Positions 1 to 64,000 of a stretch of 64,000 nt of DNA are shown here, in pieces. The DNA comes from Hydrolagus colliei (taxonomy: Eukaryota). Under the pieces are notes generated by a model, which was not told the DNA's origin, searched no databases, and saw only the letters and a program-made list of their open reading frames with translations. The stretch lies in the NCBI GenBank assembly GCA_035084275.1, contig CM068758.1:5704001-5768000 (forward strand), given 5' to 3'. The position numbers and the translations under genes were made by a program. Within the stretch, counting starts at the first letter, position 1. Each line of letters opens with the position of its first letter.

Positions 1-84
1 ATCTATTGAATCCAAATGTTTCCGATCAAGCCTAGTTTATCATTTGTCAGCAATATTAGGAATACAAGAGTTGAATCTGATGCA

Positions 85-413
85 TGTTCATATCTCTTCG
101 TGCCCTGGTACCTCTCTTCCTCTCCGACCTGCTTAATTACCAAACCACTATGCTCTGCCACCGCTCAACTCACTCCAGCCTCCTCTTGTCCCTCATGCCA
201 TCCGTGACTGTGCTTTCAGCAGCTATGCACTGGAATACTCGTCGTCTATCCTTGCTCCTTCTTTCTCCACCATAAGATCGCCCTTGAAGACCTTCCTCTT
301 CGACCACGCCTATGGTCACCTCCACCCGGCTCGGCATTGTTTTCCGTCACTGTAAAGTGTCCTGGGCCGCTACCCTGCTTGAGGGGCGCTGTATAAATAC
401 AACTTGTTGTTGT
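85..413 (+). mobile_element. L2 LINE 3' end
   Basis: Similar to 28900-29300 (cctctcttcctctccgacctgct, ttcctcttcgaccacgcc); tail ggcgctgtataaatacaacttgttgttgt. Confidence 0.75.
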
Positions 414-919
414 CTGTCAGCAAGTTAAGAGTTTTACCTGAAAATGAATAAACCTTTTAACCTGTGCTAATTTGAAGATCTGTATCCCACATCCTCAGGA
501 GCTTTGTAACAGTGCAAGACACTGGATAACTGAAGTTTACCTATTCAACAAATGTGTTCCAATAGTGCAGGGCTGCCTGAACTGCAGCCCTACCCTCTGC
601 TCGATGTTCATGCAGTCTGTTAACCTTTTGGTTCCACTGATTGAGCTGCTCCCTGGTACCCTACTCATTGGATCATTCTTCATGTGCAAGGCTGTGCAGT
701 GAGAATGAAAAATTACTTGAATCACAAACCAGGAATTATATCTGGAACCTTTGTAATGTGAATAGCTTAGTGCTACAGCATGCTGGTCATTTAGTCAGTA
801 AGGAATTACTTTCCACCTAGACTTTCGTCTTAATTGAATATTAGAATTGAAGAAAATTCTTAAATTCATTTTTAATTTGGAAGTTGGTTCTTTTTAAGAA
901 CTGTCCAGAAGGAACACTA

Positions 920-1075
920 TAATAATAATATAATAATAATCCTTCCATTTGATATCGTGCCTTTACATGTCTTCGAGATGTCTCTTCACAGAACATACTG
1001 TAAAGTGAATTGGCTATATTTTGAGGGTGAAACACAGCAGCGAAATGTGCACATAAAATTGTGGATTGAGTGGGC
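920..1075 (-). mobile_element. Family A SINE 3' fragment
   Basis: (taa)n-ccttccatttgatatcgtgcc..cacagaacatactgtaaagtgaattg. Confidence 0.8.
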
Positions 1076-1779
1076 AAATTATTATAATAAGTGAAAGAAT
1101 AAGGGACCTGATCATAAGGTGGAGATGGTAATGGATAGAAAGCATTTTTCTTGAACATCACCAGAAAGTTTGTGGTTCAGTACATATTGTGCATTTGCTA
1201 ATGCGCTACAAATTTACTCATGTCCCATGAAAACTTTGTTTTATTGGAGAAGGAGCAGACATTGTTACCCAATTTTGGTGCGTATTTTGGCACATGGCTT
1301 TGTTATTTCTCTAGTGCTTTAGTTCCTGCATTCCTAAGCCACACCTGCTCACAATTTCAGTCTATAAAAGCTTTTTGAATGACAGTTGTGTAGTTATAAG
1401 CCAAATTCACATCGTCTTCAAGATTCTGGGACAAAAAAATATTATTTTATGCTCAATGGTCTCGCCATGCACATATATTTATACACATTTTGAATATTTC
1501 ATTATGGGGGAGAAAAGGAAGATGAATCTATTTGTGGTCAATAGAGTGACAGATATTGATAATAGAATGTTTTCTTACTTCTATACACAGCACCTGCAGG
1601 TCAGGCAGGTACAGCACAGGTTAGATATCTCCTTGGATGTCAGACACAACCTAGATTAGCTAGAGTATAAACCTTCTCTTCAGATGCCCATTCTATAATT
1701 GCAGGTCAAGTACAACACATGTTAGATACAGAGCAATGTTACCACTACAAGAACGGTCAATGGAGGATTCCATTCCAAA

Positions 1780-2300
1780 CAGAAGCAAATTTCCGTTTTC
1801 CTCATCCGTCCACTATGTGGTCCAGTGATGGACAATTTAGTGCCAAATTAGAGCCCTGAGGAATGTGCATGTGATAGTGGTGGGGGGGTATAAATTGTTC
1901 AATGAGTAGAGATGCTGGGATAGATAGGATTGAAACCAGGATGAAGCAGAGGGAAGAGGCGGTGGAAGATAGAATAGGCAATACTGTCAAAGGCAGCAGA
2001 GAGTTCAAGGGCAACGAGGCAGCAGAGAGGAGATGGACAGCATTTCATTTGTGAATTTGACCAGGGCAGGCTCATGGCCGGGGGCAGACAAAGAGTGTTG
2101 AGAAAGAACAAAGATGAGAATTGTGTACAATGCATTGGAAATGTATCGGTAGCAATCTGACAAGCTGGAAGTTGGCCTCACTTATAACACAGTCTATGAG
2201 CCAGAAGACCCATCTGACCACACTATAATGAAGTTTCCCTATAGTTACCACTAACTCCTCCACACTCTGCCATTTCCTAATCCTGGGAGAGGCCACATAA
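1780..2300 (-). mobile_element. Degraded L2 reverse transcriptase fragment
   Basis: Minus-strand LVALELSAAFDSI and IPQGS..L motifs across frameshifts. Confidence 0.7.
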
Positions 2301-3269
2301 AATAGTTTCTGATAAAAGACATATGTTCACACGCTCTAGAGCCTAAGTAGATAAATAGATCTACAGGGTTCTGTAGTTCATTTGGAATCCTCTAATCCCA
2401 ATACCAAGCCAGACAAAGCCTATAAAAGTCAGTCTGGTTTATGATGTCAGGTTAAAGTTTCAGTATCATGTTGACATGGGCCTTAGATAAGGACAGAGCT
2501 CACTGTTGCTGGTTACATTGTACTTAAGAAAGTGAAATATTGCCGCTCCTCGGGTTTCAGCATCTACAGGCTAATAATAGAATATAGATAGTTATGATGT
2601 GGAATTCACACCATATTTTACACCATGGGTGTGGATTTTCCTATTCAAGAAAAAACAACTTGCCTTTGCATAGCACACTTCATCAACAACAAATTGCATT
2701 TACTGTATAGTGCCTTTCACATTGGGGGAATTATTGGCTATGACAGAGAGAGATCTTTAAATAGATCCCCAAATTAATCTTTAACCTTCATCAGATGGGT
2801 GCTAGGCAGATGAGTGCTAGATTTAATATCACAATCAAAGGACAGCATCTCTGACAATACGGTACTCCCTTAATACTCAAGTCCTGGCTCAAATCCACTA
2901 TCTTAAGATCACAAAGTGTGAATGCTACCAATTGAATGAGACCTAATATGATTTTGACTTCTGCCTGAAAGGTTATCTCATCTTATCTCAATACCTTTCA
3001 ATATGAATCCCTCACTTCAGCCTGGTATGTTGTACAGAACACTTCCTTGTGCTGGAACACTCAAACTTACAGAAGCATAGCTTTATGTTTCTAGCCTCCT
3101 CTTTATTAAGCAGTGAAATAGTTCTGTCGCTATTTATTTATTCTGAAACTCTTCAATAAACGCGAATATTTCTATCAAATCTCCTATTAACTTGTTTTGA
3201 ATCCATATAACAGCAATCTATCAGCATTCACACTTTACCTTTTCTGTTCTGAAATTGAAGTCAAACGCA

Positions 3270-3650
3270 GAACATCATTGAATCAGACATGGAGATCAAT
3301 TGGTCCATTGTATATGTGCTGTGCTAGGTTACTGATTGGTAGCATCTTCTGTAATCCTATTTAGTTCTATTTTCCCCACACCCTTTTATATCTTTAATTT
3401 TCAACTGTTCATCAAATTTCCCTTTAAAATAGCCTCCAGTGGTAATGCATTCCTCATGCAAATAACCTTAATGTGAAAACAATTCAATTAACCTCCCCTT
3501 TATGCTTCTAGTAATAATCTAGAGCTGATGTCCCGTGTTTCGTCCACCAGCGGGAATCATCTTTCACTATTTACCTCTTAAAACATTTTATAATTTCAAA
3601 TTTTTCTGTTCAATCCCCACTTAACTGTCTGTGTTCGAGTAAATATTTTC
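3270..3650 (-). mobile_element. Old CR1 LINE 3' end
   Basis: Reverse-oriented CR1 3' features (ttttccccacacc, tcaaatttccctttaaaa, tttataatttcaaatttttctgttcaatcccc). Confidence 0.55.
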
Positions 3651-4477
3651 TTGCAAATAGGAATGAAATACAGCGAGTGGAGGAAAACATAAATGGCATT
3701 TAATTTGGACTCTTTGAATGCCAATTCGCTCAGCTGTTTACATCATCAGAGTTTAACCTTAATTGGAATATTAACCCTAAATAAAAACTCACAGCACACA
3801 GGAGGTTTGGCTACCCTGACTGGAAGGGCGGCTGCTTTGTGCTCCGTATTTTATTTGTTCTGTGGAGTTTTGCCAGAGTGGTAAACAATATGAGGAGCGG
3901 CAGGTGTTGGAGCGTGGACCACAGTCCTGATTTACCTTCATTAACCACTCACCTGCAGTAAAATGGCAAAGAACAGTAAAGAAAATCCAACTCCAGTTAG
4001 TGTATTTTCCAGTATTGTAGCAATGTTGTTGCTACAGACATTTGGAGTCACTTGCACTCCCCATACTTCTGGATAAGGTCCTTAAAGAACACATTGGACC
4101 AAGTTTCTCAAAGACTTAAGTCAACAAATGTCAAGAGCTCTGGGATCCTCAGAGTCATATACCACGGATGCAGGAATAATGAGTCAGGGCCACCATGTTC
4201 AGCCCAGATGACTGCCACAGGATCTCAGGTGCATTAGAAACGCAGCACAGAGATCAGATGCTTCACGAGGAGAGAAGAAAAGCATGATAAACTCAGCTCC
4301 AAGAGAATACAAGAAATATGTGGGAGTAGGGACTATTGCTTAGCTGCGGAAATGAACATTGATCCCATTTCAATTGAGTGTGTCTGATCACTGTGGCATT
4401 TTATTTACTGGAGTCTACCACAGGCTAATTGTGGAAAATGTACATTTTTGCTACGTGAAATAAAAAGATCACAATTA

Positions 4478-4605
4478 TAAATAAATAAATAATCTTTGCA
4501 TTTGATATAGCGCTTTTCATGTTTTCTAGACGCCTCAAAGCACTTCCACAGAATATACAGTACTGTAAAGTGAAGTGACTGTACACTTGTGGGTCAAAAT
4601 GCAGA
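4478..4605 (-). mobile_element. Family A SINE 3' fragment
   Basis: taatctttgcatttgatatagcgcttttcatg..actgtaaagtgaagtgactgta. Confidence 0.8.
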
Positions 4606-5297
4606 AATTTTATTAATTAATTGCTAATAAACCATCTGTGTGATAGACTTTATTGCATTATTCTACATAAATATGATCCACCCCAGCAACACAATTCTAT
4701 TTTATGACTTGTTTCAAGTTCCTTGGCACTTGAATCTGTGCAGAGGAAAATGATGTGCATGAAATTAAACTTGCCCGAGGCTGGCTTTTAAATGGGCCAA
4801 ATTCAAATAGTGCTGCCGGTTCACATTTAGACACAAGTCGAATTCCATCTCATGAACTGGAGGCATTTTGACCCATGCAGCCCACTCCAGAGAGTAAAAA
4901 AACATTAAAATGCATCTGGCCCCTTCAAACACTTATGTCGAGGTCTGCAAATAGTACATACCATTTGCCGTCTTATTTGATTTGTACAGTACTCCAGTAG
5001 TTTTCCCTTCCACTCCTGATGGTACTGACTTGCATCGGAGTGCCATGTATGCATCGATTCACAATAAGTGTTTGGAGGACAACACGCAGCATGAAAGCAA
5101 AATCCGATGCTGTCCTCACCATTTGTGTTCAATAGTGATCAGTGGCAAAACAAAAATCAGCAAACTCAGCACAGACCAAGGATTTACTCGGAACATCTTT
5201 GTTCTATATGGGGTGCATAACGCCATCAGAATTTACCTGGTCTGTGGAAGATGTGAGTTGAATGGTCTAATGGCTTTTTCTCTTGTTAATGATGGTA

Positions 5298-5525
5298 CGG
5301 TAAAATCTCGATAATCCGGCACGATTGGGGCCACTCACTTCCTGGATTTCGGAGCTTGCCGTTATATAAAACCTACCCTAGAAATGGCTGGGGAAGCCTT
5401 TACCCATACACCACGTGAGCTGTAAACACAACAGACAACGTAATGAATGCTGTTTGTATTTTGAAATCTTGCCGGTTTTAGGGAATTGCCAAATTTTGGA
5501 ATGTCAGATTATCAAGGTTTTACTG
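5298..5525. mobile_element. Tc1/mariner (pogo/Tigger-like) MITE, ~228 bp
   Basis: Left end TA|cggtaaaatctcgataatccggca; reverse complement of the right end cagtaaaaccttgataatctgaca. TA on the left, degenerate on the right. Confidence 0.75.
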
Positions 5526-5529
5526 TTAT

Positions 5530-6010
5530 ATCCATCACGTTCCTTTGTTCTTATGCTCTACAAAATTGCCCATCTCCGCCACTGCCTCATCCCTCAGGCC
5601 GCTGAAAGCCTTACATGAGTGTGTGTCACCTCAAGGCTCGACTACGACAACTCCATCCTTGTTGGCCTCCGCAACTCTTCCCTCCACAAACTGCAAATCA
5701 TCTAAAACACCGCAGCTCATGGACTCTCCCGCACCGGGCACTGTGACCCCATCACCCCCACCCTTGCCCGGCTCCACTGGCTCCCCATTCCTCAGAATTC
5801 AAGATCCTTGTCCTTACTTTCAAGGACCTCCACAGCCTTAGCCCACTTCGACCATGCCTTCAGCTGCCCTCCTTCCTCTCTGCCCTCCCTTCATCCCTCA
5901 TCCCAATCCTCCCCACCATGCATGGGTCCCGTCCCCTGACTGTCTGTAGAACTTAGGATGTCCTCTTGACATGAAAGGTGCTCTACAAATGTAATTTTGA
6001 TGTTGTTGTT
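5530..6010 (+). mobile_element. L2 LINE 3' end
   Basis: Clear similarity to 28650-29300 (cactgcctcatccctcaggccgctgaa, tcaaggctcgactac); tail tgaaaggtgctctacaaatgtaattttgatgttgttgtt. Confidence 0.85.
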
Positions 6011-7790
6011 CCATACTAATCAGCTTTACTAACTGAGCCATTGAGCAAGGAACAGAGGAAAGGTGATAGCTTTCTTTCTTTTACAGAAATCATTATCAGT
6101 GAATTGATGGCACCCAGCACGCTGAGAGGGGCATCTGCCTTCTCTGTCTTGACTAGTTACTTCATCAGTAGCAGTCCATTAAGCAAGTGGTTTGGGCCGG
6201 ATTTCCTATAGATGGGTTAGGCACAAAGCCTCAGCCTACACCTGTCTCCACAAGCAACGGCCCTTCTCTCACTCACTTCGTAACTCAAACACACACAGGA
6301 AGTTTCCAGCCCGTGGCCTCTGCTGGGCACTTGAACCAAAATGTGATTTAGTGGTGTTTCTCCTAAAGCCACAGTCTCTTTGGCAGTTAGCAATACACAA
6401 ACCTTGATTTACGACCGACAGGGAAAAAAAAGTCCGCTCTCTTAAAAAAAGAACACTTCACACTTCAGGAATCCTCAAGTGTTTGTTCAGAAATGAAAAT
6501 TTCCTAAACTATGCGACCGATTCCCCCCAGAGTTTGGAATGATTCTGGGGAACACTATTATATCCTCAATCAAAACCAAACTAAAATTGAATTCTGATAA
6601 ATTTCTCTAAACAGAATATGTATCATTAACTCACAACAATAAATCATTGAGGTTAGGATTTGACTCGTACCACAAACTAGGTGTACTAAATCCCACCAAA
6701 CTAAAGGGTTCACAAAAGCATCTGTGGCCTGAAATAAAACCCAGCCTTAAAATCATGTTGCCTTAAAAGTTCAGATTACAACAACAACTTGCATTGATAT
6801 AGTGCATGATATATATGTGGGGTAGTGTCCTAGTGCGCATAATTACCCAGTATAATGGAACATGTTTCAATTTAGTCTTAATTTGGAAGCTGTTTTCCTG
6901 GAGTTCTTGAAAAGAACCAATTTACAAATCAAGAATGAATTGAAGAATTTTGTACAATTTTGGATAATCTTAATCTTTTATGACACAAATTGCCTTACAG
7001 GCTAAAACTAGGAGAAATTTCAAGCTCATGGTTGAAACCCTTTGCAGGACTGAGATGATTCTTAGATTGTGTTACACAAATCCAAAATTTTATACTCAAC
7101 GTGCCAATTGCTGCTCTTTTAATTTTCTGCTTACCTTATGCAGCCTAGTGTTGGCCAGATGAATATGAATTCAGCCTGGTGTCACAGTGACTTGATCTGA
7201 ATTTGATTCCTTTGGATTTATAGCTGACGCCCAAGAGGTTCCTCTGCCCTAAGGGTCTCAGACAGCAATATGAATGTTCGCTAAATTCTTTAAAAAAAAC
7301 ATTTATAGCTTCAGTCTTCAGATCAGTATCGGAATGTGATGTTGGCCTGAAATGAACCTTTTGCTCCTTAGCCACAGCTTTATACTTCCAAAACCCAACT
7401 GGAGTCAAAAATCCACTTATTTGTAAAGTGGACCGTTGCAGATCCAAATGTAAATTTGATGCCAAATTCTCTACTTGGTAGAATGCGCCCTAATATCTCA
7501 CTGTTAACTCTTTGCTGGCTCGAGGTTAAATATGTAGACTCATCTTTGGCAAATTGATTAATTAAAAGATTGTATTACCATTGGAATTTCCATGCGTCGA
7601 TTTATTTGTAATACCTTAATTTTCTCAATTCAGATCTGCTAAAGATATGCCCATTCCTTTAAACCAAAGTAGGTAACTAAATGATGCACATAGCAATATT
7701 GGTTTGCATATCAGACAAGAGACGTGTATCTCTGTACTGTACTGGGAAAGAAGAACAGTTGATGTTTAACAGCAAAACCAACTTCTATGT

Positions 7791-7935
7791 GTCAGACTGG
7801 TTCAGCTGGCAGCACTCTTGTCTGAGTCAGAAGGTTGTGGATTCAAGTCCCCTTTGGGATGTGTGAGATAGGAAGCTGGAGTTGATCCATATTGTTAGGG
7901 GCCGAGGCACATTGCTGGAGCAGACAGAGTTTCAA
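7791..7935 (+). mobile_element. DeuSINE 5' (tRNA-like head) fragment
   Basis: gtcagactggttcagctggcagcactcttgtctgagtcagaaggttgtggattcaagtccc. Confidence 0.65.
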
Positions 7936-10496
7936 TGGCAATCAAACTGCCAATCCTATCTAGACTCACAAAATTGCCCATTAGAAAAAATATTTGACTA
8001 CTCTGGTTTCCATGGAATTATCCTCAGTGTGGACCAGTATCTTTGAAAATGGAGCAGACGAAAGGGAAAAGGAAGGGTTGAGGAGAACTTTGGAGAAAAG
8101 CAATTTTAAAAAGTGTGCACAAGGTTCCATAGCAAGCAATAGTAGCAACACTCCCCCAGATTGAGGAGTTTTAAGGAACTGTATTGCAGCTCCTATAGGG
8201 ATTATAATTCACAATTCAGTCATAAAAGATTGGCGGCTTTTACTCAGAGTTAAAGCTGCCTATCCTTTGAAGTTGCATTTTCTGGCATCAAAGGATATCT
8301 GAAAATCCAAATCTCGCCTTTTTAAAACAGTTTTCTGGAAAATAAAGTTCTGCCAAAACCTCATACTTTCCCAAAAAGCAGTGCCCACCTTCTGAATTTA
8401 ATTTACTTAGAAAATAAATTTGTCAGGAGACTCAGAGAAAGGAAACAGCACTGTTTAGTGGTAGGTCCAGAGAGAAAAGAGAATGGGTTTACTTCCTGCT
8501 CACTGAGTCGAAGGGCCATGAATACATCTAAAGGTGTTTAGATGTGGGTGTGCTGGATGGAGTAGAGGGAGCGTTATTCTGTTTGTAACCCATACTGTAT
8601 CTTATCTTGGAGCACTCAACACCGATACAAACAGCCAAAAGTTACATTCCCGAGCGATACAATCAGTGCTCTTCAGCAATAAGCAATAATCTCCCCCCAA
8701 AGATGTAATTTTGGTGCAGAGCTGAAGTCAAATATCATGTAAAAAGGTCCTTTCTCCCCAATGTCATTCTCTCTGTGCTTTTGACGCTGAATAGTGGTGT
8801 CCTTTGAAATTTTTCCTCTAATTTGCAGCAGCTCTTCCATTTGATGAGTATGCAGCCTTGTCCAGGTGTCTTGTGTTTTACCGAAGCTCTTGCATCAGTT
8901 CCTCTAATGTGTGGGCTTCCATTTGCAATCCAAGATAGTACAATCTGGAGAATAGTTCAACAGTGTGATGGAGTGGGAAGGATGCCTTAAAGTAGCAGCT
9001 CCTCATGAGAAAACATATCAGTTCGGTTTAAAACTTTTTAGGCACAGAATTGGGGGTGGTGGTGGAGGGGGTGAGGGATTTGGGGGAGGAAGAGAGGGAA
9101 TATGATGATATATAGAAAATAAATTTGCTTCGTTCTTAAATAAGAGTTCCTAAAGTATTTTCTATTCCTTTACTGTTCACGGACAAAAGCGAGCCTTATT
9201 TTCACCGCCCATAACTAACTTCAGAAATCCTGCTGCTGGATTTGGCTGCAATCGAATTGTTGAATTGTTAAGATTTAACTGGATTAGGTGGACTGTTCTT
9301 AACAACTGTTACAGCCATACTTACATTTCCTGTTCTTATGCCCATATCTTCACACAAAGCTCTCCCTCATTTTCTCTCATCTCATTCAAATTCATTGGCA
9401 CTTTATCCAGTGTTCACACAATTATAGTTCCAATTCACACATAGATTATCCCAATTTTACTATTTAATTTCCCAGTCCATTTCCATTACACTATAGAAAG
9501 GGGAGTGTCAGTCAGGAAAAATAGTGCATCCTGTGTGTCTAAAAGCATTGTTGTTGAGATTGTGAATAAACAAACGCAAGGTAGATAATTTCAAAGTCTC
9601 CTTTCCTCATTCTCTTCAGTGCTCCCTATCATTCCTAAGTGCTTCCAGAAGTTGATTCAATGTAAAAGGTACTATCCAAAATATTAAAAGAAATACACAG
9701 GTAGGTGAAAAACGCAATGACTACTGTTTTCAGTCACACTCGGTTGCTGCTTGCAGGCCTACACTCTTCAGTAGCAATGGCTCTTATGCTAAGCAAACCT
9801 GACAGCCAAAATATTTTGCGTATGCTTTGAACTCTAAATGCATCAAGACAGTTTGAGTGTTATTCCCCCTGAATTACAGGAAGCAATGTAATTCAAATCA
9901 GCAGCTGCATTTCCTTGCTTCCTATTTTTTTAACCATTCTATTAACTTATTTTAAAGTTATCCCTAACTAAATTTATTGATCAATAGTTCCTTACATAGG
10001 TTTGTGGGAACGCCTGGTCTCTGTCATATTTAACAAGTATTGTATTTCCATGTTATCCTCAGTCAATTTGCATATAATCTTACATGTTAACACTTCAATG
10101 TGACAGATGAGCAGGATTATTTTCTCTCAAGCACTCTTGGGGTGGGGAGAAATCAATATGTATTGGTTCACTGCACCATTCTTCCGGGAATGGGAGCGAG
10201 GAGTAAAGGTTAAGTTTCTGAAAAGGGTTGGTTAATTCAAATTACAGCAAATGCCATGCAGTATCATGGTCCAATTGTGCCTTTAGTTGTTTCAATTTTA
10301 AATGATCAATTTGGTGATAATCATGAAAGATCTTTCCAAAAATGAAATGTAATTGATTTGTGAACTATTCCACCTTGTGATCATTTTTTTGAATGCTAAG
10401 ATGGAGCCAGTTATTGATTTGTTCTCATTCAGGAGAGAGAATCAATGCATGGACGTATCTGTACACACTTTATATAATGCAGTAATCATTCTTATG

Positions 10497-10730
10497 ATTC
10501 CTGTAGCACATTGGTTAGAGCACACGCCTCACAAGCAACAGGACCCAGGTTTGATTCCTGGGCAAGGCAAAACTTAGGCAAGTTTCCTTACTCCACCTTC
10601 CTCTATTTATGTAGCAGTAAGTATGAAACTGGGTGTAAGTAGATGGGCAGATCGCTTACTGTGGGCAATAATCGCTTAATTAAAAAAAAAGTAATCATAC
10701 TTTGGTCACTCAATCCACAACTGTTTGTGG
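10497..10730 (+). mobile_element. Family A SINE 5' half, ending at a fold-back hairpin
   Basis: tcctgtagcacattggttagagcac..ggtttgattcctgg head; body matches the 43104-43470 copy. Confidence 0.85.
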
Positions 10731-10748
10731 ATTGAGTGACCAAAGTAT
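10697..10748. repeat. Perfect hairpin, 24-bp stem and 4-nt loop
   Basis: atactttggtcactcaatccacaa-ctgt-ttgtggattgagtgaccaaagtat. Confidence 0.95.
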
Positions 10749-12480
10749 TGAGTGACTCAACAACGTGATAAGACGCTGTATCAAATTCAAGGATTATCAT
10801 TAATATTATTGTACTCGGCCCAGATTTACCTGTTGGTTTAAACACTGGAACAATAACAACCAAATCATTTGTATAGCACCTTTCACGTCGGGAGGACATC
10901 CCAAGATGCTGGACAGTCAGTGTTTCGGACCCGAGCTGCACAGACCTATCACCTCTTGGTCTTAGATCTGAAGGATTTACTATTATAAAGATAAACTCCC
11001 ATGTAAGTTCTATTGTACCTCCCAGGCAACAGAACAAAAATACTATGCTGGGTGATTTATACTCTTTTAAGGTTTCTATTCCTAACCTTAACCATAAATA
11101 CAGTAAGTTGATTTATTTCCTTTTAACATTGACAGCATTGCCCAATCATGTGAACGACCTCCATTGAACCATGCCTGGGCACTCTGTCGCTAACCCTTGC
11201 AATTCAGAAGCATGTGTCAGAACATTCATTTTGACAAATGTGTACCTTCTGGATGGCATTGAGTTCCACTCAAGTAGTTAACTTCAGTCCTGGTGAGGTG
11301 CAGGGAGTACAAACACAGGAATGATCTGAATGTGCAACATTCAGTGGGGAATATAGTAACAGCGAACACAACGGCATCAAAGTCTGACCGTCTCTGGTGG
11401 GATTTCGCAGCTTGTTTTGCTTTCGTTCACTTCTGAGAAATTTCATATAATTTGATTAAATGTATAATGCCTGCTATAGACCGACTTCACACTCGAGAAC
11501 ACGGGCTTCAATATTATTGTATGGATTAAATTCCGTTAGTCGTATGAACCACAAAAAGCTGGGTGTGTGCAGCTAACAGGGTAAGTGTTGGCAGGCTGCA
11601 CGCTGAGGGAGAATAAGAAAAACCACAAAGGGTCCACCTGTGCTTGCGGTGGAAGTAGAGTACATCCAGCTCCCCAACTCTGTCGGCTCAATACCTAGCC
11701 ACCACCCTGTGTTTCTGAATACATCTCCACTGATGTGAATCCAACTCCCTCACACTCTTGGACTCAATAATGTCTCCCAGCCCAGCACCCTTGTTACCCT
11801 AAGGGACACAAATGAAGAAAAACACAAGGTAGTAAACAAGCTACCAATACACTTTATGTAAGCTCAAGGAGCTAAAAGAGAAACAAATTCCCCAATCATA
11901 ATATTCTTAGACAAGTTATTTGTGAACCACTGATAGATATTTTATAGAATTCTGCAGCACAGAAGAAGCCTTTCTACCCCACCATACCTGTGCTGGCTTT
12001 ATGTAGGTTCCCTTTTTAATAATTATTATGGATTTGTTGCTTCAATTCCTCAATTTTGAGGGAGTCAAAGAACACAGAATATCTGATCAGATAGAAAGAA
12101 ACAAATGAGGTTTCTGTCTTTATTCAGGTTGACAGAGTCATGCCTTGCAAATTCAGTATGCACCAATTAGGCTGACCTCAATAACTAGAAAATGAATGGA
12201 ATCAATCATCAGAAGCAAATGGAACATTAGCTACATGAAAAAAAACGTATTGAGAGGCAGAAAATCAGGTCTGAAACACTGATTGTCCAGCGCCTTGGGA
12301 TGTCCTCCTGATGAAGGGGCTATACAAACATAATTTTGTTGGAAAATTCCCCAAAATACTATACTTGGGGTCAATGTAAAAATATTCCTAAATCATTTTT
12401 GTGGAATCTGCACAGGTTAAGATTTTGATAGCAAGAAACTGCAGTGCAGGGCATCAACAAGGTGCAAAAAGGAGAGAGAA

Positions 12481-13100
12481 CAACAACAACTTGCACTTAA
12501 ATAGAGTGGTGGGTAGATGGGAGGTTACCGTAAGCAGGGCTGAAGAGGAAATTCTTTAGGAGGAACTTGAAAATGGAGAGAGAGGCGGCAAGGCGGAGGA
12601 ATTGAGTGTACCAGAGTATCGGGCCGTAATGGCTGAAAGCATGACATCTGATGGCCAGACGAGCTGAAACGCCATGTTGCGGATTGGGGAGTGAGGAGGT
12701 TGGAAGGTGCCAGGTAGTGAAGAAATTTGAACATAAGTCTGAAGATCTTGAAATCGATCCGTTCGGTGATGGAGAGCCAGTGGAGCCTGGCCAGAACTGG
12801 TGAGATGTGGGAACGGAGTTTCTTCCAGATAAGTATGTGGGTTGCGGGGTTCTGAATGAGCTGAATCTTTTGAATAGTGGAGCTGGGGAGGCTGGCAAGG
12901 AGTGTGTTTAAGTTTGAGAGAAGATGAGATAAATCAAATAATGGTCCAATAATGTCAAACTTGGGTATTAAAAGTAGTCCGAGTGTATGAGAAAAGGAAG
13001 ATTGAGGGAGGTAGGAGTTACAGTCTTGACACCCAGGGGAAAAATTAGAATGAGAGATGGTTTGATGAGTTTGCATTCAATGTAGAGATAGTGTAAGGAG
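12481..13100 (-). mobile_element. L2 LINE 3' fragment
   Basis: Minus ORF LLASLPSSTIQKIQLIQNPATHIL..SHISPVLARLHWLSITERIDFKI; (caa)n tail at 12481. Confidence 0.88.
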
Positions 13101-13869
13101 AATGCAAGATATGCAAGGCAGTAAATTTGGATCAACAAGACAGGAAAATTCAGTAAGTATTTCATTTATACTTGGAAAGTTAGTAACTTTGAACAGTATT
13201 CCACATGGGTGGCTTAATGTACCAGGTAGCAAGTTAAAACTTACAAGAGCCAAAATGTGGTGGGTTGCATTTGGCAGTAACTGTAAGTGGCTGCTGCCAC
13301 GAACCTACCCAAACTGATTGCCAACCCAGTGAACTAGAAATAATTATTTTATTTCTACCCGCGTGATTGAGAGTCAAAGTGATTGGATCTGAAATTTGCC
13401 ACTGTGCAAAGAATTCATTTCACACATCAGCTATTTCCAATGATTATCTACAATATCTCTCATTTCCATACAGTGTAACATATATGGAAACAGGCCATTC
13501 AGCCCAACTCGTCTGTACCTGAAAGATTGTAGCAATGATTTCCACTCAGTTACAAACCCAGGATCTTTTGCATGTGAGACGAAAAAAGAAATAAATTCAG
13601 GCAAATGGAGCTGGAATATTGCAAGACATTTTGCAACTTTGGGACCAGCCAGGTAGACCCCAATGATCTTTTCTAGAACCGTGCATTCTTATAATCTCCT
13701 TTCACAGACAGAACGGCAAATAAACCAACGTAGAGAGATTTACATAGGCAGACCGACAAACTCCACAAAAGCAGAAAGAAACACAAACATAGACAGAGTG
13801 TGCAATACAGTTTCAGACCATAGAATTGTAAAAATCCATGATATATTAGAGGTACTCAACACGTTTTAG

Positions 13870-14250
13870 AATCAGTGTTTGATCCTGCAATGAAGGCACC
13901 AATCTAAGATCCAATCACTGATCGCCACCCTTCAATCATTCCTCCATCCATTTATTTTCCATGAATCCCACATTGTGTTAATTTCGGTTAATTTTGGCCA
14001 CAAGTCTAATGTGACACTTTATCAAATGCCTTATGAAAGTCCAAACAATTAACATTTATCAGATTTCCTCTAACTACATGCATTGTTATTTCCTCAACCT
14101 ATTTGATCAAATCACTCAGACACAGTCTGCCCTTTACAAAACCTAACCTTATCAGCTCCAACCTCTTGAAATGTTCAGTAATAATATTGTTCATTATGAC
14201 CTCGAGCAGTTTATTTCTAATTGACCAGATACTCACTTGCCTAGAGTGGC
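13870..14250 (-). mobile_element. CR1 LINE reverse transcriptase fragment
   Basis: Minus strand ttggactttcataaggcatttgataaagtgtcacat = LDFHKAFDKVSH, the CR1 RT motif LDF.KAFDKVPH. Confidence 0.75.
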
Positions 14251-14989
14251 CCCAGCTCTACCATTTTGCCCTTCCTGAATGCTCAACAACAAATGCACAC
14301 CGCGAGGCAACCGTACAGAAACAAAGAGCGGAAGAGACACACACACATGGATATACGCAGAGGCATAGAATGAGAGAGAGAACGCGTATACATATTTCAT
14401 GCCACTAATGTAGGGTCACAGGCTATTGAACAAAATGTTACTATTCAACGGTTTCTAATTTGCATAATATATTCAGGTGCAGGAACTGAGATTAATTTCC
14501 ACTCAGAGCCTGGAGCAGCGTCAGATAATGCTCCAAAAACAGCACATTTTAATAGCTCTCCTCAGTAGTGGTCTAACTTCTGTCTCGGTGACTGACTGCC
14601 ATTATAAATATATGCAAAAGGGGGCAGATTAGGAGGAAATGTGAGCAAAGTGCATCCCACTGTCATGCCATAGGGCAACTTGCCTTATTGAACACCTCTG
14701 TTACCTAGAATATGGAATTTAAAATATTTCCTGTACATACACACACACAAATTTCTAACCAAATATCCCTAAATAATTTAAATGTATTGATCCCACAGAT
14801 GTAACATAACAGATGGAGACATGGTGCTATAGATATAAAAGAGCGAGTTTCTGTATGATCTTGTGGCAACAGATATAACAGAAGGAAGTGTAGTGTAACA
14901 AAGGCCGGTGTTGCGTAACTGGCTGCCATGTTTACCTACAAAATAGGACACTGCACGTGAAAGGCACTATCTAAATGTTATTTTGTTGT

Positions 14990-15535
14990 TGTTGTCCTAT
15001 CTGCCTATTCAGGCAGATGTTGAAGATCCCTCCACATAATAAAAGTAATAAAACCCATGGCATTTATTCGAGTTTCTCAGTGTCCTGGCCCAACAAATCC
15101 CCCTAAATACAATCGGTCACTCCGTGACTGCTTGTGAGGCATTGATGCGCGCAGCCGGGTGCCGCATTTCATCCACAAAATACAGTCAAACCACTTAAGA
15201 GTATATCCTGGCTTGTGCTTATGGACATCTCAACGATGTGGTATATCATATCAAACTCATGGATTATTATTATTACCAAATATAGTGAAGCGTTTTAGGC
15301 CTGCGTTCATCACCTCAAAGCTTAACTACAGAATCTCCCTTCTTGTTGGTCTCCCCAACTCGGCAGTTTGTGTCCTTTCCTGCACCAGGGCTCCGTGATC
15401 CCATCACCCCCACCTTAACTCTCTGCCCTTCCTAATCCCCACCCTGCCTCCCCATGCTCGATTCCTGACCCCTGACTTTCGGCTCCTCAGTCCTCCCAAC
15501 GTGAAGGGCAGTTTATAAATGTGATTTTGTTGTTT
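14990..15535 (+). mobile_element. Deu-type SINE 3' part followed by an L2 3' fragment
   Basis: gtgtcctggcccaaca Deu-like segment, then gcgttcatcacctcaaagcttaactac (AFITSKLNY) and an L2 tail. Confidence 0.6.
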
Positions 15536-16424
15536 GTGTGGAAGGCATTCTATCCAATGGAAAGGTTATTTAAAACCACCCAAGTAGACCATGGGAATCC
15601 CACTCTAAAACCCCACAGGTAAATCACAGTCAGTCTGTGTAAACTACCAGTTATCATTAATGATAGTTGGTCACCCTTCACAAATCCTATGGTGAACCAC
15701 TGCTTTTACACACCTGTGATGTCCCTTTATGATAAAAAGAAACTGGCCTGGTGAGGCTACTGTGGGGAGAAAAACAGTAATGGTGGGAACAAGCAGTCTG
15801 GAATAACATAACTTGTTATAACAGGATTTTCCTGTCTCTCTGTTTTACCGATGGCTGATACTGTTACTGCTGCCATTTCAGCTATAATAAGCCTGAAAAT
15901 ACCACATCAGTTGGCCTGTGTATTTTTTTAATAATGAAAGAATTTTGTCAGGCCCTCCCTTTCACACAGTGTGAGTGGAAGCCCACGAGGAATTTGCCAG
16001 AGTGACTAAAGTGGTCCAGCACTTAAGGTCCGAGTGTTGAGACTGGTGTGGCCCAGATCTGCAGAAACCAACACAGATGACTGGAAGGAAGCGGCTGACG
16101 TACAGCAAATTCCCTCTGAAGGCCACTCGGAACACAATGTAGAGGTCAATGGCATCCTTTGGGAAGGCAGAGGGTTAGAAATAAATGTTTTAATATGTTG
16201 CAGCCTGCAATGTCATAACAAGGGAGTATTTCAGCCTTTTCATTACAGCAAGTACCTCATAAATAATTTGAATCCATGAATAAAATTAGAAACGATGCTA
16301 CATAGTCTGCTAGTGATAAATGGATTGTCCCTAAAGATTTAAGATTCAAGATGCTTCTCTGTTGTAATTCTACTTTTTTTGTAGTTGTGGGGACATTTTG
16401 AAAGCTCAACATTTCACAAAGTAC

Positions 16425-16780
16425 CACAGTTAGTGGTTAGCACACTCGCATGCGAGAAGACCAGAGTTTAATTCCCGGGTGAGGCGGAAACTTACGCAAG
16501 CAAGTTTCCTAACTCCACACGCCTCTGTTTACCTAACAGTAAGTAGGAACCCGGTTGGTTAGTCTATTAGCGGATCACTTTCCGGGGGTAATAATCCACT
16601 CACCCAAAATAAATAAATAATAAGATGAAATTGGTCACTCAATCCACGATTATTTGTGGAACACTGTTGAGTGCAATTGACTGCTGTGTTTCACCCACAA
16701 AATACACAATCAATATACTGTACAATATATTATATGGACCTCTTTGGAATGTCTCAATGATGTACAACAGTTTTTCTGAT
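16425..16780 (+). mobile_element. Family A SINE, near full length
   Basis: agtggttagcacactcgc head, tttcctaactccacacgcctctgtttacctaacagtaagtagg core, Deu-like segment. Confidence 0.85.
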
Positions 16781-18674
16781 ATGAGTCTTTTTGCCCCACT
16801 ATATCTCAGTGGTCTCCTGCAACCCTATCACTTGGATTCATTCATCTCTGCGAATCGCAATTAAAACATCCTCGACGTGAAAGGCACTGTTAAATGGAAG
16901 TTGTTGTTTTCAACCAAGTTAACGCATGTTGAAATTTTTATATTTCACTGATTCGTGAATTCAGTACATGCTACTGAATTCTACATAAGCTACGTATGAT
17001 AAAGATGATTCCTGAATAATTACTGGATCAGTGTATTTGCCGCTTTGTGGACTTCAGTGTAAAAGATGTCGCCATTCCTTCACGTACTGATAATAAACAT
17101 TTGTACTTAGCCTTTCGCTTCTTTACACTGGAAAATTAAAGCAATGATGCCTGCTGTGCCAGGTGTGTGCTATTCAATCTCCTCGGGAACAAATGTGTAA
17201 ATACTCCACAAGCCTTTCAAGTCTTAAAATTATTCGTATCTTCATTCTTTATCTTGCCTTTACCTCTTCCAGGCAGAATGGAAGTAGATAATTTATCTGG
17301 AGAATCAAGTCGTGAATGGGGGAATACACAGCACCATCCTTCAGAATATAATGTGATTCAACAGAATGTGCTTTACTTTCAACATGTTAGGAAATTGTTT
17401 TACAGATACGATACACTGAATAGAGACAGGTTTGATAGGGAATTAATTGAATTAATTTTGATAGCAAAGATTATGTTAATTGATAGAAATGGGATTTCAA
17501 AATAGTAATTTTTTTCTGTTCCTATACATTCAGATGCCTCAATACGTCTCACTGCAGGCTCTGAAAGCAAATTGCTAACGTGTTGATAGGAAGGAGCTAA
17601 CCTTCCCAGCTGCTGTGTCCCTTACACTGGGAATCCTCTTTGGATTGCCTTCTCAATGACTAGAAGTTGCCACGCTGTCAGTGGTCAGCCTGGAATTGTA
17701 ACCAATTGATTTTCTAATGCAAACAAAAATAAACTTGCCATGCCAGGGTTCAGTTCGAGCACATGCTGACTGACACCAGAACTGTTGACTTGCTCCCTCA
17801 CCATGTTAAGTATAACATTATCTCAGCTGTTCACTCTATGGATAAATTTCCCTACCCCCAATGAGATTTCAACACTATTGTTTTAAATTTGAATAAAGCA
17901 CTGGGAGATCATATGAAGTAATTCTGTTGTGGCTCATGTGAGATTTGGTCAGAGTTCAGAATCTAAAAAAGTACAACAAATCAAAGAACAAGCCTTGGAG
18001 TCTTTCACGAAGCTCTGAGAAAAACTGGGACATTCGTGGGTTTGAAGTGAAATGCATGACCGTAAAATAGATATAATTTTAGGGGTATTTGTTTTTGTGG
18101 AATGGGGGGTTCCTGAGAAATGAAACAGTTCAACAGTTCAAGGATTTGGTGTCACCATCAAACATACTCAGGTCCAGCATCTTATTGGACAGATGCAGAA
18201 CAAAGGTTATAGCTCTCCCAGTTATATGCATTAAATCCATCCTCAGTATAGCTGGGTAGAGCTCAGGAATGCTACAGTATCATTCATTTCCTGCATTAGC
18301 CATTCCTATCACCTTGAAGTCAGATTGCCATTTTAGTAGCAAATTAACTGTCCACATCCATTAATGTTTAATGGACCATAATAAACAGTAGAGATTCAAT
18401 TCAAGCCTTCTGTCCGGCTTGAATTAGGTCAGAAGCACTGTGATAATGTAGTGATATTGTAGAAGAATAAAACAAGGCAGAATCATAACAAAATCCTCAA
18501 GGTGCTTGAGAACTGGTGTTGTTGAATCCATGTCAAAGACTCCAAGTTGAACAATATAATTCAGTATCAATATGTCTAACCAAAGAACCAGGATATAAGG
18601 AAGCACATATTTTAAGAGTAAAAAGTCATAATTTAACAGCACTTGTATCGTTATGGGATCAGGGCCTCACTCAC

Positions 18675-18728
18675 CTGCAGGCTCTTCTGTACTGCTGACC
18701 ACAGATGTCGGTGGAACTGCTGGGATCT
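18675..18728 (-). CDS. NTN3: Netrin 54-nt linker exon between LE3 and the NTR/C345C domain: (K)IPAVPPTSVVSSTEEPA(D)
   Basis: Not captured in the coding frame by the ORF track; read directly. Minus strand tttcctttattttcgcag|AGATCCCAGCAGTTCCACCGACATCTGTGGTCAGCAGTACAGAAGAGCCTGCAG|gtgagt. Matches the netrin KIP...SSTEEPAD linker and joins the previous exon in frame. Confidence 0.92.
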
Positions 18729-19177
18729 CTGCGAAAATAAAGGAAATTCTGTAATGCGCAGCTTTGAAGGGAACACATAGACAAAGATGATATCCTCACT
18801 CACTCTCAGGTCTGCTTTGGCAATCAAATGATGGAAGGAATACAATTTGGAGATACAATTCTGCCAACTCAAACTAGGTTCATTGCAACACTGAAGCCTG
18901 ATTAATTGATGCTTCTCGAATAAGGATGGACCGGAAAGGTCAGCTCACAATCTGTGCTGCAGTGAAGCATTCACTTACTTTGAACCTACCAAAATAATGT
19001 CTAAATTATCTAATCAAATTAGCATTGAGTTCAAACCCCATATTGGGAATAGGAGTCACACAAGTCCAAGCTGACACTACAATGCATTGCTTGGGGTGGG
19101 GAGGGGTGCGGGGTGGGGGTGCAATGAGGGAGAAGTGTTCTTCGGATATCATGTTAAACTGAGGTCTCATCTACAAA

Positions 19178-20160
19178 AATAATAATCCTTTCATTTGATA
19201 TAACCACCTTATCACGTCGTTGGGACATCTCAAAGTGCTTCATAGCATAGACTGTAAAGTGTAGTGACTGCATATTGGGTGGCCGAAACACAGCTGGCAA
19301 CTGTGCACAGCATTGTCTACAAACAGGCATAAATTGAGTCACCAAATTATTATTTTTTTGAAGGAATTATTACCCTCTGGAATAGGGTCCGTCGATATGG
19401 AAATTTTCCGATTTAGATATATCAACGGGCTCATATTGAGGTATACCGACATATCGATATTTTCGGGGGGTTTCGTACTGCGCATGCGCATTCGGGAGTG
19501 CACGCGCATTCGGAGGTGCGCGCGCATTCGGGGCCTATTTCCTCAGGAGGTAAATATCTCTCTCGCTGTGTCTCTCACACTCACTCTCTCCATCTCTGTG
19601 TTTTTCTGTCTGTGTCTCTGTGTCTCTCTCCTCTCTCACATCCCCCCCCTATCTCTATCTATCTGAATATTATCACATCCCCCCCGTCTCCCCCCCACCG
19701 GTCTCTCTCTCTCCCTCCCCCCGCCCCCCCCCCCCGGTCTCTCTCTCTCCCTCCCCCTCCCCCCCGGGTCTCTCTCCCTCTCCCCGCCCGTTCCCCCCCC
19801 ACCCTGGTCTCTCTCCGCTCACCCCCCCCGTCTCTCCCCTCACCCCTTGCATACCTGTATATTGTATTCGAGGACTATGAATACAATATGGCGGCTTGCA
19901 CCTCGGTCTGTGCATTGTATATAGAGATGAGCATTCTGGGACTTGTAGTTCGGTGCGCGCACATGCCGATTTTTTTCAATATATCGGTTTTTTTCAATAT
20001 CGATATATCGATATTTTTAAAATGTCTATATCGGCATATCGATATGAAAATTATATCGGATATAACCGATATATCGATGGACCCTACTCTGGAAAGCAAT
20101 CAGCCAATCGACTAACAATTAGATTCCGACTTACTGCTTGGTAAACAGAAGTGTGTGTAT
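19178..20160 (-). mobile_element. Family A SINE interrupted by the hAT MITE
   Basis: 19178-19382 and 20095-20160 join collinearly against the 43104-43470 copy once the MITE and one TSD are removed. Confidence 0.85.
19383..20086. mobile_element. Non-autonomous hAT-type DNA transposon (MITE), 704 bp, nested in a SINE
   Basis: TIRs tagggtccgtcgatat ... atatcgatggacccta (15/16 match). Perfect 8-bp TSD ctctggaa at 19375-19382 and 20087-20094. Subterminal CGATAT/ATATCG arrays; no transposase ORF. Confidence 0.92.
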
Positions 20161-22089
20161 GTGGGGAGTAAATTACTCTGTACACTTGTTGTACCTGACC
20201 TCAAAATGCATACTCCTTGGACAATTCTCAAGAATGATTGCCAGGTAGTAGTCGAATTTTTTTAATATAAATTAATTCACAGCTTGCACCCAGGGCAATA
20301 TTCTGACCATCACACACTAACAAGTTCTTTGTTCATGTTATTTTAATTATTTTATTAATTTTTCATTGCACTCTACCCAGTGGATACCAACACTATATTG
20401 TTCAATAAGTCATAGGGATGAGAACAAAGTAGAGCAATCTTTCAATGCCTTAAACACTTCTCAACATTAAACTTGAGACAAAGGCCGATAGAGTTCAGAT
20501 TGAGAAGGGATACTGAGTTTGACAGCTGGATGGGCATCACAAGATCAGTTTCGATGAAGAAGGCCGTTCGGCCCATCTGATCTCATCCTTCCAGACGCCA
20601 ATCCCCCCACCTCCCATTAGCAGTAGAGAATGTCAGCGCTTTGGGATGTCCTTCCGACGTGAAAGGCACTATATAAATGCAATTTTGTTGTTGTTGTTGT
20701 CATTAACATGGTACATAGGAGGTACAGATACAAGGTGTTGGCTGGCAATAGTTACTAACCCTGAGAATGTATGAAACTAGATTGACAGCAGTAAGCACAT
20801 GGTTAGTGAAAGATTTCTGGGGTAGGAAGAGTTACTGAGAATGTAATTACAATTACTGAATGCCCTTTCGTCTGCCCCAAACCTCGATTTCTAATCACTA
20901 TGAATTGAGGCAGAACTATCTAGAAACAGTTTAAGTGCCAGCACTGTCCTCATCCTTTGAAGCTTCCAAAAGATTGCGGTTGCCCACTTTATCTTTCCTT
21001 GCCCTGGAGGTTCACCCCCAAAATATTGCGTGCTTCACTGCCGTCATTCTGGTTCCATTTCTGAACATGAAACTGATGGTGTAACGGATCCACCAGGAGA
21101 GAAAACCCCATCACTGATGCCCGACAACCTTGAATCAGCACACTTGTTATTCTTTCCCAATTTCTGCACGGTTTATTTTACCACTCACCCGATCTTACAC
21201 AAACACAGCAAATTCCAAGGTCTGGCCACTTGGAAGACCGTTTGCTATGGAACGTTACAGCATTAACCCTTCACTTCCACCCCAAATAAGACAGCTTGAG
21301 GAAGGGATATTGCTTATGTTTCAGCAGCTGATTCAATTGGATATTTCCAGAGATATGGCTACCTTCTCAAAGGAGCCCAGTTATGGAATAGAACAGGGGG
21401 CGAAACTGAAGGCACGAGTCATTGATCAATTCGTAGATACAAAAAATATTGAAATGAAGAGCAGATGAATTACAGAAGTTAAACACCACAAGCCTCCACC
21501 CCATTCCCTGGTTGGAATCCTATCAGGCCACAGATTTGAGAGCAAGCCAGACACTCGCTAGAGATCGCAGACTTGTCTAAATAAACTCTCTAAAGACAGA
21601 TGGTGGAACTCAAAGCACAGAGCAGACAGAGAGGTCAGTGTTCCTGAGTGTAAGTGATTACCCAGCATCTCTTTAAGTACCTTTCAGCTTTCTTTTCCTC
21701 TTTCTCCCTCTCTCTCAATATAACTCTCCTGAGCTCCTCTCTCTCCTCATGTTGTCTCTTTTCTTTTGCTTTGCTGTTTAAGTTTCAATTCTTAAAACTA
21801 ATACATTACTCTCAAAGATAAAACATGAATGGCGAAAAAGGACACGTGTCAAGTTAGGACTGCCCCACTCATTCGTGTCGAGAAAATGGAGATACATCGA
21901 CACCTTGATGATTGCGTGGATTACTGCAGACATGCCGTGCCTTGTGTGTCTCCTCTGAGACAGTTTATTTCCAGTTTTGGGGAGATTAGATTGCATAAAT
22001 TGAACTAACAACCTAGAGATGCAAAGCTAATGGGAACCTGGGTGCATTATATATGCAGACCCAAGACCGTGAAAAAGAGAGCACATAGA

Positions 22090-22375
22090 AAGCTCCCTGA
22101 TGGATCAGTTGGTAAGTATAATGTTATAGAGTTATTTGACCACAAGTATGGGGCGCTACAATGACCTCAGCACTCATGGGCTAGGAAGGGGGAAAACATT
22201 CAGGGATTCTATTCTGGATTCCAATCCAGTGACTCTTGTTGGAAAGTGGATGTGTTTAGACGTCAAGGGAGGACAGAATCAAACTCAGCTGTGATAACCT
22301 CCCATTCGTCAATAGCTTCAGTGTTGGACTCGTGTGTGAAGACTGGCCACAGGGAGCGAGGTATCGGTGTATCCA
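22090..22375 (+). mobile_element. AmnSINE2-like ancient SINE
   Basis: ggggcgctacaatgacctcagcactcatgggctaggaagggggaaaa..atccagtgactcttgttggaaagtg..aggacagaatc..gaagactggccac resembles the recalled AmnSINE2 consensus; related copies at 43670 and 51818. Confidence 0.7.
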
Positions 22376-23589
22376 GCACGAGTCTATGCGTTCAGGAGAC
22401 AAAAGGAGAAAACTGAAGGGAAGATTTGTAAGCAGACATAAGAACATAGGAATGTACAGGATCAGAAAAGACCTCTGTGGTCCATCTGGCTGGTCCCAAA
22501 GTAAAAAATAAATAAATCTTCCACTATTCCATCTCACATACTCCTCGTACAGATGTGGAAAAATAGCCATAGACCCAACAGGACGATGGTATGCTATGCA
22601 GGGCAGCCAGCAAGCACACTGTTAATATCAGCAGCAAGACAAACCTCTGCTGACCCATGTGTGTACACGAGTGAGTTTTAACATAACAAATTTGGGCGAA
22701 TTTAACAAATTAAAGGTGAAGAGCTGCTGACACTTGGAATGGGGTGGGGGACGTGAAATTCTTTATTAGGAACATATTGTGTTACAACAGGGAGGAAGGA
22801 AAGAAAAATAAATGGATTGGCAGCAAACGCAAAGGTTAGCAAAGGTAAAAATGGGCTGCAGAACAGCACAGCGAGGCTGGCACCAAGCCCAGCAGAGGTA
22901 CAAGATGAAAATACTGCACAGGCAGTCGAGAGAGAAGAGTTTAGATGGGGACCCGACCAAGGTTTGTTTTTTAGTTCAGCTAGTGATCCACACTCTGTAC
23001 TGGTCTTGTGATTAACCATATACCACAATGCAGAGGGAGCTGAAATCTAGATGTGTTCACAATACTTTTCACTGAAGAACAGAGAAAAATTAAGTTCTGA
23101 AAACAATATTTTTTTAAAATCAGCCTCGTTTCTGACACACAGGGAAATCCAAAACCATTATCGTGCTTAACAGCCTCCAAACCAAACTACTGAGAATTCC
23201 ACACATGGATGGGTTCTTTTTGTTTGGTATGTAGTACTCACTCTCTCTTTAGAGGAACACACACCCTAATTTACCTAATATCTCAGAGTTTAGGTACAGT
23301 TTGGCAAGAGCCAAGTTTCGGGTTCAAGTGCCCACGATTTAACTTGAGTTTAGCTAAATATATGCAGCTTGCCATGACAAACACTAGCAATTTTCTCATT
23401 ACTAGTCATCTAGGTCCACCCTACATATTAGGGATTTGGTTTGTAAGGTTAACAAGGGCTGAGTGGAAGGATCCCCTAGAGATCAGTTCGCTTCTTCAAA
23501 TTCTGATTAAGATTACAAGTCATTTTTCAAAACTACCTTGAAGTACATTGGATCTGCCTCAAAAACTGGACAACTAGGATGGCTACAAT

Positions 23590-24150
23590 AACTGATTCAA
23601 TTCCAATCTTCCATTGGAGCCAACTCAGTCCAAAAGAGATCCACTGACCTTCAAATGCATTCCTCGGTTCACTACCCCAGCTGCACCATTCACAAGCTCC
23701 AGATTATCTGAAATGCTACTGCCTTCATCTTCACATGCACCAAACTCCCTAGTCCTCTCCAGCCTCCACCGTCTCACTGAGGATAAATTTCAAGTTCCTC
23801 ACCATCATCATTTCATGTCCCAGCACTTCCCAATCTCTGATTTGTTTATCCAGTGCTCTGCTCTCCCACTCTTCCAGACTGACGTGAAATTGCCACACAT
23901 CCCCTGCCTCCTTCCTGATCCAATCAATGATTGAGTCTTTCAATACTATGCTTCTAACCTCTGGAATTTCCTCTCTCTCCCCTTCCATTGATCTTCAAAT
24001 CCCATCTTAAAACCTTTCTCATTGGCTGTGTCTATGGGCATCTCCCACTTCCCACTCTCCTCTCTCTTTCTCATTATTCAATACTATCTTTGTAAAGCAC
24101 TTCAAGACCTTGTAGATGTGAAGGGCACTATATAAATGCAAGTTGTACAT
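23590..24150 (+). mobile_element. Old L2 3' fragment
   Basis: Degenerate LHRL..DKFQV region, ctctggaatttcctc, tail tgtgaagggcactatataaatgcaagttgt. Confidence 0.65.
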
Positions 24151-24759
24151 TTTCTTGGAACAGAATGTCTGCCCAAAGCTATTGCTCCCAATAATATCAC
24201 TGGTTCCTCCCTGTAGGACGTATTGTTGGCCAAGTGCAGGAGGAGGCAAGAGCCTTGGATTGCTCGTGTGAAATTGTTTCACTATAGGGAAGCTTTGTAG
24301 CAAGGTTATTTTCCTTTATTCTAGCAGGTATGCCATGAGTAAAGCTACTTCTCCCTGGGCTTTAGTTGACTTTTATTATCCAACTCAAAATCAAGACAGA
24401 CTTGCAGAAAAGAAGTGCTCTAATTAGGAGTGGAAATATGTCCCATATAATAATAAGGGTGGAGGTACCCAAGATCACAAGAAAGGTCTGGATGAAACCA
24501 TTTCTGTTTTGCTTTGTTTTAGTTGTGAGTTGACTTCTTTCACAACTAAGAACTGCAGAGCACGGTTGAATAGTGGAGACCCGGGTAAAGATTAACAGTC
24601 TGGGTTACTATTGGGAAGCAGAACTTTCCAATAATAGATATAATAGGTAAGGATGGAATCCACAATAGGGTAGGCTTTATATGGAGTGAGTAAGGAACAA
24701 ACTTGAACAGATTTCTCTCTTGTTAATATTTTCTGATGTTTTTGTGTCAAGACAGACCC

Positions 24760-24875
24760 GAATAAGCTTGATGGCCCTTCTGTGCACCATCTTCAGTGAC
24801 TGCACATGCTAAGTTGGGTGCCTAGAACTGGACACAGTGCTCAAGGTAGGTCCACATCAGAGCATGCAACAGTGT
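24760..24875 (-). mobile_element. Short CR1 ORF2 fragment
   Basis: Minus translation ..TYLEHCVQF* resembles CR1 RPHLEYCVQFWSP. Confidence 0.6.
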
Positions 24876-27719
24876 CAAAATAGACTCTGGACTTAGAACA
24901 AGTCCAATTGCAGTCTTGATCCATTTGGAGGGAATGATGGGGGGAAGGGTAGAGAAAGAGGCAGAACAAAAATCCCAATTACTATAGTTAAACCTTATAC
25001 CTAGACATAATATAAAGTACAGCTGTTCTGCAGATATCAGACAAGCCTGGAAACTGTTAAGTTGCTCTGTAGTGTACAATATGAAATGTAATGAAAGTGC
25101 GAGGAATTTGGGGAATGTTGGAACATTTTGAAAAGGAATGCCGTGCAGCTTTGATTTTATTTTCTTCTGATGACTTTGAATCATAGTCAAATTTGGCCGA
25201 CAGTAAAGGAATATTGTCTGCTCGAATTAACAGGAGAACAGTAATAAGCGTGCTGGGTCAATGTGCTGTGTCAGTGAGATTGGCAAACAAACTGTTCATT
25301 AAAGTGAGCGGGGGAAGCCGAACCAGCAACAGGGAGGCAAAGCTATACAGATTCAAGCCTCTTCCAGGCCAGATGCAGTTAAAGCGTAGACTCAGATCAC
25401 TGCTTTCCCTGCTTGGGTTGAATTACAAAATGGCAGAAAAAGATTGCAGGAACCCTGTGAGGGTAACACTAAACTGGTCAGGATATGCAAATTAAATAGT
25501 TAATATGGAATGATTGCAGCATCCGTTTCTGTGTAGACTGCAAGACTTTGGGGTTAATCAGTTTTGATTTTTTAGGAGTTAATGTGCTGGATTGGGAAAG
25601 TCAACCTATTCCCATCTAACCACAAGTAAATGATCAAAAATAGATGGTACAAAATGGTTACATTACAACAACAGCAACTTGCATCCCAGAGCGCATTATA
25701 TTAAATGCGAGTGGATATCACCCATTCTTTTTCAGGAACTAAAATGTAGAGGATCTCAAATCCATGGAGCTGCTGAGCTTTCCTTTTTGACCTGCTATTA
25801 ATTGATGGTGAGGTGTTCCCCTCCTGGTCAAATACCTCCACTTACTCTAGCCACACACACGAACAACAATAACTCGGTGAGGTAGGTGTCAGAGAAAATC
25901 TCAAAGCTGTGAAACCATAATAACAAAATAATCCTTGCATTTCATATACAGCCTGTAACACTAAAAGTCTCAAAATGTTTCACAGATAACTGGTGTTAAG
26001 TGTAGTAACTGCATAGTGACTGTGTAATTGTGGGCAAATTCAGGAACCAATTTGCACCCAGCAATGAAGTGAATAACAACTGGAGTGGCAACATGGACTA
26101 CGAGCTCATGTTAGGACATCAATCAACTTTCTTATAACACAGAAGCAAGAGTTGCTCCCAACTGAGCAAAGCTGACTCTTAGATCAGGAGAGAATATAGA
26201 TGAATGAGATCAGGATGAGATACAGGTAGAAGAGCAGGTAGAAAATCAGGAGAGAAACGTTCTGAGGCACAATGACCATAGCTGCATCATTACAACACCT
26301 GAAAGGTAGAGAAAGAAAATAGACGTCTATTTTAAAGGAGTATTTGGACAAGACTAAAAGACGGGATAGTCAGTCACCTGCAGACTGCAGACCTGTGGAT
26401 ACAAAGTCATCAATGCATGGCTGAGTGAACAGTAGGCAGCCATTAAGGGAGAGGGAAGAGGTGGAGCTATATTTTAGGTCTCTATTGGGCATACTTTCAG
26501 GGAGATTGGAGCTGAGGAATTGAAGCACAATAAGGCCTAGGATAATAATAGTCCTGCGCAGTTTACTTGTACAGGCAGCATGCAAGAGTAGTTGGCTCTA
26601 TTCTCTAATCATGGAGATTCATGAAAACACTTTGAAACCGAATACATCACGCCACCCTTTAGAAGATGAAGTTCAATTTCATGTCTTCATGAAATGCACA
26701 TGGATAGTGCCTAGATGGTGTGTGTGTGTGTGCTTGTGCTCTATAAATTCCATGGTATTGACTGTACGTCTATAAAACCCACCATTCCTGTAAAAAAAAT
26801 CACATGTCAATTACTAATTTATTGGAGGCAATATTTCCTGGTTTAATCATAATTTCCTCCCTAATTGCCTATGTTAATTACTTTTCAAAATACAGGGGAG
26901 GACTTGCTGCTTATAAATTCTCCAGTGAAGGCAGATAATTTGCCTCAATGACATTGCTGCCCCAGATAGAATTGTTCACTCATTTCATAGTTTTATGGGT
27001 GCATTTGCGGTGAGCAAATTTGCTACCAAATTTGCCTACATATACTACACTACACTTTACATGATATCCTGTGTAGCACTTTGAGATGTCCTCCCAATGT
27101 GAAAGTATTAGTAATAGGCTTTCCATCCCTGTGGTAAAGGCAAGGTTGACGACTGCCAAACTCAACAGACTAGAAGACCTGATAATGAGTTGGGGAGGGA
27201 GGGTGCGTTGGGGTGGGTCAGTGGGGACGAATTATGCAACTGCTACAGAAAAAGGCAATACTGGTGATTTGTTGAAATTCCCCTGGGATATTTCTCTCGC
27301 ACACACAAATAGGGAAACTGATCACATTTACAAGATGTGAATATCTGACATTGCCCTCTCAAATGGAGGCATTACTAATTGCATTGATGTCAAGTAGACA
27401 CGTAGTTGGAAACAAAACTTGGCAGAACGCCAAATAAAAGAATGAGAAATTAGACATCAGATGTGAGGAGGAGAGCATCTATGATCCAAAAGTGGGGATC
27501 AATATTACCACTGTCATGGAAACAATCTGAAATAAACACACAGGATTTATTCTTTCACGTTACGGGATGTTAGGATCATCTTTGAGCAGAGTGGGATCGA
27601 AGAAGTTAGGAAACGATCCTGGCTACACAGTAACCAAATGTTGAATAAATTCTCTAAACGTCGATGGGATATTATTAGGTTAATTCCAGAATTTTATGGG
27701 GCAGAACATGAGGAGAGAC

Positions 27720-29310
27720 AACCCTAGCACTTTCCTCAAAACAGCCACTATCATTCCCAACCTGAAGAAAACTTCTCTTGATGCATCACAGCTCTCCAAC
27801 TACCAGCCCATCTCCAACTTCCCTTTTCTGTCCAAAGTCCTTGAAAGAGTCATTGCTTCCCAGCTTCGCTCTTTCCTGTCCTCCCATTCCCTCCATGAGC
27901 CCCTTCAATTGGGCTTCTGTGCTGCTCACTGCATGGAAACTGCTCTGGTCAAGGTCACAAATAACATACTGACCATCTGTGACCAGGGCTCCCTCTGTCT
28001 TCTGGTTCTCCTCAACCTATCTGCCGCCTTTGACAATGAAGACATTCACTTCTCCTCCACCTCCTCTCCGGCTACTTCAACCTTCAAGGTTCCGTCAATG
28101 ATTGCTTCAGGTCCTATCTTTCCAACCTTCTCACTTTGTGTCTGCCAACGGGTTTTCTTCCAGCCCCCATATCGTCACATGCGATGTTCCTCAGGGTTCT
28201 GTCCTCAGACCCCTCCTCTTCACCCTCTACATGATCTGCCTTGGTGACATCATCCACAGACATGGGGTAAATTTCTACTTATAAGTGGATGACTCAGCTC
28301 TTCCTCTCTGCCTTCACCCTTAACTCCAGGACTACTTTCAGCACCTTGAGATGTCCTCCCGATGTGAAAGGCGGTCTATAAATGTAATTTTGTTATTGTT
28401 GAACTAGTGTCCTGACTGCATGCCAACACTAAGTCCTGGACAAGGGACAACTTTCTCCAGCTCAACGTTAGTAAGACCAAGGCCCCCTGATTGGCTCACA
28501 CCAGCGCCTTCGCACCTCAGGTGCTGGCAGCACTGGCATCAATGGCTGCACACTTCACCTCAGGAAGCCAGTCAGGAACCTGGGTGTCTTGGTTGACTCT
28601 GAACTGTTCTTTCTCCCCACATCCATGCCATGAACAGCACTGGCTTCCACCACCTCCACCACATTGCCCAACTCCGCCACTGCCTCACCCTTCAGGCCTC
28701 TGAAACCCAGACCCATGCATTTGTCACATCAAGGCTTGACTACAGAAACTCCCTTCTCGTCGGCCTTCCCAACTCTTCCATTCACAAGCTGCAGATCATC
28801 CAAAACAGTGCAGCTCATGCCCTCTCACACACCAGGCTCTGCGACCCATCACTAACACCCTTGCCCAGTTCCAATTCCATTGTCCCATCCTCCAGAGGAT
28901 AGAATTCAAGATCCTCATCTTCGCTTTCAAGGCCACCCATGTCCTTGCCCCCTCCTACCTCTCCGACTTGCTGACTCCCTACCAACCTGCCTGCTCCGTC
29001 CGTTCAGCGCCCGACCCACCCTACCATCGGTGGCCAGGCTTTCAGCTTCTCTTCCCCTGCACTCTGGAATTTGAACCCACAGTCCCTCCCCCTCACTTCC
29101 TCCCTGGCCTCCTTTTTGACCGTGCCTTCTGCTGCCCTCCCACCTCTCTGCCTCCCCTAACCCCTACACTGCCCTCCCTCCCCCTTGCTTGGTGTTGGGA
29201 TTTCTGATCCTGAGTTTTTCCCAACATCGAGTTCTGACCCCTGACTGTTCAGAGCCTTGGGTCTCCTCACGATGTGAAAAGCATTCTATAGATGTAATTT
29301 TTTTTTGTTA
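27720..29310 (+). mobile_element. 5'-truncated L2-clade LINE, frameshifted reverse transcriptase plus 3' UTR and tail
   Basis: ORF pieces [53 protein letters not shown] and HAFVTSRLDYRNSLLVGLP..KLQIIQNSAA are L2 ORF2 motifs. Ends in tgtgaaaagcattctatagatgtaatttt. Confidence 0.93.
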
Positions 29311-29889
29311 TTCATTATGATCACTGGAAGCAAATTAGAATTTATAATTTGTTTTATCTAAAGGTGAGACAGCACCCTTGTTCCCTGGTTTATATATGCC
29401 ATGTACCTCTCATGGAAAAATGAGAAAAAGAAACCTGATGATGCTAAATTCATATTGATTCGGGATTTTCACCAAATGAACAATAATCACTCCCAAATAA
29501 TTTCCCTTCTCCTGTGTATTCCCTGAGCCCCAATGTGAAATCAACCAAGAACTCCAGTACAATTACCACTATTTAAATCTGGCCTCCTTTCCTCCCCAGA
29601 CAGCATTCCAGGAATCATTCTGTTCTGTAGATCTCAATTTACACCGATCTGTGTGTTGTGAAGCAGATATGTATTCATTTTTTTCTTAAAAAGAAGTTAA
29701 TCAAACCAACATCAGCTGCTCATTTCCATCCACAAACCTGTGAATATGTGGGGAGGATATTCAACTAAACTATATTTCCCTTTATATTTGTTAGTTTTAA
29801 ACCAATATCGCTCGAGTTGTGCCCTCACCGTCTAAGTCAAGTTGTCTGCTTACATCATTTATGTCTTTCATTATCTTAAAGACCTTAAC

Positions 29890-30135
29890 ATAGCTCCTCA
29901 TAATCTTCATTCAGCTGTGAGTCTTATCTCGTAATATAGAGTTTGGTGTCGCAGAATTATCTTGTTGCTCTTCTTCAAACCATCTGCAATACTTCAATGT
30001 CCTTCTGATAGTACAGAGCCTAAAACTAGTATACACAGTATTCCAAATGTTACTTCATCAATGATATATGCAGGGTTAGAAAAAGTTCATTCAACTTAGT
30101 CTAATACCATAAATGCAACTCAGCATTTGATTTTA
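29890..30135 (-). mobile_element. Old CR1 3' fragment
   Basis: caaaccatctgcaatacttcaatgtcctt..tacacagtattccaaatgt is the reverse complement of an HLEYCV-like region and downstream sequence. Confidence 0.55.
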
Positions 30136-32189
30136 TGCCTCGTATGTCACAAGGACATAGCAAGAGCCCAGACATTTTAATTACATGTTCATAATAATAG
30201 ACCCAGTCAAATACAAGTGCAATGTAGAGCCTCCTCAATTACACCATGAAAGGCAAATTATAAACTGAATTTAAATGGACTATTTGAAACCGTCCCAATA
30301 CATTTCACTTCACACAGAACACTTACAGCCAGCAGGGAGTGGAGGCTTTCATCTTTTTAGTCTGGATTGGATTCAAATCCAGTAACGAGAGGCAAAAAGG
30401 CCAGCGTGCTAATCTTTTGTGCCAAACCTACATGTCACTCAATTGCTGTGGCACTCTCATGTCTGCCAAGCCCTCCACACACCTCTCTCCAGGGGTGACC
30501 AGTGAAATTATACATTTTGAGCAGCTTGAGACACCTTCTTCAGTCTCTTCCCCACCCCACCACCCCTAACCAAACTCCCCCAATAAGGAATTAGACAGCA
30601 GCTGCACAAGTTCAAAAGTTAGAGTGTGGCCTTGCTGCTGATAAATGTTGCTGGCCTGACGTTTGTGTGGTCTTTGGAACAGCCTATTTAAATGGATGGA
30701 ATCGGGAGGTGATAATAAAGCAACATAGCTCTAGTGAATAGTTGTGAGTTTTACTGGCCTTGTAAATTATGCTGCATTCCTCCAATAGAATTATGATGTT
30801 ATGAAAGCCACAAGTGGATATAATGGTGCTGCAGTTATGATTTACAGTTTGGAGTTGTCCTATTGTGGGAAACACAGCTTGTACTCCTCAGTCTTTGGGC
30901 ACAATGTACGATGGTTTGCACCATAAGAGTCAGTGAAATGCAGTTAGAGGTACTGCGTGTAGTATGGGCATATAACCAGACATCAAGGCTTCCCTTCCTA
31001 AATCATATTAAATCTTATTAATGGATCTTTATGGCTTTTGTTTTGCATCCGTTGAACAGGCAGATCACAGAATTTGCCTCCTCCTACCCCCCCACCCACC
31101 CACCCCACCCTATTGTACTAATATCTGGGTAGACATAATGTCTTAGGATGCACAAAATGTGGTCACAGATGCTGCCAGCATCATAGGTTTCATCTCTCAA
31201 TGATCGTAACCCAAATGGCAGTAGTTGAGGAAGTGCTGCCTCTACAAATAATCCTTTCTTTGATCTCTTGCATTCAACAAAATCAAACACTTCTGTGGAT
31301 AACTGGATTTCTCCTCCTTGCTTTCCCCCAATTTCAAATTTGGTTACATTTTCTACTACTCTCAGATGCTAGAACTACGCCTCAGGTTTCAGAATTTCAG
31401 AGTGGATTCAATTAGAAGGTAGTTGGTTTCATCAAATCCACAAGGTTTCCAACCAAGTTGAGATTTCCATGCATCCCACCTATACATGGAGATCTCAGAG
31501 ATGGGTTTGTTGGAATAGAATTCTCCCCTGGAGAATTCATCTTATCTAATTCTGTTGTTTGGAGCAGATTGGAAAGAACCAAGGTTTGGGGTCCCCAGAG
31601 TGTGCATTGGGATAACTGCTGGAGTCTAACAACGAAAACCGCACAGCTTACCATCGATATTCCTGTCCAGCAAACTTTTCCACTTGTCCGGCTTGTACCA
31701 TACTACTCGCTAGTACTTTGGTTATCCAAGGTTAACAGGAACCGAATGGATTTGAATTTGAGAGAAAGGCTGGGAACCATCAGTCGGGCAATGCTGCTGC
31801 ATCAACACATTGAACCTGTGGTTGTTGCTCCCTGCAAATGTCAGTTTGCAGGTCTCCACCAGTGTGTTGCTGACCTGCCTGACTGTAGATGTGAGAGATG
31901 GCTCCAAGCAGGCTCAGAAAGGAATATTAGCCACCATACCTCACAGCTCACAGCATGGCTGTCGTACGTCACAATATTTAAAGGAGTAAAACAGAAATAC
32001 TAGATCAGCATGTTGTTACCCTGAACAGCTGCTGACTCTGTACAATGCCACATTCCAAAGTATCAGTCAATCTTCACACATTGCAGCTATTCAGCAAGAC
32101 GCAGAGATACTCAAAACAATCAAATTGCTAAGACACACAGCATTTGCATAGGGAGGAATCGATTGGGAAGTGATGCAACACAAACTGTG

Positions 32190-32580
32190 TGACTGGGCAG
32201 GAGAATGAATTAACACAATGTCCTTTCACCTCTGTACCTGGATTTGAACCCAGACGACTAATGGGACACCAGTCTCCAACTTCTGGCTGTTGGAAATCAG
32301 ATCAGACTCACCCAATTCCTAATGTGTGCATAAATCTACCACAAATTCAGGACTAAACTGGCAAAAATACTCAAAAGCACCCAAAGACGACTGCAATGGG
32401 AAATGGAAATGTCATATTGGTACAGCAAGAGTTACTCTCCTGAGTTAAGGGGCTAAGGCAGATAGTTGGAGTAAGGACTTTGGATGTAAATGCTGTACCT
32501 GACCTTGGCGCAGTTGTGGCAAAAACACTGAATGTGTTCCATTTCCCAGCACAAACCTTCGCTGCATTAGTAAATAAAAA
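32190..32580 (+). mobile_element. LF-SINE-like ancient SINE
   Basis: cctttcacctctgtacctggatttgaacccag head, ccaattcctaatg, ggggctaaggca and tgctgtacctg occur in the order recalled for LF-SINE. Related 3' fragments near 1590-1750, 8530-8700 and 18155-18350. Confidence 0.55.
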
Positions 32581-32925
32581 TTTGTTATCTTGATAGGTTT
32601 TTGGAAAATCGTCTCATGCACCTACAAGGAACTGACAGAATGGTGAGCCAGAGAGCTAGATCTCAGGCATTTCACACCAGGATCACGCAACCTAATATCT
32701 CCATGTCATAAATACCAGCATTTGACAGGTGAAATGCAGGATGAAGCCAAGTATTTCAAGGGAGGTCTGGGGGGGAAATACATTTTGCAGGCGTTATCTG
32801 TTAACTTTGCAAATGATTTTTTTGAGAACAAAAAGGAAGTACTATATGTCATCGTCTATGTTTCTGAAATTTAATTGAAATTTTGGGCTTCATTTTATGG
32901 ATTTGAACACTTCATACTCTGTATA

Positions 32926-33150
32926 CACTAAAAGCCCATTTATCCGTCACCCAATAAACCGTAACTTCCATATAACCGGCACCTCAAAAAAAAGTCCGCA
33001 TTCGATTAACCGGAATTTATTTGGAAAAATGCATTATTTAAAAAAATGTATTTTAAAAAATTTTGGGTGTGTTTTCAGATGAATATCCGGCAGGCACTTT
33101 AACCAGCATTGGCCAGGTCCCGAGGGTGCCGGATAAACGGGCTTTTACTG
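32926..33150. mobile_element. Tc1/mariner (pogo/Tigger-like) MITE, ~225 bp
   Basis: Left TA|cactaaaagcccatttatccgtcacc versus right-end reverse complement cagtaaaagcccgtttatccggcacc (23/26). Internal repeats of the accgg/atccg motif. Confidence 0.8.
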
Positions 33151-34006
33151 GACTTGGCAAGTTGAAGGATAATTTCTCTGTCAACCCAACTCAACCGTTC
33201 TTTCCTTTGTTCTTGGCTTTCATTTTGAAATGTAAGAACATACAACACCAGCAAAGACCATTGCTGTCTATCAGTCTCGTCCCATTGTCTTATATATATC
33301 TCTCTCTTGCTTGTTATCTCTCTCATATTCCAATCCTCACTTACATCCTGTAAACCAACCTAATTCTTGGCTCACTATCCTGAGCTCAAGTCCATGAACC
33401 CATGACTGGATCAAACAGTGTGGGGGTCCATCTTATCTATACCCTTTAATCTTCGTTTAACCAGTGTAAACACTTCTATTTTTGCAGTTCCCTCTTCATA
33501 CACCACACTGGGCATCCCATTTCATTGCAGTTGTTTAATTCTGATGTTTGAGAAAATATAAACAGTGTTTTCCTATGGTTGGAATAAAATCATTTAATTA
33601 CTCTATTTCCCTCCTCAACCTTTCCTCTCCGATAGGTGCTGACATGAGCTGTTGTATGACTCCACAGGCCTGGTCACACACAAATGGCTGTTCCTTATGT
33701 TTCATCAATAACTGTTGGTAGTTTCTTTGGGACATTGCAGATGAGCCCTCAAGCAACCCAACATGTCCAATGAAAATACTTCAGGGAGGGGTGGACAATG
33801 GAACCTTACCTGCACTTTTTCTTTCTTAATCGAGGAATACTGAAGCAATTGCAGTGCTCTCAACTGAGATCAGTTATCTAAGGGATTAACCAGGTACTTA
33901 ACCTGGGACATATAGCTGTCTGAAGTCCATAATCATTATTTCGCTCGCCAGCTGAGCTGAGCTTAGACACCATCTGTGATGTGGTGCAATATGATTTGGT
34001 TTTCTA

Positions 34007-34249
<243 letters not shown>

Positions 34250-34692
34250 TTACATTGGTACATCCAGAGCCCCATCGGCAGAGGTATTCACTGTGGAGGA
34301 AGTAAAGTCACTGAATCATTTATACACTTGGGGGGGCTGTCATTTTTACAATTGTAACAGTGAAGAGTTTGTGAAACACAGCAGATTTTCAAGTTCATCA
34401 ATGTTAACTCTTTCTAATTTCAGGTGCTTGGTACTAGTACCAAGTACAGCACACCTCGCAATTAGCAACCTACATATAGCAAAATGTCTCGGCTGCCTTC
34501 ATCTGCTCTATCCCCACAATATACCGATCTCAAGATTGCGACCGTACAGCACAGTGTGATATTTATATTTCCCCAAACTAAGAACTTTTATGACAATTCT
34601 GGATGAGATTGTTAATTTGTCCCAGCCACATATTTTGAGACCATATTTTGTCATGCGTTGCCAAATGAGGCGCAACAATTACGGATGTGTAA

Positions 34693-34915
34693 GTGTCCTG
34701 TAGCTCAGTGGTTAGAGCACTTGCCTTACAAGCGAGAGACTTGGGTTCAATTCCAGGCAGGGCGAAACCTTGGGCAAGTTTCCTTACTCCACATACCTAA
34801 TAATAATCCCTCAAAAAGAAACAATAATAAATTGGTCATTTCAATCCACGACTGTTTGTGGGACGCTGCTGTGCACAATTGGCTGCCGTGTTTTATCCAT
34901 ATTTTCACCCACCCG
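34693..34915 (+). mobile_element. Family A SINE with well-preserved tRNA-like head, internally deleted
   Basis: gtcctgtagctcagtggttagagcacttgccttacaagcgagagacttgggttcaattccaggc continues directly into SINE body, so it is not a tRNA gene. Confidence 0.85.
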
Positions 34916-37221
34916 CAATTTTCCCCCCACTGAATTGGCCGTGGAGATTTTCATTCTTCTGTTTGTTTGCACCTCACGTTGGTGACCAAGTGGCCAACAG
35001 CAGGAGAGATACGCTGGCATACATTGTGCAGGAAGTAGGGTGAGAGCATTTTCTCTGGGGGATCTTTGTTTCTGCTCCTTCCAATCTATGTATCATTCCA
35101 CCTCTCCCCTTAGTGCAGCACACAATAACCCAGATAAATGCTGCATTACTCCTGCATTACAAGAAAAGATATGGAATACCCCGCATTCTCATACAGATGT
35201 TGATTCATTATACATTTCTACCATACTCTGTTTTGTCGTGTAAATCTCTACATAATTATACTAATTGGACATGGCAAATTAAAGAAATAACTGCAATTAA
35301 ATCCCTGCCACAAGCTATTTGGCATCCACAGGTCTCAATGTACTGCCATCAAGCCATTTCTTCTGGCAGACTTCAGTATTGCAGGAAGTTCTTTGGGTAA
35401 AAGGAGACAACAACAACAACAAAATTACATTTACAGAGCGCCTTTCACATCAGGAGACAACCTTTGCCACAACCAGATCCTAGTCCAGGAAATGCTACAG
35501 AAATGCCATCAGCAACAAACCAAACAAAGGAAAAAGAAAAGGGGGGAGGAATGGCTCTGCAATAGGGAGGGGCAAAAGGAAATCAGCCAAGGTGATGTTT
35601 GCTGAAAAATATGCATGTGGATATTGGACAAGAGTAGGATCAGATTGAGACACAATGATACAGTCAAATACCCTGGCAACAGCATGTTGGCTCACATAGG
35701 AAGAATGACCATTCAAGAAGTATGCAGGCTCCATGGACCAGCTTGATTTAGTCTGTTCTAGAGAGGCAACAGAGAAACTTAGAGGAGAAAATAATAGTAC
35801 AAAGGTAAAGAGTATGGACTGGCTATTTAATGTAAAAAAAACTGTTTGTGGCATGCATGGTTTCATACTTTCACAATCCAAATTGTAATTTTAATTCCAT
35901 AATGTCACCCCTCAGGCAAAATCCCATTCAAGGCTGATTGAGAGATTTCTGTACCAAATTACATAAACATCGTCTCACTGACGTATTCTGCAGTGTTTTT
36001 ACAGGTCCACCATAGCATCCAGAGGCTAATCTCTTTCCTATGAAGGTAATTACTGGGTGGGTAATGAAAGCAGTTTGGAAATATTTGACAAGATCCATTT
36101 CATGCCCAGAATATTCTTCTCTGATTTATTGCAAAACCACAGACTTCTTTTCCACGAGCCAAGTGCTCTTGGCTGCCGCTGTTGTGCGGTCTGGATTAGC
36201 ACTGTCAACTCAACGTTCTCAGGACTGGAGAACAAAAGAGACGCCATTCCTCACTGCAAAACTGGTGGATGCAATCAATTAAAACAAAGGTTTCTTTTCC
36301 TCCCTTCCCCTTTCAAATTTGTACCCCTTCCCTTCTGGAAGCATCGGGGTTCCACAGTCTCAAGTACTGCAGGTTTGACTCAGGTCCACAATGTTCTGGT
36401 CCAGAGGCAACAACACCAGGGCCAACTGGCACTTGAGTTCTAAGTGTTCTGCATTTACTCAGGGTACACTGCAAATCAGGTCAAACAATGAATCTACTTC
36501 TATCGCAACATAGTTTATGGAGCTTAATCATAGAACCATGGATATTTACAGCACAGAATGCCATTTGACCCATTATTTCTGTCCTTGCTCTATTAAAAGC
36601 AACGCTTTCTGTCCAATACGTTTAACCCGATTGAAGTGGGATACAGTTATATTTGGTAGAAACTTCTAAATTGTCATTGAAAATGGGTAAATCCACAGCC
36701 CTTAGGGCACAAATGAGGAATCAATGGGGTGTTTAAAAGGGAGAAAGTTATTTGGAATATAAATGTATTAAGAGATGAAGAAAGAGCAGGAAACAGCATT
36801 AAAAATATGAGGAGAGGCAGCAATCCAATTAAATTGCACAGCAGGCTCAAGAGACTGAATGGCCTACCCCTGTTCTTATGTTCAGATTAGATATTTTGGA
36901 AGCATTGGTCTCACAAATGACTCCATTTTGGCTTAATTTCCTTCAGCTCTAATCTTGATTATAGTGCAATTCGCCAAGCTGGAGGCGTTGGGGGGGAGGA
37001 GGTGAGGAGACCAGAGCCAACAAAACGGAGGAGGCGGGTGGTAGAGTGGAGATTGAGTAGGTCGGAGAGGTATGGATGGGAACTTACAGACAATGAAGCA
37101 CATTACCAAGATCACAGACATGGCTATTTGTGGGACATTGCTGTGTCCAATTGTACTGCAACGGTTGCCCACAAATACCAGAGTGCAGCACCCAATCAAA
37201 AAGAGTGAAAGAAGCACAAAT

Positions 37222-37385
37222 AAATAATAACAATCGTAATTCTTGCATTTCATGTAGGGCCTTATCGTGTCATTGAGACGTCTCAAAGCTCTACACAGAA
37301 TATAATGTAAAGTGGATTGACTGTGTATATTGAAGGCAAAGCATGAAAGCCAGTTGCACACAACAGTGTCCCACAAACAATAGGG
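37222..37385 (-). mobile_element. Family A SINE 3' fragment
   Basis: Same tail motif and cagttgcacacaacagtgtcccacaaac. Confidence 0.8.
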
Positions 37386-38636
37386 TAACAATTAATTCTT
37401 AATAAATTGTAAGAAGTAATAGTTAAGTAGCATTATGGGTTTAAAAGCATATAATTTGTTGCAAGAATAGGGAATTTCTGAGGGAAATGAGGAGTTTCAC
37501 AACATTGAGATACTGTTACAGTTAAATTAACCATCCTCACTGATTCAACTCAACAAACAAAACATTGCATTTGATATAATGTCTTATCCCACTGAAACAA
37601 CTCAAAGTACTTTGAAGTGTAGTGACTATTATTTAAAACAGTCAGCTAATCTGCACCATCAATGATAAATGTGGCTGTTTTTTGTAAAATTGAATGAGGG
37701 AATAATATTGGCCAAGATACTAGGAGAAATTCCTTCTTTCCTTTGAAATAGTGCCATGGGATCCTTGCAGACGAGACCTTGGTTGTAACATTTCATCAGA
37801 ATTCTCCCATTTCAGGAACTCAACGTTGACATCAAACTCCTAAAAAATAATGCTAATAAATTTGCACATTAAATGTAGAATAACACTCGCTCTCACCCAA
37901 AATCTCAGTAGGGCTTCTTTCTTCTACTGTATTCGTGTTATATTTCCATTTCCCACATCATCTGACCGCCAAGTAAGATTGTCAATTTAGTATATACAGT
38001 AATTAGGAACGGATGAGGGATTGGATTAGAACTCCTTTGGAACACGGATGAGGGATAACTGGACGATAAAACTTTCACCCCAGTGGTCTGATGCATTTGA
38101 TCCCAGAGGTGCAATGTCACTGTACTTACCCGATGCACCAGGTAATTTCACTGCTAATGATAGTATCAGCCATTTCCCAGAGTCTGCTCATAGTTGTTCT
38201 GGAGCCAGAAGAGAGAATAACCAGAAAGTGGGATTAATAATGAACGCGGGGGGAATTTAGAGCACCAGCAGCAGCGGCACTGATACAATGGGCCGAATGC
38301 TGTGTAGAAAATAACTGATTCCGAATATGAATATTTATCATTAGAAATAATTATAAATGGGACATACTGTATAAGGTGTTTGCCCCATTGTCATTATGAG
38401 CTTTTGCAAGAGTCCTGAGGTGCACAAAGACAAAACTAATGGCAAAGTATTGCAGATGCTGGTATAAATACAGAAGTTGCTGGGAACAACCAGGTTAGGC
38501 AGAATCCATGGAGAGAGGAAAATGAGTTAACATTTCAGGTCTATGACCTTTCGTTAGACCAAAACAATATTGGAATGAAGAAAAGTTTCAGATTTTTCTT
38601 TCAATTTGCGACCACTGATCTTGTTTGTTCGCTGTT

Positions 38637-38812
38637 AATAATAATAATCATCCTTGCATTTGATATAGCGCTTTTCATGTCTTCTAGACGTCTGAAAGCG
38701 CTGCACAGAATATACTGTGAAGTGAATTGACCACATATTTGTGGGTGCAACGCGGCAGCCAATTGCACACAGCAGTGTCCCACAAATAGTCGTGGATTGA
38801 AATGAACAATTA
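38637..38812 (-). mobile_element. Family A SINE 3' half
   Basis: atccttgcatttgatatagcgcttttcatg..gcagccaattgcacacagcagtgtcccacaaatagtcgtggattga. Confidence 0.85.
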
Positions 38813-39251
38813 ATTATTGTGCTTGCATTGCACAAATTCAACTGTTAAGAGGTGTTTAGCATACCCGCTGTTCTGTTCCAGCTGCTGACAGCAGGCCAAG
38901 GTGGGGGTACTGATCACCATTTGTTGATAACTCAAACTTCTTGGTATCTCTGAGCCAATGCAGCAAATGTGGTCCAAGGCAATAGACAGACAAACTTCCC
39001 TGAGATCTCTGCTTGTGGTGCTCTACCATGCCTGAAACACTTTACTCACTGTCCCTCCCCTCCCGAGGGAGAAATCTGGCATACTTATAGCATCTACTCA
39101 TTATAATGAACTCAACCACAGTGGGAATGAAGTACAAATGCACCAATCTGCTCCCCCCCCCACCACCCAAATCACTGTAAATCACCTTTCAAAATAAAAT
39201 GCTCCGTTTTAATAACAAAGCCAATTTTAATACAACAGCTGGGATATATTT

Positions 39252-39692
39252 GTCAGTCTGGCTCAGTTGGTGGCACACACGCCTCTAGGTCGAAGGTTGT
39301 GGGTACGAGCCCCACACAGATCTTCAGATCATAATGTCAGCACATAACCAAGTGCAGTAGTAGAGGAGCGCAGCATTGCTGGAGGTTATTTGCTTTGGAT
39401 GAGACAGTAAACACAGCCCCTTTCTTTCTTTTCTGCGGTTTTGGTAGACGCTGACATTCCCAAGATGCTATTTCAAATCAACGTCCTGGCCAATATTCCT
39501 CCCTCATCCGATTTCATCAAATACAGATTACATTTGGTCATTCATCTCATTGCTGTTTGTAGGACTTTACTGGCACAGATTAGCTCCCATGTTGCCTACG
39601 TTTCAGGAGTCACTACATTTCAAAGTATGTAACTTGTGGGAAAAAATGCTTTGAGATGTTCCAAAACGATAAGGCACTTTAAGAAATGCAAC
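39252..39692 (+). mobile_element. Full-length old DeuSINE (SacSINE1/AmnSINE1-like)
   Basis: Head gtcagtctggctcagttggtggcac..gaaggttgtgggt; Deu domain gtcctggccaatattcctccctca..ggtcattcatctcattgctgtttgtagga; L2-like tail. Confidence 0.8.
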
Positions 39693-40314
39693 TGTTAGTG
39701 TGCTGAGGCGCAAGCATTGGTGTGATCATTGTAGTCGGTTTAAGGAATTTCATGCAAGATTGTAGAAATCAAATTAACACAGTGCTATAACACTGCGTTC
39801 AAAAACAAGCTTTGTTTTAACCCCAGGGTCAAAAAGGACGTCTTAGTATCCAAATCATCCATCATCTGTGACAAGTAGAATGCACCTAACAGATGTTTCA
39901 CAAACATCTGTGCCAGCTTCATCTGTTACTGTAAGACTAGGCCACCTGTTATCGTTCAAGGTGCATGATCCACATTTACAAGCGCAAAACATCACTCCTG
40001 TGCCACATGACTAATTAAGAAATTATACAGGCTTTGAATACAATTTCAAAGTCATCCACTGAACGGGCAGGCGGGGGAAGCAGGAAGCCACAGGATTATG
40101 GTAACTGACCAGCAAAACGGGCTCTGTGAAATGGAGCAAAAGAGCTGGCACAAACAAGGGTGTTAAAAAGCCATTTTCCAGCTGAATACTTTTACCTCCA
40201 AACATCTGACTGGTTTATCACAGCAGAACTTCCCTCCCATAAATCTAACGTGTTACCCAATCGCTTTTAATTCTTTCAAACAAAATCTTTTCCATTTCAG
40301 GAAGAGAAAGAAAA

Positions 40315-40745
40315 AACAGTTTGCAGTTTTATAGCACCTTATCACGCAAAAATGTCTCAAAGCCCTTTAGAGCAATTAGTGTCGAGTGCAGTGACCATTT
40401 ATTTTGTAGGGAAACGCTTTGTACGCAGCCATTTTACACACAGTAAGGTCCCACATGTATCCATGAGGCAAAAAAACAAATTAGTTAGAGAATTGTCGGC
40501 CAAAACTTTGGAAGAAATGCTTTGCCTTTCCAGCAGCCTGAAATCTTTAACATCTACCTAAACAGGCGGAGAAGACTTCAGTTTGAAGACTGAGTTTTGT
40601 CTCATCTGAAAACTTGTACCCCTGACAATGCAACACATCCCTATTACTATACCATAGCCACTAAATTACAAACACAAACACAATGTCTGGACCCACAACC
40701 ATCTGATTCGAAGGTGAGAGGATGACTAACTGAGCCAAACTGTCA
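40315..40745 (-). mobile_element. Full-length old DeuSINE, opposite orientation
   Basis: Tail ttgcagttttatagcacctt on the left; head cccacaaccatctgattc..aactgagccaaactgtca on the right. Confidence 0.7.
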
Positions 40746-40785
40746 CACATTGTACAACTGAGCTATTAACAGCAACTCTAAATTA

Positions 40786-40930
40786 TGATAATAATCCTTA
40801 CATTTGATATAGCCCCTAATTACGTCTTTGAGACATCTTAAAGCACGTCACAGAATATACTTTCAAGTGAATTGACTGTATATTTTGTGGGTGAAACACA
40901 GCAGTTAATGGCACACAGCAGTGTCCATAA
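40786..40930 (-). mobile_element. Family A SINE 3' fragment
   Basis: Same tail and body motifs as the other copies. Confidence 0.75.
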
Positions 40931-41149
40931 ATTGCATTGTATTTACAATAAAAGCATTTTCACTTGCTTTCTAAAATCTTTATTTTTACCTAGTATTTGT
41001 AACATGTCCCTGATTTCCAATCATATTAGCTCCCAAAATGATCATTTTGAACAAGCAGATGGCTCTGAATTCATTGTAAACTTGACTTTGCCTGCTCCGA
41101 GGGGAAAAAAAATCAGCTAAGACTCCCAATACAATGATTGTAATTAGGA

Positions 41150-41300
41150 GCGTAAAGGGACAAGTTAGGAATTCTTTTCCTTTGAGGGGTATCAGACGAT
41201 GGAATGAATTGCCAGGGGTGGCATTAGAGCAGATTTGATTAGGACATTTAAAAATAAATTAGACAAACACATGTGGAGGATGGGTATTCGAGGGAATGGA
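41150..41300 (+). mobile_element. CR1 ORF2 3' end fragment
   Basis: ggaattcttttcc..tggaatgaattgcca..tttaaaaataaattagacaaacacatg encodes WNELP..FKNKLDKHM. Confidence 0.75.
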
Positions 41301-41437
41301 GAAAGAGCAGGGAATGGGATTACTAGCTGTACCCGTTAAAGCTTTGCTCGTAATCAAAGGATCCAATATGGAATGTAGATTGACACACAAACAAACATTT
41401 CATCTTTATCTAGATGGAAGGACTTGTTTAATATATT

Positions 41438-41530
41438 TTCTCTCAGTCTCTCTCCCAATCAGTCTCTCTCACTATCTCAGTCTCTCTCTCTATTTCTCTC
41501 TGTCTTCTCTCTCTTAATCTCTCTCTCAGA
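41438..41530 (+). repeat. Degenerate (CT)n low-complexity tract
   Basis: tctctcagtctctctc-type units. Confidence 0.75.
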
Positions 41531-41587
41531 CTGTCAATCTTTGTCTCCCACAAAACAGTCACTACACTTTATAATATATTTTATGAT

Positions 41588-41735
41588 AAATAATAATAAT
41601 CCTTGTATTTGATGTAGCACGTTTCAAGTCTTTTATATAGACATCTCAAATCACTTCACAGAATATACTGTAAGGTGAATTGACTGTTTATATGTGGGTG
41701 AAACATGGCAGCCAATTGCATACAGCATTGTCTCA
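41588..41735 (-). mobile_element. Family A SINE 3' fragment
   Basis: taataatccttgtatttgatgtagcac..ggcagccaattgcatacagca. Confidence 0.8.
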
Positions 41736-42189
41736 GTGTATGCTTTCCTGGTTGCTATGTAGAATACAATGCAGAACTCATATCTTGAGTTATATCAATA
41801 TCACTCATATCAATGCTTAATTAAATTATTTTGTAATATAGCTCACGAACAATAGAGACTCCCGCACAAAATGTCCATGACACTGCCAGATGCAAGACCT
41901 TTCCAATGAGGTACAAATCATGTCTCTACGTCAATCAGTTATTGGGTGATTGTCAGAAACACAGACACACATTCATTTCATCTTTATTAGTGTGTATAAA
42001 AGATGGCTTCCATGACCGAGCAAACATCGGCACCAATACAATGGCTAGTTCGGTTGGGATATATTCTTTGGAGCTGAAGGGCGAGTTAATCACAGTACAG
42101 TATTTAGAATTAAAAGAGGGTCAGACAAAAAATAAGCAGTGGATCCATCAGTTTCAAGAGGACATAAACAAAATGGATTAGGACCATAA

Positions 42190-42378
42190 TGAGGGAACAG
42201 ATTCTTTTAAAAGCTATTAAAAGAGAATTAGATCTTTATTTAGGGAGAACAGGCCTGTTAGGTTATGGGGAGAGAGCTGGGCAGTGGGATTGAGTTGCTC
42301 TTTTCAAAGAGCCTGCACAGACTAGATGGGCCGAATGGCCTCCTTTTGTGCTGTAAAACTCTATTATTCTATGATTCT
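42190..42378 (+). mobile_element. CR1 3' UTR and tail
   Basis: gatgggccgaatggcctccttttgtgctgtaa followed by an attctatgattct CR1-type tail. Confidence 0.8.
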
Positions 42379-42619
42379 CATCACTGTTGCAGAATGCCAT
42401 AAGATGAGAAATCAATTGAAGGAATTAGAGAGATGGATAACTACCTGTAGAGCAAAAATATTGAGCAGGAAGGCAAGGATGTGGGGGAGATTTATAGATG
42501 CGGGCCGTGGAATGGTCAGGTAAATGCTCTGATGCAGCTGATCGAGTACTGCATCGTACTTATTTTCTTCTTTGTCAGCCTGACTTGGCCATAGCATTCT
42601 TACTTTTGCATAACATTGT

Positions 42620-42990
42620 GCATTCAACCCCCACGTCAGGAACTCAAAATTCTCATATTCTGGCCTGAAGCTCCAATCCAATGCAGGGGTGTGCTGTATT
42701 GTTGGAGATACCATGCTTTGGATGAGACATTAATCTAAGGTCCCATTTGCCTGTGTAGGTGGCCGTTAAAATATTTCAAGGTACAGTACTACTTGAAAAG
42801 ACAAAGGCAGTTTCTGCCAGGGTCCCTTTTAATGATTCCCCAGGTAAAATTTATGTCTGTTTCTGGGGCACAACTGAGCACAAATTTGGCATAAAAAGAC
42901 AGTCACTGGACTTTCCAGAAGATTATGTGAAGTACTTAGAGACGTCCCCAACTTGAAGGGCACTATAACAATTGCAAGGATTATTATTTT
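42620..42990 (+). mobile_element. Old DeuSINE fragment
   Basis: gtgtgctgtattgttggagataccatgctttggatgagacattaa; tail tgaagggcactataacaattgcaaggattattatt. Confidence 0.6.
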
Positions 42991-43103
42991 TTAATGGTTT
43001 AAATCAGAATGCAGGCAAACTGTTGACCACTAGAGGGCTTTTCTCCCAAGAGTATTAAGATGGGAGAAGGTAAGCGAAACCTCCAGTGTAAGATATTGTT
43101 CAG

Positions 43104-43470
43104 AATAATAATCTTTGCATTTAATATAGCGCTTTTCACGTATTCTCAAAGCACTTCACAGAATGTACTGTAAATTGAATTGACTGAATATTTGTGGGCG
43201 ATACACGGTAGCCAATTGCACACAGCAGTGTCCCACAAATAGTTGTAGATGGAATTGAGTGACCAAATTATTATTGTTTTGTTTCTTGAGGGATTATTAC
43301 CCCCGGAAAAACAATGTGCCAATTGACTAACGCCCATGTTCCTATTTACCTGCTAGGTGAACAGAGGCGTGTGGAGTAAGGAATCTTGGCCAACGTTTCA
43401 CCCCTACTGGGAATAGAACCCAGATCTCTCACTTGCGAGGCGAGAGTTCTAACCCTGAGCTATAGGATTC
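43104..43470 (-). mobile_element. Full-length tRNA-derived SINE (dominant family in this window; 'family A')
   Basis: Minus strand: tRNA head with A/B boxes (tagctcagggttag, gggttctattccc), central ttccttactccacacgcctctgttcacctagcaggtaaatagg, Deu-like gtgggacactgctgtgtgcaattggct, L2-like tail ending (tta)n. Confidence 0.9.
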
Positions 43471-43669
43471 CAGAAGGCAGGTGACGCGAACTTGCTACAC
43501 CACCAGTTTGTGGCTTGAGGTAGAACATTTTCTGGAGCCACAAATGCCTCATATTCTCTCACCAAACACTTTTCAGGCACTAGAGGAACTGTAATATATA
43601 GAGACTGTTTTATGGTCTCTGCCTTTGTGAGGAAGCCAATGTTGCTTGTCAGCCAAGAGAACAATAAGG

Positions 43670-43713
43670 GCGTTATGACTAGCTGCAGTGCACTTGTGCT
43701 GGCCTGGGAAAGG

Positions 43714-43751
<38 letters not shown>

Positions 43752-43880
43752 TCAGCAGGGTCCCTCATCTGATCACCATTAAACTGACCCCTGCTGGAAA
43801 GTGTGCGTGTGGATCAGGCTCAATTGTGACTAGTTTCTTAGCCAAATAGCCTGCTAGCCTCATACACGGAGGAATGCCCT
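43670..43880 (+). mobile_element. AmnSINE2-like fragment with internal (AG)14 at 43719-43746
   Basis: aaaaatcagcagggtccctcatctgatcaccatt..tgacccctgctggaaagtgtgcgtgtgga. Confidence 0.7.
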
Positions 43881-45339
43881 GCACCTGTGGAATACGAGCA
43901 TCAGTCGACACCTTCAGCAGAAAGGAGAGGGGAGCAAACTATTGTGCAAATAAACCCCATTACTGTACAACACAACACAAGTCAGGGCTGCTCCTCCTCA
44001 CATGGTGTGGTCCCGATGCGAAAGGTGCTCAATCATTTTGTAATTTTGTTGTTGTTTTTGAGTGGTTGTGTTATCAGGCACGAAAGACAATTATCCTTCG
44101 AATTTTGTATTCAATGTGGTTTATTCCCATGCTGATCATTAAAACACAGCAATCTCTTTATTACTCTGTTATAATTAGTAATGTTTCTATTAGACACAGT
44201 ATAAATTCAATCAATAAAGCTCCCACGGAACCCTACCCTTAGAAATGCATTGTTGCTGTATGAATTGGCATTTCACACTTAAACCAGTTTGGTGTCTTGG
44301 TGTTATGGTTGCCAACTGGGGTTAAATTGCAGCCTCAAACCCATTAATAGTTTGGTTGAACGTGTCCTAAACTGGTGTCAGGTTGATCTTTTCTCTTTAG
44401 TAGAGGCTGGCTTTTATCCAACAATAGATTTGGACCCAGATCCCTGAAATAGAGAGGCGCTCCTTCAGTCTGTCCTGCAGGGTATACTATTATTGAGGAC
44501 TGCATTAGAGAAATGTATTTTCCACATAATTATTTTGTGATTGAAAGTATTGCAAGCAATCTGTGTTGCATCAGAAATCAATGCTTTAGAGCAGGGTGGT
44601 CCAACCTTTTGGTTGTGAGGGTTGGATGCTAGATTTCAGAAACACCCATGGGCAGCCTAAGCGATATTTTATCCTGATTAGAGTAGAATAATTGTTTGAG
44701 AGCATGATTTGGAGAAGGTATTCCATACTCTGTTTTGACAAATCCAGTGCCTATATTTTTGGCCTATCATTTCACTAAGTTACAAATAGGTTGAATGTTG
44801 ATCTAATCCTCTAGACAATAATTAGGCTTTATTAGGCACACCAAGTGCAAAGCCCTGTGAGCACCTGTCCACGGAGAGAGTATTGGGTGGGTTGTTTAAT
44901 TAGTTGCAGTGTGAGGTTTGAGTGGTGCGAGACAGTGCTGACCGGAACCCCAATGAACATCATTGCAATGCTATGATAAGAATGACTACCAGCACCATCA
45001 ATGGCTAATTGGTGCGTGCAGCTGGCTAGGAAATGAACATTCAGAAATGCCTTGAATTCCTGGTTTCATTTGGCCTCGTTTGCTGTGGGTAGCTGCTATA
45101 AAGATTCAAGATGTTGACATTGTGCGAATGTCACCAACCATCACGCAGCGTTTCCACTGAGAACAATTACTCTTTTTCTCAGGCACCTAAACTGCGAGCG
45201 CTTTCTTGCGTCTATTATGCTAAGGCTGCAAATCTTGATTGAAATTAATCGTTTTTCTTCATTAAGAAATTCTTCACTAAATTAATTATCATAGCATTAC
45301 AAAGCAATATTACTCAGTTTCTTCACCGGTTATTCTACA

Positions 45340-45490
45340 TGTAACAATTATTAATAACTTAAATTAAATAATAAATACTACTATATGAAATAATTGTTAG
45401 CAATCAATGCTAATAAATCTAATAATGAATACTAAAATCTAATAATTATTCAGTAAGTATTAATAATCTCCAGTAATTATTAATAATCGC
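45340..45490. repeat. AT-rich TAATAA low-complexity tract with a 20-bp tandem duplication at 45451-45490
   Basis: cagtaagtattaataatctc cagtaattattaataatcgc. Confidence 0.7.
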
Positions 45491-46103
45491 TATCAAGCAC
45501 TCCGGGACACTACCTTGCATGAGGGGCTCTATAAAATGCACGTTATTGTTGTATTTAACTCAAACATTTGGACAACTGGCCTAATTTCAAAATTGCTTGG
45601 CAGAAGTCCAGCTAATCACCGCTGGACATGCCTTTTGCAGATATGTCTGAGACACTTGGGTGAATACTGAAGGTCTAAAGTGCAAGATCAGGTGACAGAA
45701 AGTAGGAAAGAAAAATCTCGAGCTGAACACTGCAGGAAATAACTAAAATGCAATATGCAAGGAATAAAAACAACTTGTGATGGACAAGCTCTTATGCAAC
45801 GGATGAAAGCAATTCCCGAAACCTGATTTTTCAAGCAAATGTCTCCAGGTCATCCTGTAAATAGGATCTTTTGGAAAGTCAGTTGTAAAGTCAAATTGCT
45901 GGATCTGTCCATGTGGATCGTGTTGCAGATTCACAAGGTCCCAGTGCAATTTTTCTTGGATTTTGAAATTTGGGCCAAAATCCAAAGACACCCGGGCTGG
46001 CCAAAACTAGATTTTTTTTTCTTTGCTTTGCTCAGTTTCTCTGTCTCGGTTTCTATTACACTACTGAACTTCAAATTGTAAGAAAATATAGAAATGAGGC
46101 TTA

Positions 46104-46174
46104 GGGGTGGGGGGTGGGGGGGGGGGGGGGGGGGGGCGGGCGGTGGGGGGGGGGGGGGGGGCGGGCGGTGGGGG
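46104..46174 (+). repeat. Poly-G tract with repeated ggt(g)n-cgggc units
   Basis: About 70 nt, almost entirely G. Confidence 0.9.
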
Positions 46175-48896
46175 AGAAAGGCTGGGAAACAAAAAGGAAC
46201 ACAGATTAAGTCCCGTAATAGTTATTGAGAAATTGCGTCAAGATGGAAGCAATTCCAGTTTGTTGGGCAGAGGATCCCAGCTGAGAACGCTTCCGCTTCT
46301 CCAGTTACAACTTCTCATCTCAGATGACAGCTTCTTCACTTTAATCAGCCTTACAAATAAACAGAGCTTTGAGGCGACAGTATCCCTCCTTTTTTTTTCT
46401 TTGTTTGCCCACCCAGGCTGGATTTCAGATATTAAAACAAACAGAAACATACATAACATTCTCTGAGAGCTACCCTTCTCTTTTGCTTCTTTCATAAAGC
46501 CTTTTATCACAAATATTCTGCTCATGTTACAGGGTTGTGAGGTTCATAAAGATATGGGTCTTAAAATAGACAAAAATCCTCCTCCCCCTTTACTCAAGTG
46601 AAAATACATTAGCTGTATGATTTGTTCACATATAAGGAAGTAGTTGTAATTCATGTGATGGAAGTGCTTGACATCAAGGTGAAAACTGAAGCTTGAAATT
46701 ATTGGTAAATACGTGACTGACAGGCCAAGTGACCAATGAGATTAGATGCTTCAGCAAGTGTCTGAGTAAAGGTGTGAGCGAGTGCATTGTGTCACTAGGT
46801 CACAAGCAGTTTAGAGGAAGTAAACCCTTCAACTCCTCCGATTTTATTCTTCTAGAATACCCACCTTACTGTGGCCCCCCTTTCCAGCATCAAGTTGTTT
46901 AAGAATCCAGTGCCATAACCTTTGGTAAGAAGAAATGCTTTAGCGTCAGGCAACCGATGACCTCTCCTGCTGCCTTGATGTGGGATGTGTGTCATCTTGC
47001 CTCTTGCCCTTGGATTCCCACTGCAGGACTTAAGTTTATACATATTGACAGGCTGATACTCTGGTGCAGTGCATACAACAGAGTTATTGCCCTTTGGATG
47101 AATGCTAACCTGTAGTAATGTAGCTCAATCTATTTTATGCACCAATACAATTTAAATATTTGCCCCAAACAAATGCAACCAGTAAAATAAACTGCTTGAG
47201 GGAGGCCTAATATACCAACAAAATATTCTGTGGGGAAAACCAAGGAATTGCTGTCCTAAGAGGAAAGGAGAGGGAAAAATCAAAGAATTGTAAATTTGGA
47301 CACGTTGAAGATATCAGGTCTGTGTGTGGCCTCTTCAATTAGACATTGCCTCTGATAGTGTACAGACAACCACCTGTTCAATGAGTCACTGAGCACAGAG
47401 ACTGTATTGTGATCCACTCCTAGTGAAGAGGGACCTCTCTCTGCTGGAAAGTGTGCATATGAGAAGATCTGTATATTATCACTCTCTTCGCTCCACAAAC
47501 AGTAAACAAGCTTGTGTTCCACCCAATCCACCCCATCATTGGTGAGGAGCTTCAAGCCATCGGACCTCTATCACAGAACCCTGCAGGTTTGCTCTCTTTC
47601 TTGCTCAAAATCCACCTTAAAACACCTTTTCAAAGTTTTTTTTGGCTATCTCGGTTCTCTTCCCCCACTCAGCTCAACCTCCCAGGTTGTGAAGAATTGT
47701 GAAGAATTATTTGATGCTGTGGTGAGTGGGTATTCTGGAAAGATGAATCAAATAGGTCAAAGGGCCTTCCCCATTCAAACTTCTCTTATGATGCTGACCA
47801 CCTCACCTCTTGGCTGCTTTTGCCCTGCTATGATTTGGCCACAATTGGGATTTATCCACGGTGGTGGGGATGGGAGGGGAAGAGAAAGACACAAGCAAAG
47901 ATACCAGAGAGAAAGTACCTGACAAGCAGAATCTTTGAGGGATAAAGGGAACACGTTGGAAAGCATGAGAGGACAACTTAGTAAAAAGGACAGCAGTAGC
48001 GTACAGCTAATGGGCCAATTGGCTTCCTGTGTTGAAAATGTCAGTTTCTAAAAGAACACGTCATCTGGGCAGCAGAGAGATATCACACAGTACATACTGT
48101 GTGTTCTATACTTTTCAATAAAGCGAGAACGCCGGGTATATATTATTAACCTGTTATTATGGATCATAAAACAAGGCGGGAAAAAGTCATCAGCAATAAA
48201 TGGTCCATTACGAGACCCAACCACACATGATCATTGGGCAAACCTCAGGTGGAGTTGGACAATCCTTGGCTCCAGGTGTCTGGTTCCACATTGAGCCAGT
48301 AAACTGATGGTTACAGGCACAGCAGTTTATATACAAAGATTCATAGTCATTTGCACATATTTCAAAAATAGAAAAGCTAATTTTGTTTCTAAGCTGACCT
48401 TCCCTTATATATGAAGCATATTTTATTATACCACCTAAGGCAATCTGCAGGGAGATTTATGTAATTATACAAACAAGACTGCGGTCTGAGAACAGGTTGT
48501 CGGACTGAATGAGGAGTCCAGGCTGCTCATAGTATAATACTCAGTGCACAGTACTATATTGTACAGTCACAAGGGAGGTCAAGGCTGCAGCAAGGCAAGG
48601 ACTCAGAGTGAGATCAGCCCTTCAGATTCCATTAGCTCGTGGAGCCGCAAGCTGAGCTCAACCATCCATAAACTGGGACAGCTTCCAGGATCTGTCGCAC
48701 TGCAACGGATCGGGAATGAGCTCCAGGTGAATTTCCTAATTTAGTTCCAGGTTTCCTAATGGAACTGTAAGGACTAGGGAGGTCTTCAGTTCAATTTTAG
48801 ATTGAATTCTTGGATCAATGGGCCAGCAGTCATTGATATTAGTGCCCAAGCGAGGAGGGAAAAAAGACATCAGGGGGCCTTCTTCAGATTAATATT

Positions 48897-49270
48897 GTGT
48901 TCAGCTTGGCTCAGTTGGTAGCACTCTCTCCACCGAGTAAGACTTTTGTGAGATCAAGCCCCACATTGGGACTTTGAACATGTATAGGCTGTACTGACAC
49001 TTCAATTCAGTACTGGGGGAGAGCTGCATTGATTGAGCTTCCTTCTTTCAAATGAGATGTTAAACTGAAGTCCCATCTGTCCGTTCAGTTGGATGTTAAA
49101 AATCCCCATAGCACTATTTGTAAAGTGAAGGGAGTTTTCCTGGCTAACAAACCACCAAATAATATAAGTCATTCATTTCATGGCTGTGTGTGGGACATTT
49201 CTGTGGGCAAATTGGCTGCCGTGTGCAACTACAGTCACTGTACTTTACAGTAAATCCAATGAAGCACATT
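48897..49270 (+). mobile_element. Old DeuSINE
   Basis: tcagcttggctcagttggtagcactct head; tgtgggacatttctgtgggcaaattggctgcc Deu segment. Confidence 0.8.
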
Positions 49271-50949
49271 GACATATGCAGAAGCAGTATAAGTCCCATC
49301 GGTATCATAAAAGGCTACCTTTAGCAGAATAGCAGGCCTGTGCTGCTCAAAATCAAACCCTTTTATTGCCAATTTTTATCCTCAGTGGAACACGCAAACT
49401 CTTCGTTGAGGTACGATCCCATAGAAATCCAGAGTGTGGATACTATCTCATTATTAACCAACATCATAGATTGCCAAATTGCTACCTCAGGACTCAGGTT
49501 TGGCGCGGGGAATAGGCTACCACATTCTGGAGACTCAGTATTGCTTATAACAGCAACGGCACTCTGGCACTAGTGCTGTTCAACCACATCATTGTGAGGA
49601 GCTCGCAAGCCAGGGATAGCGAGGCGGGAGGAGATATTGAAAGAAAGAACTAAAGTAAATCTACCATTTAGAACATTTCCTTTCGCTTTTCAGTTTGGCT
49701 ACATAGGAGACCCAGAAAGTCACAAAACCTAAGCAACACCTGTGGGCAATGTGGGATCTCACTACATTAGGGGTAAGAGGTCAAGGGGAGGAGGAAATCT
49801 AAACCTTGTATATTCACTATTGAAAAACAACATTAGAGAGACATCAAACGAGGAGTAAAAGGTCTGCTTTACCCATTATTGAAACAGGACTATTCAGATC
49901 ACTGTGCGTTGACAGGGACTGTGGAGTGAACGTGGCTGATAAAGGACTTTGGCAAATAGGAAAGAAAAAACAAATACGGGCCTGGTTTCTCACACCCTTT
50001 GTCTGCCAATCACAGATCAGTCTGCTCAAAAGAGCAAAGGTCAATAGCAACAAAGGAAGCCCGGCAGATTCTCCCAGCAGCTGAGCGTGCAAGTCCGCCT
50101 CGCTCTTTGTTTATCCAGCTAACTCAATTTAAAATGCTTGCTGCCTTGGTTCACCTCTAATGTGTTGCTTCTGATGCATCCATTCATCAAGAAAAGTGAC
50201 GAGAGCCAGCTCTACTTTCCGATCAGCGTTCCAAGATAATTCCCCTTCACTATTTGAAATCCGTCAGATACAAATAGATAATCTCCTTTATCAACAGCTC
50301 GACATCTACACCAGATTCTAGAACTGCCACCTGGTTTTAGACTGGGACATTCTGGAAAATTCTGAAATGTTTAAATGAGACACAGAAAGTCAAAGACCTC
50401 AACATTTTCTCATGGTTATAGCTTTGAGAGCATCCTCTTAACATTTAGGATTGTGCAGAATGTTTGTTTTTCAAATACATTCTTAATTTGGAAACCGATT
50501 TTCTGCATCAAGGTTAAGAAAACCAAGAATTAATTAAATTATTTTCCAAATTCAACAGTTTTCAAAATTAAAACTTTGAGAAGTGCAGCGAGTTTCTCTC
50601 AGTGTCCTGGCCGGAAACTATCCAATATATGGAACCTCTCAATTGTTTGGTTTGAATATTCCTAAACGTTGTGATGTGTGATGCTTGACGTGTGTCAAAC
50701 ATTCAGCTGACCAAAAAAAGCCCTGACCTGTCACCCAGTCTTAACATTTAAGATGGCACAGAATAATCAGAAAATTCCTTAAATTCCTGCTTGGAAATTT
50801 TTTTTTTAAATTAAGATTGAATATAAAATTTTCCACAAAATTTCTTGCCGTCTTAAAAGTTCAAGATACAATGGTTTTATGGGCTAAGGTGAGGTGGATA
50901 TTGAACTGAGTACGTGATGTAGAGATAATAAGAAAATTTAATACATACA

Positions 50950-51060
50950 AATAATAATCCTTCCATGTGATAGAGTGCCTTATCCCGTCTCCGAGGCATC
51001 TCAAAGCACATCACAGAATATATTGTAAAGTGAATTCACTGTATCTTTTGTGGGTGAAAT
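50950..51060 (-). mobile_element. Family A SINE 3' fragment abutting the netrin splice donor
   Basis: ataataatccttccatgtgatagagtgcc..tgtaaagtgaattcactgta..tgggtgaaa. Confidence 0.8.
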
Positions 51061-51066
51061 CCATCA

Positions 51067-51360
<294 letters not shown>

Positions 51361-51817
51361 TCACTTTAGGCTGTGAACCAACAGGCAACTAGGTTGGCTA
51401 TCCAAATTCACTTCACATGAGATTTTTACAACAGCCACATTTCTGGAGTGGAATCAACCAAAAGTAACAGGTTAGTGTCACATTGCACCATTGTGGTCAC
51501 TTTCCAGTCTCGAAATAGTTGATCACAGTCCCACTACCAGAGTGACAATTTAAATGTAATTTTAGGCTAAGATGCAAACAGAGATCGATGCAGAAGGGAT
51601 CCAGCGTTAAATATTGTTCTGCATAAGGATTCCCTGACATTATTCTCAATAGCAAGGAGCAGTTTGCTCAACAGGTTTTCCTGAATACTCCACTTCCAGG
51701 TGCTGCTCTTTAGTTTAAACATAAACATTGACCTGCAGGTAATTGCTAACATGAAGTGACAGTAATCCTACCACGAATGTGTCCAAAGTAAGAACATTGT
51801 GTTTACAATTGAAAACA

Positions 51818-52005
51818 ACGGCTCAGTGGGTAAAAGCACTGCCCAGTAAGGAACACCCATGCAGATCAGGCAAATTCCCAGCTTTGATCCCTGCTCTGTG
51901 CTGATTTAGCTGATCTCAGTGGGAGGGAGGTGTTGAGAAGGGTGTGGAGTGGGGTACTACAATTGACCTCAACACCCTTTGGTTGGAAAGGGGAAAAATC
52001 CTCCC
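51818..52005 (+). mobile_element. AmnSINE2-like 5' half
   Basis: ggctcagtgggtaaaagcactgcc..tgatccctgctctgtgctgatttagctgatctcag..ggggtactacaattgacctcaac. Confidence 0.75.
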
Positions 52006-55000
52006 AATCGGTCAGATGAAACAAACGCAGTTAGATATTACCCTCTCTCACACCACCCCAACACTGTCCAAACATTTCCAATTCTTTATTAAGAACATAC
52101 GGAAAGAAGTTCTGCTTGATAGTTTAACTGGTAGCGCCATTGATTAGGCCATGTATAGAGGTCAAGCAAAGATTGGATCAGGTCCTGTGGTTATACCTTC
52201 TTAACCCTCCCTTCCCTCCTCTGTCCCCATTCTCCTTCTCCCCCTCTCTAAATCCGTGACATAAAAACAAACTCCAGTTTCAAGAGCTTGTTGGATCTAG
52301 ATAAATAATTTAAATTATTTTGTCTTTGGACTCTGGTTAAAAAAATAATCAGCTTTTATCTTGTGCCTCCAGTTTCAGTTAAACCTTTCTCCACATTATA
52401 ATCAATGTTTATGCTGTATGTTTAACTTAACATAGTGACTATTATTTTTGGATATTGTTCTATATTTTGAGAAAAGGGATTTTTAAATAAGATTGTTTTA
52501 CGATATCAGTTTGTCTCCTGTGGTGAAAGCTGATGCAGTTTCCTCTAATCACCCTTGACCCCATGGGTGGAATAACTTGACGTGGTAGAGTTCAGTCAGC
52601 CATGTCTATGCGTATTTCAATCAGTTACATAATTATCTGAAGCAAGGAGTTGCCTCAGCTGACTTGAAAACATCTCCATTGCTCTCATACTCTTTCTTTC
52701 TTCCTTCTCCCTGAATTTACCTCCCTTTCGCTCCTCGATGTGCTGATTCATGGATAACATATCATTCCATGGGGGTCAGCTACCTGGGGCAGAAGGCCAA
52801 GTAGTCAATCTTTGTGTCTGATCTCAGACCGAGTTTCAGCAGGTGACATGCCCATTGCGGGCACAGCATATGAACTCAATACTTGACTTGGGATGCATAG
52901 AGCGTGGGGTGGAATGAGAAAACTGAAGACACGTTTTGTTATGTTTGTTAACAGAAGTTTGTACAGTAAACGGCATGAGTCAGTTGCAATGGCCCAAGGT
53001 TTTTTTCTCTTTCTCCTCTCTCAGCCATCTCCCTCCTCCCACCCTGACACTGCTGGGGTGCGCATGTCGGGTGTATTGCATTTGAGGCAGGTGCAGCACA
53101 TTAAGTTTTGACCTGGCAGCTGGTAAATGCAGTAGCGTCACGTACGGTAGCAGCATGATAAGTTAAGCGGTTGTTAATACAACTAAATTCAATACGACTT
53201 TGAACGCGACTTGGGCAGATGTATGACTTAGTCAATTATGTGATATATGCAGAACAGACTTATGTGAGTTTTACTGTACTTTTCTCTCCACAGCTTTCTC
53301 GTGTTTGCTTTCTCGTGTTTCTCCATATTGTTCAAAAACACATATGCCATTGTTCCTCCCAAACTTCATACAATCCTCCACGCTCTACTACAACTTTCCA
53401 AGGGTTAATACAATAGTATACTAGAAGCTCTCCAGCCTGACAAAATGCAAATCAAATGTGCATACTCTGGGCGGACATAGGGTCATTTCCTGCAGGCTAT
53501 CCTATGGGATAACACTTACACTTTCACTGGCTCTAATCCAGAGCAATACGGTAACAGAGATGCAGTCTCTTTGCTAAACTGTTGATAGTATGTTGGATTG
53601 TGCATCCTCTTTGACCTCCCATTGTATGTGTGTGTATGCTTGCATGTAGGGAAACCTCTCTCACCCAACAGCATTGTGAAAAAGTTTGGAAATTCAAGGA
53701 GGAAAATCTCCTCATTCCTGAAATCACATTTTATTTTCTCTCTTCCTCCCATCTTTCCCACCCCATTGTATCAATGTTTCAGAAAAATAAGGGTAAAATA
53801 ATTTCATATTGTTGGAGTATTAACAAATTAAATGTAAACGGTGCAAGTTTCCCCCTTGGGTGATGAATACAAACTTGTGGTGGTCGGAGTTGCTGCCCCA
53901 GTGAAATCAGGCAATGGTTTGCAACAGCAGCCAAAGGAAAGGTTTTAAATCAGGGGTGTACCAATATCAAACAGTTATGGTGGATAGGTTAGCAGTGGGT
54001 TCAGAACATTCATCTGTTGTGCTGCACATCTGTTCTGCACTGGGTTGAAGCAGTGTATTTGGGAACCCCCTTGGTGTCTCCAAATATACGTCCCATCTGG
54101 AACTGAGTGGGGATTTGTGGTACCTCCCAAAGTGCTGGGAAAACACATCTAGGACCCGAAGGGAAAAGTGATGCCCTTGGCCTGCCTGATGGAGAGGAAT
54201 TCCCATCGCCTGGGAGCACGAATTTGGAGAACTGATGGAAATTGGAGGCAATAGACAACACTATCACAAGCCAAACTCGCTCTGAACACACAAATGCTCC
54301 TCAAATTTGGTGTAGGTTTACTGAGAGCACAAAGTTGTATAATTTGCCAGTCATTCCTGCTTAGGCTCTGCATGACCTAAAGGCAACCAGACGAGCCGCA
54401 CTGAAACTCAATCTATTGGCGTAATCTGTTGAACAGATGTTGGTTTCGTCACTCAATGAAAAAAAACCACATCATCATCATCCCTGACCTACTGGGCATG
54501 TGCAGTTTGGGTCAAAAGAACACGGACAGGCGGGGAGTATTTCAACACAAGGTGTTGGGTCCTCGTTCAAAACTTAATCAGACCCAGATTTCTGTGGGAG
54601 AGACAAAAGACAGGGAGGAGTCAAAATGCACTGCACTCGCACAGAAGGCAGGGACAAAGTCCTTATCAAATGGAACTAATTGGTTTCTGCTGGTTGTATT
54701 TGAAGCTCAGAGGCACAGCCGGGACACTGGGTGGAATCTAAGGTGGCTGGCTACAGGAATGGACGGTTCTAGAAACAGATTCTGGGTGAGGAAGGAGCAT
54801 TTCTTCTCCCAGAGCTCACCATCCTCATAGACCACATTTCATCTTCAACAGACGCTCTCAGTCGTATTTACATGCTTATTCGTGGCCTGATGTGTGGAAA
54901 TTTTCTACCACGTTTTCTACAAACCTTATACTTGCCATCAATTTCATATGAAATTATTTTAAATATTAGACCGTACATCAAATACAAAAGTTCTTACTGT

Positions 55001-56886
55001 ACCTCTCTCCCTCAAAAGAGGTACATTCTGAGCACACACTGAGCAGACATGCAGCAACAACAACTTGGATTTATATAGCGCCCTCCACGCCAGATGGCCT
55101 CTCAGAGCGCAGACAACCTCCAACTGCTATTCTTAAAGGAGCTGTTGGAAAATGCATCATTTTCGTTGATCTGCTCTATGAGGGAACATCTCACTCCACT
55201 CTCCATTCCCAGGCAGGCCCATCAACCAGATAAACCTACACGTATTCACTGGGTCATCCTGACATGCAACAGAAAAGTCATACATGTAAACTCCAACACA
55301 AAGTAAGGCTGTAAGTCAGGTACAATTCTTTGTAACAGCCCATTGTTTTTATAAGCATGGGATAAAATGGCAAACACAAGTCGTATTTTGTGCTCAGACA
55401 TGTCAACAGTGAGAAGATAGACCATAGTGAGGAGAAAGGGACTTCCCTTCAAGTAGAGAGCCTGCAGATCAAGAGCAAACATGTAGGCACTGCCACACAG
55501 TGTTTATGTTGGAGATGCTGGAAAACTTAAAACTTGTGAGAAAGAAAAGCCCATAAGGAAATGGAGATCTTTCCAACGTGCCCTAAATACCGAATGCAAA
55601 CCCTCAGTGAGACAGAGCAAACTGATGGAGTGACAAGCATGGGACATCCAGGGACTACCGCCTCCCACTATTTCTGTGTCAGTCTTTAACTTCCCTGAAG
55701 GAAAAGTTCCAGTGAATGAAAGGAGTGGGATAATCTTTTGGAACCCCTCTTCCAACATGGCTTTAACCAGACTGAAGCAATTCCTTACCCAAAGGCCAGA
55801 GGAATCTATGAATGTGGACAAGCAGCACAACTAATGCTGCCTCCTAACTGACAATCTCACTTCTGGAATGTGGCAATGTTGGGTGATGGTAAGATTGGTC
55901 TTGTTTCTCTCTCCCACCCCCAATCAGAGTCAAAAAACCATTCACACTCAATGCTTAGGCACACAGGTAAACCACCATCACCGCAAGGGTGAGATACCAG
56001 ATGGGAGTAGTGCCCCTTGGAATCATACACCAGTAAAACAAGAGAATTGTTTTTGTCCAAAGAAAAAAATTCTCTAACGCATGATGCATGCAAAAACCCT
56101 CGGCTGATCAAGTGAAACTAAGCACTGTTCCTAATCATCATTTACGGCAGTCATTGGTTTCCCTTTAACAAGCGCCATCAAGTCTTATAACATGATGATC
56201 ATCTGCTAAACTGCACATTTCCTTGGCCCACCAAAACCCTCCACAGCAGCCTTTGCACAGTGAGAAGCAAAGGGCCCCTCTTAAAACTGTCTGCTATTAA
56301 AGCACATTTTATTTGAAGATTTTACAACCTTCCTGTGAAAGCCATTACTTTCTGAAACGAGAATTCATACCGGTTTTGTCAAATACATTTTATAAGGTCT
56401 TTGTGCCTCCTTGGCTCTCGACTTGGCTTCCACACAGTTTCTTTTGCACGCAAGCATATGCCACTAGAGATCTCTGTTCCAAAACAAAGGGCAGTTTCAG
56501 CATTAGTGCAAACTTAAGCAATTCGTTTTACTGCTAAGAAACTCAGCAGCCAAGACCAGGCATTCCCTTCTCCCCCTCTCCAGATTTTCCAGAGAAAAAG
56601 AAATGCCATTCTAAGAAGAAAGTGCACACTGCTAGAGGCATAAGGGATGCTCCAATTGAACATACTTCATCCCTGTGGAACATTTTCTATTGGGCTTGGC
56701 CTCAAACTACAAACAAAATGTACAATGTTGAAGCCAAATCCACCCCAAGACCTGAAGCACGCTCTAGTAACTGGGTAGCTCCTCTTGCACCTATTTCACA
56801 TCCCTGGATAGAATCCAATGACCAATTTTCCTGGCCTCTCTCAACTCGTATATCTCATCACATTTCTCTCTCTTGTTTCTTCATGT

Positions 56887-57072
56887 TATAATAATAATAC
56901 TCATCCTGGCATTTGATAAAGTGCCTTGTCATGTGGTTGAGACGTCTCAAAGCACTTCACAGAATATACTGTAAAGTGAATTGACTGTACATTTTGTGGA
57001 TGTAGCACACAGCAGTGTCCCACAAACAGCCGTGCATTGAGTGACGGATATTTTTATTATTAAGGGATTACT
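56887..57072 (-). mobile_element. Family A SINE 3' half
   Basis: gacgtctcaaagcacttcacagaatatactgtaaagtgaattgactgta..cagcagtgtcccacaaacagccgtg. Confidence 0.85.
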
Positions 57073-57408
57073 ACACAATCCTATATACTCTTCCTCTCCC
57101 TTGTAAAGAAATCTTACAAATCTTACACAATCTCTTCTTCCAAATCATTCTTCCCCCAGGAACCATAAGACTCCCACATCTTCTCCCCATACTTGTTGCC
57201 ATTATAGTGACATCTCATCTCATTCATAATAAAGCAAAAGTGTGTCCTTGAGTAATATGTTTTGAGGTGCTGTCAGCTTTGATCGGGAATAAAACTGAGA
57301 AATCCAAGGTCACCATGTTGTTCCTACATTACTGCCCACTGCTAATACAAAAAACAGCAGATTAGAACTCTGAATAACAGGTGGGACCAGGGAATGCACG
57401 GCTAAAGG

Positions 57409-57463
57409 GGAAGGTGAGGGATGGGAGGGGGGGTGAGGACCCCCCTCCCATCCCTCACCTTCC
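57409..57463. repeat. Perfect hairpin, 24-bp stem and 7-nt loop
   Basis: ggaaggtgagggatgggagggggg-gtgagga-cccccctcccatccctcaccttcc. Confidence 0.95.
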
Positions 57464-58688
57464 AATAGGGGAAGAAAAGGAAGGAAACACTTCATGGTGT
57501 CTATATTGAAATTGTCCTTTGCAATCCTGAACTTTTGCTCTTTCGATCTGCCGCCTTGATGCATCTGAGCGTATTATTCTTGGCCGCTCTCAATCCCATT
57601 AGGAATCTTATCTACCTGTCCCACTCTGATACATCTCTTGATGCTCGACACTGTCAATGCACACTGTGTGAGTTCACACATGGGGAACAATCACTTGAGT
57701 TCAGGTGTTGAAAAGCATCCATGGAAATGTACCCCAGCCAAGGTTGGTTCCTCGGGGTGTGGCAGGGGTAGGCAGAAGAAAAATTGGGCTCAAATGATTC
57801 AATTGTTTCTTTCAATGAAACCCATCAGACAATCGTAAAATCCACATGTTGGACACAGACTATGTTGAAAGTTGTGCAAATAACAAAATACTGGAACATG
57901 TTTGCATTGGTTGCAGTGAGAGTGGTGATTATAGGTGCTGGTGGAGTGTGTGCTGTGTGTACAAGGTATAAAAACCACACACTTAAGTGAAACATCCCTT
58001 CATTATACTTTTCCAACAGGTGCTCCATAACAAGGAGAGACAAATGCTTGCTCAGACACTCAAGAATGGGTATCAATTTACAATTAACAGCAGCACTTAA
58101 GTGAACTTGTCTGAACTCAAAAGAAAACCTTAAACAGCAAAAGGTAAACCATTTTAGTTTAATTTTGGTTTGATCTCTTCTTTCACTGTTACGTTTCTGA
58201 ACATTCCCCTAGTTTCGATACAATTTAATCCCCAAATCAAATCTGGTTTTCCCCTCAACAAAATCCAGCTGCAATCTCTCATCACCGGTTTGGTTGAATA
58301 TCGAAGAAGAGTACAGGAACAAGAAAGTCAATCCATGTCAATGCAGTTCACTTGGACACCTGGGGTTTTGGTGAGGACATAATCTGATTTATTCTTCATC
58401 TTCTTTTATGTATCCTAAACAAGTCCCTCTACTAGTATCCTCATATTCTAACTGATGAGACATATGCTGAGAGGCAACTCGTTCCATCCCTTCCAATTGT
58501 GAGGGCTTCGGAGGATCAAACAAGCACTTTTGCACCACACTGCTCTCGAAGAGGTAACTAACTCTGTTCTCTCAGTCCCAGCTAAGCGATCCCTTTTGCT
58601 CTGTTCCAACATACCTTAACAACTCGTCACAAATGTACATCAATCATGACTGAATTTCAAACCTTTTTTTTATATAAAGTTTCATTGA

Positions 58689-59419
58689 AAGTTTTGCTAT
58701 TTGAAAGCGGTTTCTTGCAACCATAAATAAGCCGCAAGATACATTTTTTCAAGCCATGTATGAAAAGTGGAACCGTTTATGTTTCAATTTAATAAAGCTT
58801 CTGGCAGACATCAATCAAGGAAAACTAATCTTGCTCAACAATCTATGACTTCATGGAGATTGACATGCATCAGAGGCCACATGAAGTGATGGGAGTCTAA
58901 ACACACACGCCTACACACTTCCTCTTAACATCAGTTCACTTTTAGTTTGTGTAGGTATTTGTTTGCATATCCGAAATGCTTCAAATAAATAACTACCGGT
59001 AATCAGATTATTTAAGACCGTCATTTAATAGCAGTGCAGTCATTTGGGTCTGGGTTACATGAGAAAACAATTCTCCTGTTATTTAGAAAACTTAAAAATA
59101 CAGCTATTTATGGTTGCAAGAAACCGCTTTCAAATAGCAAAACTTGACCTCTCTGTTGTGATAAGTCATGTACAAAGCTCCTGTTTCCTTCTGGTATCCT
59201 ACAGGAATATATAATGGGATCAGAAAGAACAACTGCAGTCCACCCAGTTGATCTCAAAGTTAATGAAAAAGTTTTGATACTTTATCTTTCATCTGCAAGC
59301 AAATCGTTTACACCGTTTGTCTTAGAGGAAAAGCGTTAAGTCAGTCACTAGCAGAATTAACCATTGGTACCAGAAGGAAACAGGAGCTTTGTACATGACT
59401 TATCACAACAGAGAGGTCA
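58689..59419. repeat. Two abutting perfect inverted repeats: 58689-58729/59105-59145 (41 bp) and 59145-59196/59368-59419 (52 bp)
   Basis: Base-by-base reverse-complement identity read from the sequence. Confidence 0.95.
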
Positions 59420-61099
59420 CGTTTTAAAGAACTTTCCAAGTGCACTTGAGAGTTACCCTTTGATCCAGAGAAACAGTAGTTTTTCCCTTATCTCCTGCTA
59501 TGCATCTGAAACTGACACGGCTCCTCTTTTTACAACATCCTATAATTCAGTAATACTCTGGTTGTAAATCAGTGAGGGCAGGTGTCGCTGGCAATTACAG
59601 CCTTGACTTCCCATCTGAGTGAGTAGGAGAGGAATCTGACATTTTATCAGTGAAATAATTAGTTTATCATGAGCAATTAGTTCCGACAACTCCAAGCCCC
59701 TGAGGCCTCTAAACACTCAAGTGCTAGTGAAACCTTTATGAGCCGACCACGTCGCTGTCCAGCTCACTAGAGCTGATGCTATCATAGGCTAGATTCCGTA
59801 GCTCCAGATTAAACACTGGCAACATCCACACATGGTGTTTACAGCTTCAGAGTGTATTCACTCCACTTCCTCCTAATCTACCTCCTCAACACACCTCTTC
59901 CAGACCCCTCTCACACACAGCTCAGGAGTGGGCACTCATGGGTCAGGTGTTTTGGAAACAAGTCATTTGGGGCCATCAAATCTCCTCGATATACAACAGC
60001 TGCCCTTGTCTTACAAATATACGTTAAGCCTATCCATCCTTAATTGTGGCAGAACAAAGCTCAAGTCCTTGTAGTGCCAATCTTTCCTCTCTTCTATCTG
60101 GATTTTCAGATGAAAGCACACAACAGGTGGCTGCAATAAACAGCAAGTTCCATTATTATTGCAAGAGGATGGGATGGACAGTGTCAATGCCAAACTAACT
60201 TTACTGGCACACATTTCACTTTGGCGGAATGCTCACCCACGTCCAAAAGACACATCGCTTCAGTCACAGCATAGCTAATCAGGATTCACATAGTCACCCA
60301 ACCTTAGCAGCTGTCTTTAACCCATTTTGAGGTGCAGTTGGATCCACGGACAACAAGCTGATTAAAACCAGCTGACTGGGAACTGGGGGTAAATTTAACC
60401 TTCCGAAGCCACTGTCCTCTTGGACAGATAAATCACCACTTGGTCATCACTTCCTTGACATGCATGTTATCTTTGCTTAATATTAACCATTTGAGAAAAT
60501 GAACACAAGTGAAACAAACAAAATTTATTTCAAGAGTAAACTTTTGTTTTCAAATTTACTTTAAATCACTATGTTGAAATCAAGGCTAATCACATAATTG
60601 CTTATTTAACCCCATTAAATCTCAGGGCATTCTGGTGGTCTTGTACCAAGTACTGCTGTGGCTTATTCTAGAGTAGTGCAATTAGTTCCAGTGTCAGTAT
60701 TAGTGAGAACATTCTGACATTGGAGAGGCTACAACAATAGGCAACTGAATGATTTATGGATCAATGCACGTGAGCTGTGAAGAAATAATGCAGGAACTAT
60801 AAGATAACCTTATTAAGATTGTAATTTAGTGCTAGAAAGATTTCAAAACTTTAAAGGTGAAAACAAATGAGTTAAACTATTCTAGATGTAACAAACACAA
60901 AGATCAGCACTAAAGTGTTGGCTGATGATGCTCCACAGGCTTTTTAACCCATCAAACCTGCAACTCTTGAAATTTATAACCACATTTCTCCACTCTTTCT
61001 ATATCCTGAATACTGTATGTCATGCTCTCCCTCCCTTACAAGCATTTTCAATTGATATACATCTGATTTTCTTTGATAGAAAACTGACAAATGAAGAAC

Positions 61100-61308
61100 A
61101 TAATAACAGTAATCCTTTCATGTGATATAGCGCTTTTCACATCTTCTAGGCGTCTCAAAGTGCTTTACAGAATATACTGTATAGTGAATTGACTGTACAC
61201 ATGTGGGCGAAATGCAACAGCCAATTGCGCACAGGTGGGTCCAACATACAGTCGTGGATTGAAAATGACCAATTTATTATTGCTTTTTTTTCTTGAGGGA
61301 TTATTATC
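61100..61308 (-). mobile_element. Family A SINE 3' half
   Basis: Same family motifs through cttgagggattattat. Confidence 0.85.
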
Positions 61309-63788
61309 AGACATGAGTGGATTTTACAAGGTTCAGGTTCAACTATGATTCTAGCCAGTACCTCATTCCTAGGATTCATTACATAAACTAACACCCAAAT
61401 GCCTCAATTAAATTTCAACCTTTAATATGTTGCCCGGATCCATTAATCGGAGCACACCATCTCTATTCTACAGTCACATGGAAATCTTAGTGTCGTGCTG
61501 ACTAACAGAAACTTCAGATAGACAAGAACGTGGCAACAGCTGACCCATAAAATGAGCACTCCAACTAGACGTAGGCGAGATTGCTTCACTTTAGCTGCAT
61601 GTCAAAAGACATAGATACAGAAAACACGTTTGCCAGATCTTGCATATCTATTCCTTGCAGCAATCTGCCTGGGTTTGCATGTTTTTCCCCTCTCATAATG
61701 GTCTTTTCACATTCCTCAATGTTGTAATTATCTCAAAGTGTAGGTGGATTTTTTCTCCCCCTGTGTGACATCTTTATAACAACCATCTGATAAGCTAAGG
61801 TTACGCACCTGCACAATCATCTCCAGAACAAACACCATTTAGGAAGGATATCTGTCAGTATGCCATTCAAATTATCACTTCTAACAAACGACTCTTGCTC
61901 ACAGTCACTAGGTTTGTTATTTTAAGCAGCTTGTGCAGCCTGTCTCTTCGTTGCGAGCTAGAAGCCAAAGGATTTTCCTGAGTTCTCCTTTACTGCCAAG
62001 ACTGACTGGCTTTAACACGTCGCTGATGCTTCAGATAGTCAGATTAAAATCTTCACCACTATATATGTGGTCTCTGGCACAGTGAAAAACAAGTGGGATT
62101 TGTTCCCACATGCAGCAGCTAAAGACGTCTACCAAATATCCGACACATCTGAGAAGATTGTTTTATCCATCTGAGGGAAGAATGCAATAAAACCAGACAC
62201 AGAAACAGACTCAGGAAAAACATTCGCAGCCTCAAGATGGGTGTGGGGTGTTTGCAGGAATGTGTAGTCTGTAACTTTAAAAGAGATTTAAAAATAAAAG
62301 CGTGTCCTTGACCATAGTTAGTTAGCACTTGTCAAACAGGTGCTTCCAAACTACAGTAAATTCAACTTCAACCTAGATCAAGATTGTGTTATGGCGAATG
62401 AAACAAGGTACTTAATTGTTACTAAACTGGAAACCTTCACTCTGTTTGGGATGTCCTCCAGATGTGAAAGGCACTATATAAATGCAATTTGTTGTTGCTG
62501 TTGAGAAAAATTACTCAGCGTATCTCTGCCCAGGGCAACAATCACCAGGACAGTGATGCCCGGCTGCTCTCAGAGAGACCGCACCACAGGATGCAGAGCC
62601 CATTGGTTCAGTGAACACTTCTGGCTTTGGACAGTGAGGATGTCGGGAGGAGGAAGAGTGTGAAATGGTATATTAAGAGCTTGGGAGGAACAAGAGGAAT
62701 GCTACTAACAGGCACTTTCCCGACAGGTAACTAAAACAAAATGCGTTTCCCTCTTTCTTTAAATATATAACAGACTCCAGCAACACCACACCTCTGTATG
62801 AAAAACAAGTTTTTTTAAAAAACTTTCTGCTTGCCCATCTCTTCCAGTCATTGGAGAAGGTTGTGTAACTGACCGGACAAGTTATAAACCAACCCAAATA
62901 CCTTTTGCTTTCCCAATGTCAAAGGTGCCAACCAATCCTCCAGAGTCCTAGCACTGAAATACTTTTCCTTTCAAAAGGAATTAATGATTATTTTATCGTG
63001 GGAGTAATATTGGCATTGACTCTAGCCTCCCATTGCTCAATATTATCAAGTTGCCTTCTCCAGGTTTCTAAATTGCCCCATTTTCACGTCCATTCACTTG
63101 CTCAATAGTGGCCCACGTTGTTTTCTGATTGTGAAACTACTCCAGGGTATGTGAGCAAAGAATATTATCCAGTTAAAAATATGAGAGAAGACTCGGTCAG
63201 TCAAATAAATAGTGACATCACACTGGGATTATTAAAAGCCTGTAGGAGAAGAGGACAAAGAGGAGATCCAGTTTTGAGAATGAGCCAAAAGTAGGAGGCA
63301 ATGCTAGATTTCAACACAATGAGAAAGAGATGCTGCGTCTAATATTTGGAGATTGGGACAAACAAAGAAAGTTTTGGAAGACTAATGGCCACACTGATAA
63401 GTCAGTTGTTATGAAATTCAGAGAGGGAAAGCAATCATTGAGAGATGAGGAACGGATCACTCTTTTCTGTAACCTGTCTGTAAGTGCAGAGCTCGAAAAA
63501 TCTTGCTAGGCTCAACTCTAAGATGGACTTTGCTTTTATAGAGTGTTGAGAGCCGTGCAAGAGGAAAGGCAGAAATAAGCAAACTAGTCTCTTGTGATTC
63601 TGTTTTAGCAGCACCGTTGGTAGACTGTTGTTTGAGATCAAAGGATAGGGAACTTAGTAACTGTGATCTGAAGATAATAAAGTCATAATACTCAAGGTCA
63701 GAAAAGGGACAAGGCTGGAACCTGTAGGATTTTAGAACCTGTAGGATTGTTACTGAATAAATTGTAACACAAAGTTACTTATTACCTA

Positions 63789-64000
63789 ATGGCCTTGCCC
63801 CCTCCTACCTCCGACCTGCTGACTCCCTACCAACCTGCCCAGTCCCTCCATTCAGCGGGCTCCGGTCTGCTCCATGTCTCCCACCTGACCTGCCCTACCA
63901 TCAGTGGCTGGGCTCTGCCCTCATACTCTGGAACTCATCCCATAGTCCCACCACCTGGCTTCCTCCCTTAAGGCCGGTCTCAAGACACTCCTTTTTGACC
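63789..64000 (+). mobile_element. L2 3' fragment running off the window end
   Basis: ccttgccccctcctacctccgacctgctgactccctaccaacctgcc nearly identical to 28943-28990. Confidence 0.85.

Follow-up and report, generated by a model that had tools for sequence, protein, structure and literature searches.

How an intron comes to hold 92 consecutive bases that can be read entirely as inverted copies of its own two flanks is the question raised by a locus in a netrin-1-like gene. The locus lies in the window, by which the whole analysed stretch of 64 kb is meant (G000:C25:5704001-5768000, in a 1.0-Gb genome). Positions 59105-59145 are the exact reverse complement of 58689-58729 (41/41 bases), with 375 nt separating the arms, and positions 59145-59196 are the exact reverse complement of 59368-59419 (52/52 bases), with 171 nt between them. 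Both perfect matches had been claimed in an initial annotation of this DNA and are confirmed at these coordinates. Two local donors located on opposite sides explain 92/92 bases of this core, which has three junctions. The window contains 73 exact inverted repeats with a length of 14 nt or more, and these two pairs of arms are longer than all others, which do not exceed 25 nt. The features of the locus are compiled in the table.

Table. Features of the 92-base core, its flanks, and the host intron (positions in the window)
Feature	Position	Strand	Evidence or remark
Left arm A, presumed donor, 41 nt	58689..58729	+	Exact reverse complement of 59105-59145
Left spacer Y, 375 nt, unique sequence	58730..59104		No second match in G000 or in 1.46 Mb of sampled genome
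Possible imperfect primer, left copy	59099..59105	+	5/7 bases shared with 58730-58736 in reverse complement, offset from the arm by one base; putative primer role
Inverted copy of A, left half of the core	59105..59145	-	Joined to the left spacer in X8 and X7 contigs
Inner junction, 7-nt microhomology with one mismatch, common to both donors	59139..59145	+	6/7
Inverted copy of the right donor, right half of the core, 52 nt	59145..59196	-	Missing upstream of 59210 in two organism D samples
13 nt between the core and the start of the outgroup alignment	59197..59209		Alignment of D contigs begins at 59210
Right spacer Z, collinear with the outgroup, not inverted	59210..59367		Two D contigs, both + strand
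Right donor	59368..59425	+	59368-59419 exact; 59420-59425 supplies the microhomology; spanned by a single contig in 3/3 D runs
Host intron of the netrin-1-like gene, ~23.0 kb	51261..64000, on to L007:273	-	Exon translations and splice sites; laminin EGF domains; netrin-1 match

The two halves of the core had been described as sharing a single T at their junction, and this overlap turned out to be larger. With one mismatch allowed, the right-hand repeat extends to 59139-59196/59368-59425 (58 nt), and both donors are identical at 6/7 positions over 59139-59145, the mismatched base in the core being that of the left donor. For this 7-mer, an overlap of this quality occurs at 38 of 11,988 fixed local positions (0.003), and under a looser null in 0.9% (0.009) of 200,000 random local pairs. 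The microhomology at the inner junction (6/7) is above chance (P 0.003-0.009). At the outer junctions, microhomology is weak in the junction printout or unreadable without the ancestral allele. A direct repeat bracketing the core was listed neither at a length of at least 16 nt nor in the junction printout, and a local source for 59197-59209 was not found, the longest candidate being an 8-nt match at 58312 that lies within chance.

The arms might belong to two adjacent MITEs with terminal inverted repeats, or the entire arrangement might be an artefact of the assembly; both readings are barely credible. The arms were expected to occur at a single locus, and three DNA searches of the G000 assembly matched them only here, although this search has limited sensitivity because it skips very common words and is hence no proof of rarity. 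Within that limit, it returned no dispersed copies sharing terminal repeats. A comparison of 58200-60000 with 864 kb and then with 1.46 Mb of sampled genome gave no distant match (BLAST, word size 7-8; word size 8 for the 1.46 Mb). In run X5, the arms are represented by separate contigs of 41 and 52 nt with a depth of 100 and 86 compared with 48-49 in the flanks, and this is about twofold and not many-fold, as two copies would give. In the outgroup, organism D, no empty site lacking a whole unit is seen; D keeps the right spacer together with the right arm and is without the left-hand copy only. A transposon origin is thus unlikely, given the single-locus matches, the lack of a distant match, and the approximately twofold arm depth. 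Runs from three studies (X5, X7, and X8) contain the core, which is therefore genuine and no assembly artefact.

For the comparison with other samples, 8 of the 16 runs were aligned with the locus; X11 and X16, with a small share, and X1-X4, X9, and X10 were left out. The core is carried by three of these eight runs, which come from three studies and at least two organisms. X5, which represents a second sample and study of organism A, differs from the locus by 13 letters over ~1,800 nt (about 0.7%). Its contigs comprise the collapsed arms, a 59-nt junction contig, and flanks reaching 30 nt into the arms; this layout is the pattern of a 31-mer graph, and no single X5 contig meets the 31-letter bridging rule. 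In X8, which represents organism B and differs by 30 letters in 1,617 nt (1.9%), one contig (58894-59196) bridges the left and the inner junction. X7, which belongs to a third study and has a depth of 3.4, contains one contig (58982-59236) that bridges all three junctions with 2 differing letters and no gap. In X6, X12, and X14, the junctions are not covered, and such gaps prove nothing.

Organism D is represented at the right-hand side by X13 and X15, both from one study, which differ from the locus at 46 of 709 and 37 of 588 nt (6.3-6.5%) and are thus ~93% identical. The respective contigs, 59210-59918 and 59210-59797, are both on the plus strand and contain right spacer and donor collinear in one piece. 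Leftward of 59210, they continue with 145 and 76 bases that are unrelated to the locus. D contigs are absent over 58401-59209 in all three D runs, so that the comparison with this organism informs the right side only. A 30-base piece of D's unmatched flank matched neither the window (with up to 3 mismatches) nor G000; it is therefore no local segment that has moved, and no young repeat that is common in G000. Metagenome contigs were scanned with a 29-base pattern taken from the right spacer and gave no match.

Several further differences between the samples were noted around the core. Organism A is without a segment at 58404-58439 that is present in B, C, D, and the third-study samples; X8 has loose ends of 255 nt or more there, and a D contig has ~630 unmatched nt. 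This difference is likely a deletion in A, located 250 nt upstream of arm A, and would then be younger than the core. In the left spacer, 10 bases (58903-58912) are missing from the organism A haplotype of X5. A mismatch in the right arm of B, which the ends of X8 contigs at 59196 and 59397 had seemed to indicate, was dropped since a missing link to the downstream flank fits these ends equally well.

The comparison with D gives a direction to the right half of the core. It had been predicted that an outgroup would have the donors and lack the copy, and this holds for the right arm in two D samples from one study, the left side lying outside the cover of D. The right spacer of D is collinear with the locus and not inverted, so that an inversion of the spacer in place of an insertion of the core, named earlier as the observation that would speak against a templated insertion, does not apply on the right side. 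For the right arm, the D contigs show that 59368-59419 is the original and 59145-59196 the copy. The prediction of a clean allele that lacks just 59105-59196 did not hold: a joint skipping the core occurs in none of the eight runs, the only joint listed being at 57753-57871 in D, and the outgroup holds other sequence at the site. As at least 145 bases in D are unrelated to the locus, the event was probably a deletion plus an insertion. The unmatched bases suggest an ancestral sequence that was lost at the site, and they could also be D's own change.

The absence of mismatches in the arms had been taken as a sign of a recent event. The core is, however, present in organism B at about 1.9% divergence as well as in the third-study sample, and the event is therefore older than the split of A and B and not fresh. 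Zero mismatches in 92 nt have a probability of 0.16-0.23 at 1.6-2% arm divergence and of 0.002 at 6.5%, and the arm divergence compatible with this observation has a 95% bound of 3.2%. These values place the event probably near the A/B split. Most likely, the core postdates the split from D.

To estimate how common such structures are in this genome, 1.464 Mb of G000 from six stretches of three contigs, including the window, were scanned for inverted repeats with unique 16-mers whose arms have a length of 25 nt or more and an identity of 90% or more. This resulted in 14 inverted repeats, 10 of which have spacers of at least 30 nt, and two of these are the pair described here. The other eight comprise four without a distant match in the sample (arms 25-99 nt, spacers 50-463 nt), three dispersed repeats, and one local repeat cluster. 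When 31 repeats were tested for abutment with donors on opposite sides, two pairs were obtained, namely the present one and a weak one, C25:5585106-5586761, with arms of 24 and 20 nt (92-95%). The latter was rejected because it matches dispersed repeats. Single local inverted copies are ordinary in this genome and the double is uncommon; a rate for doubles cannot be derived since the window had been chosen for its double.

Some of the other inverted repeats are worth recording. Two single local inverted copies, C3:75108911-75109571 and C3:40095169-40095722, have arms of 99 nt (96%) and 55 nt (95%), spacers of 463 and 444 nt, and no distant match in the 1.46-Mb sample; they represent either similar scars of greater age or MITEs with a low copy number. 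An exact 120-nt inverted repeat with a 337-nt spacer at G000:C15:6036095-6036671 lies partly in a multicopy element. Within the window, a perfect 24-nt hairpin with a 7-nt loop and one purine-rich arm at 57409-57463 is probably a short-range fold-back, and a second perfect 24-nt hairpin at 10697-10748, with a 4-nt loop, lies partly within a low-copy repeat.

These background data also bear on the question of whether the two halves of the core arose separately, by two independent single template switches at the same spot and at different times. Single local inverted copies are known in this genome (4 in 1.46 Mb), and a second break might be favored where an inverted repeat is already present. 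At that density, however, a base-exact abutment is very unlikely; in addition, both arms are free of mismatches in G000, and X5, X7, and X8 show both halves. Two separate events are therefore quite improbable. The core likely originated from one microhomology-driven germline repair or replication event that used two local templates and took place in an ancestor of A and B. The earlier interpretation as a locally templated insertion made of inverted copies of both flanks is supported by the single-locus arms, the independent runs, and the outgroup comparison of the right arm. Its further specification as a double fold-back gives the simplest geometry, but the sequence cannot separate this route from serial template switching.

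Among the routes of a single event, a two-ended double fold-back is tentatively placed first because it is the only one using just the strands that are left after resection. A double-strand break would be resected on both sides. The left 3' tail would fold back over at least 375 nt onto its own strand and copy 41 nt, and the right 3' tail would fold back over at least 171 nt and copy 52-58 nt. The new tips would then unwind and anneal via the 7-nt overlap, and the gaps would be filled. The ancestral sequence at the break, ~145 nt or more judging from D, would probably be lost in the process. Two considerations favor this route: on its own side of the junction, each half of the core is oriented outward, the orientation expected of an intrastrand fold-back, and the strand that a single left-hand tail needs for reaching the right donor would be lost to resection. 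A symmetric double snap-back with long loops, in which both ends fold over hundreds of bases, are extended by 40-60 nt, and are joined tip to tip, is thus a candidate process that is put forward with reserve.

An identical product would be formed by one nascent strand at a stalled or broken fork that switches its template three times, first to the opposite strand upstream, then to a site ~730 nt downstream, and then back, as in FoSTeS/MMBIR. In a variant of this route, the right donor and A would be copied in one pass from a circle or from the junction of a tandem duplication; this variant is prompted by the fact that the core on the minus strand reads exactly as the right donor followed by arm A. 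Microhomology with one mismatch at inner switches, as observed here, is described in the text of PMC8421209 for microhomology-mediated templated insertions of the MMBIR type (MMB-TI). Serial switching would, however, require that the template be single-stranded on both sides of the switch point within ~730 nt, and for the variant no trace of a tandem duplication is listed. Counted as a subset of the single-event reading, serial switching including its variant is somewhat unlikely and ranks behind the double fold-back.

A third route, also counted as part of the single-event reading, treats the left half as the end of an inversion. Synthesis would pass through A and then switch strand, the 375-nt spacer and A would be copied backwards (416 nt, four-point type 3-1-2-4), and a switch to the right donor and a return would follow. 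The number of switches is the same, the outgroup has no contigs over the left spacer, and according to the text of PMC5453318 the types 3-1-2-4/1-3-4-2 make up 23% of human-chimp events, compared with 31% for 3-2-1-4/1-4-3-2. An orientation marker was sought in the left spacer and was not found, and no old repeat extends across the boundary of A and spacer that would mark one orientation or the other. Against this route stand the required reverse tract of 416 nt and the right spacer, which is demonstrably not inverted, and it is considered unlikely.

Polymerase theta-mediated end joining or template switching had been proposed. The involvement of polymerase theta is doubtful: tracts of 41 and 52 nt and donor distances of 375 and 171 nt are both large compared with published typical values. 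In mouse cells, the templates of theta-dependent insertions are reported in the text of PMC7165422 to lie typically within 30 bp, with primary tracts rarely exceeding 10 bp, and in flies, sequence at distances of up to 30 bp is stated to influence snap-back SD-MMEJ (PMC5728401, text). The core falls outside both ranges, which represent typical values and not absolute limits. Fold-back insertions in yeast, which range from 2 to about 150 bp, need polymerase delta (PMC11724301, text), and loss of polymerase theta is described in the accessible text of PMC13065848 as resulting in fewer complex insertions, the remainder being longer. Tract length and reach fit polymerase delta or an MMBIR-type step at least as well as theta alone, judging from these comparisons, and theta could have made the final join.

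The relation of the core to known systems is one of partial agreement in each case. In the theta-dependent TINS and snap-back SD-MMEJ described in the text of PMC7165422, PMC5728401, and PMC10923293, a deletion is accompanied by inserted inverse repeats of the flanks that arise by hairpin priming and are joined via newly made microhomology, with several rounds for longer insertions. Inverse repeats of the flanks are likewise present in the core, and the other features would be shared by the proposed double fold-back with its probable deletion. They differ in that the templates of the core are hundreds of bases off. In the polymerase delta-dependent fold-back of yeast (PMC11724301, text), a resected end folds on imperfect inverted microhomology, is extended, unwound, and joined, which resembles the steps proposed here. 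Unlike the proposed route, however, the yeast reaction concerns one end only and has a 41-nt loop, and most of its tracts are below 14 bp. Its two-piece cases derive from a distant locus and have opposite orientations; in these complex insertions, the median microhomology between two inverted pieces is 6 bp. The fold-back loops documented in the text of these sources, 41 nt in yeast (PMC11724301) and ~30 bp in flies (PMC5728401), are far smaller than the loops required here.

In the four-point template switch described in the text of PMC5453318, types 3-2-1-4 and 1-4-3-2 are mirror images that form local inverted repeats, and each half of the core alone equals one of them; that model has one switch-and-return, whereas the core needs three junctions. 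A further likeness is to the MMB-TI of human genomes, which is likewise a germline insertion of at least 25 bp with several nearby templates; microhomology or one-mismatch microhomeology occurs at its junctions and, in the core, at the inner junction. According to the text of PMC8421209, multi-template insertions account for 33/103 and 26/99 curated events in two individuals (about 30%), and microhomology or one-mismatch microhomeology is found at most of their junctions. The published search had a reach of ~100 bp, in contrast to the distances of 375 and 171 nt of the core donors. The exact two-sided geometry was not found in the running text of the literature searched, and no claim is made that it is unpublished; the supplementary figures of PMC8421209 may contain the same geometry. 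PMC8078821 added little to the comparison in the text that was available. The core is best read as a complex locally templated insertion, a class that is already known, including from human genomes.

The intron harboring the core belongs to netrin-1 or a close paralogue. Exons of the minus strand, at 51072-51260 and near 34080-34225, code for laminin EGF domains. The first coding exon, which is large, is located ~10 kb outside the window (L007:274-1294, minus strand); among solved structures, its best match is netrin-1 (E 2.6e-173). Within the matched part, this exon encodes ~9 residues more than the solved netrin-1 chains (query 14-339 compared with chain 3-319). The distance from the core to the 3' splice site is 7.4 kb, and that to the 5' splice site about 15 kb.

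It had been suggested that two stacked double-stranded stems would form in the netrin pre-mRNA. Folding of the transcribed (minus) strand predicts two abutting helices, at -274.1 kcal/mol compared with -177.0 +/- 7.3 kcal/mol for 20 shuffles. These stems follow from the repeats themselves, as any inverted repeat folds in this way. If the double stem were retained for work in the pre-mRNA, for example as an ADAR substrate or as a splicing or processing element, the side-by-side helices of the predicted fold and the intact arms in two haplotypes of organism A would be in line with it. Against such a role, the fold is trivial, neither stem encloses an exon, the nearest splice site is 7.4 kb off, and the copy is absent in D. 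No Rfam match was found at the feature, all 32 sub-threshold matches being located on the hairpin 57402-57469. In organism B, a C>T change at 58708, a CpG site in arm A, has no matching change listed at its partner 59126, and this single uncompensated change is as neutral decay would give. A function of the predicted stems is very improbable: both can fold, and there is no sign of function. The core is probably a scar that is neutral and harmless. The matches of the hairpin 57402-57469 itself are nearly all to microRNA models, and none is near the gathering score.

The core is a tidy example of a known mutation class, located deep in an intron and with no sign of function. If the double snap-back with long loops is true, it reaches about 10 times as far as typical polymerase theta insertions, and the locus, being conserved between species with sufficient clarity, would serve as a search template for two-ended repair in vertebrate germlines. 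A recurrence of the two-ended route throughout the genome, which one locus cannot show, would mean that resected germline ends can self-prime hundreds of bases back on both sides of a break and would be of modest interest to DNA-repair specialists. For the lineage itself, the locus illustrates that a perfect inverted repeat need not be young, and the core, which is present in A and B and absent in D, is usable as a clade marker.
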